The notes under the pieces were generated by a model that was given only the letters and a program-made list of their open reading frames with translations, searched no databases and was not told the DNA's origin. A stretch of DNA of 64,000 bases from an uncultured Chloroflexia bacterium (GTDB taxonomy: Bacteria > Chloroflexota > Limnocylindria > Limnocylindrales > CSP1-4), in assembly GCA_963766735.1 (NCBI GenBank), contig CAVYBU010000004.1, positions 240,175 to 304,174 of the forward strand, written 5' to 3'. This document shows, one piece after another, positions 1 through 64,000 of this stretch. The position numbers and the translations under genes were made by a program. Numbering within the stretch: the first letter of the stretch is position 1; every line of letters starts with the position of its first letter.

Positions 1-2
1 AG

Positions 3-275
3 CTCCGTCACAAGGAGTCGGACCGGATCGCGGGGATCGCCGACGGGCTCACGGCCCTGGGCGCGCGGGTGCGCGTCACGGGCGACGACATCGAGATCGA
101 GGGCGGCACGCGGCTCCGCGGCGCCGTCACCGAGACACATGACGATCACCGGCTCGCGATGACGTTCGCCATCGCCGGCCTCATCGCCCAGGGCGAGACC
201 ATCGTGCGCCGACCCGGGTCGGCGGCGATCTCGTACCCGGGCTTCTTCCGCGAACTCGAAGGGGTGCGAGCATGA
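3..275 (+). CDS. aroA: EPSP synthase, C-terminal fragment (truncated by window start)
   Basis: Frame from nt 3 reads LRHKESDRI...THDDHRLAMTF...SYPGFF, the AroA C-terminal motifs. Confidence 0.95.
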   Translation, partial: LRHKESDRIAGIADGLTALGARVRVTGDDIEIEGGTRLRGAVTETHDDHRLAMTFAIAGLIAQGETIVRRPGSAAISYPGFFRELEGVRA

Positions 276-1210
276 CGAAACGCGTCGTTCTCATCGGCCA
301 TCCGGTCGCCCATTCCCTGTCGGAGGCGATGCAGCAGGCCGCCTTCGACTCTCTCGGCATCGACGCGCGCTACGAGACGTGGGATCGCAGCCCAGCCGAG
401 CTCGCCGACGCGATTGCCGAGCTCCGGAACGAGGAGTTCCTGGGCGCCAACATCACGATCCCGCACAAGGAGCGGGTCGTCCCGCACACGGACCGCCAGG
501 CCGACGAGGCCCACGTGACCGGTGCGGTCAACACGCTCACCAAGGAGGGCAGGAAGCTGGTCGGCCACAATACGGACGTGGCCGGGTTCAAGATCGCCCT
601 GGACAAGCTGGTCGGCCGCCAGAAGATGCCCCGTCACGCGGTGGTGCTGGGCGCCGGCGGCGCCGCCCGGGCCGTGGTCTACGGCCTGATCCGCGAGGGC
701 TTCCAGCGGGTCGTGGTGTTCAACCGCCACCTGCACCGCAGCGAGGCCCTGGTCAAGCACTTCAGCCGCAGCGCGGCCCACATGGACCTGCGTGCTATGC
801 CGTGGCACGAGAGCATCATCGAGTCGGAGCTGTCCAAGACGAAGGCGCTGGTCAACGCCACGTCCGTCGGCCTCATCGGGGACGAGTCTCCCATCCCGGC
901 GGAGATCCTGACTCCGGACCTCATGGTCCTGGACCTTCTCTACGCGAACACCCGCCTGCTGCGCGACGCTGCGGCAGCCGGGTGCGTCACCGCCGACGGG
1001 GAGTTGATGCTTCTCCATCAGGGCGCGGACTCGTTCACCCTCTGGACCGGGCAGCCTGCGCCGCTCGACGCGATGCATGCCGCCCTCACCGAGGCCCGGG
1101 CACGCGGGATCACGTCGGCCGAGGGCGAGCCCTCTCCGTCGGCTCCCGGCGCCGCCGAGAGCGAGCCAGAGCCTCCGGCGCCCGACCCGGCCGCGCCGGC
1201 CGGGGCCTGA
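272..1210 (+). CDS. aroE: Shikimate dehydrogenase
   Basis: IGHPVAHSLS, GANITIPHK, GAVNT, GHNTD, LGAGGAARA and VNATSVG motifs; ATGA overlap with aroA. Confidence 0.95.
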   Translation: MTKRVVLIGHPVAHSLSEAMQQAAFDSLGIDARYETWDRSPAELADAIAELRNEEFLGANITIPHKERVVPHTDRQADEAHVTGAVNTLTKEGRKLVGHNTDVAGFKIALDKLVGRQKMPRHAVVLGAGGAARAVVYGLIREGFQRVVVFNRHLHRSEALVKHFSRSAAHMDLRAMPWHESIIESELSKTKALVNATSVGLIGDESPIPAEILTPDLMVLDLLYANTRLLRDAAAAGCVTADGELMLLHQGADSFTLWTGQPAPLDAMHAALTEARARGITSAEGEPSPSAPGAAESEPEPPAPDPAAPAGA

Positions 1211-1241
1211 CACCGGGCCCGGGACGCGAGCAGGAGCACGC

Positions 1242-2462
1242 ATGGATCGCTTCCGGTTCATCACGGCCGGCGAGAGCCACGGCCCCATGCTGGGTGCCGT
1301 GGTGGAGGGCGTTCCCGCCGGACTCGCCCTGACCGAGGATGACCTCGCGGTCGATCTCGCGCGACGCCAGCGCGGGTACGGCCGCGGGGCCCGGCAGGCC
1401 ATCGAGCAGGACCGGGCGCGGATCATGGCCGGCGTCCGCCACGGGCGCACGCTTGGCTCGCCGATCCTGCTGGAGATCGACAACCGCGACTGGGCGAACT
1501 GGACGCGGGTCATGCAGGTAGCGCCGCTATCCCCCGAGGAGGCGGCCGAGCTCGAGACGATGGCCGTCGAAGGCAACAAGCGCGCCCGGCCCGTCACCGC
1601 CGTCCGGCCGGGCCATGCCGATCTCGCCGGAGCCCTCAAGTACGGCTTCGATGATGTCCGCAACGTGCTCGAGCGCTCGTCGGCTCGCGAGACCGCCGCC
1701 CGGGTGGCGGCGGGCGGCATCGCGCGCGCGTTCCTGCGCGAGCTGGGTATCGAGGTGTGGTCGTTCACCGCCGAGGTTGGCGGCGTCGCCGTGGACCCGG
1801 CCCGGGCGACACGGACCCGGGACGAGGCCGATGGCTCGCCACTCCGCTGCCCGGACCCTGAGGCCGAGGCGGCGATGGTCGCCCGGATCGACGAGGCGCG
1901 GTCCGCGGGCGATACCGTCGGCGGCGTGTTCGAGGTGGTCGTCCACGGGGCCCCGATCGGCCTGGGCAGCTACGTCCACTGGGACCGTCGCCTGGACGCG
2001 GCCCTGGCGGCGGCGGTCATGGGCATCAACATCGTCAAGGGCGTGGAGCTGGGGCTGGGGTTCGAGCAGACCCGACGGTTCGGGTCCGCCGTCCACGACG
2101 TGATCGAGGGCCGGCGGCCGGACGGGACGTGGATCCACCGGACGAACAACGCGGGCGGCCTCACCGGCGGCGTGACCAACGGCGAGCCGATCGTGATCCG
2201 TGGCGCGGTCAAGCCGATCTCCACGCTGGCCCGACCGCTCCCCACCGCAGACCTGCTGACGGGCGCGGCGGTGGACAGGGCCCACTACGAACGGAGCGAC
2301 ATCTCGGTCGTTCCCGCCGCCGGCGTCATCGGCGAGGCGATGGTCATGCTGACGCTCGCCGCCTTCGTCCTGGACAAGACAGGTGGGGACTCGATGGCCG
2401 AGGTGACCGGCAACCTGGCCCGGTACCGCTCCCGGATCGCCGGCGCGGCCGACGAGGCCTGA
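1242..2462 (+). CDS. aroC: Chorismate synthase
   Basis: FITAGESHGP, RPGHAD, ERSSARETAARVAAG, KPIST and ERSD motifs; AGGAG RBS before ATG 1242. Confidence 0.96.
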   Translation: MDRFRFITAGESHGPMLGAVVEGVPAGLALTEDDLAVDLARRQRGYGRGARQAIEQDRARIMAGVRHGRTLGSPILLEIDNRDWANWTRVMQVAPLSPEEAAELETMAVEGNKRARPVTAVRPGHADLAGALKYGFDDVRNVLERSSARETAARVAAGGIARAFLRELGIEVWSFTAEVGGVAVDPARATRTRDEADGSPLRCPDPEAEAAMVARIDEARSAGDTVGGVFEVVVHGAPIGLGSYVHWDRRLDAALAAAVMGINIVKGVELGLGFEQTRRFGSAVHDVIEGRRPDGTWIHRTNNAGGLTGGVTNGEPIVIRGAVKPISTLARPLPTADLLTGAAVDRAHYERSDISVVPAAGVIGEAMVMLTLAAFVLDKTGGDSMAEVTGNLARYRSRIAGAADEA

Positions 2463-2471
2463 GGACCCGCG

Positions 2472-4127
2472 GTGGACCTCGTCCTGATCGGTCTGCCGGG
2501 GAGTGGCAAGAGCGCGGTCGGCCGCCGGCTCGCAGCCCGCCACGGGGCCGACTTCCTGGATCTCGACCACGAGATCGAGACGGCGTCGGGCATGACGGTC
2601 CCGGAGATCTTCGCCGCAGAGGGCGAGGCCGGCTTCCGACGACGCGAACGGCGGGCGGTGGCCGCTCTCGGCCCGGCGGACCGGACCCCGGATCTGTGCC
2701 GTGTGATCTCCCCCGGCGGCGGAGCGATCCTCGACCCACGGAACCGTTGGGCGCTCTACCGGGGTCGCGTCGTGGCCTGGCTTGACGTCCGACCGGAGGT
2801 CCTCGCCCAGCGCCTGCGCCGCTCCCCCACCGTCAGGCCGCTGGTCCAGGGCGGGAACGAGCTCGGGCGTATCCGGACCCTCGCCGCGGATCGCGAGCGG
2901 TTCTATGGGGCCGCCAGCCGCGTCAACGGCGTCGCCGAGATGGCCGGCGTGGTCAGCGCCGTGGAGCGGCTGCTGCATGCGGGCCCGGCCGCCTCGACCG
3001 CGTTGCTGCACGCGTCCACGAGCATCGGCGAGATCGTGATCGGCGAGGGGATCGCGGCCGCGGCGATCGGGACGACGCTCCGGCGACTGGACGCGCATCG
3101 GGCCCTGATCGTGTCCGAGCCCGGGGCGTGGGCGGCGTTCGGCGAGGGCGTCGCGACGGCGCTGCGCGCGGACGGCTGGCCGGTCGAGACGGTGATGCTG
3201 CCGACGGGCGAGGCCGCCAAGCGGATTGCCGTGGTCGAGGAGGCGGCACGGGAGCTCGCCCGCCTCCGGGTGGAGCGGCGGGAGCCGCTGATCGCCATCG
3301 GCGGAGGGGCGCTCGGAGACCCGGCCGGCTTCCTCGCGGCGACCTACCTGCGCGGGGTGCCCTGGATCGGGGTGCCCACGTCGCTGGTGGCCCAGGTGGA
3401 CTCCTCGATCGGCGGCAAGACGGGCGTGGACCTGCCGGAGGGCAAGAACCTCCTCGGGGCGTTCCACCAGCCGGCCGCCGTGATCCTGGACGTGGCGGCC
3501 CTGCGGACCCTGCCCGGGCGCCAGCTGCGGGCCGCCCTGGGCGAGATCGTCAAGATGGCGGCCCTGGGCGACGAGGCGCTGTTCGCCACGCTGGAGGCGG
3601 ACGGGGAGGCCATCGCCCGTGGGGATGGGGCGGCGTTCGCCGGCGGCGCCGTGGCCGAGGTCGTGGAGCGCGCCGGCTGGGCGAAGGTGGAGGTCGTGAC
3701 CGCGGACGAGCGCGAGCAGGGCGCGACGGGTGGGCGGATCGCGCTCAACCTGGGCCATACGGTTGCCCACGCGCTGGAGGCGGTCGACGGGTACGCGAAC
3801 CTGCTCCACGGCGAGGCAGTGGCCTACGGGCTGCGCGCGGCGACCCGGATCGGGACGGCCATGGGCGTGACGCCCCCGGAGCGTGCGGTGCGGATCGAGA
3901 GCCTGCTCGATCGCCTCGACCTCGGACGGGCGCCGCTCCCCTACCCGCTCGAGGCCGTGCTGGCGGCGACCGGGACCGACAAGAAGCACGCGGGCGGACG
4001 GCTCCGGTGGGTGCTGCCAACGGAGGATGGCATGGCGGTCCGGGACGACGTGCCGGGCGGGCTCGTGGAGACGGCCGTCGCGGGGATCCTGGCCGGGACT
4101 CCGGACGGAACGGGAGGTCGGGAATGA
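2472..4127 (+). CDS. aroKB: Bifunctional shikimate kinase / 3-dehydroquinate synthase (AroK-AroB fusion)
   Basis: N-terminal GLPGSGKS P-loop, DLDHEIE and GEAGFR; C-terminal GGGALGD, DSSIGGKTG, GKNLLGAFHQP, LNLGHT and LLHGEAV. Confidence 0.93.
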   Translation: MDLVLIGLPGSGKSAVGRRLAARHGADFLDLDHEIETASGMTVPEIFAAEGEAGFRRRERRAVAALGPADRTPDLCRVISPGGGAILDPRNRWALYRGRVVAWLDVRPEVLAQRLRRSPTVRPLVQGGNELGRIRTLAADRERFYGAASRVNGVAEMAGVVSAVERLLHAGPAASTALLHASTSIGEIVIGEGIAAAAIGTTLRRLDAHRALIVSEPGAWAAFGEGVATALRADGWPVETVMLPTGEAAKRIAVVEEAARELARLRVERREPLIAIGGGALGDPAGFLAATYLRGVPWIGVPTSLVAQVDSSIGGKTGVDLPEGKNLLGAFHQPAAVILDVAALRTLPGRQLRAALGEIVKMAALGDEALFATLEADGEAIARGDGAAFAGGAVAEVVERAGWAKVEVVTADEREQGATGGRIALNLGHTVAHALEAVDGYANLLHGEAVAYGLRAATRIGTAMGVTPPERAVRIESLLDRLDLGRAPLPYPLEAVLAATGTDKKHAGGRLRWVLPTEDGMAVRDDVPGGLVETAVAGILAGTPDGTGGRE

Positions 4128-4561
4128 CGCGCGTGCTGGTTCTCCAGGGACCCAACCTCAACCTGCTCGGGACCCGGGAGCCGGAGATCTACGGGCGCGA
4201 GACGCTGGATCAGATCCACGCAGGGCTGGCTGCGCGCGCCGCGGAGCTGGGGCTCGAGATCGCCTTCTACCAGTCCAACCACGAGGGCGATCTCATCGAC
4301 CGTCTCCATGTCCGCGACTTCGACGTGTCGATCGTGAACGCGGCCGGCTACACGCACACCTCGGTGGCCCTCCGGGACGCCCTCCTCGCCATCGAGCGCC
4401 CCTTCTGGGAGGTCCACCTCTCGGACCCCTGGACACGCGACGCGTTCCGGCAGGTGAACTTCCTGCACGACATCGCGACGGGTTCGGTCGTGGGGCAGGG
4501 TGCGCGCGGGTACCACCAGGCCCTCGAGGCGATCGCTGCCGGGCTCGGGGGCACGCCGTGA
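4124..4561 (+). CDS. aroQ: Type II 3-dehydroquinate dehydratase
   Basis: GPNLNLLGTREPEIYG, QSNHEG, YTHTSVALRDA and EVHLS motifs; ATG 4124 overlaps the aroKB stop. Confidence 0.95.
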   Translation: MTRVLVLQGPNLNLLGTREPEIYGRETLDQIHAGLAARAAELGLEIAFYQSNHEGDLIDRLHVRDFDVSIVNAAGYTHTSVALRDALLAIERPFWEVHLSDPWTRDAFRQVNFLHDIATGSVVGQGARGYHQALEAIAAGLGGTP

Positions 4562-4920
4562 CCCGGCGGAGCGGCGGCCATGGCGAGGCGCGGGACCGGC
4601 CGACACCGCAGGAGCGCGACGAGGCGGCGCTGGAGCTGTCCCGGATCCGGGACCAGATCGACCAGCTGGACCTGCGGATCGTGGCGCTGCTCAACGAGCG
4701 CGCGGTCCTTGGCCGTGCAGCCGGGCGGGCGAAGCACCTGGCCGGGCGGCGTGCGATCAAGGATCCGGAGCGCGAGCGCGAGGTGCTCCTGCGGGTCGCG
4801 ATGGGCAACGCGGGGCCGCTGGCGCAGGCGGACCTCCTGTCGGTCTACCGGCGGGTGGTGGCCGTCACCCGTGGGCTTGAGTCGCGCGACCGGACCCATG
4901 ACGGCCGATCCGGGGACTGA
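4558..4920 (+). CDS. Monofunctional chorismate mutase (AroQ class)
   Basis: IRDQIDQLDLRIVALLNER...K...DPEREREVL pattern; GTGA overlap with aroQ. Confidence 0.85.
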   Translation: MTRRSGGHGEARDRPTPQERDEAALELSRIRDQIDQLDLRIVALLNERAVLGRAAGRAKHLAGRRAIKDPEREREVLLRVAMGNAGPLAQADLLSVYRRVVAVTRGLESRDRTHDGRSGD

Positions 4921-5935
4921 CCCGCCCAGGGCAGGGGTCGGAGACGTCGCGGTGGAGGACGACCCGCTCGGAGACATCGCGTCCGGGGACACCCTGCACG
5001 TCCCGGTCACCACGTCCGCGGCCCGGCCGGATCCGCGCGTGCTGCCCACCGGCCCCGTGACGCGGTTTGCACCGGCGCCCACGGGCTTCCTCCATCTCGG
5101 CCACCTCGTCAACGCGCTGTACACCTGGGGCATCGCCCGGGCCACGGGAGGACGGGTGATCCTGCGGATCGAGGACCACGATCGGCAGCGGTCGCGGCCG
5201 GCGTTCGAGACCGCGCTGCTGGACGACCTCGAGCGGCTGGGGCTGGTCCCCGACGAACCGCCGATCGCCGCGTTCCGGGCCGGCCCGACTCACTACCGTC
5301 AGTCCACCGCGGGTCCGGTGTACCTCGCGGCGCTCGCGCGTTTGCGGGCGGACGGGCTCGTGTACGCCTGCGTCTGCTCCCGGTCGACCTTCGGCGCGTA
5401 CACGGCCGAGCGGGGACGTCCGTGGAGTGGGATCGGATGCCCCGGCGGCTGTCGCACGCGTGCGCTCCCCGAGGAGGAGGGCACCGGCCTGCGGGTGGCC
5501 GTCGGTGCAGGCTCGGAGCGGTGGGTGGACCTCCTGGCCGGCCCGCTGGCGGACGAGCCTGCGGCCGGAGGTGACCTGCTGGTGCGGGACCGAGCGGGCA
5601 ACTGGACGTACCCGTTCTGCGTGGTGGTCGATGACATGCGGCACGGTGTGGACCTCGTCATCCGCGGCCGTGACCTCCTGCACGCGACGCCCGCCCAGCT
5701 GCGGCTGGCGCGCATGCTCGGACGCGAGACGCCGCCGCGCTTCCTGCACCACCCGCTGGTCCGGCGGGCATCCGGGAGGAAGCTGTCCAAGGCGGAGGGC
5801 GACACGGCCGTGCGTGCGCTGCTGGACGCCGGCGCCACGCCGGCCGGGCTGCTCGGACGCGCGGCCCACCTGGCCGGGCTGCAGGCGGACGAGAGTCCGA
5901 TCGACCCGGGCGGCATCGGGACCATGTTCGCCTAG
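4898..5935 (+). CDS. gluQ: Glutamyl-Q tRNA(Asp) synthetase-like protein (GluRS catalytic domain only)
   Basis: RFAPAPTGFLHLGH, LRIEDHD, YACVCSR, VVVDD, IRGRDL and KLSK motifs; no anticodon-binding domain; start uncertain. Confidence 0.8.
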   Translation: MTADPGTDPPRAGVGDVAVEDDPLGDIASGDTLHVPVTTSAARPDPRVLPTGPVTRFAPAPTGFLHLGHLVNALYTWGIARATGGRVILRIEDHDRQRSRPAFETALLDDLERLGLVPDEPPIAAFRAGPTHYRQSTAGPVYLAALARLRADGLVYACVCSRSTFGAYTAERGRPWSGIGCPGGCRTRALPEEEGTGLRVAVGAGSERWVDLLAGPLADEPAAGGDLLVRDRAGNWTYPFCVVVDDMRHGVDLVIRGRDLLHATPAQLRLARMLGRETPPRFLHHPLVRRASGRKLSKAEGDTAVRALLDAGATPAGLLGRAAHLAGLQADESPIDPGGIGTMFA

Positions 5936-6037
5936 GCGGCCGACCCTGTTCGTCGCACACGGGATCCTCGGCGGAGGGCCTGGCAGCCAACGACGCTATG
6001 CTGGGGCGTACGAAAGAACGTCACTTGGAGGCTTGCC

Positions 6038-6364
6038 ATGAAGTTCATCCTCGGCCTGCTCACCGGGCTCGTCCTTGGCGCCGTGGGCACGGTTGCCTAC
6101 TCGCTCCAGACCGGTCGCGACCTTCGCGAGGCGTTCGAAGAGGTCCGCTCCGACCTCGACCGCCGCGACTTCGATGCCCTCGGCTCGCGCCTGGAGGCAC
6201 GGGTCTCGGAGCTCCAGACCCGCCTCGAGGAGCGGATCGCCCAGGTCCGGGACCATGCGGCGACGACGACCGGCGACATCGACATCGATCAGACTGTCGC
6301 GGAAGCCGGCGCTGCCGTGGCCGAGGGGGTCGAGTCGAAGGCCGAGGAGCAGGCAGGAGCCTGA
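6038..6364 (+). CDS. YtxH-like small membrane-anchored coiled-coil protein
   Basis: MKFILGLLTGLVLGAVG anchor followed by a charged helix; GGAGG RBS and TATGCT -10 upstream. Confidence 0.65.
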   Translation: MKFILGLLTGLVLGAVGTVAYSLQTGRDLREAFEEVRSDLDRRDFDALGSRLEARVSELQTRLEERIAQVRDHAATTTGDIDIDQTVAEAGAAVAEGVESKAEEQAGA

Positions 6365-6383
6365 CCCGATCCCTCGCCCGGAC

Positions 6384-8078
6384 CTAGCCTGAGCGGTCCC
6401 CGTCCACTGCCACCCCCGGGTCCGCCGCCAGCTCCGGCCCGCGGATCCACGCGTCGCCCGTGAACAGCTCCGGGCGGTGCGTCAGCACGACGACGGTGCG
6501 TCCCCGGGTTGCCGCGGGCAGGTCCGCGACGAACGTGTGGGCGGCGGCCTCGTCAAGGTGCTCCGTGGGCTCGTCCAGGATGAGCACGCGGACGTCCGCG
6601 AGGAGTGCCCGGGCGAGCGCGAGACGCTGGCGCTGACCGCCCGACAGCCGTGCACCATGCTCCCCCACGGCGGTGTCCAGGCCGGCCGGCAGCGCACGCA
6701 CCCAGTCGAGCAGGCCGGCAGCCCGGAGTGCGATCTCCAGGGCCGCGGCATCCGCGCCCGGCCGCGCCAGGCGGAGGTTGTCGGCAAGGGTGGCGTCGAA
6801 GATGTGCGGGTCCTGCTCGCACAGGCCGACGGCACGGCGGACATCGTCGCCATCGAGCGTCCGCACGTCGGCCTCGATCTCCGCTCCCACCAGCCGCAGT
6901 GACCCGGCGGCCGGCTCCAGGAAGCGCAGGCAGGCGGCCGCGAACGTGCTCTTGCCGGAACCACTGGGCCCCGTGACCACGATCCGCTCACCCGCCCCGA
7001 CGGCGAGGTCCATGCGGGACAGGGCATCACGGGACGCACCCGGGTAGCGCAGCGTGAGGGCGTCCGCCTGGATCCCCAGGGGGCCGTCCGGCACCGGCTT
7101 GAGCGCCGTGGGCTCCGGAACGGGATCCGGGCGCCGGAGGATGTCGTCGATGCGGGACGCCGAGGACGCCATGCCCGGCAGCTGCCTCGCGGCCCCGGCC
7201 AGCGGGACTGCGACCTCGTGGACGGCGATCGGCGTCAGGACGACCACCGCGAGCGCCACGCCACCGAGGCTCCCGTCGCGGACGGCGGCAATCCCCAGCA
7301 GCAGCGCGCTCCACACGGCCACGCCGCCCGCGAGGCCGGTGATGAGGCTGCCGATGCCGGCCCCCAGCGCAGACCGCCGTTCGGCTGCGGCCAGGCGCGC
7401 GTCGACCTCGGCCGCTGCCGCCAGGACTCTCGGGGTCGCGCCCGCCGCCGTGATCTCCGGGGCGCCGTGCAGAAGATCCAGCGCCGTTTCGGCCAGCTCG
7501 CCGCGAATCGGGGCCAGCGACCGTTCCGTTCGACGGGCCACCCCACCGGCAGCCAGCGGTGCGATCAGCGCCGTGACGAGCAGCGTGGCCCCCAGGGCCA
7601 CACCCGCCATCGGCACCAGCCCGGCGATGAACAGCACCGCCCCCGCCGCCACGATCCCCACCGACGCGTACGGAAGCAGGACCCGGAGCCACAGGTCCGC
7701 GAGACCGTCCACGTCCCCGACCAGCCTGGCCAGGAGATCCCCCGACCGGAGCTCCACGAGACCCGCCGGTGCCAGGCGGATCAGTCGCTCGTAGACGGTT
7801 GCGCGCAACTCGGCCAGGACCCGGAAGGCGGCGTCGTGGGCGGCCACTCGCTCCGCGTACCGGAACACGCCGCGCGCGATCCCGAAGGCCCGGACCGCGG
7901 TGACCGCGAGCAGCAAGGCGAAGACCGGGGGCTGCTCGGCCGCCCGCGAGATCAGCCAGGCGGACGTCGCCGAGAGTCCAACCGCTGCACCCCCGGCACC
8001 CACGCCGGCGAGGACCGCGAGCAGGAGGCGCCCCGTGACCGGGCGGCCGATCCGCAGAACCACGATGAGCGGCCTCAC
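6384..8078 (-). CDS. cydC: Thiol reductant ABC exporter subunit CydC
   Basis: SAWLISRAAEQPP, VRAFGIARGVFRYAERVAAHDAAFR, GPSGSGKST and LSGGQRQR; GTG 8078 overlaps the cydD stop. Confidence 0.92.
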   Translation of the reverse strand: MRPLIVVLRIGRPVTGRLLLAVLAGVGAGGAAVGLSATSAWLISRAAEQPPVFALLLAVTAVRAFGIARGVFRYAERVAAHDAAFRVLAELRATVYERLIRLAPAGLVELRSGDLLARLVGDVDGLADLWLRVLLPYASVGIVAAGAVLFIAGLVPMAGVALGATLLVTALIAPLAAGGVARRTERSLAPIRGELAETALDLLHGAPEITAAGATPRVLAAAAEVDARLAAAERRSALGAGIGSLITGLAGGVAVWSALLLGIAAVRDGSLGGVALAVVVLTPIAVHEVAVPLAGAARQLPGMASSASRIDDILRRPDPVPEPTALKPVPDGPLGIQADALTLRYPGASRDALSRMDLAVGAGERIVVTGPSGSGKSTFAAACLRFLEPAAGSLRLVGAEIEADVRTLDGDDVRRAVGLCEQDPHIFDATLADNLRLARPGADAAALEIALRAAGLLDWVRALPAGLDTAVGEHGARLSGGQRQRLALARALLADVRVLILDEPTEHLDEAAAHTFVADLPAATRGRTVVVLTHRPELFTGDAWIRGPELAADPGVAVDGDRSG

Positions 8079-9781
8079 GGGACGGCCGCCGAAGGCGGGG
8101 CGGACGATGCCGCCGCCTGCTCGGGCACCGTCGCGGCTGGGAGAGCCTCCCACCGGATCGCCACGGCCCGGTCCGCCCCGGCCACCGCGCCGGGCCGGTG
8201 GGCCACCAGCAGCACCGCGACGCCCCGGTCGGCCTCCGCGCGCACGGCCGCCAGCACGGCGGCCTCGGCCGTCTCGTCCAGGCCCGCCGTCGGCTCGTCG
8301 AGCAGCAGCACGGTCGCGCCCCGCACGAGGGCGCGCGCGATCCCGACGCGGCGACGTTGCCCGCTCGAGAGGCCCCGCCCGCGCTCGCCGAGCACCAGTG
8401 CAGGCGCCACGTCGCCCAGCCCCACCGCCGCGAGGGCCGTCGCGACGTCGTCATGGGAGGCATCCGGTGCACCAAGCCGCACGTTCTCCGCGACGCTCCC
8501 GGCGAACAGGTACGGCGCCTGTGGCACCCAGGCGACCGTCCGGCGCCAGCCATCGGCATCGAGGTCCCGGACGTCGGTCGTGGATCCGCCCGCCGCCACG
8601 ACGAGCACCCGTCCCGCCGACGGCTCGAGCATGGCCAGGATCACGGCCAGGAGGGTGCTCTTGCCGGCACCGCTGGGGCCCGTGACCGCCACCACCTCGC
8701 CCGGCCGCACGACCAGCGACGCTCCCGCGGGCGCCGCCGCCTCACGCCCCGGCTGCTCGACCCACAGGTCCTCCACCGCCAGGCCGAGCGGCCCGTGGGG
8801 CACCGCCAGCCCCCGCCCGGGCGCCACCTGCGGTGCGTCGATGATCGCGAAGGCCCCCGCGGCCGCCGCGAGCCCCTCCTCGCTCGCGTGGAACTCCGAG
8901 CCCAGGCGCCGGAGCGGCAGGTACGCCTCGGGCGCGAGGATCAGCGCGAACAGCCCGGCCTCCAGGGTCATCCCGCCGACGTCCAGCCTCAGCCCGATCC
9001 CCACGGCCACGAGCGCGATGGAGATCGTGGCCAGCAGCTCCAGGGTCAGCGCGGAGAGGAACGCCACCCGGAGCGTCGCCATCGTCGTGGAGCGGTACGT
9101 GTCGGTGATCCGCCGCAGGACGTCCACCTGGGTCGCGGCCCCGCCGTAGGCGCGCAGGGTCGGCAGCCCCGCCACGACGTCCGTGAACCGGTGGGCGAGG
9201 CGCGCGAGCGCCGCCCAGCGCCGGGCGCGATGGGCCGCGGACATGCGCCCGATCAGCACCATGAACAGCGGGATCAGCGGCACCGTCAGCAGCACCGTCA
9301 GGGCCGCGATCCCGTCGATCGCGAACAGGCACGCGATGACCGCCACCGGCACGGTCGCCGCGAGCCCCAGCTGCGGGAGGTACCGCCCGTAGTAGCCGTC
9401 GAGTGCGTCGAGGCCGCGGGTGGCCAGCAGGACCACCTCGCCACTTGCCTGCCCCGCCGCCCAGCGCGGCCCCAACCCCACCGCACGCGCCAGCAGCCGC
9501 TCGCGCAGGTCGCGCTTGACGATGCCGCTGATCCGCTGGGCGGCGACCTCCGAGAACCACCCCAGGAGGGACCGGGCGACCAGCACCAGGGCCAGCGCGG
9601 CCAGGGCCGGAGCGAGGTCCACCGCATCCTCGCCGCCCATGAAGGCGCCCGCGAGGCATCGGGCCAGGAGCCCCGCCTGGGCGACCGCGAGCAGCGCGCT
9701 CGCGACGCCGAGCCCCACGGCCGCGACGAGCCCGGACGTGGCCGCCCTCCCCGAGGCGAGGAGACGGCGGTGGAGGTTCAC
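8075..9781 (-). CDS. cydD: Thiol reductant ABC exporter subunit CydD
   Basis: YYGRYLPQ, PLIPLFMVLIG, LRVAFLS, LILAPEAYLPLR and GPSGAGKST motifs. Confidence 0.93.
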   Translation of the reverse strand: MNLHRRLLASGRAATSGLVAAVGLGVASALLAVAQAGLLARCLAGAFMGGEDAVDLAPALAALALVLVARSLLGWFSEVAAQRISGIVKRDLRERLLARAVGLGPRWAAGQASGEVVLLATRGLDALDGYYGRYLPQLGLAATVPVAVIACLFAIDGIAALTVLLTVPLIPLFMVLIGRMSAAHRARRWAALARLAHRFTDVVAGLPTLRAYGGAATQVDVLRRITDTYRSTTMATLRVAFLSALTLELLATISIALVAVGIGLRLDVGGMTLEAGLFALILAPEAYLPLRRLGSEFHASEEGLAAAAGAFAIIDAPQVAPGRGLAVPHGPLGLAVEDLWVEQPGREAAAPAGASLVVRPGEVVAVTGPSGAGKSTLLAVILAMLEPSAGRVLVVAAGGSTTDVRDLDADGWRRTVAWVPQAPYLFAGSVAENVRLGAPDASHDDVATALAAVGLGDVAPALVLGERGRGLSSGQRRRVGIARALVRGATVLLLDEPTAGLDETAEAAVLAAVRAEADRGVAVLLVAHRPGAVAGADRAVAIRWEALPAATVPEQAAASSAPPSAAVP

Positions 9782-9857
9782 GACGCGGCCTGGGACGTGC
9801 CCTGACCCTCGGCCCGGGGCATGGACCGACTCCCGGCCGGGGACGCGGTCGAATGCC

Positions 9858-10859
9858 TCAGGGTGTCGCGGTCTCGCGGGAGACGGTGACGCGCTTGCGG
9901 AAGACCCAGTACGTCCACCCCTGGTAGACCAGGACCAGCGGCGTGAACACCACGGCCACCGCGGTCATGATCGTGAGGGTATACGGGGTCGAGGCCGCGT
10001 TGGTGGTCGTGAGGCTGAAGGCCGGGTCCGTCGAGGACGGCATCACGTCCGGGAACAGCGCCAGGAACAGGCTCGCCACGGCGAGCGCGATCGTGGCCGT
10101 GGAGCCGATGAACGCCCACCCCTCCCGGCGGAACCTCGCCGCGACCAGCGCGCCCACGAAGGCGATTGCCGCGATCACGGAGACGACGATCGAGAGCGTG
10201 GTGCCGGTCTGGGCGTTGGCCCAGGCGAGGAACGCGACGGCGACCACGGCCGTGGGCAGCCCCACCTTCGGCACCAGGCCGGCTGCGCGCTCACGGATCA
10301 CACCGTCGGTCTTGAGGCTCAGGAACACGAGGCCGTGGGTGATGAACAGGAGCAGGGTGGTCAGGCCGCCCAGGAGCCCGAACGGGTTGAGCAACGTGAG
10401 CAGGCTCCCGGTGAACTCCTTGTCGGCGTCGATCGGGACTCCCGCCACGATGTTCGCGAAGGCGACACCCCACAGGACGGCCGGCAGGAGGCTGCCCACC
10501 GCGATCAGGACGTCCATGCGCCCGCGCCAGGCGAGATCGCCGCGCTTGTTGCGGTACTCGATCCCGATGCCCCGGATGATCAGCCCGACCAGGATCAGGA
10601 ACAGGGCCAGGTAGAACCCTGAGAACAGCGTGGCGTACCACTCCGGGAACGCCGCGAACATGGCGCCGCCGGCGACCAGGACCCACACCTCGTTCCCGTC
10701 CCAGACGGGGCCGATCGTGCGGATCATCGCCCGCCGTTCGGGCTCGTTCCTGCCGATGACGTGAAGCAGGATGCCAACGCCGAAGTCGAAGCCCTCGAGA
10801 ACGAAGTAGCCGATGAACAGGATCGCGATCAGCGCGAACCAGATGGTCGTGAGCTCCAT
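9858..10859 (-). CDS. cydB: Cytochrome bd oxidase subunit II
   Basis: LEGFDFGVG, IGPVWDGNEVW, FAAFPEWYATLFSGFY and YQGWTYWVFRKRV motifs. Confidence 0.97.
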   Translation of the reverse strand: MELTTIWFALIAILFIGYFVLEGFDFGVGILLHVIGRNEPERRAMIRTIGPVWDGNEVWVLVAGGAMFAAFPEWYATLFSGFYLALFLILVGLIIRGIGIEYRNKRGDLAWRGRMDVLIAVGSLLPAVLWGVAFANIVAGVPIDADKEFTGSLLTLLNPFGLLGGLTTLLLFITHGLVFLSLKTDGVIRERAAGLVPKVGLPTAVVAVAFLAWANAQTGTTLSIVVSVIAAIAFVGALVAARFRREGWAFIGSTATIALAVASLFLALFPDVMPSSTDPAFSLTTTNAASTPYTLTIMTAVAVVFTPLVLVYQGWTYWVFRKRVTVSRETATP

Positions 10860-10868
10860 GCCGTTCCC

Positions 10869-12275
10869 CTAGTACCCGAGCCCGAGCGCCGGCTCGGCCT
10901 CGTGCTCGAAGCCGCGATCAGACGTGGCCGGCGGCAGGCCCGCCCGCACGCGCCGCACGACCAGGCCCACCATCACCACCGCGAGCACGCCGTAGAGCAG
11001 CGTGAAGCCCACCATCGTGATGAGCACCTCGGCGACGCTGGTGGTCGGTGAGACCCCGTTCGAAGTCCACATGAGGCCGTACACGATCCACGGCTGGCGG
11101 CCGATCTCCGTGAACAGCCAGCCGAACGAGTTGGCGGCCAGGGGCAAGAACGGCAGGAGCGCCGCGACCAGCACCGTCCGCCCGGCCGGCGTGCGGCCCT
11201 TGCGCATCCGGAACAGGAACCAGGCCGCCGCGAGAGCCGCCAGCGCGCCCATCCCGATCATCCACCGGAAGGTCCAGTACGTCACCGGTGTGTTCGGGGT
11301 GTAGTCGCCGGGGCCGAACAGGGCCTCCTCCCGCGCCTGGATGTCGTTGATGCCCTCGACCTTGCCGTCGAAGGTGCCCGTGGCGAGGAACGAGAGGAGG
11401 TACGGGATCCGGATCGAGAACAGCTCCTCCGTGCCATCCGGGGTGCCGATCGTGAAGATCGAGAAGGACGCGGGCTGCTCGGTCTCCCAGAGCGCCTCGG
11501 CGGCGGCCATCTTCATCGGCTGCTGCTCGGTCATGATCTTGCCCTGGATGTCGCCCGTGATCGCGACCAGCAGGCCCGACACCAGCAGCATGACCGCGCC
11601 GGCCTTGGCGGCCGACCGGAAGGGCGCGGCTTCCTCGGGCCGCTCCCGATCCTTGAGCATGCGGTACATCGCGATCCCGGCGAGGAAGGCGCCGGTCGTC
11701 ATGAACGCGGCCGAGATCGTGTGCGGGAAGGTGATCAGGTTCGTGCTGTTGGTGAGGAGGGCGAGGAAGTCGGTGAGCTCCGCGCGGCCGGTCGCCGGGT
11801 TGTACTCGTACCCGACGGGATGCTGCATCCAGGAGTTGGCGGCCAGGATGAAGTACGCGGAGAGCACCGTGCCGACGGCGGCGATCCAGATCGTGGCCAG
11901 GTGGACCCGCTTGCTGAGGCGGTCCCAGCCGAAGATCCACAGGCCCAGGAACGTGGACTCGAGGAAGAACGCCAGCAGGCCCTCGATCGCCAGCGGGGCA
12001 CCGAAGATGTCGCCCACGAAACGGCTGTAGCTGCTCCAGTTCATGCCGAACTGGAACTCCTGCACGATGCCCGTGACGAGGCCCAGGGCGAAGTTGATGA
12101 GGAACAGCTCGCCGAAGAACCGCGTGAGCCGCAGGTACGAGTCCTTGCCGGTCCTGTACCAGGCCGTCTGGAACCCGGCGACCGTGAACGCGAGGCCGAT
12201 TGTCAGCGGGACGAACAGGAAGTGGTAGACGGTGACGATGCCGAACTGCCACCGCGCGAGCATCAGCGGATCCAC
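10869..12275 (-). CDS. cydA: Cytochrome bd oxidase subunit I (short Q-loop type)
   Basis: LARWQF, HFLFVP, EFQFGMNW, FFLESTF, ANSWMQHP, QPMKMAAAE and EIGRQPW motifs; GTG start with GGAGG RBS. Confidence 0.97.
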   Translation of the reverse strand: MDPLMLARWQFGIVTVYHFLFVPLTIGLAFTVAGFQTAWYRTGKDSYLRLTRFFGELFLINFALGLVTGIVQEFQFGMNWSSYSRFVGDIFGAPLAIEGLLAFFLESTFLGLWIFGWDRLSKRVHLATIWIAAVGTVLSAYFILAANSWMQHPVGYEYNPATGRAELTDFLALLTNSTNLITFPHTISAAFMTTGAFLAGIAMYRMLKDRERPEEAAPFRSAAKAGAVMLLVSGLLVAITGDIQGKIMTEQQPMKMAAAEALWETEQPASFSIFTIGTPDGTEELFSIRIPYLLSFLATGTFDGKVEGINDIQAREEALFGPGDYTPNTPVTYWTFRWMIGMGALAALAAAWFLFRMRKGRTPAGRTVLVAALLPFLPLAANSFGWLFTEIGRQPWIVYGLMWTSNGVSPTTSVAEVLITMVGFTLLYGVLAVVMVGLVVRRVRAGLPPATSDRGFEHEAEPALGLGY

Positions 12276-12345
12276 GGGCTCTGGAACTCCTCCTGGGACG
12301 CGGCTGGTTCAGGAGGAGGGTGCCCGAAAGGCATCGCCGCGTGAT

Positions 12346-12403
12346 CGGCCGAAGGACCCGAAGGGAGCCGCCCGCCGCAGGTCATGCGGGGGCCGAGGGT
12401 CCC
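12346..12403. promoter_or_regulatory. Candidate DosR/DevR-like operator boxes upstream of cydA
   Basis: GGGTCCTTCGGCCG (rc of 12346-12359) and GGGACCCTCGGCCC (rc of 12390-12403) fit GGGAC-N4-GNCCC; the 12-mer GACCCTCGGCCC recurs at 9804-9815 before cydD. Confidence 0.45.
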
Positions 12404-12452
12404 GCGACCCGTCGGGCCGGTTGGCCGCCAGGCCCCTGGGGTCGCGCGGACC

Positions 12453-13106
12453 TCAGGCCGGGTCGGAACGGTCCTCGATCTCCCACGCGTGATCGAGGGC
12501 GTGCCAGGCGATTCGGCGCGCGGCGTACCGGGGCGGCCACTTCTTCCCGGCGACGGGCGAGCCGTCCGAGGGACGGCGCAGGACGTCGAGGATGTCTTCG
12601 CGCATCGTCGTGATCGCGGCCGGATCGACCGGCCTGTGCTTGCGGCCCATCACGGCGGCGTAGGCAGCGTCGGCATCGATGACGTGCTGCACCACCTTGG
12701 AGCGGTCCCGGCCACCACCGCGCGGTCCCTTGCGGAGCGCCTCCGGCGCCTTCGCCGCGATCCGGTCGAACTCCACCCAGGACGCCTCGACCAGCGCAGC
12801 AAGGCGCCCGGCCGCCACCGCATCCACCGGCGCCCGGTCCGACTCCGCGATGATCGCGGGGACACCGAACTCGGTGCTGGCGTTGCCCTCGGTACGCTCG
12901 ACCACCTCGATGGCGAGGTCGTCAGACGAGAATGCGAGGCCCGCCTCCGCCGCGACCTTCGCGTATCGGGGAACCGAGGCCAGCAGCGCCTCGGCGGCCA
13001 TCTCCTCCGTCTTCCCGCCACGCGAGAGGCCGGGCCAGTCCAGGGCCGACACGAAGACCTTCTTCGGGGTGGACTCGACGAGGACGCGGATCGAGGTTCG
13101 GCTCAT
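12453..13106 (-). CDS. Conserved hypothetical protein, DinB-like C-terminal helical bundle
   Basis: MSRTSIRVLVEST...LRKGPRGGGRDR...HVIDAD...RRIAWHALDHAWEIEDRS; CATACT -10 lies 7 nt before the ATG. Confidence 0.65.
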   Translation of the reverse strand: MSRTSIRVLVESTPKKVFVSALDWPGLSRGGKTEEMAAEALLASVPRYAKVAAEAGLAFSSDDLAIEVVERTEGNASTEFGVPAIIAESDRAPVDAVAAGRLAALVEASWVEFDRIAAKAPEALRKGPRGGGRDRSKVVQHVIDADAAYAAVMGRKHRPVDPAAITTMREDILDVLRRPSDGSPVAGKKWPPRYAARRIAWHALDHAWEIEDRSDPA

Positions 13107-13145
13107 GACGTCCAGTATGGCCGCCGCGGGCGATAGGCTGGTGCC

Positions 13146-14027
13146 ATGCCGACGATCTCGTTCTCGTCCGATCCCGCCGCGATCGACGTGGGCGAAGGCC
13201 TGTCGATCTCCGCCCGGTACTGGCGCGCGACGGCCGACCTGTGGACGCTGCCCGTGGCCATCGTGGCGGCTGTGACGGCGGTGGCGACATGGGTGATCGC
13301 GAGCTTCATGCCGGCTCCGGCGGCCCTGCCCACCGAGTACCTGCCGGACATGGACCTCCTTGCCACGATCGGGCCGTTCCTGCCGCAGCTGGTCGTGAGC
13401 ACGATCATCATCGGCACGGCGACGATGCTCGCGGGCTGGGTCTATCTCGCGATCGCCATCGCCGGCCTGCGCGGCTATCGGGTGATGCCCGGCTGGATCA
13501 TCCGGCGCGGGGTGCGCGCCTTTGCCGCGGACCTGCTCGTCACCGTCGCCTTCGCGGCGATCTTCGGGCTCCTCGCGCTGCTCTCGCTCTCCGGCGGACT
13601 CGGCCTCGTCGCCATCATCGTGGTCACGGCATTCGTGCCGGCGATCTACGTTTCGATCCGGCTGATCTTCTGGTCGCTGGCGATCTTCGACGGAGCCGAC
13701 ATCGTCGGCGGTCTCCACGCGACATGGAGGATCTCGCGTGGCGCGGTCGCCCGGATGCTGGGCTGGGGGCTCCTCGTCGGGGCCATCGGGTGGATGGTCC
13801 GCGCGGCGGCCGAATTCGTGACGACGCCCCTTGGGGACGCGAACCCGGTCCGGGCCGGGATCACGGCCGCGGCCACGGAGGCGTTCGCGGCATACGGAAC
13901 GATCGCGCTCGCCGTCATCTACGAGAGCCAGCGCCGGCGGGCAATCCTGGCATCACCCGCGGCAGCGCCCGCGGGGCCCCCTCCATCGTCGAGCCAGGTC
14001 GGTCCGCCGCCCCCTCCTCCTCGCTGA
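13146..14027 (+). CDS. Integral membrane protein of unknown function (about 6 TM, Pro-rich tail)
   Basis: Multiple hydrophobic segments; TAGGCT -10 lies 6 nt before the ATG. Confidence 0.7.
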   Translation: MPTISFSSDPAAIDVGEGLSISARYWRATADLWTLPVAIVAAVTAVATWVIASFMPAPAALPTEYLPDMDLLATIGPFLPQLVVSTIIIGTATMLAGWVYLAIAIAGLRGYRVMPGWIIRRGVRAFAADLLVTVAFAAIFGLLALLSLSGGLGLVAIIVVTAFVPAIYVSIRLIFWSLAIFDGADIVGGLHATWRISRGAVARMLGWGLLVGAIGWMVRAAAEFVTTPLGDANPVRAGITAAATEAFAAYGTIALAVIYESQRRRAILASPAAAPAGPPPSSSQVGPPPPPPR

Positions 14028-14045
14028 GAGTCGCCCGGCGGGAGA

Positions 14046-14891
14046 TCAGACGCGCGTCGCGGCCCGCAGCTTCATCACGAGCGACGCCAGGGCGGAGGTG
14101 TTCCGGCCGTCCGGGCCCAGGGCGTCCACCAGCGCAGAGGCGACGATGACTCCGTCCGCACCCGCCCTTGCGATCGCCCGAACGTGCGCCGGCTTCGACA
14201 CCCCGAACCCGACCGCGACCGGCACGGGCGAGACCGCAGTCACGTCCCGGACCAGCTTCGCGACGCTGGTTGGCAGCGACGTCCGGGCACCGGTCACACC
14301 GACCAGGGAGACGCAGTAGAGGAACCCGCCGCTCCGGGCCGCGACGGCGGCACGCCTGGCAGGCGTGGAGGTCGGGGCAACCAGGTACACGACCGCAATA
14401 CCGGCATCGGCGGCCACCGCCTCGAACGGCCCGCCCTCGTCGGGGGTGAGGTCCGCCACGATGACGCCGGCAACGCCGGCCTTCGCCAGGCCGCGCGCCC
14501 GGTCCCGGCCATCGCCGCCGCCGATGAGCTGGTTCGCGTAACCCATCGCAACCACGGGAACGGCGGGGCGAGCCGCGGCGATCCGCGCGGTCAGGGCCAG
14601 CGACCGGTCGAACGTGGCGCCCGCCGCCAGCGCACCCTGGGACGCCCGCTGGAGCGTGGCCCCGTCCGCGAGCGGGTCCGAGTACGGCAGGCCGACCTCG
14701 AGCAGGTCCGCCCCTGCATCGATCGCCCCGCACGCGGCGGCAAAGGAGGCCTCCGCGTCCGGGTAGCCCGCCACGACGTACGGGATCAGGGCCGCGCGCC
14801 CATCGGCGCGGGCCCTGGCAAAGGCGGCCGCGATCCGGCGGGCACCGGCCGTGTCGTTGGTGTGGGCCGGGACCTGCGCCGTGAGGTTCAT
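14046..14891 (-). CDS. trpA: Tryptophan synthase alpha chain
   Basis: ALIPYVVAGYP, EVGLPYSDPLADGATLQ, SLVGVTG, VGFGV and ADGVIVAS motifs. Confidence 0.96.
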   Translation of the reverse strand: MNLTAQVPAHTNDTAGARRIAAAFARARADGRAALIPYVVAGYPDAEASFAAACGAIDAGADLLEVGLPYSDPLADGATLQRASQGALAAGATFDRSLALTARIAAARPAVPVVAMGYANQLIGGGDGRDRARGLAKAGVAGVIVADLTPDEGGPFEAVAADAGIAVVYLVAPTSTPARRAAVAARSGGFLYCVSLVGVTGARTSLPTSVAKLVRDVTAVSPVPVAVGFGVSKPAHVRAIARAGADGVIVASALVDALGPDGRNTSALASLVMKLRAATRV

Positions 14892-17704
14892 CGGACCCCC
14901 TCCCAGGGATCGACGTCGGCGAACCGCTCCAGCGCATCCATATCCTTGTCGCCGCGTCCCGAGAACCCGACCAGGATCACCGAGCCCTCCGCGTACGGCA
15001 GCCCGGATCCCTCGAGCCCGGCCAGCAGCTTCGGCAACGCAGCCACCGCGTGCGAGGTCTCGAGCGCGGGCAGGATGCCCTCGAGCCTGGTCACCGTCTT
15101 CATCGCCGCGATCGCCTCGCGGTCCGTGGCCGTCCCCACCTCCATCCGCCCGGCCTCGGCGAGCGCCGCCAGCTGCGGGCCGACGCCCGGGTAGTCCAGG
15201 CCGGCCGACGCGCTGTGCGCTTCGACCACCTGCCCGTCGCGGTCCTGGAGCATCAGCGAGCGGGATCCGTGGAGGATCCCCGGCGTCCCGCCCACGATGG
15301 CGGCCGCGTGACGCCCGGTCTCCACGCCGTCGCCCGCGGCCTCGGCCACCGCCAGGCGAACGGCCGGCTCGCCGATGAACCGGGCCAGCAGGCCGATGGC
15401 GTTCGATCCGCCGCCGACGCAGGCGAGCGCGAGATCCGGCAGCCGGCCCTCCACGGCGCTCAGCTGGGCCGCGGCCTCGTCGCCGATGCGGCGTTGCAGG
15501 TCTCGCACGATCGTGGGGTACGGGTGCGGGCCCATCGCGCTGCCCAGGACGTAGTGCGTGGTCTCGACGTTGGTCACCCAGTCGCGCATCGCCTCGTTGA
15601 CCGCGTCCTTGAGGGTGGCTGTGCCGGACGTGACGGACCGGACCTCCGTGCCCAGGGCCCGCATCCGGAGCACGTTCGGAGCCTGGCGGCGGATGTCCTC
15701 CTCGCCCATGAACACGACGCACGGCAGGCCGAGGAGGGCGCAGGCCGTCGCCGTCGCGACGCCGTGCTGGCCCGCGCCGGTCTCCGCGATGACGCGTGTC
15801 TTGCCCAGCCGGCGCGTGAGCAGCGCCTGGCCGAGGGCGTTGTTGATCTTGTGGGCGCCGGTGTGGGCCAGGTCCTCGCGCTTGAGGTAGATCCGGAATC
15901 GCTGCGGAATGGGCGTCGTCCGACGGCTGGCTGCCGCGGCCAGGCGCCGTGCCTCCATGGCGACGGCCCCGGCCAGGCGGTCCGCCCGGTACAGCGAGGT
16001 CGGCCGCCCGGCGAAACGCGCCAGCAGCTCGTCCAGCTCCGCCCAGAACCGCGGATCGTGGCGGATCGCGTCGTAGGCCGCCTCGAGCCCCTCCAGCGCG
16101 CCCACCAGCGTCTCGGGGACGTACCGCCCTCCGAAGTCACGCTCCTTGCCCCAGCGGCCGAAGGCATCGACCTCCAGCAGGCCGGCGTGCACCGGCGTGG
16201 GCCCGAATGCGACGTTGGGCCGATGCCGGCGGGCGTCCCGGGCGCGCTTGACGAACAGAGCCACGGCGAGAGGGTCCTTGCGCGGGCGCTCGCCGGAGAC
16301 GCGTGGGTGATCGGTGCCCGAGGCCACGTCCACGCCGGTGGCCGGCACCGCCAGCACCGCCTCGCCGACATTCGCGGCCACCAGCCCGCCGGCGAGGGTG
16401 ATCGGCACCTCGCGGGCAACGGCGGCCGCCAGGGCCGTGTCCACGCGCAGTCCCGTGCCACCCGGATGCGGACCGCCGGCGGCGTCCAGGAGGATCCGGG
16501 CGGCGCCGGCGTCGAGGTAGGCGCGAGCGCGGGAGGCAACGTCCGCCGCAAGGTCGCCGGCCCCCACGCGGATCGCCTTCCAGGCGGGGCGGCCGATGCC
16601 GGCGAGTGCCGAGACGGGCTCGTCGCCGCTCAGCTGGACGGCGTCCGGGTTCACGGCCAGGATCACCCGCGCCAGCTCGGCCGCGGGCAGGTTCGCCGTC
16701 ACGATCACGATCTGCGGACGCGTGGCGCCAACCTCGGCGCTCCGGGCCAGGCCCGCCAGCGCCACGCCCTCCTCGATCGAGAGCACGCGGGGCGTGCCGG
16801 GCGCGAAGTTGAGCCCGATGGCGTCGGCGCCGGCGCGGACCGCGGCCAGGATCCCGGCCTCGTCGGTGACCCCGCAGATCTTGACGATGGGCTCGCGCGC
16901 TGCAGCCGCCAGATCCCGCGGGTGCGCACCCGCCGCGACGAACGCACGTGCCGCCGCGGCCGGGTCCGCGGACCGCATGAGGGCCTCGCCCACGAGGGCT
17001 GCATCGAACCCGGTGGCGCGCCAGCGGGCGATGGTGGCGGCGTCCCGGACGCCGGACTCCGCGATGGCGAGCCTGTCACCAGGGACCAGCTCCCGCATCC
17101 GGACGGCCCGCTCCGGGTCCACGTCCAGCGTCCGCAGGTCCCGGTTGTTGATCCCGATCAGCCGCGCGCCGCTGGCCAGCGCGCTGTCGATCTCCCGGGC
17201 GTCGTGCGCCTCCACCAGCGGCTCCAGGCCGAGATCCCGGGCCTGTGCCGCCAGTCGTGCCAGGCGCTTCGCCGGGTGCAGCACCGCCAGGAGAAGGACG
17301 ATGTCCGCCCCGGCCGACCGGAGGAGGTCGAGCTGCCGGGGATCGACGATGAACTCCTTGGCCAGGACGGGCACGGAGACCGCCGCCCGCACCGCACGCA
17401 GGTCGTCCACGGAGCCACCGAACCAGTGGGGCTCGCAGAGGACGGAGATCGCCGCGGCACCGCCCTCCGCGTAGGCCCGGGCGCGGACCACGGCGTCGTC
17501 GCCGGCGGCGATGGCACCGGCGGACGGGGACGATCGCTTGACCTCGGCGATGAGGTGGAGGCCGGGCGCAGCGAGCGCGTCCACGATGGACCGCGGCGCC
17601 GAGGCCGCGGCGACGGCACGGGCGAGTCCAGCCCGTCCGAGGGCGTCCAGCTCCGGGGCGACGTCGGCCAGGCGCCGCGCGGCGATCTCGTGGACGACCG
17701 TCAT
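14888..17704 (-). CDS. trpCFB: Trifunctional fusion: indole-3-glycerol-phosphate synthase (TrpC), PRA isomerase (TrpF) and tryptophan synthase beta (TrpB), 938 aa
   Basis: One uninterrupted frame: IAEVKRSSPS, GINNRDL, AESG (TrpC); VKICGVT, AGGL, GVDVASG (TrpF); FGGRYVPE, KREDLAHTGAHKINN, ETGAGQHG, SGRGDKD (TrpB). Confidence 0.9.
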   Translation of the reverse strand: MTVVHEIAARRLADVAPELDALGRAGLARAVAAASAPRSIVDALAAPGLHLIAEVKRSSPSAGAIAAGDDAVVRARAYAEGGAAAISVLCEPHWFGGSVDDLRAVRAAVSVPVLAKEFIVDPRQLDLLRSAGADIVLLLAVLHPAKRLARLAAQARDLGLEPLVEAHDAREIDSALASGARLIGINNRDLRTLDVDPERAVRMRELVPGDRLAIAESGVRDAATIARWRATGFDAALVGEALMRSADPAAAARAFVAAGAHPRDLAAAAREPIVKICGVTDEAGILAAVRAGADAIGLNFAPGTPRVLSIEEGVALAGLARSAEVGATRPQIVIVTANLPAAELARVILAVNPDAVQLSGDEPVSALAGIGRPAWKAIRVGAGDLAADVASRARAYLDAGAARILLDAAGGPHPGGTGLRVDTALAAAVAREVPITLAGGLVAANVGEAVLAVPATGVDVASGTDHPRVSGERPRKDPLAVALFVKRARDARRHRPNVAFGPTPVHAGLLEVDAFGRWGKERDFGGRYVPETLVGALEGLEAAYDAIRHDPRFWAELDELLARFAGRPTSLYRADRLAGAVAMEARRLAAAASRRTTPIPQRFRIYLKREDLAHTGAHKINNALGQALLTRRLGKTRVIAETGAGQHGVATATACALLGLPCVVFMGEEDIRRQAPNVLRMRALGTEVRSVTSGTATLKDAVNEAMRDWVTNVETTHYVLGSAMGPHPYPTIVRDLQRRIGDEAAAQLSAVEGRLPDLALACVGGGSNAIGLLARFIGEPAVRLAVAEAAGDGVETGRHAAAIVGGTPGILHGSRSLMLQDRDGQVVEAHSASAGLDYPGVGPQLAALAEAGRMEVGTATDREAIAAMKTVTRLEGILPALETSHAVAALPKLLAGLEGSGLPYAEGSVILVGFSGRGDKDMDALERFADVDPWEGVR

Positions 17705-18732
17705 GCCCTGCTCCCGTCCGCGGCCTTCCGCTCGGCCCGCAGGTCTTTCAGGAGCTCGGCGGCAAGCCCGGCGTCCACGGTGAGCGCCGCGCGGTCGATG
17801 CCCTCCTCGATCGTGTCGACCACGCCCGCGGCAACCAGCGCCGCTCCGGCGTTGAGCAGCACCACGTCCCGCCGCGCGCTGGGCTCGCCGTGGAGCACGC
17901 CCTGGACCAGCGCCGCGTTCGTGGCGGGATCGGACCCTCCCAGGGCGGTCGTCTTCGCCCGCTTGAGGCCCATCGGCTCGGGCTCGACCGTCCGCCGCTC
18001 GATGCCGGCCTGCGTCACGTCGTAGATCACGCCCGACCCGTCGAGCGGCAGCTCGTCCACGCCGGCACCGTGCACCACCAGGGACCGTTCGGTGCCGAGG
18101 AGCCGGAGCACCTCCGCGATCCGCGGCGCCGCGGCCGCGTCCCCCACCCCGATCAGCCCACGGGTCGCGCCGGCAGGGTTGGTGAGGGGCCCGAGCAGGT
18201 TGAACGCGGTCCGGACGCCGATCTCGCGGCGCGTGGGGCCCGCGTGGCGCATCGCCGGGTGGAAGGCCGGCGCGAACAGGAACGCGAAGCCAAGCTCGCG
18301 GATCGCCTGTCCGGCGGACGCCGCGTCGTGGTCGATGCGGATCCCCAGCGCGTCCAGCACGTCCGCGGAGCCGGACCTGGAGGTGATCGCCCGGTTCCCG
18401 TGCTTGGCCACCGGGACCCCGCAGGCGGCCACGACCAGCGCCGCCGTCGTGGAGATGTTGAAGGTCCCCGACCCGTCGCCGCCGGTCCCCACGATGTCGA
18501 TCGTTCCCTCGGGCGCCTCCACCCGCACGACGCGCTCGCGCATCGCGGACGCAAAGCCCGCCAGCTCCTCGACCGTCTCGCCGCGCATCCGCAGGCCCAT
18601 GAGCAGCGCCGCGAGCTGGGACGGCGTGGCCTCCCCGTCCATCACGGCACCCATCGCCAGGCGGGCCTCGTCCAGGGAGAGGGTGCGTCCCTCGACGATC
18701 GCGGTGAGGGCGGCGCGTACCTGGTCGCTCAT
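17701..18732 (-). CDS. trpD: Anthranilate phosphoribosyltransferase
   Basis: GTGGDGSGTFNIST, KHGNRAITSRSGSAD and FNLLGPLTNP motifs. Confidence 0.96.
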   Translation of the reverse strand: MSDQVRAALTAIVEGRTLSLDEARLAMGAVMDGEATPSQLAALLMGLRMRGETVEELAGFASAMRERVVRVEAPEGTIDIVGTGGDGSGTFNISTTAALVVAACGVPVAKHGNRAITSRSGSADVLDALGIRIDHDAASAGQAIRELGFAFLFAPAFHPAMRHAGPTRREIGVRTAFNLLGPLTNPAGATRGLIGVGDAAAAPRIAEVLRLLGTERSLVVHGAGVDELPLDGSGVIYDVTQAGIERRTVEPEPMGLKRAKTTALGGSDPATNAALVQGVLHGEPSARRDVVLLNAGAALVAAGVVDTIEEGIDRAALTVDAGLAAELLKDLRAERKAADGSRA

Positions 18733-19439
18733 CGGGCGGTCTCCGTGACTGGGCCAACGCGCTCGCCTGCGCCCTCCTCGTCACGCTCGGCCATCCCGCG
18801 GGTCGCGAAGGTCCCGGTCGCATCGTCCAGGCGCGAGGCTTCCCCCTCCCCCGCGAGGCGGAGGAAGTTCGCGAGCAGGTGCGGGCCAGAGGGCGTGAGC
18901 ACGGACTCGGGGTGGAACTGCACGCCCTCGATGGGCAGCGTGCGGTGGCGAAGACCCATCACCACGCCGTCCTCCGGGCTGGTGGCGGTCACGTACAGGT
19001 CCTCGGGCAGGGTGGCGGGATCGACGCACAGGGAGTGGTAGCGGGCGGCCGGGAAGTGGTCGGGCATGCCGGACAGAAGACCCAGCCCGTCGTGGGCGAT
19101 GTCCGATGCCTCGCCGTGGACGAGGGTGGGGGCTCGGACGATCGCGGCACCCCAGGCGACGGCCATGGACTGCATGCCGAGGCAGACGCCCAGCAGCGGG
19201 ATCTGCCGGTCGATGGCGACCCTGATCGTGTCCACCGAGACACCGGCGGTGCCCGGGTTGCCGGGGCCGGGCGAGACGATGATGCCCCGGAGATCCTGGG
19301 CGGGATCTTCAGCCATGGCCTCGACGCCCTCGCGAGTGATCTCGTCGTTCCGGATGACGCGGACGGCGGCGCCTGCCGCCTGGAGCGCCTGGACGAGGTT
19401 GAAGGTGAAGCTGTCGTAGTTGTCGATGACCAGGATCAC
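18729..19439 (-). CDS. trpG: Anthranilate synthase glutamine amidotransferase component
   Basis: IDNYDSFTFNL, SPGPG, GVCLG, RYHSL and QFHPES motifs. Confidence 0.95.
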   Translation of the reverse strand: MILVIDNYDSFTFNLVQALQAAGAAVRVIRNDEITREGVEAMAEDPAQDLRGIIVSPGPGNPGTAGVSVDTIRVAIDRQIPLLGVCLGMQSMAVAWGAAIVRAPTLVHGEASDIAHDGLGLLSGMPDHFPAARYHSLCVDPATLPEDLYVTATSPEDGVVMGLRHRTLPIEGVQFHPESVLTPSGPHLLANFLRLAGEGEASRLDDATGTFATRGMAERDEEGAGERVGPVTETAR

Positions 19440-21040
19440 GGGGCGGCTCCCTCGTCGGGCGCATCGGCCGGCGCACGCCGGGTCGTCGCCGGTGCCGCGG
19501 CCAGCTCGATCGCCCTGCGCAAAGCCGCTGCCTTGTGCTCGGTCTCCTCGAACTCCAGCTCCGGGACGCTCCTGGCCACGATCCCGGCGCCCGTGTGCAC
19601 GTGCGCCTGGCCGTCCTTGAGCACGGCACTCCGGATCGTGATCGCCGTGTCCAGGTTGCCGTCGTAGCCGAGATAGCCCACAGCTCCACCATACAGCCCG
19701 CGACGCTCGCCCTCGGCCGCGGCGATGAGCTGCATCGCGCGGATCTTGGGGGCTCCGGTGAGGGTCCCGGCGGGGAACACGGATCGAAGCGCGTCCAGCG
19801 CGTCCAGCTCCGGGCGGAGGCGTGCCTCGACGTGGCTCACGAGGTGGAGCACGTGGCTGTAGCGCTCCACCTCCATGTACTGGCTGGTGGTTACCGTGCC
19901 GGCCCGGGCGACCCGGCCGAGGTCGTTGCGCCCGAGGTCCACCAGCATCACGTGCTCGGCACGCTCCTTGGGGTCTCCCCGGAGCTCGTCGGCCAGGCGG
20001 TCGTCTTCTGCGGGCGTGGCGCCGCGCGGCCGCGTGCCGGCGATGGGATGCGTGGTCATGCGGTCGCCCACGACCTGCAGCAACAGCTCCGGGCTGGCGC
20101 CCACGACCTCGAAATCCGGGGTCCGGGTGAAGAACAGGTACGGCGACGGGTTGACGCGGCGCAGCGCGCGGTAGAGGCCGATGCCGTCAAGGGGGCTCCC
20201 GTCCGCGAGGGTCGGGAGATCGAACGACTGGCGGCGCGCGAGCACGACCTGGATCGCCTCCCCGGCAGCGATCGCGGACTTCGCCCTCTCCACGGCCCCG
20301 ATGTACTCGTCGCGGCCGAGGCTCGTCTCGACCTCGCCCAGGTCTGTGGGCGGCGGTGCGTCCCCGGGGCGGGAGAAGGATGTGGCCATCTCGGTGGCGG
20401 ATGGGCGCGCGGTCCGCTCCAGGGCCTCGAAGATCGCCCGCTCCGCGATGCGGTAGCGGCCCTCGAGGTCCGGAGCCTCCGTGTGGAGGGAGGCGATTGC
20501 GGAGAGCTGGTGCGTCAGGTGGTCGAAGACGAGGACCAGGTCCGTCTCGATGAAGGCGGCCAGCGGGACGCCCACGGGATCGTTCGTCGGGCGCGGCACG
20601 GACGGCTCGAAGGCGGAGACTGCGTCGTAGCTCAACGCACCCACCGCGCCTCCGGTGAACCGGGGCATCCCCTCGGTCGGGAGGACCCTGCGCTTTGGGA
20701 CAAAGGCGCGGAGGGCTGAGAGCGGGTCCGCGGAAACCGTCTCGGTGACGGGGAGGTCCGGGGCATAGTCGACGACGCCAACCGGGCGGGAGGTGGTCCG
20801 GACGATACCGTCGGCGACCTCCAGGAGGCGGCGGGGGCCCACGCCCAGGAAGCTGTACCGGCCCAGGCGCTCGCCCCCTTCGACGGATTCGAGAAGGTAC
20901 GCGGGGGTATGTCCATCGTCCAGGCGCAGGAACGCGCCGATGGGTGTCTCGAGGTCCGCGGTACGGGTCGCGCGCAGGAGCAACGTGTCGGCGCCACCGG
21001 CGAGGCGCTTGATCTCGTTCAGGCTCAGCGGGTCGGTCAT
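19436..21040 (-). CDS. trpE: Anthranilate synthase component I
   Basis: YLLESVEGG, NPSPY, GASPE, PIAGTRPRG, EHVMLVDLGRND and FPAGTLTGAPK motifs; ATG 21040. Confidence 0.95.
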   Translation of the reverse strand: MTDPLSLNEIKRLAGGADTLLLRATRTADLETPIGAFLRLDDGHTPAYLLESVEGGERLGRYSFLGVGPRRLLEVADGIVRTTSRPVGVVDYAPDLPVTETVSADPLSALRAFVPKRRVLPTEGMPRFTGGAVGALSYDAVSAFEPSVPRPTNDPVGVPLAAFIETDLVLVFDHLTHQLSAIASLHTEAPDLEGRYRIAERAIFEALERTARPSATEMATSFSRPGDAPPPTDLGEVETSLGRDEYIGAVERAKSAIAAGEAIQVVLARRQSFDLPTLADGSPLDGIGLYRALRRVNPSPYLFFTRTPDFEVVGASPELLLQVVGDRMTTHPIAGTRPRGATPAEDDRLADELRGDPKERAEHVMLVDLGRNDLGRVARAGTVTTSQYMEVERYSHVLHLVSHVEARLRPELDALDALRSVFPAGTLTGAPKIRAMQLIAAAEGERRGLYGGAVGYLGYDGNLDTAITIRSAVLKDGQAHVHTGAGIVARSVPELEFEETEHKAAALRRAIELAAAPATTRRAPADAPDEGAAP

Positions 21041-21092
21041 TCGGTGCGTCCCTTCGTCGGTCGACGGCTCGGAGGCCGTCGGCACCCGAGAA

Positions 21093-21434
21093 TCAGAAAA
21101 CGACCTGGTTCGTCTCTTCCGGGACGAAAGGTCGTTGACCCTCCGCGGTGCCACCCACGTTCGGCGCTGTGCCGCACTCATGACCGGCGGATCGTCCGGG
21201 GCTCCGACATTCCTCGCCCGGTCGATCGATCGGCGCTGCCCTGTATCGCTGGCGCTCTGCGCCGGAGCCTACTGGTCGTCCGCTGCGTCCTCGTCCACTC
21301 GTGCGTCCGTCTTCACAGCCCCGCGTTCGGTCCGGGGGCTCCCGGGTCCATTCGCCGCCGCCGCCATCCCGGCTCGCACCAGCCGCCGGGTCTCTGGAAT
21401 GGCGCTCGAGGGGTACTCGTCCCGATCGATGCCC
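21093..21434 (-). promoter_or_regulatory. Trp-specific T-box riboswitch (transcriptional) with intrinsic terminator
   Basis: Minus strand: stem I with GA motif, AGTA, AGAGA and GGTG boxes; specifier GAA-TGG (Trp codon at 21350-21348); T-box GGGTGGCACCGCG (21156-21144); terminator AACGACCT...AGGTCGTT followed by TTCT. Confidence 0.92.
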
Positions 21435-21454
21435 GTATTCGTGATGTGGCGCGG

Positions 21455-21483
21455 AGTATGGGGCGGCTGCCCGGGAGCGTCAA
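21455..21483 (-). promoter_or_regulatory. Sigma70-type promoter of the T-box/trp operon
   Basis: TTGACG (21483-21478), 17-bp spacer, CATACT (21460-21455). Confidence 0.7.
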
Positions 21484-21548
21484 ATGGCGCCGGAGCGTCA
21501 AGAAGGCCAGGGCAGCGCGACGCGCCGCCCTGGATCGGGGCTCTGCGA

Positions 21549-22400
21549 TCAGCCGGGGCGAAGGGTGCCGGACCAGACCTGCCAGGCCAGGAGCGACTTG
21601 GCGACCAGGCTCAGGACCATGTACGTCTTCTCGCCGTACAGGTAGTCCTTCCAGCGGCCGATCTTCTTGTACTGGAGCACCATCGTGATCGCGAAGATGT
21701 TGAAGGCCACGAACAGGCTGGCGATGATCACGTACACGAATGCCGGGATCGAGAGGTCCGCCGGCAGGCCCTCCTGGATGTTGTAGGCCCAGATGACCGA
21801 GCCGATCGCGATCCAGGGGACGATCCCCGCGATGCAGCCGAAGATGAAGTGCTTCCAGTCCGGCTTCTCGCGGCCCTCGTTGGCCGCCTCCATGCTCCAG
21901 CCGAACAGGTTCATGGCGGCGTTCACCCCGGCGATCGCGATCAGCGCCGTGAACTCCGTGATGTAGCTGATGTAGGCGATCGCCACGATCATGACCGTGG
22001 ACGAGAACGCGTACTCGACCCAGCGGAGCGGGTTCATGCCTCGCGCGAGCCACGCCTCGTACCGGGCGCGCAGGGGCCAGCCCGCGACGAAGTGCGCGAA
22101 GGCGCTCATCAGGAAGAAGCTGGCGATCAGGTAGGCGAGCGGGAAGGAGAAGAGCACGACCTCGGTCGGCTCGACGCCTGAGAACGTGCCGTCCTCGAAC
22201 ACCGGCTTGATCGTGGGCACGATGGGCGCGAACAGGGCAGCCGTGCTCGAGATCAGGACCATAAGCAGGAACTGGCCGCCGTGCGCGAACACCAGGAACC
22301 GGTTCCAGCGGCGCAGCGAGCGGCTGCGCTCTTCCGGGATCGCGGGAGGGGCCGCAGTGGGGATGGATTGGGCGCCTGTGGCGCCGGCCTGGGCGGTCAT
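21549..22400 (-). CDS. heR: Heliorhodopsin
   Basis: LRRWN...H in TM1, SAFAH in TM2, NPLRWVEY counterion Glu, YLYGEKTYMVLSLVAKSLLAW retinal-binding Lys; CATAAT -10 (22436-22431) and AGGAG RBS. Confidence 0.95.
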   Translation of the reverse strand: MTAQAGATGAQSIPTAAPPAIPEERSRSLRRWNRFLVFAHGGQFLLMVLISSTAALFAPIVPTIKPVFEDGTFSGVEPTEVVLFSFPLAYLIASFFLMSAFAHFVAGWPLRARYEAWLARGMNPLRWVEYAFSSTVMIVAIAYISYITEFTALIAIAGVNAAMNLFGWSMEAANEGREKPDWKHFIFGCIAGIVPWIAIGSVIWAYNIQEGLPADLSIPAFVYVIIASLFVAFNIFAITMVLQYKKIGRWKDYLYGEKTYMVLSLVAKSLLAWQVWSGTLRPG

Positions 22401-22472
22401 TGGGCTCGGTCTCCTGTTGGGCGTGCCCCAATTATGCGGCAGAGCGCGTCCGGCGGATGGGTCTGGCGTCGA

Positions 22473-23213
22473 TCATGGTAACGGAGCCATAGCCGCCACG
22501 AGCGAGTCCGGGTCCAGTGCGGCGACCACGTCGGCGGGTCCGATGACCGAGATCAGGAGCGTGCCCGCCGGCGCCCCGATCACGTACTCGACCGCAGTCA
22601 GCGCCACCCCGTCGCGCGGCGCGAGCGTGTACGTGAGGCGCACGGCCTCGCCCAGCGGCGTGTCCACGCGCTCGCGGGCCGTCTCCTCGGCCCCGAACGC
22701 GTCCTGGAACCCGCCGCCGATGAACCCCGCCACGAGGTCCAGCAGCGGCCCGCTGACCGAAGGCTGCGCGACGAGCACGGCGACGTTGGCAGCCAGCGGG
22801 ACGTCCGTGCCCGCGACCGAGGCATCGAAGGCAACGAGGGCCGGGACGGCCCGGTCGCCCATCTCGGCTGCGGCCGACAGCAGGGCGTCGGCGCCCGGAT
22901 AGCGCGCAACGATATCGGCCCGCCGATCCGGATCGTCCAGGGCCTCCGCATCTGCCTGCTCCCAGCCCTCAGGCACCGGCAGGCGGGCGCCGGCCGCGGG
23001 GACATCCACGAGCACGGTGCCCGACGGCGGCGGCGCCGGTGTCGTGGCCGACGTCGTGGCTGACGTCGGCGCCGCGGTGGTGAGCGGGGCGGTCGGCGAG
23101 GGCGACGGAGCTGGCGATGGAGAGGGCGATGGCGATGGGCCAATGCATCCCGCGGCCATCAGCCCGGCAAGTGCGAGCGTGGCCGAGACGGCCAGGACCG
23201 CGCGCAGCCTCAT
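22473..23213 (-). CDS. Putative lipoprotein with Pro/Ser/Thr linker
   Basis: MRLRAVLAVS...LMAAGC lipobox, then a (PS)n/TT linker and a globular domain; overlaps the adaptor gene stop. Confidence 0.7.
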   Translation of the reverse strand: MRLRAVLAVSATLALAGLMAAGCIGPSPSPSPSPAPSPSPTAPLTTAAPTSATTSATTPAPPPSGTVLVDVPAAGARLPVPEGWEQADAEALDDPDRRADIVARYPGADALLSAAAEMGDRAVPALVAFDASVAGTDVPLAANVAVLVAQPSVSGPLLDLVAGFIGGGFQDAFGAEETARERVDTPLGEAVRLTYTLAPRDGVALTAVEYVIGAPAGTLLISVIGPADVVAALDPDSLVAAMAPLP

Positions 23214-24226
23214 CCGCCGACCTTGATCGCGACCGTGGCCGTCATGTTCCAGCGCACTCCGTCGGGCACGTCGCCGGCCGGGACCACCACCACCTCGTAG
23301 ACGATCCCGCCCTGGCGGCTCTCGCCGTACGTGCCGACGCGCGCCACCGTCCCGGGGATGCTCGTGCCCGGGACGCCGTCGAGGGTGACGGCCGCCTCCG
23401 CGCCGACCTTGACGCCGGCGATCCCACTCTCGTCGAGCTCCGTGACGAGGAACTCCCACGCCGACTCGTCCGCCAGCCGGACCAGGACCTGCCCCGGCGA
23501 GACGAGCGCCCCCTCGCGGACCGGGAGCGAGGCCACCGTGCCCGCGAAGGGTGCGCGCACGTTGAGCTCCTCGCGCGCGAGCTCCAGCGATGCGATGGCC
23601 GCCTCCGCCCTGCGGACATCGGCATCTGCGGCGTTGACGCCCTCGGCGGCTCCCGTCACGGCGGCCTTGGCAACGCTGACCTGCGCCCTGGCGGCGTTGC
23701 GGGCCGCCGTCGCCTCGCCCTTGCCGGCGTTCTTGTCCTTGGCCGTCTTGAGCGCCGCCTCGGCCCCGGCCAGGTTCGCCTCGGCGACGGCAACCTGCTC
23801 GTCGGCCTGCTTCTTCCCGGCCGCGGCCTGGGCGGACCGGGCGGCCGCGGCATCGACAGCCGCCCGCGCCCCGACGATCTCGGCGTCGATGGCCGCCGTA
23901 TCGAGGGCGACGAGCACATCACCCGCGTCCACCGCGTCCCCCAGCGCGACCGCGACGTCGGACACGGTCCCACCTGCCTCGACCGCCAGCTCCGCGGTCC
24001 GGATGGGTACCGCCACGCCGTCGGCCACGACCTCATCGGCGATCGTCACCGCCGGCGGCGTGCCGCCCCCATCGGGCGACGTGGTCGCCGCTGCGGAGCC
24101 GGACGAGCTGCCGGCGAACACGCCCAGCATCGCCGCCACCACCACGACGGTGACGACGGCCGCCAGGCCCAGGAGGAGGACGAGCCGCCGGCTCGTGCCG
24201 CGGTCGGGGGCAGGGGTTGCGCTCAT
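23210..24226 (-). CDS. HlyD/MacA-family membrane fusion (adaptor) protein
   Basis: N-terminal TM, GDAVDAGDVL lipoyl half, coiled coil, VRAPFAGTV and GVRWNMTA. Confidence 0.85.
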   Translation of the reverse strand: MSATPAPDRGTSRRLVLLLGLAAVVTVVVVAAMLGVFAGSSSGSAAATTSPDGGGTPPAVTIADEVVADGVAVPIRTAELAVEAGGTVSDVAVALGDAVDAGDVLVALDTAAIDAEIVGARAAVDAAAARSAQAAAGKKQADEQVAVAEANLAGAEAALKTAKDKNAGKGEATAARNAARAQVSVAKAAVTGAAEGVNAADADVRRAEAAIASLELAREELNVRAPFAGTVASLPVREGALVSPGQVLVRLADESAWEFLVTELDESGIAGVKVGAEAAVTLDGVPGTSIPGTVARVGTYGESRQGGIVYEVVVVPAGDVPDGVRWNMTATVAIKVGG

Positions 24227-26610
24227 TCGTATGCGAGGACCTCTCGGACGCTGGTGCGGGCCGCGCGCCAGGCGGGTAGCAGGCTGCCAACGACGGCCAG
24301 CCAGAAGACAACGATGAACCACAGGACGAGTCCCTGCGCGCTGATCTCGAAGGCCAGGGGCCGCTGGACGAACGCCTGGCCCAGCGCGTCCGACAGCACC
24401 TTGCTGGCCGGGATCGCCAGCGCGGCCCCGATCAGCCACGCCAGGAGCCCGATGAGCAGGCCCTCCGCCAGGAACAGGAGGAGCACGGCCGTATCGCTGG
24501 CCCCGACGGCACGGATGACGCCGATCTCCCGGGAGCGCTCGACGACGTTCATCGTCATCGTCCCTGCCAGCCCCAGACCTCCGACGACGCCGAGCAGCAC
24601 GGCCATTGCGGAGATGAACAGCACGAGCGTGTCGAACAGCGTGAACAGGGTCGTCGTGACGTCGCTGGTGGTGGTCGTGGCCGAGACGCCGATGCCGGCC
24701 GCCTCCAGCCGGTCGCGGACCGCGGCCCCGATCCGAGCCTGGGCCGCGGGCGAGTGGTCGTCCGTGCCGACCATCACGATCCCCGCCCGACCGGTGTCGC
24801 CGAGGCTCCGCTCGAGGGCCGGGGTGCCGAGATACAGGAATGGCACCATCGTCGGGGACTGCACGATGCCCACGAGCGTCCACGGAATGTCGCGGCCGGC
24901 GATCCGCAGCGTGACCTCGTCGCCGATCGCGAGGTCCGGCTCGTCGCCAAGCAGGTTGGCCGTGGCGACCAGTGCATTGCCCTCGCCGGGCAGGAGCCAG
25001 CGGCCCTGCATCACGACGGGACGTACCGTGGTGGCGCCGTCGGGCAGACCGAAGGTGACCCGGGTCGGGCTCTCCGAGCCGTCCGGGCGGATCCGCTGGG
25101 CGCTCGCAAACCGCCACGGCTCGGCGACGGTCACGCCCTGGACGGCCAGCGCCTCCGCGACGACCGTCGAGGCCTTGACGGGCTCGGTCAGCTCCACCTG
25201 GACGTCGTAGTTGAAGTAGCGGACGGTGTCGTCGAGGGTTGCATAGAGTGAGTCGCGGACCGTGAACACCGTCATGAACACCATGCCGCCCACCGCCAGC
25301 GCGGTCAGGGTGAGCGCCAGCCGGACCTTGCGCCGGAACGTGTTGCGGATGGAGAGCAGCGTCGGGCGCGACAGGCCCCGGAGTCGGGCGAGGACGCGGT
25401 CCAGCCGGCCGTGGCCGAAGTGCTCGCCGGCGCCGGGGTCGCGGAGGGCCTCGCGGACGGTCATCCGGCCGCCGCGCCACACCGGGATGGCCGCTGCGAC
25501 GATCGGGATCCCGACGGCCACGGCGACCTCGAGCGCGATCGTCTCCGGCGGCACGAGGGCGTGGACCACGTCGAAGTTGAGCAGGCCGCTCGCGAGACTG
25601 GCCAGCCCGTAGGCGGCCAGGGCGGCGAGCGGGATCGCGATGAGCGCCGCCAGCAGGCCGTAGGCCACGACGAGCGCGAGGTAGATGCCGGCCACCTGCC
25701 GGTCGCGCGCCCCGATGGCCTTCATGATCCCGACCTGGCGCACCTGCTGGCCGATGATCACGGAAACGGTGTTCGCCACCAGGAACCCGGCCATGAGCAG
25801 GCTCAGAAGCCCGATCCCGCCCAGAACCACGAACACCGCGGCGAGCAGCTCGTTGGCGGGATGCTTGCCGGGCTCCGGGACCAGCGAGAACGTCACCGGA
25901 TAGCCGGCCTTCTCGATCCGCAGCCGCACGTCGTCCGCGATGGCCGCCGCCTCCGTGGTGGTCGCAGCGGGGTCGTCCAGGCGGATCCTCACCTCGTTGA
26001 ACGAGTCGTCCCAGCCCAGGTCCTTGAGCGTGTCGAAGGTCACGTAGGCGTTGAGCCGGCCGAAGTAGTACGCGGGTGATGCCCCGGGCTCGTGGGCAAG
26101 TCCCGCTATGGTCAGGTCGTGCTCCTTCCCCCCCGGGGCCCGGATGCGGATCGCCTGGCCGGCGGCCACGTCCACCAGCCGCAGGGCGGACCGCTCGAAG
26201 GCCACCTCGCCCTCGGCGGGCGGGAAGGTGCCCGTCTGGCGGCGGACGAGGTCGATGCGCTGGCCCTCGAAGTCCGGCAACGCCGTCAGCAGCATCTCAC
26301 GCGAGGTGCCGTCGTCCGCGAGCAGCCGGACCACGACGCTTCGTCGCCCCTCGGCCTCGTCCACGCCGGGCATGCCCCGGATGACGTCCACGAGCTCGCG
26401 GTCGAAGCCCATGCCGGTGAACAGCGTGGCCGCCGCGGGTCGGGTCGCGGCGAACCCCTGCTCGAGGTTGCGCCGGAGGAGCGCCTCGGCCCCGGCCGTG
26501 GTGCCGACGGCGAACGCCCCGATCGCGATCGACGCGACGACGAGCGCGGTGCGCGCGCGGTACTGGCCAAGGTCGCCCCGGACCTTCCGCCAGCGGACGC
26601 CGATCGCCAT
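24223..26610 (-). CDS. MacB/FtsX-family ABC transporter permease (duplicated, about 8 TM)
   Basis: RWRKVRGDL, QVGIMKAIGA, RNTFRRKVRLALT, ERSREIGVIRAVGA and PAWRAA...SVREVLAYE. Confidence 0.9.
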   Translation of the reverse strand: MAIGVRWRKVRGDLGQYRARTALVVASIAIGAFAVGTTAGAEALLRRNLEQGFAATRPAAATLFTGMGFDRELVDVIRGMPGVDEAEGRRSVVVRLLADDGTSREMLLTALPDFEGQRIDLVRRQTGTFPPAEGEVAFERSALRLVDVAAGQAIRIRAPGGKEHDLTIAGLAHEPGASPAYYFGRLNAYVTFDTLKDLGWDDSFNEVRIRLDDPAATTTEAAAIADDVRLRIEKAGYPVTFSLVPEPGKHPANELLAAVFVVLGGIGLLSLLMAGFLVANTVSVIIGQQVRQVGIMKAIGARDRQVAGIYLALVVAYGLLAALIAIPLAALAAYGLASLASGLLNFDVVHALVPPETIALEVAVAVGIPIVAAAIPVWRGGRMTVREALRDPGAGEHFGHGRLDRVLARLRGLSRPTLLSIRNTFRRKVRLALTLTALAVGGMVFMTVFTVRDSLYATLDDTVRYFNYDVQVELTEPVKASTVVAEALAVQGVTVAEPWRFASAQRIRPDGSESPTRVTFGLPDGATTVRPVVMQGRWLLPGEGNALVATANLLGDEPDLAIGDEVTLRIAGRDIPWTLVGIVQSPTMVPFLYLGTPALERSLGDTGRAGIVMVGTDDHSPAAQARIGAAVRDRLEAAGIGVSATTTTSDVTTTLFTLFDTLVLFISAMAVLLGVVGGLGLAGTMTMNVVERSREIGVIRAVGASDTAVLLLFLAEGLLIGLLAWLIGAALAIPASKVLSDALGQAFVQRPLAFEISAQGLVLWFIVVFWLAVVGSLLPAWRAARTSVREVLAYE

Positions 26611-26619
26611 GGCCCGTTG

Positions 26620-27354
26620 CTACCCCGCCGGCGAGCGGAGCCGCTTGACCAGGGCCGGGATCGAGTAGTTGTCCATGGCCCGGCCGAGCCTGGCGCTCAT
26701 GCCGTACTCCGCCACCACCTCCTCGTTGGTCGGCGCGTTGGGCAGCTTGATCATCACCGCGTACTGGCGGAACTCGGGGATCATCGCGATCGCCCACATG
26801 GCCAGGCCGGAGACCATGAAGGCGACGGCCGCTGGATCGCCGGTCGTCACCCACAGCCAGGGCACCATCAGGATGAACCCGGTCCACTCCAGCACCAGGA
26901 TGTTGCCGGCGAAGAACCCGATGACCATCCCCAGGGTGAGCATGAGGACCAGCCCGACCGGGTCGATGACGAGCAGGGCGCCCATGATGGCGGACTCGCC
27001 CCGGCCGCCCTTGAAGCGGTGGTAGACGGGCCAGTTGTGGCCGGCGACGCCCGCGGCCGCCGCGAGGTACAGGTATGGCTCCCCCGGGTACAGGAGGCGC
27101 AGCACGAGCACCGGGATCGCCACCTTGGCCATGTCCAGCAGCGACACGAGGAGTCCATACCGCTTGCCCAGCTTCATGCGCACCGACGTGGCGCTCACCG
27201 CGTCGCTGGTGAACGTGACCCCGTCGCCCACCTCGGTGACGATGTACGTCACGTCCACGGTGCGATCGACCCGCCGGGCGACGAGGCGCGCGAACGAGAT
27301 GGATCCCAGCAGGTAGCCGGCAGCGGCAGAGGCGAGCGCGACGACAGGGTCCAT
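26620..27354 (-). CDS. plsY: Glycerol-3-phosphate acyltransferase PlsY-like protein (divergent)
   Basis: [30 protein letters not shown]; the GSGNxGATN motif is degenerate (SDAVSATS). Confidence 0.7.
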
Positions 27355-27459
27355 GGCTCAGGCCTCCTCCTCGCGATGCGGGCCCGCGACGGATCTGCGC
27401 GAGGCTCCCCCGCCGTTCACCGCTGACCGGACGGCGACTTGGCGGGCACGATTGTCTGG

Positions 27460-27545
27460 TGGCGGCGAGGGTGGGATTCGAACCCACGGGACTCTCGCCC
27501 GGCGCTTTTCAAGAGCGCTGCCATAGACCACTCGGCCACCTCGCC
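27460..27545 (-). tRNA. tRNA-Ser, anticodon UGA, with encoded CCA
   Basis: GGCGAGG acceptor stem, TGGCCGAGTGG D-arm, GCGCT-CTTGAAA-AGCGC anticodon arm, long variable arm, GGTTCGAATCC and G-CCA end. Confidence 0.97.
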
Positions 27546-27608
27546 GCGGACGAGGATACCAGCAGGCTCCGCACGGACGGCGGGCGCGTTCCCCGGTATC
27601 GTTCGCCC

Positions 27609-28346
27609 GTGATCCGCGCACCCTTCGCCGACCGCGACCTCGCACACGGCCACCTGATCGACCTCCGGGACGTGGTCAAGGACTACGTCACCGACGCCGG
27701 GCCGTTCCGCGCCCTCAAGGAGGTGTCGCTCCAGGTGGACTCGGGCGAGTTCATCGCAGTGGTGGGTCGGAGCGGATCCGGCAAGTCCACGCTGATGAAC
27801 ATGATCACGGGCATCGACCGGCCCACCGCCGGCTCGCTGGTCGTCGGCGGCACGAACCTGGCCAGCCTGTCCGAGGGCCGCATGGCGCAATGGCGCGGCC
27901 GGACGTGCGGGGTCATCTTCCAGTTCTTCCAGCTGCTGCCCACGCTGACCGTGGTCGAGAACGTGATGCTGCCAATGGACTTCGCGGGCCTGTGGTCTGC
28001 GAAGGAGCGCTACGAGCGGGCGATGCACCTGCTCGAGCTGGTGGGGCTCGACGACCAGGCGCGCAAGCTCCCGGCGTCCACCTCAGGGGGTCAGCAGCAG
28101 CGCGCGGCGATCGCGCGCTCGCTCGCCAACGACCCCCCGATCATCGTGGCGGACGAGCCCACCGGGAACCTCGACGAGGTCACGGCCGAGGAGGTCTTCG
28201 TCCTGTTCCAGACGCTGGTCGCCGAGGGCCGGACGATCGTGATGGTGACGCACGACCATGAGCTCGCGGAACGGACGCGCCGGACGGTCCACATGGTGGA
28301 CGGGCGGATCCTGGACGGGACGCTGGAGGAGACACCGGCCGCCTGA
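27609..28346 (+). CDS. ABC transporter ATP-binding protein (LolD/MacB type)
   Basis: [34 protein letters not shown] and VTHD motifs; TATCGT -10 lies 6 nt before the GTG. Confidence 0.92.
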
Positions 28347-28387
28347 CCGGCAAGACTGCCGCAGCCAGATGCCGCTCGGGTGCTGCC

Positions 28388-28870
28388 CTACACCTCGACG
28401 ACGCAGGTGCCGGCGATCAGGTCGTGCCAGCCGCGCTTGCGCGCGTCGATGAAGATCCAGATGAAGCCGAGATAGAAGACGATGGCGCTGATCCAGTAGC
28501 CGATCAGGCGCAGGATCGCGGAGCTCCAGCCGATGGGGCCGCCGTCCACATCCCGGACGACGCGGATCCGCATGACCCTCATCCCGGGAGTCTGGCCAGC
28601 GTTCTTCACCCAGAAGTACGGGAAGTACAGGAAGGCGACCGCCAGGACGGCGAGGATGAGCACGATGACGCTGCCCCCGGCCAGGACATTCAGGTCGTTG
28701 GCGCCCGCGATGCCGGCGATGATGCCGAACACGGCCGTCACGGCCAGCGAGACGAAGCCCGCGACGAAGCCGTCGATCCAGTAGGCGATGAGCCGTGCGA
28801 CGGCGCCTCCAAACCTGACGCCGGGTGCCGGGCCGGCCGGTACCGGAGCAGGCGGCAAAGGCTGAGCCAT
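28388..28870 (-). CDS. RDD family membrane protein
   Basis: RLIAYWID, GQTPG...IRVV and RGWHDLIAGT motifs. Confidence 0.88.
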   Translation of the reverse strand: MAQPLPPAPVPAGPAPGVRFGGAVARLIAYWIDGFVAGFVSLAVTAVFGIIAGIAGANDLNVLAGGSVIVLILAVLAVAFLYFPYFWVKNAGQTPGMRVMRIRVVRDVDGGPIGWSSAILRLIGYWISAIVFYLGFIWIFIDARKRGWHDLIAGTCVVEV

Positions 28871-28913
28871 ACGGAAGTCCTCCCTGGAACCGCGCGCCGG
28901 AGGAGATCAGCCC

Positions 28914-30239
28914 TCAGGCGTCGGGCGGCACCCCAATGCTATCGGCGCCGACATACGGGCGCAGCACCTCCGGCACGGTGACGGTGCCGTCCGGGTTCTG
29001 GTACGCCTCGAGGATGGTCGCCACGATGCGGGCCAGCGGCAGGCCGGACCCGTTGAGCGTGTGGACGAGCTCGGGCTTGGCGCCCGGCGCGGGGCGATAC
29101 CGGATTGACATGCGACGGGCCTGGTAGTCGCCGAAGTTGGAGCAGGAGCTGACCTCCAGCCAGCGCTCCACGCCCGGGGCCCAGACCTCGATGTCGTACT
29201 TCCTGCGCTGGACGAAGCCCATCTCGCCGGTGCTCATGAGGAGCACGCGGTACGGGAGGCCCAGGCGCTGGAGCAGGATCTCGGCGCGGGCCGTCATCCA
29301 CTCGAGCGCCTCGGCGCTGTCCTCCGGCTTCTCGAACAGGACCATCTCGACCTTGTCGAACTGGTGGACGCGGAGGATCCCGCGGGTGTCCTTGCCGGCG
29401 GCGCCGGCCTCGCGGCGGAAGCACGGGGAGTAGGCCGCATACCGGATCGGCAGCTCGGCTGCGTCGAGGATCTCGTCGCGGTGGAGGTTGGTGACCGGGA
29501 CCTCGGCCGTGGGGACCAGGTAGAGGTCGTCTCGGGTGACGACGTACATCTGGTCTTCCTTGTCGGGGATCTGCCCCGTGCCGACGGCGGAGGCCGTGTT
29601 GACCACGGCAGGCGGCCAGACCTCGGTGAAGCCGTGCTCGCTCGTGTGGACGTCCAGGCACCAGTTGATCAGCGAGCGCTGCAGGCGCGATCCCTGGCCC
29701 TTGTAGACCGGGAACCCGGAGCCCGCGATCTTCGCGCCGCGCGCGTTGTCGATGATGTCGAGCGCCTCGCCGATCTCCCAGTGCGGGCGACGGGCCCATG
29801 TCCCGCCGTCGGCCGCCGTCTCCTCGCGGGAGCCAGGCTCGCCCCAGGTGCGGACCGTGACGTTGGCCTCCTCGCCCCCGACCGGGACATCCGGGTCCGC
29901 GGGGTTGGGGATGCGGAGCAGCAGGTCGCCGAGCTCGGCCTCCGTGGCAGCCAGCTCCGCGTCGATCTCCTCGATCCGAAGGCCGGCCCGGGTGGACTCG
30001 GCGCGCAGCGCAGCGACCTCGGGCCCGTCTGCCTTGGCGCCGCCCCGGATGGCCTCGCCAACCTGCTTGCTCGCCGCGTTCCGCTCCGCCTTCAGGTGGT
30101 CCGATTCGGACTGCAGGTGCCGGCGCCGGGCATCCGCATCCAGGGCGCGGTCCACCAGGGCGGGATCCTCGCGCTTGTCGATTGCGCCCTGCCGGATCCG
30201 GTCCGGCTCCTCGCGGAGGCGCTGCACCCCGACGCTCAT
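28914..30239 (-). CDS. serS: Serine--tRNA ligase
   Basis: YLVPTAEVP, CFRREAG, RVHQFDKVE, EVSSCSN and HTLNGSG motifs. Confidence 0.97.
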   Translation of the reverse strand: MSVGVQRLREEPDRIRQGAIDKREDPALVDRALDADARRRHLQSESDHLKAERNAASKQVGEAIRGGAKADGPEVAALRAESTRAGLRIEEIDAELAATEAELGDLLLRIPNPADPDVPVGGEEANVTVRTWGEPGSREETAADGGTWARRPHWEIGEALDIIDNARGAKIAGSGFPVYKGQGSRLQRSLINWCLDVHTSEHGFTEVWPPAVVNTASAVGTGQIPDKEDQMYVVTRDDLYLVPTAEVPVTNLHRDEILDAAELPIRYAAYSPCFRREAGAAGKDTRGILRVHQFDKVEMVLFEKPEDSAEALEWMTARAEILLQRLGLPYRVLLMSTGEMGFVQRRKYDIEVWAPGVERWLEVSSCSNFGDYQARRMSIRYRPAPGAKPELVHTLNGSGLPLARIVATILEAYQNPDGTVTVPEVLRPYVGADSIGVPPDA

Positions 30240-31858
30240 GCCAGTGTCTCCCCTGTGGCGCCGGCCCCGCCCGCCCCACCGGCCTCTCGCAGCCGGCCGA
30301 TCACGAACTCGAGATCGAGGCTCGCGAGGAGCCAGCCCGCACGCGGGCCGTTGGGGCGCCCGAGGAAGGCGAGGTAGATGGCGTTGAAGGCGGCCTTTGC
30401 ATCCAGCCCAAGCCCTCCGGCCACCGCGAACACGGCGCCCTGCCATGCCTCACCCGAGGCCGGCGCCTCCGCGTCGGCGGTCCTCGCGAGGGCTGCCAGG
30501 AAGCCGCGCTGCTCCGGGCCGAGCCGGTCTGCCTCCGGGGGAACGGCGTCGCGCCGGACCTCGATCCGGGCGCGGTCCGGGGCATACGCCTCGAGCCAGC
30601 GACGCACGGCCGCCAGGCGGACGGCGAGTTCGGCGACCTCGGCCGCGGTCAGCGGGGCGCCCTTCTCCGCGACGACCCGGGCCTCCACGTCCACGCCCGG
30701 GACCTGGACCAGGAGCGCGAGGTGGCCGAACGACGGGCGGAAGGCAGCGGCCGCTGCCGCGAGGTCCGCCGCCGGGTCGAGGAGCGAGTAGCGGAAGATC
30801 GACTCGTGGCCGGACGGGAGCTCGCCCTTGACCTCGCGGCCGGCGGTGGCGGCGCCCAGGCGGTCGAACTCGTCGAACAGGCGCGGGATGGCGTCGGTGC
30901 CCTCCGGGTCGAAGTCGAGCGCGGTCTCCGGACGCTGGCGGACGAACAGGAACCGCACCTGTTCGGGCGGCACGACGCTGCCGATGGTGTGAGCCGCGGC
31001 CCCGCGCCCCTTGGACGTGGACATCTTCTTGCCGCCGATGTTGAGGAACTCGTAGGGGAAGTTGAGCGGGGGCTCCACGTCGAAGACTTCGCGGCTGATC
31101 GCGTTGCTCCGGTCGCGGGAGCCGCCGGCGGTGGCCAGGTCCTTGCCGTTGGGCTCGATCGTGACGCCGAACAGGCTCCACTGGGCGGCCCACTCCAGGT
31201 TCCAGGGCAGCTTGGCAGCCCCGCCGAAGGGCGCGATCCGGCCCGTCCAGCCGCAGCCGGTCGCCCACGTGACGAGATCCGGGCGGCAGGCGACGGAGAC
31301 CGTCTCGCCGTCCCAGTCGGACGCGATGGTGGTGCCGATCTTGCCGCAGCTGGGGCAGACGACCCCGAGCGGCAGCCAGTGGTCGGGATGCTGCACGTTC
31401 GCCACGCGCCGGTAGACGTCCCGGACGACGTGGGCGCGCTCAAGCGCGGTGCGGATGAAGGGATCCATCTGCCCCGTGGGGTAGATGTCGCTCATCCAGT
31501 AGTAGCGGTCCGGGTGGATGCCGAGGCCGGCGAAGGTGTCGATGAAGATCCCCGCGAAGTGGCGGGCGTACGAGGCGTGGCAGTCGCCGGCGGGATCCGG
31601 GACGTGCGCCAGCGGGCGGCCCATCTCCCGCTCGATCGCGTCCGGGGAGAGCAGCGCCTGGGCGTCCATCGGGTCCATGTCGTCCACGCCGTAAAGGAGC
31701 GTGGCCTCGAGGCCGCGGGACCGGAGGGCGCGGGTGATGACGTCGAGGATGACCGGGCCGCGCAGGCTGCCGACGTGGACCGTCCCGGATGGCGTCTTCG
31801 AGTCGTTGACGACCTGGGGGCCTTCGACGCTCGCGGCCAGCTCATCCGCCCAGTCCAC
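30236..31858 (-). CDS. lysK: Lysine--tRNA ligase, class I
   Basis: DWADELA, TPSGTVHVGSLR (HIGH-like), DDMD, CPSCG zinc knuckle, EPNGKDL and KKMSTSKG (KMSKS-like). Confidence 0.93.
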   Translation of the reverse strand: MDWADELAASVEGPQVVNDSKTPSGTVHVGSLRGPVILDVITRALRSRGLEATLLYGVDDMDPMDAQALLSPDAIEREMGRPLAHVPDPAGDCHASYARHFAGIFIDTFAGLGIHPDRYYWMSDIYPTGQMDPFIRTALERAHVVRDVYRRVANVQHPDHWLPLGVVCPSCGKIGTTIASDWDGETVSVACRPDLVTWATGCGWTGRIAPFGGAAKLPWNLEWAAQWSLFGVTIEPNGKDLATAGGSRDRSNAISREVFDVEPPLNFPYEFLNIGGKKMSTSKGRGAAAHTIGSVVPPEQVRFLFVRQRPETALDFDPEGTDAIPRLFDEFDRLGAATAGREVKGELPSGHESIFRYSLLDPAADLAAAAAAFRPSFGHLALLVQVPGVDVEARVVAEKGAPLTAAEVAELAVRLAAVRRWLEAYAPDRARIEVRRDAVPPEADRLGPEQRGFLAALARTADAEAPASGEAWQGAVFAVAGGLGLDAKAAFNAIYLAFLGRPNGPRAGWLLASLDLEFVIGRLREAGGAGGAGATGETLA

Positions 31859-31937
31859 GGTCGATGCCCCTTCTCGCTGGGGCCGCCGGGCCGGCCGAGG
31901 CGACGGGTTCGCGGCTCGGGGCCGTTGGCGGCTGGTG

Positions 31938-32402
31938 CTAGCTGATCTCGAGGATCTTGTAGGCGAAGTCGCCGGCGGGGACCTTGACGACGACCTTCTC
32001 GCCCTTCTTGCGGCCGAGAAGCGCGCGGCCGACCGGCGACTCGTTGGAGATGCGGCCGTCAGCGGGCCTGGCCTCGGCGGAGCCGACGATCGTGAACGAT
32101 TGGCGGCCATCCTCGCCGTCGACCTTGACGGTGGAGCCGATCTGCACGTGATCCGTGCTGGTGTGCTCGTCGATGAGCTGGGCATTCTTGATCATCGACT
32201 CGAGCGTCTGGATCCGGCCCTCGACGAACGCCTGCTCGTTCTTGGCGTCCTCGTACTCGGCGTTCTCGCTGAGATCGCCGTGCTCCTTGGCGTCGTGGAT
32301 CCGCTGCGCGATCTCGGGCCGCCGGACGCTCACCATCTCCTCGAGCTCCGCACGGAGCTTCTCGAGGCCGTCCTTGGTGATGTAGGTGGTGTTGTTGTTC
32401 AC
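31938..32402 (-). CDS. greA: Transcription elongation factor GreA
   Basis: HGDLSENAEYEDAK and ISNESPVGRALLG motifs; GTG 32402. Confidence 0.96.
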   Translation of the reverse strand: MNNNTTYITKDGLEKLRAELEEMVSVRRPEIAQRIHDAKEHGDLSENAEYEDAKNEQAFVEGRIQTLESMIKNAQLIDEHTSTDHVQIGSTVKVDGEDGRQSFTIVGSAEARPADGRISNESPVGRALLGRKKGEKVVVKVPAGDFAYKILEIS

Positions 32403-32461
32403 GCGGGCGGGACCCCCGAGATGCGGACCGGCACCGAAGCGGCGCCGCTCGGTTGGTTTGG

Positions 32462-32502
32462 AACAAAAGAACCCCGAGGCACGCAGGGCGCCGCGGAGGT
32501 TC
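32462..32502 (-). terminator. Intrinsic terminator inside the greA 5' leader
   Basis: GAACCTCCGCGGCGC-loop-GTGCCTCGGGGTTC hairpin followed by TTTTGTT. Confidence 0.7.
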
Positions 32503-32515
32503 ACGGATCGGCGGA

Positions 32516-32544
32516 ATGGTATCGGCGGGAGCCCTTTTCGTCAA
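32516..32544 (-). promoter_or_regulatory. Sigma70-type promoter of greA
   Basis: TTGACG (32544-32539), 17-bp spacer, TACCAT (32521-32516). Confidence 0.75.
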
Positions 32545-32599
32545 AACGGGCCGTCACGATCGCCGGGCCAGGGGTCGGGCGGGCGGCGGGATCCGCGAC

Positions 32600-32812
32600 G
32601 GCGCGGCAACCTGTCCACTGAAGGAGCCCTCAACCGCTCGTGGCGACCTCCAGCGAGGCCCCGGACGGAGCCCGGCCCGGCGTCCCGCTTCCCGACGAGC
32701 CGCATGCACCACACCCCGGGCCTCGCCTCTCCTCGTGCAGCGAGGCTGCCCTGCGGTCCGTCACCGGCCCCTCGGCGGCGATTGACGAGCGAGTTGTCCG
32801 AGTTGCCGCTCC
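32600..32812 (-). ncRNA. Candidate structured ncRNA of unassigned class (about 210 nt)
   Basis: Nested complementary segments GCGGCAAC/GTTGCCGC, CAAC-CGCTCGT/ACGAGCGGTTG, CGAGG/CCTCG and ACGGA/TCCGT plus two apical hairpins; G-U pairs favour the minus strand. Confidence 0.45.
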
Positions 32813-32822
32813 AGGCGCGTTC

Positions 32823-33278
32823 CTACTCCGCCAGCTGCTCCAGCCGGCGCCTCGCCTGCTTCAGCGCCCCGCGATCGCCGAACGCCACGAACACGGTGTC
32901 GTCACCCGCGATCGAGCCCACGACCTCGGGCCATCGCGCCCGGTCGAGGGCGGCCGCCAGCGGGTGGGCCGAGCCCGGCAGCGTCTTGAGGATCAGCATC
33001 GTGCCGGAGCTCCGGATCTCGACCGGCATGTCCCGCAGCAGGACCCGGATCCGATCCTCGCCGCTCGTGTCGGCCTCTCGCAGGAGCGCAGGGATCGCAT
33101 AGGCCTGGGTCCCGCCGCGTCCCGCCTTGACCAGGCCCAGCTCCGCCACGTCCCGGCTGATCGTGGCCTGGGTGGTCCGGAACCCCCGCTCGCGTAGGGC
33201 CGCGGCCAGCTCCTGCTGGGTGCGGATCGTGCGCTGCTCCACCAGGTCCCGGATCGCCCGCTGGCGGAGCTGCTTCAT
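32823..33278 (-). CDS. argR: Arginine repressor
   Basis: TQQEL, TQATISRD, KTLPGSA and GSIAGDDTV motifs. Confidence 0.95.
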   Translation of the reverse strand: MKQLRQRAIRDLVEQRTIRTQQELAAALRERGFRTTQATISRDVAELGLVKAGRGGTQAYAIPALLREADTSGEDRIRVLLRDMPVEIRSSGTMLILKTLPGSAHPLAAALDRARWPEVVGSIAGDDTVFVAFGDRGALKQARRRLEQLAE

Positions 33279-33305
33279 GACCTCCACGGGTGCCCGCCTG
33301 TTCCC

Positions 33306-34130
33306 CTACCGGCCCAGGAACACGACGAGGATGACGGCCGCCAGCACCAGGCGGTAGGCCACGAAGATGTTGAACGATCGAGTCCGCAGGTACCGGAGCA
33401 GGAACGAGATCGCGAGCATGCCGGATGCGAACGCGGCCACGACGCCGACGATCAGCGTGACCGGCTCGGCTCCACCCACCTCGCCCCGGAACAGCTTGAG
33501 CGACTCGTAGGCAACCGCCATCAGGGTGATCGGCGTGGCCATGAGGAAGCTGTACCGGGCCGCGTCCGCGCGGTCGAGGCCCGCGAACAGCGCCGCGGAC
33601 ATCGAGATCCCGGAGCGACTCACCCCGGGGACGAGCGCCAACGCCTGCGCGGCGCCGATGCCGATCGCGCCGCGGAACGTGAGCCCCGCGATGGTGTGGG
33701 TTCGCGGTCCCCACTTGTCCGCGAACCACAGGATGGCGGCCCCGAAGACCAGCATCAGGGCCACCACGCCGGCCTCGCGCACGTTCGCCTCGATGACGTC
33801 GTTCAGGAGGAGGGCGGCGATCGCGGCGGGCACGGTGGAGGCGACGAGGAGCCACGCCAGGCGGCGGTGCGGGTCGTCGTTGAACGAGCGGTCGCGGAGC
33901 ACCGCGAAGCCGGCGGGGATCAGCCGCCGCCAGTCCTCGCGGAAGTAGACGAGCAGGGCCGCCAGGGTGCCCCCGTGGAGGACCACCGAGAAGGCGAGGG
34001 ACTCGATGAGCGGGTCATCCCACCCGAACAGCCACGGGCCGAGGATGAGGTGCCCGGACGAGCTGATAGGCAGGAACTCCGTGAGGCCCTGGACGATGCC
34101 CATCACGAGGGCCTGGATGATCTGATCCAT
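33306..34130 (-). CDS. uppP: Undecaprenyl-diphosphate phosphatase
   Basis: GIVQGLTEFLPISSSGH, PGVSRSG and AARYSFL motifs. Confidence 0.96.
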   Translation of the reverse strand: MDQIIQALVMGIVQGLTEFLPISSSGHLILGPWLFGWDDPLIESLAFSVVLHGGTLAALLVYFREDWRRLIPAGFAVLRDRSFNDDPHRRLAWLLVASTVPAAIAALLLNDVIEANVREAGVVALMLVFGAAILWFADKWGPRTHTIAGLTFRGAIGIGAAQALALVPGVSRSGISMSAALFAGLDRADAARYSFLMATPITLMAVAYESLKLFRGEVGGAEPVTLIVGVVAAFASGMLAISFLLRYLRTRSFNIFVAYRLVLAAVILVVFLGR

Positions 34131-34185
34131 GGGACGGCTTCGGGCGGCCGGTCAGCGATGACGGACCGCCCGGAGAAACCTCTCG

Positions 34186-36417
34186 CTAGCGGAGGAACAG
34201 CGGGGCGAGAACGAGCGAGATCGTCGCGAGCAGCTTGACCAGGACGTGGAGCGACGGCCCGGCCGTGTCCTTGAACGGGTCGCCCACGGTGTCGCCCACG
34301 ACGGCGGCCGCATGGGCGTCGGATCCCTTGCCGAGGATGTTGCCGTCGTCGTCCTTCAGGTTGCCCGATTCGATGTACTTCTTGGCGTTGTCCCAAGCCC
34401 CACCGCCGTTGTTCAGGACGGTCGCGAGCAGGACACCCGAGATGGTGCCGACCATCAGCATGCCGGCCACGGCCTCGGCACCCAGCAGGACCCCGATCGC
34501 GATCGGGGTGATCACCGCGACCATGCCTGGCGCGATCATCTGCTTGAGGGCGGACTTGGTGGTGATGTCGACGACGCGTGCGTAGTCCGGACGCTGCGTG
34601 TAGTCCATGATCCCGGGCATCTCCCGGAACTGGCGCCGGACCTCGACGATGATCGACTGCGCGGTGTTGCCCACGGCACGGATCGCCAGCGAGCTGAAGA
34701 AGTAGACCAGCGTGGCCGCCAGCAGGGCCGCGATGAACACGTTGACGTTGGCCAGGTTGACCGAGTTGAGGAGCTCGACGCCGGGGACCCCGGCCTCGAT
34801 CTGGCGGCCCTTGATGACGTTGATCTTGTCGATGTAGGCGCTGAACAGCAGGAACGCGGCCAGCGAGGCGGAGGCGATCGCGTAGCCCTTGGTCAGGGCC
34901 TTGGTGGTGTTGCCCACCGCGTCCAGGCGGTCCGTGATCTCACGGGCGCCCTTCTCGAGGCGGCTGAATTCGGCGATCCCGCCGGCGTTGTCCGTGATCG
35001 GGCCGAACGTGTCCATGGCCAGGATGTAGGCCGTGGTCATGAGCATGCCCATGGTCGCGACCGCGGTCCCGAAGATGCCCCCGACATTGCGGCCGTCGAC
35101 CGAGACGAGGTTCGCCTGCTCGCCCAGCCAATGGCTCACGAACAGGGCGATCCCGATGGTGATGGCGGTCACGGCGGTCGTCTCGAAGCCGACAGCGGTG
35201 CCGGCGATGATGTTGGTGGCCGGACCGGTCTTGGATGCCTCGGCGATCTCGCGGACCGGGCGGAAGGTGCCGGCCGTGTAGAACTGGGTGATGTAGACGA
35301 ACGCGATGCTGGTCGCGAGACCGACGATGCCGGCTGCGAAGAAGTAGACCCAGGTCGGGAAGCCACCGGCGCCGGTGGTGCCGTTCGTGTCCATCATCAC
35401 GTAGGTCGTGATCCCGAGCCCGACCACGGACAGCAGGGTCGTGACCCAGTAGCCGCGGTTGAGCATGTTCATCGGGTTCTCATCTTCCTTGCCGCGCACG
35501 AAGAAGATGGCCACGACGGTCGCGAGCAGCCCGAATGCCCGGACGACGAGAGGGAAGAAGATCCAGGCCTCCGGGTTCGGCCAGCCGGCGGCGACGGCGA
35601 TGGCGTACACGCCGACGCCCAGGATCATCGCGCCGATATTCTCGGCCGCCGTGGACTCGAACAGGTCCGCGCCGCGGCCTGCGCAGTCGCCGACGTTGTC
35701 GCCGACGAGGTCGGCGATGACCCCGGCGTTGCGGGGGTCGTCTTCCGGGATGCCCTTCTCCACCTTGCCGACGAGGTCCGAGCCGACGTCCGCGGCCTTG
35801 GTGTAGATGCCGCCACCGAGCTGGGCGAAGAGAGCCACGAAGGAGGCACCGAAGCCAAAGCCGACGATCAGGAAGGGCGCCTCGGCGACGGTGACCTCGC
35901 CGACGAACGTGGAGTAGATGACGAAGATGCCCCACACGCCGAGCAGCGAGAGGGCAACGACCAGGAAGCCCGAGACGGCACCGCCGCGCATGGCCACCTG
36001 GACGGCCTCGACCAGGCTGCGCCTGGCCGCCGATGCCGTTCGGACGTTCGCCTTGACGCTGATGAACATGCCGATGATCCCGGAGGCCATCGAACAGGCC
36101 GCACCGACGGCGAAGGCGAGGGCGGTCATGATCCCGATCGGGGCTCCGGCCAACGACGGTACGTCGGCGACCTCCTCGGTCTCGATGAGGGTGATCAGGA
36201 TCCCGATCAGGACCGCTCCGACGACGGCGAGAACCCCGATGGTCGTGTACTGGCGCCGGATGAACGCCACGGCGCCTTCGTAGATCGTGTCGGCCACGTC
36301 CACCATGGCCGGCGTCCCCGTATCGCGCGCCAGCACGTCGCGCGCCAGGTAGAGCGCGAACAACACGGCGCCGATGCCCGCGATCGGGATGATCCAGTAG
36401 AGCGGTGATTCGCCCAT
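34186..36417 (-). CDS. hppA: Membrane-bound pyrophosphatase, K+-independent H+-pumping signature
   Basis: GGGIYTKAADVGSDLVGKVE, EDDPRN, DNVGD, GNTTKA (Lys at the K+-determinant position) and GDTVGDPFKD. Confidence 0.95.
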   Translation of the reverse strand: MGESPLYWIIPIAGIGAVLFALYLARDVLARDTGTPAMVDVADTIYEGAVAFIRRQYTTIGVLAVVGAVLIGILITLIETEEVADVPSLAGAPIGIMTALAFAVGAACSMASGIIGMFISVKANVRTASAARRSLVEAVQVAMRGGAVSGFLVVALSLLGVWGIFVIYSTFVGEVTVAEAPFLIVGFGFGASFVALFAQLGGGIYTKAADVGSDLVGKVEKGIPEDDPRNAGVIADLVGDNVGDCAGRGADLFESTAAENIGAMILGVGVYAIAVAAGWPNPEAWIFFPLVVRAFGLLATVVAIFFVRGKEDENPMNMLNRGYWVTTLLSVVGLGITTYVMMDTNGTTGAGGFPTWVYFFAAGIVGLATSIAFVYITQFYTAGTFRPVREIAEASKTGPATNIIAGTAVGFETTAVTAITIGIALFVSHWLGEQANLVSVDGRNVGGIFGTAVATMGMLMTTAYILAMDTFGPITDNAGGIAEFSRLEKGAREITDRLDAVGNTTKALTKGYAIASASLAAFLLFSAYIDKINVIKGRQIEAGVPGVELLNSVNLANVNVFIAALLAATLVYFFSSLAIRAVGNTAQSIIVEVRRQFREMPGIMDYTQRPDYARVVDITTKSALKQMIAPGMVAVITPIAIGVLLGAEAVAGMLMVGTISGVLLATVLNNGGGAWDNAKKYIESGNLKDDDGNILGKGSDAHAAAVVGDTVGDPFKDTAGPSLHVLVKLLATISLVLAPLFLR

Positions 36418-36584
36418 CGGTGTCTGCAGAGCCTCCTACCCAGGGTTCGGAACGCCGGTTGATGGTCTCGGGTGCCGCGCGGCACGGCCGACCACCGGGC
36501 TGCCGGCGGGGCGAACGTGCTTCGGCGTGGGCATGGCTGACGGGGGTTCGAAACGCAGGAGAACCCGCCCGTCGGCCGGACGAG

Positions 36585-36614
36585 AGTGTATGCGTGGCCG
36601 CACGGGCGGGTCAA
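36585..36614 (-). promoter_or_regulatory. Sigma70-type promoter of hppA
   Basis: TTGACC, 18-bp spacer, TACACT (36590-36585); leaves a leader of about 160 nt. Confidence 0.6.
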
Positions 36615-36761
36615 ACCACATCCGGTGCCCGCAGGAAGCCATGCAGCCGTCCGCACAGTCTATGCACCAGGTCCGGGCGGCCACCCGTTCCGGGCGGGTT
36701 GCCGATGGCGCCAACGGTCCTTCGCGGCGCCGATCGGCCGCCGGTCCCTATACTCCGCCGC

Positions 36762-37358
36762 GTGGACCGACGCTCGTCATTCGGGTGTCTCGTTGAAATC
36801 GTCGAGACGCTCGTCCTCACCCTCGTCATCTTCTTCGTCATCCAGAACTTCATTGCCCAGCCCTACCAGGTCCAGCAGAACTCGATGGAGCGGACCCTGG
36901 AGCCCGGGCAGTACGTGCTGGTGGACAAGCTGACCCCGCGCTGGGACACGTACGGCCGCGGGGACATCGTGGTGTTCAACCCGCCCCCGACCTGGACGCC
37001 CGACCCGACGCCGTTCATCAAGCGCGTCATCGGACTGCCCGGCGACACCGTGGAGATCCGGGACGACGGCATGGTCTACGTCAATGGCGTCAACCTCGAC
37101 GAGACGTACCTGTACAAGAACGACGCCGGGATCCAGGAGCCGACCACGGCGTCCATGGACCAGGGCACCTGGGTGATCCCCGCGAACCAGCTGTTCGTCA
37201 TGGGTGACCACCGCCAGAAGTCGGCCGACTCGCGCGTCTTCGGCGCGATCAGCACCTCGGACGTCGTCGGGCGGGCGTTCCTCCGCTACTGGCCTATCTC
37301 GACGCTCGGGATCCTGGATACCCCGTCCTACCCGAACGCCGAACCAGCCTCGCCCTGA
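36762..37358 (+). CDS. lepB: Signal peptidase I
   Basis: QNSMERTL (catalytic Ser), FIKRVIGLPGD (catalytic Lys), MGDHR...SADSR; TATACT -10 lies 7 nt before the GTG. Confidence 0.95.
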   Translation: MDRRSSFGCLVEIVETLVLTLVIFFVIQNFIAQPYQVQQNSMERTLEPGQYVLVDKLTPRWDTYGRGDIVVFNPPPTWTPDPTPFIKRVIGLPGDTVEIRDDGMVYVNGVNLDETYLYKNDAGIQEPTTASMDQGTWVIPANQLFVMGDHRQKSADSRVFGAISTSDVVGRAFLRYWPISTLGILDTPSYPNAEPASP

Positions 37359-37374
37359 CGGGGCGGGCCCAGTC

Positions 37375-38100
37375 ATGACGCCTGTCCTCGTCCTGCTCGC
37401 CGGCGTCGTCGCGGCCGGCGGCGCGGTCGCCGTCGCCGCACGGGAACCACGACTCGCGGCGCTGGGTACCCTCGTGGCGCTCGTCGGCTCGGTGTACGTC
37501 GCGGATCCGCTGCCGGGGTCGCTCGCCCTCGGGGCCCAGCTCGTCGGGGCCGTGCTCGCGGGATATCTCGTATGGGTCGCCCTGCGGCGGGCGCCGGGTG
37601 TGCTCTCGGTACCCGGGATCCGGTTGCCGGGGGCCGCCGCCACCGCGATCGTCGCCTTCGCTACGGGCTGGCTCGCCGCCTCCGGGCTGGGGACGGCCAT
37701 CGCAGTGGCCTCCGGTGACGGTCCGTCCACCGGGGCGGCCGCGCTGGCGCTCGCGGACGGGTCGCTCGTGCCGCGGGCCGCTCTCGGGGCGGCGTTCGCG
37801 CTGGCCGTCCTCGCCGCCGGCCCGGTGTTCCTGGCCCGGGACGTGCTGCGGATGGGGCTGGGACTGCTGCTGCTGATCGCCGCGGCCGGGCTGGCCCGCA
37901 ACGCGCTGGGGACGGGCGCCGACGCCCCCGTGGAACTGGCACTTGGGGTCCTGGTGGCTCTCGCGGGCGCAGGCGTCGCGTCCGTCGTCACGGCAAGCAT
38001 CCGCACAGCCGGGGATCTCGACCTGCGGAGCGGGGTCGATCGCGAGACCGCCGTCCGTCATCGTCCCGCCGACGAAGCCCACCGGCTCCCGGCCGACTGA
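37375..38100 (+). CDS. Hydrophobic membrane protein, possible HyfE/Mrp accessory-like subunit
   Basis: About 7 Ala/Leu-rich TM segments; in line with lepB and the downstream gene. Confidence 0.55.
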   Translation: MTPVLVLLAGVVAAGGAVAVAAREPRLAALGTLVALVGSVYVADPLPGSLALGAQLVGAVLAGYLVWVALRRAPGVLSVPGIRLPGAAATAIVAFATGWLAASGLGTAIAVASGDGPSTGAAALALADGSLVPRAALGAAFALAVLAAGPVFLARDVLRMGLGLLLLIAAAGLARNALGTGADAPVELALGVLVALAGAGVASVVTASIRTAGDLDLRSGVDRETAVRHRPADEAHRLPAD

Positions 38101-38105
38101 CGCCG

Positions 38106-39951
38106 ATGCAGCTGCTTCTCGTCCTGCTTGTCGGAGGCCTGGGCGCCGCGGTCTCCGGCTGGGGCCTGGCTCGTGGCGGGCGCGCGGCGCGCGGTGGTGC
38201 CGTCGCCGGTGCGCTCGCGCTCCTCCTGCTGCTGATCCTCGTGCTGACCCTGGACACGCCCGCAGTGTCCACGCTCACGAACGTCGACTCCAGGCAGGAT
38301 GCAGTCGGGACCGGAGGACTGTTCGACGGTCGGCTGGTCCCCAACGCCTACCTTCGGCTGACGATCGGGCTGTGGACGCTGGACGCTGTCCTGCTCGCGT
38401 TCATCGCCTGGCTGATGAGCGGGCCGGCGAAGCTCCGCGGCGTGCTTCCCGCCACCCTCGCCGCACTGACGGGTGGGGTCATCGTGCTCGCGTCAGCCGA
38501 CCTCGCGCTCGGGGCAGCGGCAGCTGCGGCCACCGGGCTGGTGGCGCTGGTGGCCGTCCCGCCGGCACGGGGCACCAGCACCGTCGCGGCGGCGGCGCGA
38601 GAGCTGCGTCTCACGCTGGTCGTGGCAGCCGTGCTGCTCACCGTGGTCGCCGTTTCACCGCTGAACGCCGCGCTCGCGTTGGGTGCCTCGATCGCAGGCA
38701 CCGATCCGGCGGTCGTGGCCGGGGCGGGCGCGGTCCTCGGCCTGGGAGCACTGGCGGTTGCACTTGCGGTTGGCGCCCGACTCGGCGCGATCCCGTTCCA
38801 CGTCCGCTTCTCCCGGATCGCGGACGTTGCCTCGCCGATCGACCTCGCGCTGCTGCTCGCCTGGCTGGCGGTGCCGGTCGGGGTCGCTGGCCTGGCTATC
38901 GTGGACGGCCAGATCGCACCGCTCGCGCTGCCGTTCGAGGGATACCGCCTGATCCTCATCGCGGTCGCGCTGGCCACGCTGGTCGCCGCGGCCCTCGCCG
39001 CGTACATCCAGGATGATCTCCGTCACGCGCTGGGCTACCTCATCATCGCCGACGGCGGTCTCGTCCTGCTCGGCTTTGCGGCGCTCGACCCGGCCGCGTG
39101 GGGCCCGGCGCGGATCTGGCTGGTAGCGATGGCCGCCTCCAAGACGGCGCTGGTCGCGTGGTCGGCCGTCGCGGAAGACCGGTTCGGGACGCGCAGCATC
39201 CCGGACCTCCGGGGCTGGATCCGACGATCCCCGATCCTCACGGCGGGGCTGGCGGTCACGATCGTCGCGACGTACGGCATCCCCGGCTGGATTGCGTTCG
39301 ACGCACGGGGCACGCTGGCCCACCTCGCCGCGGAGGCACCATGGGACGCGCTGCTGGTCCTGGCCGGGTTTCCTGACCCTGCCGACCTACCTCCGGCTCC
39401 TGGTGCTGGGCACCGGCCCCGCGTCGAGCAGGGTTGACGGGGCGGCCCCGGAGCGGGTCGTGCGGCGACGAGGCGAGGGGGTCTCGCTGCTGAAGGAGAC
39501 GCTCGACGTCGAGGTCGAGGCTGGGGGCACGGTCCCGGCGGCCGGCAATTCGGTCGGGGCGGCCGGCAATTCGGTCGGGGCGGCCGGCAATTCGGTCGGG
39601 GCGGCCGGCAATTCGGTCGGGGCGGTCCTCAACGCGGAGACCGCTGCCGACGAGATCGCGCTGGAGCCTGCTGCCGACAAGGCCGAGCCTGAATCTGCCG
39701 GGGCGCGCCGCAGACCCGCCCGCGCCCGGTCACGGGTGGAGCTGACCGCGGCCGCTGCCGGCTGGCGTGACGCAGCCGCCCGCCGCGTCACGAGGTTGGG
39801 AGCCGCGCTCCAGCGGGACCGAACCGAGCTGCTGGCCGGCGCCGTGCTGGCCCTGGCGGTGCTCGCCGCATTGACGTCCTGGGGGGCGCTGGACATCGGA
39901 GGGGCGGCCTCGGAGCCGGCCCCGGTCGTCAGCGGGTACCAGGGCGACTGA
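38106..39951 (+). pseudogene. Degenerate proton-conducting membrane transporter (MrpD/NuoN/HyfB-like) with an apparent +1 frameshift near 39370
   Basis: RLGAIPFHV, QDDLRHALGY, IPDLRG and GIPGWIAF motifs; at GGG-TTT-CCT the TM reading continues as FLTLPTYLRLL in the +1 frame. Could be an assembly error. Confidence 0.55.
39538..39621 (+). repeat. Perfect tandem repeat, 4 x 21 bp GCGGCCGGCAATTCGGTCGGG (AAGNSVG)
   Basis: Four identical units read directly, followed by a partial GCGG. Confidence 0.95.
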
Positions 39952-39952
39952 C

Positions 39953-39971
39953 GCCGCCCCCACGGGGCGGC
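39953..39971. terminator. GC hairpin between convergent genes
   Basis: GCCGCCCC-CAC-GGGGCGGC; no U-tract. Confidence 0.45.
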
Positions 39972-39978
39972 TGCGGGT

Positions 39979-40446
39979 CTACTCCGCCGGCGCCAGGACC
40001 CAGCGATCGACCTCGCGCTCATAGTCCAGCAGCTCGCCCGGATGGAACCACAGGGCCAGCTCGGCCGCCGCGTTCTCCGGGCTGTCCGACGCATGGACCA
40101 GGTTCTGGGCGGTCTCGACGGCGAAGTCGCCGCGGATGGAGCCGGGGGCCGCCTCGTGGGGGCGGGTGGCGCCGTTCATCGCGCGGACGATCGCGATCGC
40201 GTTCGGTCCCTCGAGGGCGGCTGCCACGAGCGGGCCCGAGGTGATGAACTCCACGAGGCCCGTGAAGAACGGCTTGTCGCTGTGCACCGCGTAGTGCTGC
40301 TCGGCAAGGGCCCGATCCACGTGGACCAGCTTGAGGCCGACCAGCTTGAGGCCCCTCTCCTCGAACCGCGTGAGGACCCGCCCCACGAGCTGGCGCTGGA
40401 CGCCGTCCGGCTTGACGAGGAGGAGGGTGCGCTGCGGTTCCGCCAT
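39979..40446 (-). CDS. ndk: Nucleoside diphosphate kinase
   Basis: VKPDGVQR, HYAVHSDKPFF, PGSIRGDF and NLVHASDS motifs. Confidence 0.97.
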   Translation of the reverse strand: MAEPQRTLLLVKPDGVQRQLVGRVLTRFEERGLKLVGLKLVHVDRALAEQHYAVHSDKPFFTGLVEFITSGPLVAAALEGPNAIAIVRAMNGATRPHEAAPGSIRGDFAVETAQNLVHASDSPENAAAELALWFHPGELLDYEREVDRWVLAPAE

Positions 40447-40621
40447 GAGATTTCGGCCTCTCGTGTCGTGCGCGACGCCGGGACACCGGGTCGCTGGGCT
40501 GGCTGGTTGCCGTCGCCGCTTGCCGGACGCCCTGGGACGGGCATCGCGGGAGGCGACGCGGGTCCAAAGGGTAGCGCGAGGGACGAAGGTGGGGGCGTCG
40601 TCCAGGCGACGGCGAACCTGG

Positions 40622-41599
40622 TCAGCCCCGGCCGCGGGCCAGCTCGAAGGCGTCGGCCGCCTCCGCCTCGCGACCCAGCAGCCGCAAGGCGTCCCCTGCC
40701 ACGAGAGCCAGCGCCGGATCCCGCTCCCACGCGCCCACCGCCTCCAGCACACCCTCGGCGAACCCGGGGTCCAGGCGCAGCGCGACGCCCAGTCGCAGGG
40801 CCGCTCCGCCCACATCGCCCCCGGCAAGGGCGGCGCGACCCCCGGCGTACGCCTCCGCCGCGGCCGTCGCGGCCGGCGTGCCGAGGTCATCGGCCGTCGC
40901 AGCGCGTCGCGCGCGCTCGCCGCGCTGGTGCTCCTCGCCGCGCCCGTGATCGACACGAGTCACGGACATCCCTCCACCGGAGAGCGCTGCGGGACCAGCA
41001 GCCTCCGCGGCGGCGGGCGTCGGCACGTCCTCCGGCCAGATCAGGCTGCGTGGCATCCCCGCGAACACCGCGTCCAGCGGACCGTCGGACAGGGCGAGCG
41101 CACGGGTGGCCAACCGCCGAGCCTCCCCGGGGCGTCCCTGGGCGGCGACGAATTCGGCCGCGATCAGCAGGGCGAACGCTCCGTCGCTGCCACGGGCGAG
41201 GAGCGCCGTCGCGGCCTCGTTCGCACCCGCGAGATCGCCCGTCCGCCACCGGGCCTCTGCCAGGTCCACCAGGGCCTCCTCGTCGAGAGCGTCCCTCCCG
41301 GCCAGGGCCTCGAGCTCCGCGCGGGCGAGCTGCAGCTGGCCCATGCGCAGGTGCAGGTGGGCGATGTCCAGCGGGGCCCGGCGGGCCGTGTTCGACCCCG
41401 AGCCCGATGGCAATCCCACTGCACCCAGGGACGACCCAGGGGAGTCAGGGGACGCGGCCGGGCGGGCGTCTGATCCTCGACCGGCTCGCCGCGTGCGCCG
41501 CGGCGGTTTGCGCTCCGATGCCGGCGGTTTGCCGGCGTCGGCCGGTCCGGAGACCTCCGTGACCGGCTCCTCGGCCGGCCGGCCCGTCGGGTCCGTCAT
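40622..41599 (-). CDS. Hypothetical TPR-like helical repeat protein
   Basis: Ala/Leu helical repeats (AHLHLRMGQLQLARAELE, GDALRLLGREAEAADAF); overlaps the peptidase stop. Confidence 0.6.
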   Translation of the reverse strand: MTDPTGRPAEEPVTEVSGPADAGKPPASERKPPRRTRRAGRGSDARPAASPDSPGSSLGAVGLPSGSGSNTARRAPLDIAHLHLRMGQLQLARAELEALAGRDALDEEALVDLAEARWRTGDLAGANEAATALLARGSDGAFALLIAAEFVAAQGRPGEARRLATRALALSDGPLDAVFAGMPRSLIWPEDVPTPAAAEAAGPAALSGGGMSVTRVDHGRGEEHQRGERARRAATADDLGTPAATAAAEAYAGGRAALAGGDVGGAALRLGVALRLDPGFAEGVLEAVGAWERDPALALVAGDALRLLGREAEAADAFELARGRG

Positions 41600-42864
41600 C
41601 GCGGAAGTCGGAGGTGCGTGTCCAGGCCGCGCAGGTACCTGGCCGGAGCGACTGCCGCCATCCGCAGGCCCTCGTCACGGAACAGCTGGCCGGCCAGGCG
41701 GGTGACCTCCGCGCCGTCCACGGCCTCGACCGCCTCCAGTGCCTCGTCCAGCGTGAGGACGCGATCGTGGAGGGCCTCCTGGCCGCCGACCCACGATGCC
41801 AGGTGCCGGGTGTCATCCATGCGCAGCTCCAGGCCACCGGACAGGTACGCCTTCGCCTTCGCCAGCTCCCCCGGGGGCACGGGCTCGTCGGTCAGACGCG
41901 TCAGCTCCTCCAGGATGGCCTCGATCGCCGCCGGCAGCTTCACCGGGTCCACGCCGGCCGAGATCTCGACCGCCCCGGCGTCCGCGTATTCCACGATCCC
42001 GGAGCTCACGTCGTAGGCGAGGCCCTTCTCCTCGCGCACGCCGAGGAAGAGCCGGCTGGACATGCCGTCGCCCAGGAGCGCGTTGAGGACCGCCAGGTTC
42101 CAGGAATCCGGATGGTCGCGCCGGAGCCCCGGCAGCGCGATCGCCAGCGATGCCTGCGAGGTGTCCCGCTTGCCGGGCAGGAACCGGGCGCCGGCGGGGA
42201 GCGAAGGCGCCGGGGCGAACGCAGGGAACGAGCCGTCCCCCGACCCGAAGGCCGCCGCGGCGAGCTCGACCGCCTCGGCGTGATCGAGGTCTCCGGCCAC
42301 CGCCACCACCGTGTTCGCCGGCCGGTAGGTCGTCCGCCAGAAGTCGTGGATGGCCTGGGCAGGGAGTGCGCGGATCCCGTCCTCGTCACCGCAGATCTCC
42401 CGGCCAAGCGGTCCGTCGCCGAACATCGCCTGCTGGATCAGGATCTGCGCGTACTCGGATGGGTCGTCCAGGTAGGAGCGGATCTCCTCCACGATGACCG
42501 TCCGCTCCTGGTCGATATCCGCATCCGAGAGCCGCGGCCGGATGACCAGCTCGCCGATCACGCCCATCGCCGTGGCGGCAACCCGCCGGGGGACGCGAAC
42601 CCAGTACACGGTCGACTCGCGGTCCGTGGCGGCGTTCGCGGAGCCGCCGACACCCTCGACAGCCTCCGAGATGGCGCGGGAGGACGGGTAGCGGGCCGTC
42701 CCCTTGAACGTGAGGTGCTCCATGAAGTGGGCGACCCCGGCCTCGCCGGCGGACTCCAGGCGGGAGCCGGCCAGGACGTAGGCGGCGATCGAGACCGATC
42801 GGGAGCCCGAAAGACTGGCGGAGATGACGCGCGGTCCCTCGGGAAGCTGGGTCCGGTGGAACAT
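41596..42864 (-). CDS. M16 family zinc peptidase (pitrilysin/YmfH-like)
   Basis: AHFMEHLTFKGT inverted HxxEH motif, GMSSRLF..VREEKGLAY; TACCAT -10 lies 7 nt before the ATG. Confidence 0.92.
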   Translation of the reverse strand: MFHRTQLPEGPRVISASLSGSRSVSIAAYVLAGSRLESAGEAGVAHFMEHLTFKGTARYPSSRAISEAVEGVGGSANAATDRESTVYWVRVPRRVAATAMGVIGELVIRPRLSDADIDQERTVIVEEIRSYLDDPSEYAQILIQQAMFGDGPLGREICGDEDGIRALPAQAIHDFWRTTYRPANTVVAVAGDLDHAEAVELAAAAFGSGDGSFPAFAPAPSLPAGARFLPGKRDTSQASLAIALPGLRRDHPDSWNLAVLNALLGDGMSSRLFLGVREEKGLAYDVSSGIVEYADAGAVEISAGVDPVKLPAAIEAILEELTRLTDEPVPPGELAKAKAYLSGGLELRMDDTRHLASWVGGQEALHDRVLTLDEALEAVEAVDGAEVTRLAGQLFRDEGLRMAAVAPARYLRGLDTHLRLPR

Positions 42865-42989
42865 CTCATCGATGGTAGCCCGGAAACAGCGGGACCGGCG
42901 GCCCAGGGCCTGCCGGTCCGGGCGTCGCGTGGAGGATGCCGGGTCAGGCGGCCGGAGCCGTCCCGAACGCATGTTGGGCCCCGCGCGCG

Positions 42990-43421
42990 CTACTCCTCGG
43001 CCCCCTCGAGTCCGAGCAGCTCCATCTGGACGAACCCGCCGGTGTCGAACGCGAGCTGGCGCGGGACCGACGGGCCCTCGTTCGCATCGAGGGCGCCGGG
43101 CACGAACTCGATCACGACCCGCTCGTCGCCCTGGACGAGCGTGTAGACGAGGAGCTGGTCGGGTCGGGTCTCGAACTCGAGATGCTCGAAGGAGTCCACG
43201 TTGATGGTGATGGCGATCGGCGTGAAGTACGTCGACATGTCGGGCTCGTCGGCAACGATCCGCTCCACCCAGCCGGTCCCGTGCGAGACCACGTCCCGTC
43301 CCCGCACGAGGCGGTACGAGATGGTCTGCTTGAGGATCGGGCTCAGGAGGTGCTGGATATCGGCCCGGCTGGTGACCAGGCCCTGGTTGACGAAGAACTT
43401 GGCCGGAGGATTGTTCGCCAC
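42990..43421 (-). CDS. Hypothetical protein, 143 aa, acidic and beta-rich
   Basis: Coding-like ORF with strong GC3 bias; GAGGTG RBS before GTG 43421; family not recognised. Confidence 0.7.
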   Translation of the reverse strand: MANNPPAKFFVNQGLVTSRADIQHLLSPILKQTISYRLVRGRDVVSHGTGWVERIVADEPDMSTYFTPIAITINVDSFEHLEFETRPDQLLVYTLVQGDERVVIEFVPGALDANEGPSVPRQLAFDTGGFVQMELLGLEGAEE

Positions 43422-43600
43422 GATGGGCTCCCACCTCAATGGCTCGGGGGCGCTGGAGCGGCTCGCCGTGCCGCCACTCACAGGCCGGCCCGACGAGTAT
43501 CGATCGTAGCCCAGCGGACGGGTTGCGGGTGGGTGGCCTTCGCAGGTCCCGGGGCTGCGAATCTCGCGGGTCGGGTTCGGCCACGCCTTATCATCAACGC

Positions 43601-44410
43601 ATGCTGCTCGCGGTCGACATCGGGAACACCAACATCACCCTCGGCCTCGTGGACGGCGGCACCCTCGCCACCATCCGCCGAACCGGCACGCTCAGGGCGT
43701 CCACCTCGGACGAGATGGAGCTCCTCCTGGTCGGCATCCTTGGCCTCGATGGCCGCCTTCTGGACGCCGTCACGATCATCGCCGTCGCCTCGGTCGTACC
43801 CGCCCAGACCGCGATGCTGGAGAGCGTCGCCGCCCGCCGTGGCATCGGCCTGCTGGTGGCGACCGCCGGCACTGTCCCGCTCGCCATCCGCGTGGACCGC
43901 CCGGGCGAGGTGGGACCGGACCGGCTGGTCAATGCCCTGGCCGCCCAGCGGCTGCACGGCACGCCCGCCGTCGTGGTCGACTTCGGGACCGCAACGACGT
44001 TCGACTGCGTGGGACCTGACGGCGCCTACGTCGGGGGCGCCATCGCTCCCGGCCTTGAGCTGGGCCTCGAAGCGCTCGCGGCCCGCACCGCCAAGCTGCC
44101 GAGGATCGAGCTGCGCACCCCTGAGCGGGCGATCGGCCGCGATACCGTGAGCGCGATGCAGTCCGGCACCATCTTCGGCTACCAGGCCCTGGCGACGGGG
44201 CTCCTCGCCCGCGTCCGCGGAGAGCTGGCCGAGCAGGCCGGCGTCGCCCCGGAGGACGTCCGCACGATCCTCACCGGTGGCCTGTCCGCCGCCCCCTGGG
44301 CCCGAGCGATCGAGGGCGTGGACGTGATCGATCCTGACCTCACCCTCAAGGGCCTCGCGATCCTCCACGCCGAGGTCGCGGGTGGCGAGCCGCTGGACGG
44401 CACCCGATGA
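43601..44410 (+). CDS. coaX: Type III pantothenate kinase
   Basis: LLAVDIGNTN, VGPDR, VVDFGTATTFD, GGAIAPG and LTGG motifs. Confidence 0.96.
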   Translation: MLLAVDIGNTNITLGLVDGGTLATIRRTGTLRASTSDEMELLLVGILGLDGRLLDAVTIIAVASVVPAQTAMLESVAARRGIGLLVATAGTVPLAIRVDRPGEVGPDRLVNALAAQRLHGTPAVVVDFGTATTFDCVGPDGAYVGGAIAPGLELGLEALAARTAKLPRIELRTPERAIGRDTVSAMQSGTIFGYQALATGLLARVRGELAEQAGVAPEDVRTILTGGLSAAPWARAIEGVDVIDPDLTLKGLAILHAEVAGGEPLDGTR

Positions 44411-45732
44411 GCGGCCGCCTCGAGGGCCGGCTGATCGGCGTCGGCGTGTGCGGCTCCATCGCGGCCTACAAGTCGGTCGAGCTCGTCCGCCTCCTCCGCG
44501 CCGAGGGCGCCGAGGTCGTGGTCATGCTCACGCCGGCCGCCGCGGCGTTCGTCGGGCCGCTCACCTTCGAGGCGCTGTCCGGCCACGCGGTTGAGACAGA
44601 CGTCCTGGGCCTGCTCCCGGACCGGCGTATCGGCCACATCGTGGTGGCGGACACGGCCGACGCGCTGGTGATCGCCCCGGCGACGGCACGCTGGCTGGGC
44701 GCGATGGCGAACGGGATCGCGAGCGACACGATCACCGCCGCCTGCCTCGCCAGCGCCGCGCCCGTCGTGGTCGCGCCGGCGATGGACGGCGACATGTGGA
44801 CCCACCGCGCGACGCGCGACAACGTCGAGCGCCTGCAGCGGGACTTCGGCTACGCGCTGGTGCCGCCCGAGATCGGCTCGCTCGCGTCCGGGCAGTCCGG
44901 CATCGGGCGCCTGGCAGACCCCGCACGGATCGTGGATGCCGTGGCCGCCATCGTCGCGGATCGGCCGATCCGCCAGCCCGACGCCGCCGTGCGTCCGCCG
45001 CGGACCATGCCCGTCCACGAGCCGGACCTCGAGGGACGCCACGTCGTGGTGAGTGCCGGCGGAACCGTGGAGGCCATCGATCCCGTCCGGTTCATCGGCA
45101 ATCGCAGCACCGGCAGGATGGGCATCGCGATCGCGGAGGCAGCCCTTGCCCGCGGCGCGCGTGTCACGATCGTGGCCGGGCGCGTGGAGGTCCCGTTCCC
45201 CTCCACCGCGGAGGTCATCCGCGCCGAATCCACGGCCGCCATGCGCCAGGCCGTGCTCGACGCCGTGTTCGAGGGGCGCGCGGACGTCCTCGTCATGGCC
45301 GCCGCCGTCGCCGACTTCCGGCCGCGGCGTGCCGCCGACGCCAAGCTCCCGCGCGATGGGTCCCTCACCCTGGAGCTGGAGCCCACCGAGGACATCCTCG
45401 CGGAGGTCGGTGTCCGCGCGAAGGACACTGTCCCCCGCCCCTTCATCGTCGGGTTCGCGGCCGAGACGGGTTCGCTGGAGCGGGCGCCCGCCAAGCTCCG
45501 CCGCAAGGGCGCGGACCTGCTTGTCGCCAACGACGTCTCGGAGGCTGGGTCGGGCTTCGGGACCGACACCAACCGCGTCTCGATCCTGGCCTCCGACGGC
45601 TCGCGGGACGATCTCCCGCTGCTGGCCAAGCGCGAGGTCGCCCACCGCCTCCTCGACCGCGTGGCGGCCGCGCTGGACGAACGGGACGGCCGGTCCCACA
45701 CTGGCGCGACCAGAACGGAGACCAACCAATGA
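44407..45732 (+). CDS. coaBC: Phosphopantothenoylcysteine decarboxylase/ligase
   Basis: GSIAAYK, APAT, APAM, IDPVRFIGNRSTG, AAAVADF, GFAAET and LVANDV motifs. Confidence 0.96.
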   Translation: MSGRLEGRLIGVGVCGSIAAYKSVELVRLLRAEGAEVVVMLTPAAAAFVGPLTFEALSGHAVETDVLGLLPDRRIGHIVVADTADALVIAPATARWLGAMANGIASDTITAACLASAAPVVVAPAMDGDMWTHRATRDNVERLQRDFGYALVPPEIGSLASGQSGIGRLADPARIVDAVAAIVADRPIRQPDAAVRPPRTMPVHEPDLEGRHVVVSAGGTVEAIDPVRFIGNRSTGRMGIAIAEAALARGARVTIVAGRVEVPFPSTAEVIRAESTAAMRQAVLDAVFEGRADVLVMAAAVADFRPRRAADAKLPRDGSLTLELEPTEDILAEVGVRAKDTVPRPFIVGFAAETGSLERAPAKLRRKGADLLVANDVSEAGSGFGTDTNRVSILASDGSRDDLPLLAKREVAHRLLDRVAAALDERDGRSHTGATRTETNQ

Positions 45733-46643
45733 GCGTCCAGAACGACTCCGTCCGCCGCCTCTCGGTCGTGGACATCGGCAGGCTCTACGCCGACGGCGTC
45801 CGCATCGCGACCATCACCGCCTACGACTACCCGACGGCGGCGCTCGTGGACGAGGCGGGCATCCCGCTGATCCTCGTCGGCGACTCGCTGGCGCAGGTCA
45901 TCCTCGGCTACGACACGACCGTGCGGGTCTCGATGGAGGAGATGATCCACCACACCAAGGCGGTGGTCCGGGGCACGGCGCGCGCGCTCATCGTCGCCGA
46001 CATGCCGTTCCTCTCCTACTCGAACGCCGAGGACGCCCTTGCCAACGCCGGGCGCTTCCTGCGCGAGGCAGGCGCCCAGGCGGTCAAGATCGAGGGCGGC
46101 GTGCGGAGCGCACGCACGATCGAGGCGCTGGTCAGGGCCGGGATCCCCGTGATGGGCCACATCGGCCTCACCCCGCAGGCGATCAACACGCTCGGCCGGG
46201 TCCGCGTCCAGGGCAAGTCCAGGGCCCAGGCCCGTTCCCTCCTTGCCGACGCCCTCGCCGTCCAGGAGGCCGGCGCCTTCGCCGTCGTCCTGGAGCTGGT
46301 CCCCGGGCAGCTGGCCCAGGCCATCACGGACCGGCTGCACATCCCCACGATCGGGATCGGTGCGGGTGCGGGTTGCTCCGGCCAGATCCAGGTGATCAAC
46401 GACACGCTGGGCTGGGGTGCATGGGTCCCGAAGCACGCCCGCAAGTACGCGGACCTGCGCATGACGATCCTGGACGCCGTGGCGCAGTACCGCGCGGACG
46501 TCGAGGCCGGCACGTTCCCGGGCGAGGACGAGACCGTGCTGATGGACCCGGCGGTCCTGGACGAGGTGCTGGGCCGGTCCGGCGCGGATCGCGCGGACCC
46601 GGCCTCGGATCTGGCGGGCATCCCGCTGGATCGCGACCTCTAG
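45729..46643 (+). CDS. panB: 3-methyl-2-oxobutanoate hydroxymethyltransferase
   Basis: TAYD, ILVGDSL, ADMPFLSY, VKIEGG, MGHIGLTPQ and TIGIGAG motifs. Confidence 0.96.
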   Translation: MSVQNDSVRRLSVVDIGRLYADGVRIATITAYDYPTAALVDEAGIPLILVGDSLAQVILGYDTTVRVSMEEMIHHTKAVVRGTARALIVADMPFLSYSNAEDALANAGRFLREAGAQAVKIEGGVRSARTIEALVRAGIPVMGHIGLTPQAINTLGRVRVQGKSRAQARSLLADALAVQEAGAFAVVLELVPGQLAQAITDRLHIPTIGIGAGAGCSGQIQVINDTLGWGAWVPKHARKYADLRMTILDAVAQYRADVEAGTFPGEDETVLMDPAVLDEVLGRSGADRADPASDLAGIPLDRDL

Positions 46644-46687
46644 CCGTCCTGCTTCACGGCCGGCCGCCTCCCACTCGCCCACCCCTG

Positions 46688-47521
46688 ATGCACGTCGTCC
46701 GGACCCGCGCCGACCTGCGGGCAGCCCTCGCGTCGTCGCGGCGGCCGGTCGGGCTGGTCCCCACCATGGGCTGGCTGCACGCGGGGCACGTGTCGCTGAT
46801 CGAACGGGCGCGTGCCGAGAACGCGACCGTGGTGGTGTCGATCTTCGTCAACCCGCGCCAGTTCGGCCAGGTCGCCGACTTCGCACGGTACCCGCGCAAC
46901 GAGACACGGGACATCGAGGCCTGCGAGCGTGCCGGCGTGGACCTGGTGTTCGCCCCGACCGTGGACGAGGTCTACCCCACCGGCTTCGACACCCGCGTGT
47001 CCGTCGGCGCCATCGCGGACCCGCTGGAGGGTGCGGCGCGGCCGGGTCACTTCGACGGCGTGGCGACGGTGGTGGCGATCCTGTTCGCGCTGGTCGCTGC
47101 GGAGCGCGCCTACTTCGGCCTCAAGGACTACCAGCAGGTGCAGGTGATCCGGCGCATGGCCCTGGACCTCGCGCTGCCCACGGAGGTGGTCGCCTGCGAA
47201 ACGCTCCGCGAGCCGGACGGGCTGGCGATGTCGTCACGCAACGCACGGCTCTCGCCGGCGGGGCGGGCGGCGGCTTCCGTGCTCCGGCGGGCGCTCGTGG
47301 CGGGGGCCGCGGCAGTCCGGGATGGGACGCGGGAGGCCGATGCCATCCGCGCGGCGATGCTGGCCGTGCTGGCGACGGAGCCGATGGCGACCCCGGACTA
47401 CGTGTCGGTCGCGGACCCGGACACGCTCATCGAGCTGGAGGCGGCGGCCGGCCGTGCGCTGCTGTCGCTCGCGGTTGAGATCGAGGGCGTCCGCCTCATC
47501 GACAACACGCAGGTCGGGTAG
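46688..47521 (+). CDS. panC: Pantoate--beta-alanine ligase
   Basis: VPTMGWLHAGH, SIFVNPRQF, RPGHFDGV, FGLKDYQQ, GLAMSSRN and RLIDN motifs. Confidence 0.96.
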   Translation: MHVVRTRADLRAALASSRRPVGLVPTMGWLHAGHVSLIERARAENATVVVSIFVNPRQFGQVADFARYPRNETRDIEACERAGVDLVFAPTVDEVYPTGFDTRVSVGAIADPLEGAARPGHFDGVATVVAILFALVAAERAYFGLKDYQQVQVIRRMALDLALPTEVVACETLREPDGLAMSSRNARLSPAGRAAASVLRRALVAGAAAVRDGTREADAIRAAMLAVLATEPMATPDYVSVADPDTLIELEAAAGRALLSLAVEIEGVRLIDNTQVG

Positions 47522-47599
47522 GGCCAGAAGCAGCGTCGCGTCCAGGTTTCGGGCCTGGCAGGTCCGGGCCGGCGCGCCGGCGGTTCGCCGTCCGCGCGG

Positions 47600-48931
47600 T
47601 CAGGAAAGCGCGGCCCGGTTCGCGCGAAGCCAGCCTCCAACCGCCTCGACCAGGGCGTCGATCTCGTCCTTGCCCATCGCGGTCGAGACCGCGGCCGAGC
47701 CCGTGTTGATCATGATGAACCCCTCCCCCAGCAGGTGCTCGAGGAGGCCCCGCAGAAGGCGTGACTCGTCGGGGCCGACGAAGGCCTCCCGGTAGTTGCG
47801 CGGCGGCCGCGGCTTCAGGTGCACGCGGAACATCGAGCCCCCGCCCGTCACGCATGCCCCGGCGCCCGTGGCGCGGATGACCTCATCCAGCCCGGTCCGG
47901 GCGCGATCCGCGAGCTGGTTCACGCGGGCGACGGCCGGCCGATCGAAGAGCTCCATCGCCGCCAGGCCCGCGGTCATGGTGATCGGGTTGGCCGAGAAGG
48001 TGCCTGACAGCGGGAACCGGACGTGGGAGACCAGCGGGTCCATGACATCCATGACCTCGCGGCGGCCTGCCAGCGCCCCCACCGGGAAGCCGCCCCCGAT
48101 GACCTTGCCCATCGCTGTCAGGTCTGGCCGCACGTCGTACCACTCCTGGGCCCCACCGTACCCGGAGCGGAAGGTGATGACCTCGTCGAAGACCAGGAGG
48201 GCACCATGCCGCCGGGTCCAGTCCCGGAGGGCGCCGACGAACTCGGCCGTGGCCGGCATGAGCCCAACCCGGTGGGGAAGCGGATCGATCAGGACGCAGG
48301 CCAGCTCGTCGCGGTGGCGGTCGAGGATCGCCACTGCCGTCTCGGGATCGTTGAACGGGATGACGACCACGTCCTCCAGGGCCTTGGCCGGCGTGCCGTC
48401 CGACACCGGTACGCTCAGCGGCCTGTCCTGCTCGCCCCAGGTGGCCGGTCCGGATGTCTGGCTGACCTCCGCGTAGTCGTACAGGCCGTGATAGGCCCCC
48501 TCGACCTTGGCGATCCTGGCTCGTCCGGTGAAGGCGCGGGCCGCCTTCAGGCAGCTCATCACCGCCTCGGTCCCGGAATTGACGAACCGGACCTTCTCGA
48601 AGCCGGGGTTCCGACCGCACAGGTGCTCCGCGTAGCGCACCTCGACCTCGGTGCCCAGCGTGAACGCCGTGCCCTTCTGGAGCTGCTCGGTCACCGCCGC
48701 CACCACGACCGGGTTCGCGTGTCCGTGGATCAGCGACGCCATGTTGTTGGCGAAGTCGATGCGCGTCACGCCCTCGATGTCCGTGACGCGAGCGCCCTGC
48801 CCGTAGGCCGCATACAGCGGATGGGGGCTGCGCAGCACGGTGTTGCGGCTCACGCCCCCGGGCAGGACCCGCCGTGCTCTCTCGTAGAGGGCTTCACTGC
48901 TGGACGAGGGCCGTCCGGTGTCTGAGGTCAT
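47600..48931 (-). CDS. Class III PLP aminotransferase (HemL-like / beta-amino-acid transaminase-like)
   Basis: LPGGVSR, FVNSGTEA, GAYHG, FDEVITFR, MGKVIGGGFPVGA and SGTFSANP; lacks the VNSPVRAF motif of true HemL. Confidence 0.8.
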   Translation of the reverse strand: MTSDTGRPSSSSEALYERARRVLPGGVSRNTVLRSPHPLYAAYGQGARVTDIEGVTRIDFANNMASLIHGHANPVVVAAVTEQLQKGTAFTLGTEVEVRYAEHLCGRNPGFEKVRFVNSGTEAVMSCLKAARAFTGRARIAKVEGAYHGLYDYAEVSQTSGPATWGEQDRPLSVPVSDGTPAKALEDVVVIPFNDPETAVAILDRHRDELACVLIDPLPHRVGLMPATAEFVGALRDWTRRHGALLVFDEVITFRSGYGGAQEWYDVRPDLTAMGKVIGGGFPVGALAGRREVMDVMDPLVSHVRFPLSGTFSANPITMTAGLAAMELFDRPAVARVNQLADRARTGLDEVIRATGAGACVTGGGSMFRVHLKPRPPRNYREAFVGPDESRLLRGLLEHLLGEGFIMINTGSAAVSTAMGKDEIDALVEAVGGWLRANRAALS

Positions 48932-48964
48932 CGAGCCGGAGCCGCCTTTCCGCTGTCGTCCTGC

Positions 48965-50413
48965 TCAGGCCGGCGAGCCGATCTCGACGGGGAGTGAGGT
49001 CCGCGCGTACTCGACTCGGGAGTACTCGAACAGGCCCGCCTCGTCGTAGATCACCCTGTCGGCATAGTCGTCGAACCAGAGCGCCTCGGGGTTGCGCCCC
49101 ACGATGCAGACCTTGCCGCGGTCGCCTGCGTTGAGGGCATTGCGGAGGATCTTGAAGATGACCACCCCGTGCTCCGCGCCCGGGACGCCCGGCATCGGCT
49201 CGGTGGTGACCGCCGCCACCTCGGTCTTGCCCTTGTAGTGGGTGATCGAGAGGCGCGCGTGGGTCTCGACGCCCGACAGGCCCTTCTGCGACTCGTTCAG
49301 GATGTTCCAGGCGGTCTCGATCGGCACGTTGAAGGACCGGTACGCAATGATGTCCCGTCCGCAGAAGAAGTAGTGGTTCTCGGCGCCAACCCGCTTGATG
49401 GCGCGCTGCATGATCCGGAGCGCTTCCGGATCGTCGTTGATCCCCTTGATGATCGGTGCCTGGTTCTCGACCCGGATCCAGCCCCGCGACACCACACCGT
49501 CCATGGCCCGGCGTGTCCGCTCGTTCCACTTCAGGGATCCATTGGCATTGGGGATGTAGTCCCCCGCCGCATCCTTCTGGAGGAACTCGTCGGGGTGGTT
49601 GAAGTGCACCATGAGCCTCATGCCGACCTCGGGATAGGTCGCATGGAAGCTGTCCAGCATGGCCAGGAAGGCCTCGTCGAAGCGGTCCGGGTGGAAGGCC
49701 ATCTCCTTCGTCCCGATCCTGATCGACTCGATGCCCGCCTCGGCGAGCGCGGCCAGCCAGGGGGCGATCCTGTTGTTCGGCAGCACCATCGGATCGCCGC
49801 CGGAGAGGAGGATCTCCCTCAGCTTCTCTCGCCCGGACGTGGGATGGCGGCCCCCGTTCTGCTCCACGAGCCGGTTGTGGGCCGTGATGTAGCCGGTGAC
49901 CTCGGGGATCCGGGCGAGCCCTTTGGCGCCCACGGCCCCATCGGCACGCTCGACCTCCTTGCGGGCGATCAGCTCCTCGCGGTAGCAGAAGCGGCAATGG
50001 GCCGAGCACGTGGACACCACGTACATGAGGCCCATCTCGTACTTGTGGAGGAGACCCTCCACCGGGCTGAAGTCCATCTGGTGGCCCGGGTCCTCCGAAC
50101 CCGCCAGGTCGAACGTCTCAGCGGGACTCGCCTTGACCAGCCGCTGGAGGGCCGGGCTGTGGCGGGCCATCTCGAAGTAGTGCCGGGTGACCTTCACGGG
50201 CATGCGGGCTTCGACATCCCGGTCGGTGCCCTTCAGCCGCCGGAGGGCGTCCAGCTCGTCCTCGCTGTAGAAGCCCTTCATGTCCTCGGGCTCCCGGCCA
50301 TCCAGGAACGTGGCGAGGCCGCTGACGATCTGCCGGTCGTACTTGGGGCTCTCGACCGTGTCCAGGAACGCCTGCTCCCTGGCCGTCGTCACGTATGCCA
50401 TCGCCTCGCTCAT
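48965..50413 (-). CDS. KamA-family radical SAM/PLP 2,3-aminomutase-like protein
   Basis: SPVEGLLHKYE, CSAHCRFCYR (CxxxCxxC), LLSGGDP, IRIGTK, HFNHPDE, NQAPIIKGINDD and GKTEV (PLP Lys). Confidence 0.85.
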   Translation of the reverse strand: MSEAMAYVTTAREQAFLDTVESPKYDRQIVSGLATFLDGREPEDMKGFYSEDELDALRRLKGTDRDVEARMPVKVTRHYFEMARHSPALQRLVKASPAETFDLAGSEDPGHQMDFSPVEGLLHKYEMGLMYVVSTCSAHCRFCYREELIARKEVERADGAVGAKGLARIPEVTGYITAHNRLVEQNGGRHPTSGREKLREILLSGGDPMVLPNNRIAPWLAALAEAGIESIRIGTKEMAFHPDRFDEAFLAMLDSFHATYPEVGMRLMVHFNHPDEFLQKDAAGDYIPNANGSLKWNERTRRAMDGVVSRGWIRVENQAPIIKGINDDPEALRIMQRAIKRVGAENHYFFCGRDIIAYRSFNVPIETAWNILNESQKGLSGVETHARLSITHYKGKTEVAAVTTEPMPGVPGAEHGVVIFKILRNALNAGDRGKVCIVGRNPEALWFDDYADRVIYDEAGLFEYSRVEYARTSLPVEIGSPA

Positions 50414-50450
50414 GCTGGTCACCTCAACTCCGGATACCGCTCCGGCTCCG

Positions 50451-50466
50451 ATGATTGTACACTGAT
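50451..50466. promoter_or_regulatory. AT-rich imperfect palindrome overlapping divergent -10-like hexamers (candidate RpiR operator)
   Basis: ATGATTGTACACTGAT is 12/16 self-complementary and contains TACAAT (minus) and TACACT (plus). Confidence 0.45.
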
Positions 50467-50505
50467 GAACAGATGGCACATGACACTGTAACGGGTCGTC
50501 CATCG

Positions 50506-51354
50506 ATGACGGACTCGTCCCTCGCCCAGATCGTCGCCGTCGCCGCGGAGCGGCTCACGCCGACCGATCGACGCATCGCCTCGGCGGTGCTGGATGACCC
50601 GACGCTCCTCGCCTTCGGGACTGTCACGGACCTGGCGCACGCCATCGGGACGAGCCGCCCCTCGATCGTCCGGTTCGCCACCCGGCTCGGCTTCGCCGGC
50701 TACACGGACCTCCAGGGCCAGGTGCGCCTCGGGCTCTCGGTGCAGCTGGCCCGGCCAACCGAGCGCATCCGCCACGAGCACGGGAGATCTGCGCCGGCGC
50801 GGTCGGCGATGGAGCGGTCGATCGCGTCCGTCTTCGAAGCCGCGGGGGCCGGTCGCCTCCAGCAGCTCGCTCGAGCGATCTCGGACGCCAGGACCGTCTG
50901 GATCGCATCCGGTGAGACGTCCCGGGCGGGGGCACACGCGCTGCTGAGCGGGCTCAGCATGGTCCGGCCCGGGGTCCGGTTGCTGGAGGACCAGACCATC
51001 GGGCGCGACCTGACCGATGTCGGGCCTGGCGACGCCGCGGTCGTGTTCGACTTCTTCCGCTACCGGCGGTCGGTGATCACTGCGGCCAGGATCATGGCCG
51101 GATCCGGTGCAGAGGTCATCGCGATCACCGACGGTCCGCTCTCCCCGCTTGCCAGGCTCACCGGGTCATGGGTCGAGCTCTACGTGCCGGCCATCGGACC
51201 GTTCGACAGTTCCGTCCCCGCCGTGGCCTTCGCCGAGCTGCTCGTCGCCGAGGTGGCCAGCCAGCTGCGCGACAGCGTCACGGAGCGCGTCGATCGGACC
51301 GAGGAGCTATGGGCGGCCACCCAGACGTTCTTCGTCGAGGAGCCGTCGCCCTAG
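50506..51354 (+). CDS. MurR/RpiR family transcriptional regulator (HTH + SIS)
   Basis: LTPTDRRIA, TSRPSIVRFATRLGFAGY and IAITDGPLSPLA; start could instead be ATG 50473. Confidence 0.9.
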   Translation: MTDSSLAQIVAVAAERLTPTDRRIASAVLDDPTLLAFGTVTDLAHAIGTSRPSIVRFATRLGFAGYTDLQGQVRLGLSVQLARPTERIRHEHGRSAPARSAMERSIASVFEAAGAGRLQQLARAISDARTVWIASGETSRAGAHALLSGLSMVRPGVRLLEDQTIGRDLTDVGPGDAAVVFDFFRYRRSVITAARIMAGSGAEVIAITDGPLSPLARLTGSWVELYVPAIGPFDSSVPAVAFAELLVAEVASQLRDSVTERVDRTEELWAATQTFFVEEPSP

Positions 51355-51394
51355 CGTGCGCCTTGCCCGGGGGTGGGGCGCCCGGCGCGACGCC

Positions 51395-52594
51395 TCACGC
51401 GAACCGGGCCTCGGCGGCCACCTCGAGGAACCGGTCGATGAGCAGGTGCTCCCAGACCAGCTCCTTGATCAGCTCGATCTTGCCCGTGTCGGCGGCGTGC
51501 GTCTTCACCAGGAGGCCCTGCACCTGGGCCGCGACGGTGTAGGTGTCCTCGTCGACGGTCGCGGCGAACATGCCGGCGTCACGAAGCACCGCCAGCACCT
51601 CGGAGCCTGGCGCGTAGCCACCCGTCAGCACGATACCCAGCACCTTGCCGTTCCGTGAATCGATGCCTCCGGGGGCTTCGCCCGCTCGCGCCGTGGGTTG
51701 GTCATTCTCGTCGACGCACGACCGGCTCGCGACGTACGCGGCGGCGAGCGCGAGGATCGCCTCCTTGCGATCGCTCGGGACGATGACCAGCGTGCAGGGA
51801 CCCATCCGGTCCAGCATGTGGACTGTCTCCATCGCGCCGACCGCAACCCCACCGATCACCCGGTCGAGATCCGGGCCGGTGTTGATGACGCGCCCGCCGA
51901 CGCCCTCCAGCACCATCCCGAGCGTCGGGCTGGAGAGGATCGGCCGGTATGGCAGGACGCCGAGGAGCGGGATGCCGTGGAGGGCCAGACCTCGCTCGAG
52001 GGTGCGCGCGATGCCCGGCTGCTCGTCGATGCGCACCTTGTTCACGAGCGCCCCTGCGACATGGACGCCGTGCGCGGCAAAGTGCGAGGCGTTGAGCACG
52101 ATCTCGTCGATCGGCCGGCCGACGCCGCCCTCGGACACGATCACCGCCGGCGTCCCGAGCATCGAGGCAACCGTCGCATTTGACAGACCCACGACCGCGC
52201 CCACGCCCGCGTGCCCGGTTCCCTCGACCAGGAGGATGTCGTGGTCGGCGAACCGGCGGTGGGCATCGAGGATCAGCGCGCCCAGGTCCTCCACGACGTC
52301 GCCCGCGATGTAGGCCTTGGTGAAGCCGCGCGGGAGGTGGACGGGACTCATCGTGCTGCCCGACTCGGGCAGGCCGAAGACCGTCCGCATCAGCAGGGCA
52401 TCCTCATCGACCAGGTCCGTGAATGTCAGCCCGTCATCGTCTGCGGGATCCGCGCCCACCGGGATCGGGCGCTGTCCGACGGGCTTCATGAACCCGGTCC
52501 GCAAGCCACGCCGGCGGAAGCCGTCGATCAACCCCAGCGAGGCCGTGGTCTTGCCACGGTTCTGGCCGGTGGCGGCGAGGTAGAGATGCCGCAT
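51395..52594 (-). CDS. Stand-alone phosphotransacetylase N-terminal-like protein (BioD-like P-loop + DRTGG)
   Basis: ATGQNRGKTT, GFMKPVGQ, LVEGTGH, VGAM, PSDR and GIVLTGG motifs. Confidence 0.8.
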   Translation of the reverse strand: MRHLYLAATGQNRGKTTASLGLIDGFRRRGLRTGFMKPVGQRPIPVGADPADDDGLTFTDLVDEDALLMRTVFGLPESGSTMSPVHLPRGFTKAYIAGDVVEDLGALILDAHRRFADHDILLVEGTGHAGVGAVVGLSNATVASMLGTPAVIVSEGGVGRPIDEIVLNASHFAAHGVHVAGALVNKVRIDEQPGIARTLERGLALHGIPLLGVLPYRPILSSPTLGMVLEGVGGRVINTGPDLDRVIGGVAVGAMETVHMLDRMGPCTLVIVPSDRKEAILALAAAYVASRSCVDENDQPTARAGEAPGGIDSRNGKVLGIVLTGGYAPGSEVLAVLRDAGMFAATVDEDTYTVAAQVQGLLVKTHAADTGKIELIKELVWEHLLIDRFLEVAAEARFA

Positions 52595-52618
52595 GGGGGG
52601 CGGACGGTGGCGGGCGTG

Positions 52619-53224
52619 TCAGCCGCGCGAGGCGGTCTTGCGCTCGATGAGCTGGACGGCCTCGCGCAGGCGGACCAGGGACTCCTCGTCCACGCTGTCC
52701 GGCTCGAGGTAGGGCCCCAGGCGTTCCATGATGTCCGTCACCAGGCCCAGGAACACCGCGGCGTCCGCGAGGAAGAACTGCGGCTCGTTGTTGTAGCGGA
52801 CCATGGTCAGGCGGCCCTGCAGCACCCGCCGCTCCTCGACGTGTGCGACCTGGGTGGAGAAGTTGTGACCCTGGATGCCGTCCGGGTTGTTCAGGAAGTT
52901 GAGCGCATTGTCGATGGCAAGGCCGAAGCGGGCCCGCCACGCCACGAGTCGTTCGTGGACCTCGGGCGGGATCCGGACCTCGCCCACCTCCTCGAACACC
53001 TCGGGCGCCACGGTGACCAGGCCCACGAGCGTCGTGCCGGCCCGGGCACCCAGCATCACCTGCAGGCTGCGCTCCAGGGTGAAGACCTCGGAGTCGAAGC
53101 GCGGGCTCGTGATGACATCCGTCAGCAGATCCTCGACGTTGTCGAGACTGCCGGGGTCGTTGAGGGCATCGGCAAGGTGGAGGATCTCCTCCTTGAAGAG
53201 GAACTTCTCCTCATGGTCAAGCAT
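52619..53224 (-). CDS. Hypothetical protein, 201 aa
   Basis: Coding-like ORF; TACCAT -10 lies 6 nt before the ATG; family not recognised. Confidence 0.75.
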   Translation of the reverse strand: MLDHEEKFLFKEEILHLADALNDPGSLDNVEDLLTDVITSPRFDSEVFTLERSLQVMLGARAGTTLVGLVTVAPEVFEEVGEVRIPPEVHERLVAWRARFGLAIDNALNFLNNPDGIQGHNFSTQVAHVEERRVLQGRLTMVRYNNEPQFFLADAAVFLGLVTDIMERLGPYLEPDSVDEESLVRLREAVQLIERKTASRG

Positions 53225-53348
53225 GGCGCGATGGTAACAGGGGGCGCCGGAGGCCCGCGTCCGGCATGGTTGCCGGGAATCGATCGGCCCGGGCGAACCC
53301 GGGCCGATCAGGTGGACAGGTCAGGCAACCGCGACGGTTGCGCCCGAT

Positions 53349-54614
53349 CTACGGATAGAGGCCGCGAAGGGCGGTGGCGTCCGCGACACGCTTCACCGCG
53401 ACGAGGTACGCCGCGGTCCGCATGTCCACTTCCCTGAGCTTCGCCATCGCGAGGACCTCCCCGAAGGAGCGGTCCATGATCTCCTTGAGCTTGGCGTTGA
53501 CGACGGCCTCGCTCCAGTGATCGCGGTTCAGGTCCTGGACCCACTCGAAGTAGCTGACGGTCACTCCGCCCGCGTTCGCGAGGATGTCCGGGATCATGAA
53601 CACGCCCTTCTTCGCCAGGATGCGGTCGGCGTCCGGCGTCGTGGGACCGTTTGCGGCCTCGGCGACGATCTTGGCCTTCACCCTGCCGGCATTCTGGGCG
53701 GTGATCTGGTTCTCGTAGGCGGCCGGGATCAGGACGTCGCACTCCAGCTCGAGGAGCTCGCCGTTGGTGATCGTGGTGGTGCCCGGGAAGCCGACGACTG
53801 TGCCGTGCTCCTTCTTCCAGGCCAGCACCCGGTCCACGTCAAGGCCGGCAGCGTTCATGATCGCGCCGCCGGTGTCGGAGACGGCGATGATCGTCGACCC
53901 CTCGTCGGCCATCAGCCGCGCGGCGATGGAGCCGGCGTTGCCGAAGCCCTGGACGGCCGTCATGCTCGTCCTGAGATCGAGGCCCAGGTGGGCGGCGGCG
54001 TCCACGATGGTGTAGACGCAGCCGCGCGCGGTCGCCTCGTTGCGTCCCTCCGACCCACCAAGGCTGATCGGCTTGCCGGTGACCACGCCCGGGACCGTGT
54101 ACCCGGCGTGCATGGAGTACGTGTCCATGAACCAGGCCATGATCTGCGGCGTCGTGTTGACATCCGGGGCCGGGATGTCGCGCTCGGGGCCGATCAGGAC
54201 CGAGATCTCGGTGAAGAACCGGCGACTGAGACCCTCGAGCTCCTTCAGCGAGAGCTTCTTGGGGTCGACGCTGACGCCGCCCTTGCCGCCGCCGTAGGGA
54301 ATGCCCACGACCGCGCATTTCCAGGTCATCCACATCGAGAGGGCCTTGACCTCATCGAGCGTGACGTCCTGGTGGTACCGGATGCCGCCCTTGGCAGGGC
54401 CTCGGGTGAGGTTGTGCTGGACGCGGTAGCCCGTGAAGACCTCGACACGGCCGTCGTCCATGTGCACCGGGAAGTGGACCGTGAGCTCGCGGCGTGGCTC
54501 GCGCAGCACGTTCCGCAGGCCCGGATCGAGATCGAGCATCTCGGCGGCCAGGTCGAACTGCTGCTGTGCGACCTGCCAGGCGTTGATCGGAGCCGTTGTG
54601 TTCTCCGTCGTCAT
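53349..54614 (-). CDS. gdhA: Glutamate dehydrogenase
   Basis: GPAKGGIRYH, MTWKCA, GGGKGG, DIPAPDVNT, QGFGNAG and NAGGVTVSYFEW motifs. Confidence 0.96.
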   Translation of the reverse strand: MTTENTTAPINAWQVAQQQFDLAAEMLDLDPGLRNVLREPRRELTVHFPVHMDDGRVEVFTGYRVQHNLTRGPAKGGIRYHQDVTLDEVKALSMWMTWKCAVVGIPYGGGKGGVSVDPKKLSLKELEGLSRRFFTEISVLIGPERDIPAPDVNTTPQIMAWFMDTYSMHAGYTVPGVVTGKPISLGGSEGRNEATARGCVYTIVDAAAHLGLDLRTSMTAVQGFGNAGSIAARLMADEGSTIIAVSDTGGAIMNAAGLDVDRVLAWKKEHGTVVGFPGTTTITNGELLELECDVLIPAAYENQITAQNAGRVKAKIVAEAANGPTTPDADRILAKKGVFMIPDILANAGGVTVSYFEWVQDLNRDHWSEAVVNAKLKEIMDRSFGEVLAMAKLREVDMRTAAYLVAVKRVADATALRGLYP

Positions 54615-54881
54615 GAACGGATAGTCCTCGTGGCGGGGCGGCGGAGGCCGCCCCTGGTCGATGGGCCGTCTTCCGGACGACCCCACGGGGGCGCGCGACC
54701 GGCCCGGCCGTGGCATGGCCGAGGCATCGCATGCCGCCTCTGGAACCCGAGTATAGCCTCGGACAGGCGTCCACCATGGGCCGCTCGTCACCTGCCCGCA
54801 ACCATTCCGTCACCCGGTCGTCCCTGTCCTGTGGCAGGGGTGGATGGGCTGAGCACGCGCGCTGAGTCGCGCCCCAGGACC

Positions 54882-54940
54882 TGGCCTTCGCCCGGGTGGA
54901 CGGCGCCCGGGTGGCCTTCGCCCGGGTGGACGGCGCCCGG
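54882..54940. repeat. Tandem 30-bp duplication built of alternating 15-mers
   Basis: (TGGCCTTCGCCCGGG TGGACGGCGCCCGGG) x2, second copy lacking the final G. Confidence 0.85.
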
Positions 54941-54949
54941 TGCCCGACC

Positions 54950-55795
54950 TCAGCGCCGGTAGAGGATCACCGCACCCACGCAGCCGGGTCCGAGGTGCGG
55001 GCCCACCGATGCGCCGATGGTCAGCAGCTGGACCAGCGCCGGGTCCAGGCCGGACCGCACCACGAACTTGTCATAGAACTCGTCCACGTCGGCCTGGGTC
55101 GTGTGGAGCACGGTCGCCCGCTCCAGCGGCTTCGCAGTCAGCAGCTCCAGGACCCTCTCTCGGGCCTTGGTCCGGGAGCGGACCTGCTCAGCGTTCTCCA
55201 CCACGCCGTCGATCACCGTGATGATCGGCTTGATCGAGAGGATGGAGCCCATCGCGGCGCGCGCGCCGCTGATCCGGCCGCCACGCTTGAGATACTCGAG
55301 CGTGTCGAGGGCGACGAACAGGTCGATGTCGCGCTGGCGGTCCACAAGTACGGCCGCGATCTCCGCCCCGGACTTGCCCTCGGCCGCCATCCGGGCGCCC
55401 ATCTGGGCGAGCATCCCCTCTCCGGCCGAGGCCGAACGCGAGTCGATCACGTGGATCTCGCGGTCGGGGCGCATGTCGCGGGCGATCAGCGCGGCCTTGA
55501 GCGTGGCGGACAGCTGGTCCGACACGGTGATGCACACCACGGACTCGGCGCCACCACCGAACGCGGCGTCGAACACCGTCAGGAAGTCGCCCGCGGAGCA
55601 GGCCGCCGTGGTCGGGAACGGCGCGTCCGGTGCCGTCATCCGGGCCCAGAACTCGTCGGTGGTCATGGTGACGTTCGGGCGGAAGCTCTCGGACCCGAAG
55701 GTGACGACGAGCGGCACCACGGTGATGCCGTCCCGGGCAGCGACCTCGGGCGGGAGGTCGCTGACGGAATCGGTGACGATCGCGACACGGGACAC
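54950..55795 (-). CDS. DegV family fatty-acid-binding protein
   Basis: VAIVTDS, VIDSRSAS, LEYLKRGGRI, IKPII and VGPHLGPG motifs. Confidence 0.93.
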   Translation of the reverse strand: MSRVAIVTDSVSDLPPEVAARDGITVVPLVVTFGSESFRPNVTMTTDEFWARMTAPDAPFPTTAACSAGDFLTVFDAAFGGGAESVVCITVSDQLSATLKAALIARDMRPDREIHVIDSRSASAGEGMLAQMGARMAAEGKSGAEIAAVLVDRQRDIDLFVALDTLEYLKRGGRISGARAAMGSILSIKPIITVIDGVVENAEQVRSRTKARERVLELLTAKPLERATVLHTTQADVDEFYDKFVVRSGLDPALVQLLTIGASVGPHLGPGCVGAVILYRR

Positions 55796-55946
55796 GTCGA
55801 GGCTCCTCCATCGGGCCCGTCCACCGGTGCCCGGCGGGCGGCGATCGGCGCCGGCGGCGGCGCCCACGGTCGATCCCCCCTCCTGCCGATCATACGGGCC
55901 CACGAACCCACGCGTTCGCCTGTTCGGACCGGCTACGCTTCCGCCC

Positions 55947-57242
55947 ATGGAGCGCGCCGTCCTCGCGGTCATCTTCGGAACCTTCACGCTGCGTCTCGCG
56001 ACCGGCGTGACCGGCGCCATGCTGATCTACTACTACGCGGTCTTCCCCGAGTACGGCGGGGAGCCCGTGCAGGCGTGGCAGGTCGGCGTCCTGGGGGCGC
56101 TGTTCTACGCGTCGGAGCTGATTGGCTCGCCGATCTTCGGCATTCTGTCGGACCGGGTCGGCCACCGGCGGATCATGCTGCTCGGCCCGGCGTTCGGCGC
56201 GATCGCAGTCATCATCACCGCGTTCACGGTGAGCCTCCCGGTCATCGGCGTCACGCGCCTCCTCGAGGGCGCCTCGACGGCGGCGTCCGTGCCGTCGATC
56301 CTCGGGTTCATCGCCTTCGCCACCGCCACCAACGAGCTGATGCGCGGTCGGGCGGTGGCCCGGTTCGAGGCGGCGACCCTCGCCGGGCTCCTGGTCGGGT
56401 TCGTGGTGGCGGGCCCCCTCTTCGAGGCCTTCGGGCCGTCGGCGTTCATCGCCAACGCGATGGTCTACGGCGTCTCGTTCCTGATCTACCTGCGCGGCGT
56501 CCCGCCGGATGCGGAGCCGGAGCCCGCCGCCCGAAAGCACGAGCCCGGGGAAGGCCTGCGGCGGTACGTCCGCATCCTCCGCGGCAGCCACGTCTGGCTG
56601 CTGGCACCGACCTGGATCGCCATCAATGCCACCCTCGGCCTGTATACCAGCCAGACGCTGTTCCAGCTGGTCCGGGACCCGGATCCGGCGTTCTCCGCCC
56701 AGCAGCTGATGGGCGGCTTCGATCCGGCCCAGGTCAGCGTCGCGCTCGCCATCGGGGGCCTGCTGTTCTTCGCCGGCCTGCTCTACTGGGGCGGGCGCTT
56801 CCGGGACATGGCCCGGACCTCGATCATCGGCCGGGGGATCCTGGGCGGAGCCGTCATGCTGGTCGCCGGGGCCGGGATCAACCACGCCGCGGGGTTCCCG
56901 CTGCCGGTGCTGCTGGGGCTGGTCCTGATCGCTGCCGGGGGCCTGTTCGTGCTCGCGGGCGCCACGCCCGCGGCGATCGGCCTCCTCGCGGACATGACCG
57001 AGGCGTACCCGGACGATCGGGGGGCGATCATGGGTCTCTACTCGGTGTTCCTGGGCCTGGGTCAGATCCTGGGCAGCATCGCGGGCGGCGTGGCGGCCCA
57101 GGTTGCCGGCCTTGACGGCATCCTCATCGCGTCGCTGGTGCTCCTGGGCGTCGCGGTCATTCCGCTCCGACACCTGAGCCGGTACGAACACCACGTCGGC
57201 GCAGCGGCCGCACACGACGGTGGGATCTCGTCCGGTGGCTGA
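55947..57242 (+). CDS. MFS transporter
   Basis: GILSDRVGHRR motif A, about 12 TM, RGAIMGLYS; TACGCT -10 lies 7 nt before the ATG. Confidence 0.9.
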   Translation: MERAVLAVIFGTFTLRLATGVTGAMLIYYYAVFPEYGGEPVQAWQVGVLGALFYASELIGSPIFGILSDRVGHRRIMLLGPAFGAIAVIITAFTVSLPVIGVTRLLEGASTAASVPSILGFIAFATATNELMRGRAVARFEAATLAGLLVGFVVAGPLFEAFGPSAFIANAMVYGVSFLIYLRGVPPDAEPEPAARKHEPGEGLRRYVRILRGSHVWLLAPTWIAINATLGLYTSQTLFQLVRDPDPAFSAQQLMGGFDPAQVSVALAIGGLLFFAGLLYWGGRFRDMARTSIIGRGILGGAVMLVAGAGINHAAGFPLPVLLGLVLIAAGGLFVLAGATPAAIGLLADMTEAYPDDRGAIMGLYSVFLGLGQILGSIAGGVAAQVAGLDGILIASLVLLGVAVIPLRHLSRYEHHVGAAAAHDGGISSGG

Positions 57243-58911
57243 GCGGCCGCTCGAGCCAGAGCCCACCCTCAGACCCGCACGCCCAGCCAGGGGCGCCCGC
57301 GGAGCCGTCGTTGCGCCGCATCACCTGGCTACGGCCGCCGGCCTCTCGATCCTCGCGGCTGGCGGGCACGCCGTGGACGCAGCGATTGCCACCAACGCGG
57401 TGCTGGGCGTGGTCGTGCCCAACGGCTGCGGGATCGGCGGCGACGCCTTCTGGCTGGTCTGGGACGAGGCCGCGGGCGAGCAGGTCGCGCTCAATGGATC
57501 CGGCAGGGCCCCGATCGGCATCGACCCGGGCGGCCTCCGTGCCGCGGGCCTCGATCGCGTCCCGCTTCGCGGTCCCCTGTCGATCACCGTCCCCGGTGCC
57601 GTGCGCTCGTGGGCGGACGCCCACCGGCGCTGGGGCCGCCTCTCCAGGGATGCGGTTCTCGCCCCCGCGATTGAGCAGGCTGCAGCGGGGTTTCCGGCCT
57701 GGGACGGGCTCATCGAAGCCATCGAGGATACGGACCGGTCCATCGGGCACGACCCGTGGACGGGCGGGTTCCGCCAGGTCTGGCGTCCCGCGGGCCGGCC
57801 CTGGCGACCGGGCGAGATCGTGCGCCTGTCCGCGCTGGCAGGCACGCTCCGCACGATGGCTGACGAGGGCTTCGACGTCTACTACGACGGCCACCTCGGC
57901 GAGCGGATCGCCCGTGGCCTGGCCGCCGCCGGGGGCTCCCACACCGCTGCCGACCTGCGCGAGCACCGCAGCAGCTGGGAGCAACCGATCTCCACGACCT
58001 ACCGCGGCGTCCGGGTCACCACGCACCCGCCGAACAGCAGTGGGATCCTCGCCCTGGAGATCCTCAACATCCTCGAGGAGTTCGAGGCGCCGGAGGGAGC
58101 CCGGTTCGGAGAACGCGGCTGGGCGGACACCGCCTGGCTCCACAACCAGCTCGAAGCCGCCAAGCTCGTGTTCGCGGACAGGGACGCGCATCTGACCGAC
58201 CCGGCGTTCCGCGAGATCCCGGTCGACCTGCTGCTCTCGAGGCAGCGGGCCTCGGAGCTTGCCGCCCGTATCGATCCCGGGCGGGCCGATCCCGCTCCGC
58301 CGCCGGCCCGCACGCTCGTCGGCGACACCGTCTACCTGGCGGTCGTGGACGTGGACGGCAACGCGGTCAGCCTCATCCAGTCGAACGCCGCAGGGTTCGG
58401 ATCCGGCGTGGTGGACCCGCTCACCGGCGTGCATTTCCAGGACCGTGGCGCCTCGTTCTCCCTGGACCCCGCGCACCCGAACACGCTGCTCCCCGGCAAG
58501 CGAACGGCACACACGCTCCTCCCCGGGATGCTGTTTCGCGACGGCGAGCGGCGGCCGTGGGTCGTCGGCGGGTCCATGGGTGGCGACATCCAGCCCCAGA
58601 TCCACGCCCAGCTGGTGTCCTCGCTGGTCGATGGCGGGGCGGACGTGGCGACCGCCGTGGCCGCCCCGCGGATCACGGTGGAACCGGACGGGTGGCTGGC
58701 GCCCCCGATCGCGGTGCTGGCGGACGGCAATCCTGCCCACGGCGTGCTGGAAGGACTCCGGCGCCTCGGACACCGGGTCGCGCGGGTGCCGTACGACGGC
58801 GCCCTGGGCCACCAGCATGCCATCGAGCTGGTGGACGGCGGACCGGCGGCCGGCGGGAGCCTCGCGGCCGCGACAGATCCCCGGAGCGCCGGGCTCCCGG
58901 CCGTCCGGTAG
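57235..58911 (+). CDS. ggt: Gamma-glutamyltransferase family protein
   Basis: GGHAVDAAIA, GIGGDAF, TVPGAV, PPNSSG, GD|TVY autocleavage Thr, GFGSG and GSMGG motifs. Confidence 0.92.
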   Translation: MAERPLEPEPTLRPARPARGARGAVVAPHHLATAAGLSILAAGGHAVDAAIATNAVLGVVVPNGCGIGGDAFWLVWDEAAGEQVALNGSGRAPIGIDPGGLRAAGLDRVPLRGPLSITVPGAVRSWADAHRRWGRLSRDAVLAPAIEQAAAGFPAWDGLIEAIEDTDRSIGHDPWTGGFRQVWRPAGRPWRPGEIVRLSALAGTLRTMADEGFDVYYDGHLGERIARGLAAAGGSHTAADLREHRSSWEQPISTTYRGVRVTTHPPNSSGILALEILNILEEFEAPEGARFGERGWADTAWLHNQLEAAKLVFADRDAHLTDPAFREIPVDLLLSRQRASELAARIDPGRADPAPPPARTLVGDTVYLAVVDVDGNAVSLIQSNAAGFGSGVVDPLTGVHFQDRGASFSLDPAHPNTLLPGKRTAHTLLPGMLFRDGERRPWVVGGSMGGDIQPQIHAQLVSSLVDGGADVATAVAAPRITVEPDGWLAPPIAVLADGNPAHGVLEGLRRLGHRVARVPYDGALGHQHAIELVDGGPAAGGSLAAATDPRSAGLPAVR

Positions 58912-59023
58912 CGTCGCCGACCGTCCGGGAACGGGGATCGCGGGTGGTATCCTCGGGCGGCCGGTGGCAGGCTGCGCTCACAACCGAACTGCCGCCGGCG
59001 TCGACCGGAGTGCGGAGACACAG

Positions 59024-59296
59024 GTGACCTCGAACGTCGGGCAGAACTACCCCTACACCAGCGAGACGGAGGCGGATCGCGCGGGCCGCATCGCGTCGCT
59101 CGTCGCCGAGCGCGATGGCCTTGGCGACCAGTTGAAGGCGGAGACCACGCCGCTGGATGAGAACGACCGCTGGTGGGTCTACAAGTGCCCGTCGACCGGA
59201 TGTGCCGGGCTGCTCCACGCGGCCGGGTATGCCGCCGAGAAGCATGCCGTCTACGTGATCTGCGACGGGACCTGCGCCAAGACCTTCCTGCGCTAG
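59024..59296 (+). CDS. Small hypothetical zinc-ribbon protein, 90 aa
   Basis: KCPSTGC...ICDGTC Cys pairs; GGAG RBS; own TGGTATCCT extended -10 at 58945-58953. Confidence 0.7.
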   Translation: MTSNVGQNYPYTSETEADRAGRIASLVAERDGLGDQLKAETTPLDENDRWWVYKCPSTGCAGLLHAAGYAAEKHAVYVICDGTCAKTFLR

Positions 59297-59339
59297 GAGC
59301 CGCGCCGGGCGCCGTGCGCACCGCCACGACCACAGCCCG

Positions 59340-60146
59340 TTGACCGCCGCCGCCAGCGCGCCGCCGGACCTCCGCGCCGCTCGGCGCCGCCTCCTCCTCG
59401 ATACCGCCGGTATCGCCGTGTCTGCGATCGGCTTCGGTTTCGTGTTCGGGCTGGCGGCGCGGGAAGCCGGCTATTCGCCGATCGAGGCGTCGGCAATGAG
59501 CGTGATCGGGTTTGCCGGGGCGGCCCAGTTCGCCGCTGTCGGCTACGTGTCGGCGGGGCTCCCCTGGGCGCCCATCATCGTGCTCACCTTCTTCCTCAAC
59601 GCGCGCCACCTCCTGTACAGCGCTGCGCTGGCGCCGCGGCTCCGCGGTGTCCCGTTCATGCAGCGGGCTCTCATGGCGCACGTCCTGACCGACGAGGCCT
59701 TCGCGCTGGCCGCGACACACTTCCATCGCATCGGACGCGTGGACATCCCCGGGTACTGGATCGGGGCGATCCTCGGCGTGTTCATCCCGTGGAACGTGGC
59801 GACGCTGGCCGGCGTGCTGCTTGGCGGGGCGATCCCGGATCCCTCGGTGTTCGGGCTGGACGTCGTGTTCCCGGCGGCCATGGCCGGCCTGGCCGTGGGC
59901 CTGATCACCGGTCGCCGCGAGGTTGCGGCCGCAGGATCGGGCGCCGCCTTCGGCGTGGTCCTGTCGCTCATTCTGGGGCCGGCCATGGGGATCGTCGCCG
60001 GCGGGCTGCTGGGGCCGCTGGTCGGGATGGCGATGCCTGACGGTGGCCACCGCGGCGTCCCCGAGTCGGACCTCTCCGGCCTGCCGGTGGACCTGGACGA
60101 GGCCATCGCCGAGATGGACCAGCTCCCGGCGGAGGGCACCCGGTGA
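59340..60146 (+). CDS. azlC: AzlC family branched-chain amino acid exporter, large subunit
   Basis: FAGAAQF, NARHLLYS, LTDEAFA and FGLDVVFPA motifs. Confidence 0.9.
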   Translation: MTAAASAPPDLRAARRRLLLDTAGIAVSAIGFGFVFGLAAREAGYSPIEASAMSVIGFAGAAQFAAVGYVSAGLPWAPIIVLTFFLNARHLLYSAALAPRLRGVPFMQRALMAHVLTDEAFALAATHFHRIGRVDIPGYWIGAILGVFIPWNVATLAGVLLGGAIPDPSVFGLDVVFPAAMAGLAVGLITGRREVAAAGSGAAFGVVLSLILGPAMGIVAGGLLGPLVGMAMPDGGHRGVPESDLSGLPVDLDEAIAEMDQLPAEGTR

Positions 60147-60475
60147 GCACCGAGCTGGTCCTGCTGGCGGTCCTCATGGCCGCGGTGACGTATCCGTCGC
60201 GTGCGCTGCCGTTGCTCGCCCCGGGGATCGAGCGGCTGCCGCCCCGCGCCCTGCTCTATCTGCGCCTGGTGGGTCCAGCCGTCCTGGCCTCGATCGCCGC
60301 GGTCCAGTCGCTGGTGGTGCCCGCGTCGGAGACGTCGTGGACGATCGACCCGGGGGTGATCGCCGTCGGCGTGCTCGCCTGCGTCGCGATGGTGGCGTGG
60401 CGGCGGAACCTGCTCCTGGGGCTGGTCGCCGCGACCGTGACCGTGGCGGCGCTGCGGTTCATGGGGATCGGCTAG
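60143..60475 (+). CDS. azlD: AzlD domain exporter, small subunit
   Basis: VTYPSRALP...PAVL...RNLL; GTGA overlap with azlC. Confidence 0.85.
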   Translation: MSTELVLLAVLMAAVTYPSRALPLLAPGIERLPPRALLYLRLVGPAVLASIAAVQSLVVPASETSWTIDPGVIAVGVLACVAMVAWRRNLLLGLVAATVTVAALRFMGIG

Positions 60476-60482
60476 CCCTGGC

Positions 60483-60869
60483 TCAGCCCCGGCGTGCGTC
60501 CGCCTCGATCTCCACCAGCAGGCTCGGCCGCATCAGGCCCGCGACCACCACGAGGGTGGCCGCCGGGCGCACATGCATGAAGATCTCGCCGTGCACCGCG
60601 GCCACGGCATCGGCGTCCGCGGCATCCGTGATGTACATCCGGGTCCGAACGACGTCGTCGAGCGCGAAGCCGGCCTCCATCAAGGCGCCCTCGATGATCG
60701 CGAATGCCGCGCGGGCCTGCGCGGCCGCGTCACCCGGGTGGAGCGACTCGCCGTCCGGACCCGCGTCCGTCGTCCCCGCCACGTAGCACGTGTCTCCCAC
60801 GGCCAGTGCTCGCGAGTAGCCTCCGCTCTCCTCCCAGGGACCGCCGCTGGCAACGTGCGTGCGGTTCAC
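60483..60869 (-). CDS. RidA/YjgF family protein
   Basis: GYSRA, VAGTT, DVVRTRMY, RPAAT and VEIEADA motifs. Confidence 0.9.
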   Translation of the reverse strand: MNRTHVASGGPWEESGGYSRALAVGDTCYVAGTTDAGPDGESLHPGDAAAQARAAFAIIEGALMEAGFALDDVVRTRMYITDAADADAVAAVHGEIFMHVRPAATLVVVAGLMRPSLLVEIEADARRG

Positions 60870-62122
60870 GACGCCGCCGCGGCCGCAGCGGCCGCTTCGC
60901 GCCCTGCCCGCCAGGCGCGGATCTCGGGATCACGCCCGATGGTGGCGATCAGCCCGGCCAGCAGCACGGTCCGGGGCACGATCGAGGCGACCTCCAGGTA
61001 CTCGCCCGGAGAGTGGTCCAGCCCGCCGATCGGGCCCATGCCGTCGAGGGTCGGCACGCCCATGCCGGCCGTCGTGTTCGCGTCGGAGGCGCCGCCGGTC
61101 GCAGCGTCGCGCAACGTGAACCCCAGGTCCGCCGCCAGCGCGACCGCGTGGTCCACGAGCCTGCCGGTTCGCTCGAGCTTCTCCATCGGCCAGTGGCGGC
61201 CGGTCTCCTCGACCTCGACCGTCACGTCCGGCACGGCACGGGGGTGCGCGATCGCGCGGATCGCCGCCTCGGCCTCCACGAGCGAGTCCCGGGTCACGGC
61301 ACGGACGTCCACTTCCATGGCGCACCGCTCCGAGACCACGTTTGGCCGCGTGCCACCGGCAATCACGCCCACGTTGACGGTCACGCCCGGCCAGCGACCG
61401 TTGAGCCCGTGCAGCTCCGTCACGATCCGGGCGGCCTCCAGGATCGCGCTGCGGCCCTTCTCGGGCTCCACCCCCGCGTGCGCCGCCCGGCCGTTCACCG
61501 TGATGACCAGGTCGAGCGTCCCCTTGCGGCTGGACACGATGTCGCCGTTGGCGCGCGCGCACTCCAGCACGAGGCACGCGTCCGCGTCCGTTGCCAGGCG
61601 CCGGATGTGCGGCGACGACACCGGCGAGCCGATCTCCTCGTCCGGGTTGGCGACGAACACGAGCCTGGCGAGCGGGAGGCCGCCGAGGGCCTGGCGAAGG
61701 GCGCCGATCGCGTACAGCCCCGCGAGGAGACCGCTCTTCATGTCGGTGACGCCGGGGCCGGTGGCGATCCCGGTCTGGATCTCGAACGGGCGGTCCTCGG
61801 CCGTGCCTTCCTCGAACACGGTGTCCATGTGACCGATGCAGAGCAGGACGGGACCGTGAGGATCCGATCCGGCGATCTCCGCGACGATCGTCTCGCCCAG
61901 GCCCTGATCGTTGCGATGCATGGTGACCCGCCCGCCGAGGGCTCGGAGCCGCTCGGCCGTCCAGCGGCCGATCACGTCCACGCCCTTCTTCGTGTAGCTC
62001 CCGCAGTCGGTGTTGACGAGGCGCTCGAGGTCCACCAGGAACGCGGGCTCGGCGGCCTCGACGGCGGAGCGGAGACGAGCGATCTCGTGGGGGGTGAGCA
62101 GGGCAGGTGGGGTCGGCAGCAT
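60866..62122 (-). CDS. M20 family metallopeptidase (glutamate carboxypeptidase-like)
   Basis: GHMDTVF, GPGVTDMKSG, DEEIGS, GRAAHAG, GGASDAN and HSPGEY motifs. Confidence 0.9.
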   Translation of the reverse strand: MLPTPPALLTPHEIARLRSAVEAAEPAFLVDLERLVNTDCGSYTKKGVDVIGRWTAERLRALGGRVTMHRNDQGLGETIVAEIAGSDPHGPVLLCIGHMDTVFEEGTAEDRPFEIQTGIATGPGVTDMKSGLLAGLYAIGALRQALGGLPLARLVFVANPDEEIGSPVSSPHIRRLATDADACLVLECARANGDIVSSRKGTLDLVITVNGRAAHAGVEPEKGRSAILEAARIVTELHGLNGRWPGVTVNVGVIAGGTRPNVVSERCAMEVDVRAVTRDSLVEAEAAIRAIAHPRAVPDVTVEVEETGRHWPMEKLERTGRLVDHAVALAADLGFTLRDAATGGASDANTTAGMGVPTLDGMGPIGGLDHSPGEYLEVASIVPRTVLLAGLIATIGRDPEIRAWRAGREAAAAAAAAS

Positions 62123-62215
62123 GAAGCCAGTCTACCGAGGCCCCATCCCGGCGCCGCTGGTCGCTCGCAGAACGGGCCAGAGCGCGAGCTCCCGCTCCTC
62201 TATCCTCGCCGGACC

Positions 62216-64000
62216 GTGCGACTCATTGAGATCCGGCTGCTCGAGGGACCCAACGTCTACCGGCTCCTGCCGGTGGTCAAGGTCGAGGTCGCGGTCGGCC
62301 GCACGCGGACGTGGTCGGGCTCCCGGACGCCGGGCAGGGCGGCGCTGGTCCACCTGGGCCGGATCGTCCCGGTGCGCGAGTGGCCCGACCCTGTCGCGGA
62401 CCTGGTCGCATGGACCAGGCGTCTTCGTGCAGACCATGGCGAGCGGGCCGCCGGCCCGTGCCAGGTGCACCGGGCATCCGACACGGGCCGCTGGGTCATC
62501 ACCTGGCCGTGGGCGGGCGCGGAGCGGGCCCGGACAATCGCCGAAGCCGCCTTCGACCTGGCGTCACGCTCCGTCTCCCCCGGCCGCCGCGTCCGTCTGA
62601 CCAACACCCAGGCCGACGCGGTCGCGCGATGGACGGCGCGGGTGACCGCCGCCTCGACCGTGCCGCCGGCCTGGGTCCGTGACGAGGACCGCCGGATGCC
62701 CGCCGTGTCGATCACCGGCACGAACGGCAAGTCCACGGTCACCCGGCTCATCACCCATGTCCTGCTGCGGACAGGGCTCCACGTGGGAAGCACAACCTCG
62801 GACGGGATCCTCGTGGATGAGCGGCTGGTGGAGGCCGGCGACTGGACCGGTCCCGGCGGCGCGGTCGCGATCCTCCGGCGACGCGATGTGGATGTCGCGG
62901 TCCTGGAGACCGCCCGCGGCGGCCTTGTGCTGCGGGGTATGGGTTACGAGTCCAACGATGTGTCCGTGTTCACCAACGTGTCTTCGGACCACCTGGACCT
63001 CGGCGGCGTGCACACCCTCCCGGAGCTGGCCGAGCTCAAGGGGACCGTGTGCCGGATCACCAAGCCCGACGGCTGGGTGATCCTCAATGCCGATGACCCG
63101 CTGGTCGCCGCGGTGGCTCGTCGGGTCCGGGCGCGCGTCTCGTACTTCTCGATGTCACCCGACGATTCGCCGCTTCTCGCCCGGCACCGGCGCTCCGGCG
63201 GCCGCGCGCACGTCCTGCGCAACGGTCACCTCGTCGAGTGGGACGGATGGGACGAGCGGGAGATTCTCGACGTCGCGGAGCTCCCGGTCGCCATCGGCGG
63301 GATCGCCCGCCACAACGTCGCCAACGCGCTGGCGGCGGCGGGCGGGGCGCGCGCGCTGGGCGCAACGCTGGAGCAGGTTGCCGACGGCCTGCGGGACTTC
63401 CTCCCCTCGGCGGACCTGTCGCCGGGTCGGATGAACGTGTTCCGTCTCGGGCGACGGACGATCATCGTGGACTTCGCCCACAACGAGGCTGGCACCGAGG
63501 CGATCCTGGACGTCGCGGAGGGCCTCGCCGGAGGCGAGGCAGGCGACGCGAACGGGAACGCGATCGGAGGCGCTCCAGGCGACGCGGCTGGGAACGCGGC
63601 CCGAGGCGCCGCAGTCGACGCGGCCCCGATCACCGCGATCATCGGCACTGCCGGAGACCGCCCGGACGACACGCTGCGCGGGATCGGGCGCCTGGCCGCG
63701 GGGCGCGCCGGGCGCGTGGCGATCAAGGAGACCCTCAGCTATCTGCGGGGCCGGGAGCGAGAGGACGTCATCCGGATCCTGCGTGACGGGATCGCCGAGG
63801 GTGGCATGGACCCCGAAGCCGTGCCCGTCTACGAGACGGAGCCCGGGGCGCTGGAAGCCGAGCTGACGGGTTCAGGCGCAGCGGCGACCGGCGACGGGCC
63901 CGACGCGCCGCGGGTCATCGTGCTGTTCTGCCACGAGGCGCGCGAGGAGGTGTTCGCGCTGCTCGAACGCCTGGGGGCACGGCCGCTGGACGCGGTCACG
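62216..64000 (+). CDS. Cyanophycin-synthetase-like Mur ligase lacking the ATP-grasp domain (truncated by window end, at least 595 aa)
   Basis: Manual translation: VRLIEIRLLEGPNVY (CphA N-terminus), then after about 160 aa SITGTNGKSTVTRL, GDWTGP, LETARGG, TNVSSDHL, NADD, PGRMN, DFAHN and AGDR; absent from the ORF track because no stop is reached. Confidence 0.85.
   Translation, partial: MRLIEIRLLEGPNVYRLLPVVKVEVAVGRTRTWSGSRTPGRAALVHLGRIVPVREWPDPVADLVAWTRRLRADHGERAAGPCQVHRASDTGRWVITWPWAGAERARTIAEAAFDLASRSVSPGRRVRLTNTQADAVARWTARVTAASTVPPAWVRDEDRRMPAVSITGTNGKSTVTRLITHVLLRTGLHVGSTTSDGILVDERLVEAGDWTGPGGAVAILRRRDVDVAVLETARGGLVLRGMGYESNDVSVFTNVSSDHLDLGGVHTLPELAELKGTVCRITKPDGWVILNADDPLVAAVARRVRARVSYFSMSPDDSPLLARHRRSGGRAHVLRNGHLVEWDGWDEREILDVAELPVAIGGIARHNVANALAAAGGARALGATLEQVADGLRDFLPSADLSPGRMNVFRLGRRTIIVDFAHNEAGTEAILDVAEGLAGGEAGDANGNAIGGAPGDAAGNAARGAAVDAAPITAIIGTAGDRPDDTLRGIGRLAAGRAGRVAIKETLSYLRGREREDVIRILRDGIAEGGMDPEAVPVYETEPGALEAELTGSGAAATGDGPDAPRVIVLFCHEAREEVFALLERLGARPLDAVT

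Follow-up and report, generated by a model that had tools for sequence, protein, structure and literature searches.

A KamA-like radical SAM gene, a beta-type transaminase gene and a divergent RpiR gene in an uncultured Chloroflexia bacterium: putatively a widespread catabolic operon in reduced form

The window, that is, the whole stretch of 64,000 nucleotides analysed here, carries two successive genes on the minus strand and a divergently oriented regulator gene. A first-pass annotation had described them as a two-gene operon with a divergent RpiR gene, and the open reading frames are indeed found within 47600-51354, with the following features.

47600-48931, minus strand: class III (GSAM-like) transaminase of the beta/omega-amino-acid type, 443 aa
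48965-50413, minus strand: KamA-like radical SAM/PLP gene, predicted 2,3-aminomutase with a non-lysine, probably dicarboxylic substrate, 482 aa
50451-50492, no strand: operator region in the divergent promoter, conserved candidate operator
50506-51354, plus strand: RpiR/MurR-family regulator (HTH_6 + SIS), divergent from the KamA-like gene, presumed repressor

The KamA-like reading frame spans 48965..50503 (minus strand), the likely start being the ATG at 50413 behind GAGGTG, and the transaminase gene starts 33 bp after its stop codon. The RpiR reading frame (50455..51354, plus strand) likely starts at 50506. Four further reading frames at 43439-47521 were named coaX, coaBC, panB and panC from reading their translations. 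As noted at first pass, kamDE, kdd, kce, ablB, efp and epmA are absent from the seven neighbouring reading frames scanned (50455-56020), and efp and epmA are likewise missing from the core genes of the 80 related loci described below.

No Pfam family, PF04055 included, matches the KamA-like protein at 1e-3. Its scores remain under the cut-offs of the KamA family model TIGR00238 (86.2 vs 199.2 bits) and of the models for lysine 2,3-aminomutase (TIGR03820, 66 vs 525.4), glutamate 2,3-aminomutase (TIGR04368, 70.4 vs 650 bits), EpmB, involved in EF-P beta-lysylation (TIGR03821, 75.6 vs 369.3 bits), and arginine 2,3-aminomutase (TIGR04468, 79.9 vs 600 bits). The CxxxCxxC motif (C136, C140, C143) and the PLP lysine (G395-K396) do not vary in alignments A1 and A3, and the AF2 model (pLDDT 86.8) has 2a5h as its best Foldseek match (E 3.5e-16, TM 0.55/0.65), followed by viperin (3e-6). 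Cluster motif, PLP lysine and KamA core fold, by which membership of the family was judged, are therefore all present, together with two family-specific insertions (about residues 152-196 and 279-297) and an extra N-terminal region.

In KamA of Clostridium subterminale, the epsilon-amine of lysine is bound by Asp293 and Asp330, for which glutamate 2,3-aminomutase has a Lys/Asn pair. The same genome encodes elsewhere a canonical lysine 2,3-aminomutase (L002:865-2403, 552 bits on TIGR03820, cut-off 525), which shares 24% identity with the KamA-like protein by BLASTP and aligns with it over 330 columns in hhalign (probability 100, E 1e-76). A manual alignment in the first-pass annotation had replaced Asp293 by Arg and found no Asp330, and both methods uphold it: HYFFCGR aligns with YYLYQCD of the canonical enzyme, Arg353 standing in place of Asp, whereas the Asp of VDAPGGGGK sits in an insertion to which nothing in SITHYKGK of the KamA-like protein corresponds. 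The earlier proposal of a KamA relative acting on something other than lysine is thus supported by the loss of both Asp residues, by scores far below the cut-offs of all subfamily models and by a canonical KamA elsewhere in the genome. Arg353 does not vary in A3 or in the sister-clade alignment A4, and would hold a dicarboxylic amino acid substrate. Nevertheless, it is perhaps not a specific ligand of a distal carboxylate, because Arg is also the consensus at this position (QCR) in generic, uncharacterised KamA-family proteins. Judged from its sequence, the protein is predicted to be a 2,3-aminomutase whose substrate is an amino acid other than lysine, probably a dicarboxylic one; to our knowledge, only lysine, arginine and glutamate are established as substrates within the KamA family of radical SAM aminomutases.

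The transaminase belongs to class III (189 bits on PF00202, cut-off 30.5) and stays below the cut-off of the HemL model TIGR00713 (336.4 vs 527.3 bits). It scores 423 bits against 6K8H, the beta/gamma-amino-acid transaminase of Sphaerobacter (StoTA), and 242 against glutamate-1-semialdehyde aminomutases, which confirms its earlier placement nearer to HemL-like beta-amino-acid transaminases than to HemL itself. The StoTA residues R36, N70, K282 (the catalytic Lys) and T317 are conserved in an end-to-end alignment with 6k8h, and the enzyme therefore combines the PF00202 domain, catalytic Lys and StoTA-type carboxylate-binding Arg of the beta/omega type. In the excerpted text of PMC10589169, StoTA acts on beta- and gamma-amino acids, accepts beta-Leu, beta-Phe and 3-aminobutyrate, and figures only as a promiscuous biocatalyst with no pathway assigned.

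The regulator carries both domains expected of an RpiR protein above their cut-offs (PF01418, 45 bits; PF01380, 34 bits). Between it and the KamA-like gene, the AT-rich palindrome reported at first pass is real (ATGATTGTACA/TGTACACTGAT at 50451-50466) and forms part of a conserved candidate operator, the half-sites in the window being TGTACA (50456-61), TGAACA (50466-71), TGACAC (50481-86) and TGTAAC (50487-92). GTTACA occurs in 57/62 homologous intergenic regions (2.3 expected from shuffles), with two copies in 35 of the 62, and these are spaced by 31 bp in 34 of those 35. The divergent RpiR protein, presumed from its sequence to be the repressor of the operon, would bind the pair of GTTACA sites 31 bp apart and control both promoters.

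The arrangement recurs in a synteny set of 80 related genome loci (69-82% identity), which represent at least eight phyla. Co-occurrence of the aminomutase and transaminase genes elsewhere was the test named beforehand, and it is borne out: a class III transaminase is encoded at 66/80 loci, and downstream of the KamA-like gene at no less than 55% identity at 56/80, while an RpiR gene lies divergently about 100 bp upstream of the KamA-like gene at 61/80. The genes for subunits A (ScoA) and B (ScoB) of a 3-oxoacid CoA-transferase are located between the KamA-like and transaminase genes (74/80 and 72/80 loci, respectively), and a beta-ketoadipyl-CoA-type (PcaF-like) thiolase lies alongside at 25/80. 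The 51 loci with enough flanking sequence give ScoA 49, ScoB 49, transaminase 47, RpiR 39 and PcaF-like thiolase 20, and ScoA is found at 32/34 main-clade metagenome loci. Linkage to gdhA or panBC was seen at none of the 80 loci, which leaves the suggestion that the nearby gdhA recycles the amino acceptor unsupported.

The CoA-transferase subunits of related loci score 334-355 bits on TIGR02429 (cut-off 128.5) and 292-294 bits on TIGR02428 (cut-off 243.55). On the pcaF equivalog TIGR02430 (cut-off 597), the thiolase reaches 671 bits at locus L058 and 574 bits at L050, the Phycisphaerae copies falling just below the cut-off. The L058 thiolase scores 552 bits against the beta-ketoadipyl-CoA thiolase of P. 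putida and about 300 against acetoacetyl-CoA thiolases; in three Phycisphaerae genomes, the module-linked thiolase is the best PcaF-type match and, in two of them, the sole one at E<=1e-100. A sister clade (40-47% identity) displays, at L121 and L122, the gene order KamA-like, class III transaminase and BKACE (PF05853). The window, locus L006 and the bacterium's own genus lack scoAB between the KamA-like and transaminase genes, and the sole CoA-transferase pair of the genome is divergent and located elsewhere. The locus in the window is therefore a reduced module without CoA-transferase genes.

At 90% identity, the clade falls into >2,400 protein clusters, and 584 genome stretches have been confirmed for it. 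In the bacterium's own class, the module is patchy (3/301 genomes), and metagenomes of sediment, marine-sediment and aquatic origin are the source of its carriers and of near-identical DNA.

From gene content, residue mapping, synteny and operator motif, established computationally, we infer catalytic activities, direction of flux, substrate and the role of the repressor. Using a [4Fe-4S] cluster, SAM and PLP, the KamA-like enzyme would carry out a C2-to-C3 shift of the amino group in an L-alpha-amino acid, and the class III transaminase would then turn the beta-amino acid into a beta-keto acid. In the full module, the succinyl-CoA-dependent 3-oxoacid CoA-transferase (A + B) would activate this beta-keto acid, and the beta-ketoadipyl-CoA-type thiolase would yield acetyl-CoA and a shorter acyl-CoA. 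The first half of this chain had been proposed at first pass, and the CoA-transferase genes between the two others, the PcaF-type thiolase and the BKACE of the sister clade all agree with it; the logic from alpha- to beta-amino acid, beta-keto acid, CoA ester and thiolysis is likely to hold. As a whole, the explanation of the locus as a reduced version of a widely distributed, uncharacterised catabolic operon appears slightly better than an even bet, judged on sequence comparisons. Several points count against it: scoAB is missing between the two genes in the window, the KamA-like protein stays under every family cut-off, a thiolase is linked at 25/80 loci only, and RpiR/SIS proteins usually sense sugar phosphates, a habit that fits an amino-acid operon poorly.

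Concerning the substrate, the earlier annotation had offered two examples, glutamate and 2-aminoadipate. The PcaF type of the linked thiolase favours the second, and the best guess is a chain in which L-2-aminoadipate would give 3-aminoadipate, 3-oxoadipate, 3-oxoadipyl-CoA and finally succinyl-CoA and acetyl-CoA; 2-aminoadipate specifically is put forward only tentatively. No PcaD reaches its cut-off in the five carrier genomes searched, so 3-oxoadipate probably does not derive there from aromatic compounds. Lysine 6-transaminase exceeds its cut-off in none of five module-bearing genomes and a saccharopine-dehydrogenase domain is found in one only; thus, these two markers reveal no route supplying 2-aminoadipate from lysine in most of them.

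The glutamate example survives as the main rival, albeit an unlikely one. The same chain would use L-glutamate or environmental beta-glutamate, Glu and beta-Glu being interconverted and led to 3-oxoglutarate, which would be either activated and cleaved to malonyl-CoA and acetyl-CoA or decarboxylated to acetoacetate for the CoA-transferase and thiolase. The conserved Arg would suit a carboxylate, the known glutamate 2,3-aminomutase likewise has other residues in place of both Asp, beta-glutamate is reported to be abundant in sediment-type habitats such as those of the carriers (a literature search returned no paper on the point), and the ScoA-type subunit is most similar to the acetoacetate-type 3cdk (230 bits). 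Nevertheless, the KamA-like protein falls far short of the equivalog cut-off for glutamate 2,3-aminomutase, the thiolase at the related loci belongs to the beta-ketoadipyl-CoA rather than the acetoacetyl-CoA type, cheap catabolic routes for glutamate exist already, and with beta-glutamate only one of the two branches, mutase or transaminase, would be required. Rather improbably, the chain could serve 2-aminopimelate, diaminopimelate from cell walls, or neutral or aromatic amino acids such as leucine and phenylalanine. PcaF/PaaJ-type thiolases accept C6-C8 dicarboxylyl-CoAs, the substrates listed above for StoTA, the closest solved transaminase, point the same way, and peptidase genes flank several loci, as does a branched-chain-type binding protein gene at L043, L062 and L072. 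However, flanking genes are heterogeneous, none recurring beyond a few loci, and a hydrophobic side chain is difficult to reconcile with a pocket that invariably contains Arg.

The remaining rivals set aside either the aminomutase or the catabolic direction. With its strong divergence from KamA, its two insertions and its scores below every cut-off, the KamA-like protein could perform another radical SAM/PLP chemistry or a protein modification like EpmB-linked systems, the neighbours serving another purpose; one sister subclade indeed has flagellar and chemotaxis genes as neighbours and no transaminase. This is a little less probable still: the KamA core is conserved along with the PLP lysine and the SAM-cluster motif, and a close, operon-like association with a beta-type transaminase and with two unrelated sorts of enzyme that cleave beta-keto acids is what would be expected of an aminomutase. 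Every step being reversible in principle, succinyl-CoA and acetyl-CoA could also be built through 3-oxoadipate and 3-aminoadipate into 2-aminoadipate, or into a beta-amino acid building block or osmolyte, and the excerpted text of PMC9230918 has KamA-family enzymes supplying beta-amino acids to natural products. Yet this direction is very improbable: NRPS/PKS and lysine-biosynthesis genes are missing from the flanks of the related loci, the distribution is patchy, and a divergent repressor with uptake transporters nearby (a polar-amino-acid ABC transporter adjoins RpiR at L010, L011 and L015) is a layout typical of catabolic operons.

Returning to the catabolic operon, it is conceivable, though somewhat against the odds, that it holds the first natural 2-aminoadipate (or dicarboxylic-amino-acid) 2,3-aminomutase, heading a widespread branch into the last two beta-ketoadipate steps via 3-aminoadipate, under an RpiR protein that does not sense sugars and with a parallel BKACE version in the sister clade. 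A literature search found no paper describing such a pathway, and we know of no biological route to 3-aminoadipate. If true, this would mean a new specificity among aminomutases and a new route of amino-acid degradation ending in succinyl-CoA and acetyl-CoA, widely distributed among Planctomycetota, Woeseiaceae, Acidimicrobiia, Acidobacteriota and others that dwell in sediment; beta-transaminases, whose present use is as biocatalysts only, would gain a physiological function. The regulator-operator pair could be usable as a biosensor, and a natural 2-aminoadipate/dicarboxylate aminomutase would be of interest for engineered routes to adipate and beta-amino acids. Since the clade is large, unusually conserved across phyla and placed in a self-explanatory operon, its function is directly testable.

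Compared with KamA (Clostridium subterminale, 2A5H) and TIGR00238, the window protein shares the core fold, the CxxxCxxC and GGD motifs and the G-K motif with its PLP lysine. It also retains the alpha-carboxylate Arg of KamA, two residues past the third Cys, whereas it lacks both the GGGG loop and the second Asp, has Arg in place of the first, and no lysine-fermentation or EF-P genes lie nearby. Ruzicka and Frey reportedly described in 2007 that glutamate 2,3-aminomutase replaces both lysine-binding Asp residues and thereby accepts an acidic side chain; the window protein differs from that enzyme by its Arg, its deleted loop and its genomic context. The related loci share with the lower beta-ketoadipate pathway (PcaIJ + PcaF) the TIGR02429/TIGR02428 subunits and, at L058, a thiolase passing the pcaF cut-off, but they would be fed by an aminomutase and a transaminase instead of an enol-lactone hydrolase, and PcaIJ/PcaF-type genes are missing from the window itself. 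Lysine fermentation (KamA, KamDE, Kdd, Kce) and BKACE follow the same logic, from aminomutase to beta-keto acid and C2 removal, except that here the keto group would come from a transaminase, not a dehydrogenase, and no 5,6-aminomutase is involved. The sister clade is linked directly to BKACE, whereas the main clade would use the CoA-transferase and thiolase. Finally, the transaminase of the window is to be compared with StoTA (6K8H) and the beta-transaminases 2YKU and 4AO9; unlike StoTA, with no pathway assigned, it sits in a conserved operon.

The module comprises a KamA-like radical SAM/PLP gene, a class III transaminase gene and a divergent RpiR-family gene. This two-gene operon with its divergent regulator, described in the first-pass annotation, was recovered from the ORFs and from the HTH_6 and SIS domains of the regulator. 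The features of the locus are the following.

47600-48931, minus strand: class III transaminase, 443 aa, 33 bp after the KamA-like gene
48965-50413, minus strand: KamA-like ORF, 482 aa; the open frame reaches 50503, with an ATG at 50413 behind GAGGTG
50456-50461, 50466-50471, 50481-50486 and 50487-50492: half-sites of the candidate operator, a conserved motif
50506-51354, plus strand: RpiR-family gene (HTH_6 and SIS), divergent, about 90 bp from the KamA-like gene
51395-52594, minus strand: AAA_26/DRTGG protein, downstream side of the module
52619-53224, minus strand: 201-aa ORF after the AAA_26/DRTGG gene, no Pfam or NCBIfam match
53349-54791, minus strand: glutamate dehydrogenase (gdhA) ORF, 480 aa, downstream side of the module
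Downstream side of the module: DegV protein
Upstream of the module: coaX, coaBC, panB and panC, named from reading of the translations

At 0.665, the G+C content of the KamA-like gene is below that of the window as a whole (0.719, about 72%) and below the 0.70-0.74 of the adjacent genes, which is consistent with acquisition by transfer. A scan of 47400-51500 found no sigma-70 promoter and no intrinsic terminator. Two sediment metatranscriptome libraries (X19 and X20) contain short contigs that match both genes in part, at 90-100% likeness. These contigs are not counted as evidence of expression, as DNA may be present in an RNA library and transcription cannot be read from contigs; the uncovered portions of the genes carry no meaning.

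The KamA-like protein has no Pfam match at 1e-3 and falls short of the KamA family model (86 bits, cut-off 199); on the models for the lysine, arginine, and glutamate enzymes, EpmB, and AblA-like-2, it scores 66-82 bits (cut-offs 369-650). Despite these sub-cut-off scores, it is a true KamA relative. Indeed, its sole PDB match by phmmer is 2A5H (E 1.2e-13), and profile-profile comparison with a KamA alignment gives a probability of 100 (E 1e-76, 330 columns). Its AlphaFold model, obtained with 19 sequences (pLDDT 86.8, pTM 0.86), also retrieves 2A5H first (E 3.5e-16, TM 0.55/0.65), followed by viperin (3e-6).

Residues were mapped onto a canonical lysine 2,3-aminomutase encoded on another contig of the same genome (L002:865-2403, plus strand, 512 aa), which scores 552 bits on TIGR03820, above the 525 cut-off, and carries the YYLYQCD and VDAPGGGGK motifs. 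This enzyme aligns with the KamA-like protein at C136/C140/C143, at the GGD motif and at the PLP lysine (G395-K396). The two Asp of KamA reportedly bind the epsilon-amine of lysine, according to the paper on its structure. Both are lost here, as had been proposed from a manual alignment: HYFFCGR aligns with YYLYQCD, placing Arg353 at the first Asp, and the Asp of VDAPGGGGK sits in an insertion absent from the KamA-like protein. Arg353 is shared by all 19 family members of alignment A3 and by all nine members of a sister clade in A4. QCR is also the consensus of generic KamA-family proteins at about 30% identity (A2), so the Arg is not unique to the module clade. Many of these generic proteins (P0211-P0270, 350-400 aa) share the consensus PYYLFQCRPV and SHxxGK and many score above the TIGR00238 cut-off and below every equivalog; replacement of the lysine-binding Asp by Arg is thus widespread in uncharacterised KamA members. 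Other relatives at about 30% identity (P0153, P0167, P0170, P0172, and P0173; A1) are longer, with 600-720 aa and a Cys-rich C-terminal tail whose Cys pattern resembles that of a 2Fe-2S ferredoxin; when P0170 was searched against PDB sequences, its tail gave no ferredoxin match.

A word-indexed search matched the KamA-like protein to 2,420 protein clusters; in the best 120, identity is 74-90% and length about 482 aa. When 50%-identity representatives were searched exhaustively, 1,754 matches were obtained, 83 of them at E<=1e-30. Names of distant cluster members carry no functional information, and the ESM Atlas clusters are labelled only "hypothetical protein" and "lysine 2,3-aminomutase". 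Of 600 candidate stretches in species-representative genomes, 584 code for relatives, and the 80 best of these loci (69-82% identity) belong to Planctomycetota, Actinomycetota, Pseudomonadota (Woeseiaceae, Lysobacterales), Acidobacteriota, Verrucomicrobiota, Gemmatimonadota, Chloroflexota, and Krumholzibacteriota. On a FastTree phylogeny of 70 of these 80 loci, ten being left out for mis-called ORFs, the phylum label changes 12 times (minimum 7, shuffled mean 33.5), and the nearest neighbour of the window is L006, a locus labelled Chloroflexi (support 99). Within its own class, the gene was found in 3 of 301 sampled genomes, all three of its own genus, and the module is thus accessory. Eight studies of sediment, marine-sediment, and aquatic metagenomes contain near-identical DNA (24-51% of sampled words); two of these runs, compared with the window, have contigs at >=99% likeness.

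The KamA-like and transaminase genes of most related loci are about 1.4 kb apart, and the space between them encodes ScoA and ScoB, the subunits of a 3-oxoacid CoA-transferase (334 bits on TIGR02429 and 294 bits on TIGR02428, respectively). Across all 80 loci, ScoA is present in 74, ScoB in 72, RpiR in 61, and a PcaF-like thiolase in 25. The pairing of the KamA-like gene with a class III transaminase, whose recurrence elsewhere had been set as a test beforehand, is found in 66; 56 of these transaminases lie directly downstream at >=55% identity and ten are of a different, GSAM-like type. The 51 well-flanked loci (>=4.5 kb downstream and >=1.2 kb upstream) hold ScoA in 49, ScoB in 49, the transaminase in 47, RpiR in 39, and the thiolase in 20, and 32 of 34 main-clade metagenome loci hold ScoA. 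In Woeseiaceae, the KamA-like gene is divergent from RpiR-scoA-scoB-thiolase-transaminase. The two genes are directly adjacent without scoAB only in the window, L006, and the window's own genus. Elsewhere in its genome, the window's organism has a PcaF-like thiolase (584 bits) and, as CoA-transferase, only a divergent pair; a protein query found no ScoB in this genome, which is 93.85% complete. On contig 17 of this genome (L089:53-3188), a divergent two-subunit CoA-transferase is directly preceded by a class III transaminase of the acetylornithine type, a further pairing of these two kinds of enzyme.

The other neighbours in the window do not travel with the module. Membership of gdhA, the AAA_26/DRTGG gene, the 201-aa ORF and the DegV gene was rejected, each being linked in 0 of 80 related loci; the gdhA link proposed at first pass is not supported. 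A link to beta-alanine and pantothenate, considered because the operon follows coaX-coaBC-panB-panC, fell likewise (each gene 0/80). The family match of the glutamate dehydrogenase ORF begins near residue 70, and translation probably begins at the internal Met that precedes TTENT. The AAA_26/DRTGG protein is similar to the N-terminal half of phosphate acetyltransferase but lacks the acetyltransferase domain. Among the 126 nearest non-core ORFs of the related loci, Pfam assignments are mixed and none recurs in more than a few loci. Three Woeseiaceae-type loci (L036, L040, and L042) carry a large Old-Yellow-Enzyme/FadH-type flavoprotein (Oxidored_FMN and Pyr_redox_2) directly downstream of the module transaminase, on the same strand.

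Comparison of 62 intergenic regions between the RpiR and KamA-like genes identified a candidate operator. GTTACA occurs in 57 of them (2.3 predicted from shuffles), always oriented toward the KamA-like gene, with the reverse word in only 2/62. Two copies are present in 35 regions, spaced by 31 bp in 34 of these 35, and a TGTTCA-like word stands before each copy. The window operator consists of one canonical and one variant unit; the palindrome noted earlier is real and corresponds to the variant unit (50451-50466). RpiR is predicted to bind at these sites.

The Woeseiaceae module thiolase passes the pcaF equivalog (671 vs 597) and scores 552 bits against the Pseudomonas putida beta-ketoadipyl-CoA thiolase and about 300 against acetoacetyl-CoA thiolases, while that of Phycisphaerae lies just under the pcaF cut-off (574). 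The best PcaF-type match in three Phycisphaerae genomes is the module-linked thiolase, the only match at E<=1e-100 in two of them, and no 3-oxoadipate enol-lactonase exceeds the cut-off in five carrier genomes, which makes a role of this thiolase in aromatic catabolism unlikely. The sister clade (40-47% identity) is devoid of the main-clade CoA-transferase and thiolase genes. Among its 45 loci, seven encode a BKACE enzyme, which cleaves beta-keto acids, and eight a class III transaminase; in L121 and L122, one tight operon comprises the KamA-like, transaminase, and BKACE genes in that order. The order predicted at first pass, from alpha-amino acid to beta-amino acid to beta-keto acid, has strong support, since two unrelated routes of C2 removal from a beta-keto acid accompany the same enzyme pair. 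A sister subclade in metagenome loci (L098-L104, L110-L112, L116, and L126) adjoins flagellar/chemotaxis genes (FliI-type ATPase, FliJ, CheR, CheW, CheB), has neither transaminase nor cleavage enzyme there, and may have a different role.

The invariant Arg at the position of an amine-binding Asp speaks against lysine and points to a side chain that is anionic. A PcaIJ/ScoAB-type transferase and a PcaF-type thiolase convert 3-oxoadipate to succinyl-CoA and acetyl-CoA. Because of the Arg, the transferase, and the thiolase, L-2-aminoadipate appears the most economical substrate, and the path would run through 3-aminoadipate to 3-oxoadipate. It is weakly backed by L010, L011, and L015, in which RpiR adjoins an ABC transporter for polar amino acids whose binding protein is Lys/Arg/Orn-like, and by a saccharopine-dehydrogenase-domain gene in L015. 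Evidence against it comes from the five carrier genomes: none has a lysine 6-transaminase (LAT) over the cut-off and one has a Sacchrp_dh_C domain, so that these markers reveal no internal 2-aminoadipate supply in most carriers. The main alternative substrate is glutamate or beta-glutamate, and C7 diacids or other amino acids are conceivable. Overall, the initial observation was confirmed, and its interpretation is supported and extended.

The window transaminase, TRANSAMINASE (47600-48931), has 6K8H as best solved relative (423 bits), followed by ForI (352 bits), and scores about 242 bits against glutamate-1-semialdehyde aminomutases and about 225 against beta-transaminases. It misses the HemL cut-off (336 vs 527), in agreement with its first assignment to the beta-amino-acid type rather than HemL.

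Literature on aminomutases and KamA, in which subscription journals were sparsely covered, gave no account of the module clade. The sources covered likewise contained no 3-aminoadipate route or aminoadipate aminomutase and no aminomutase-transaminase-CoA-transferase-thiolase operon; those on beta-glutamate aminomutase/transaminase, on Asp293/Asp330, on BKACE with an aminomutase and on beta-aminoglutaric acid in pore water, as far as available, did not describe the pathway. The enzyme types are all known; the predicted specificity, the pathway, and the candidate operator are new. [quoted passage not shown]
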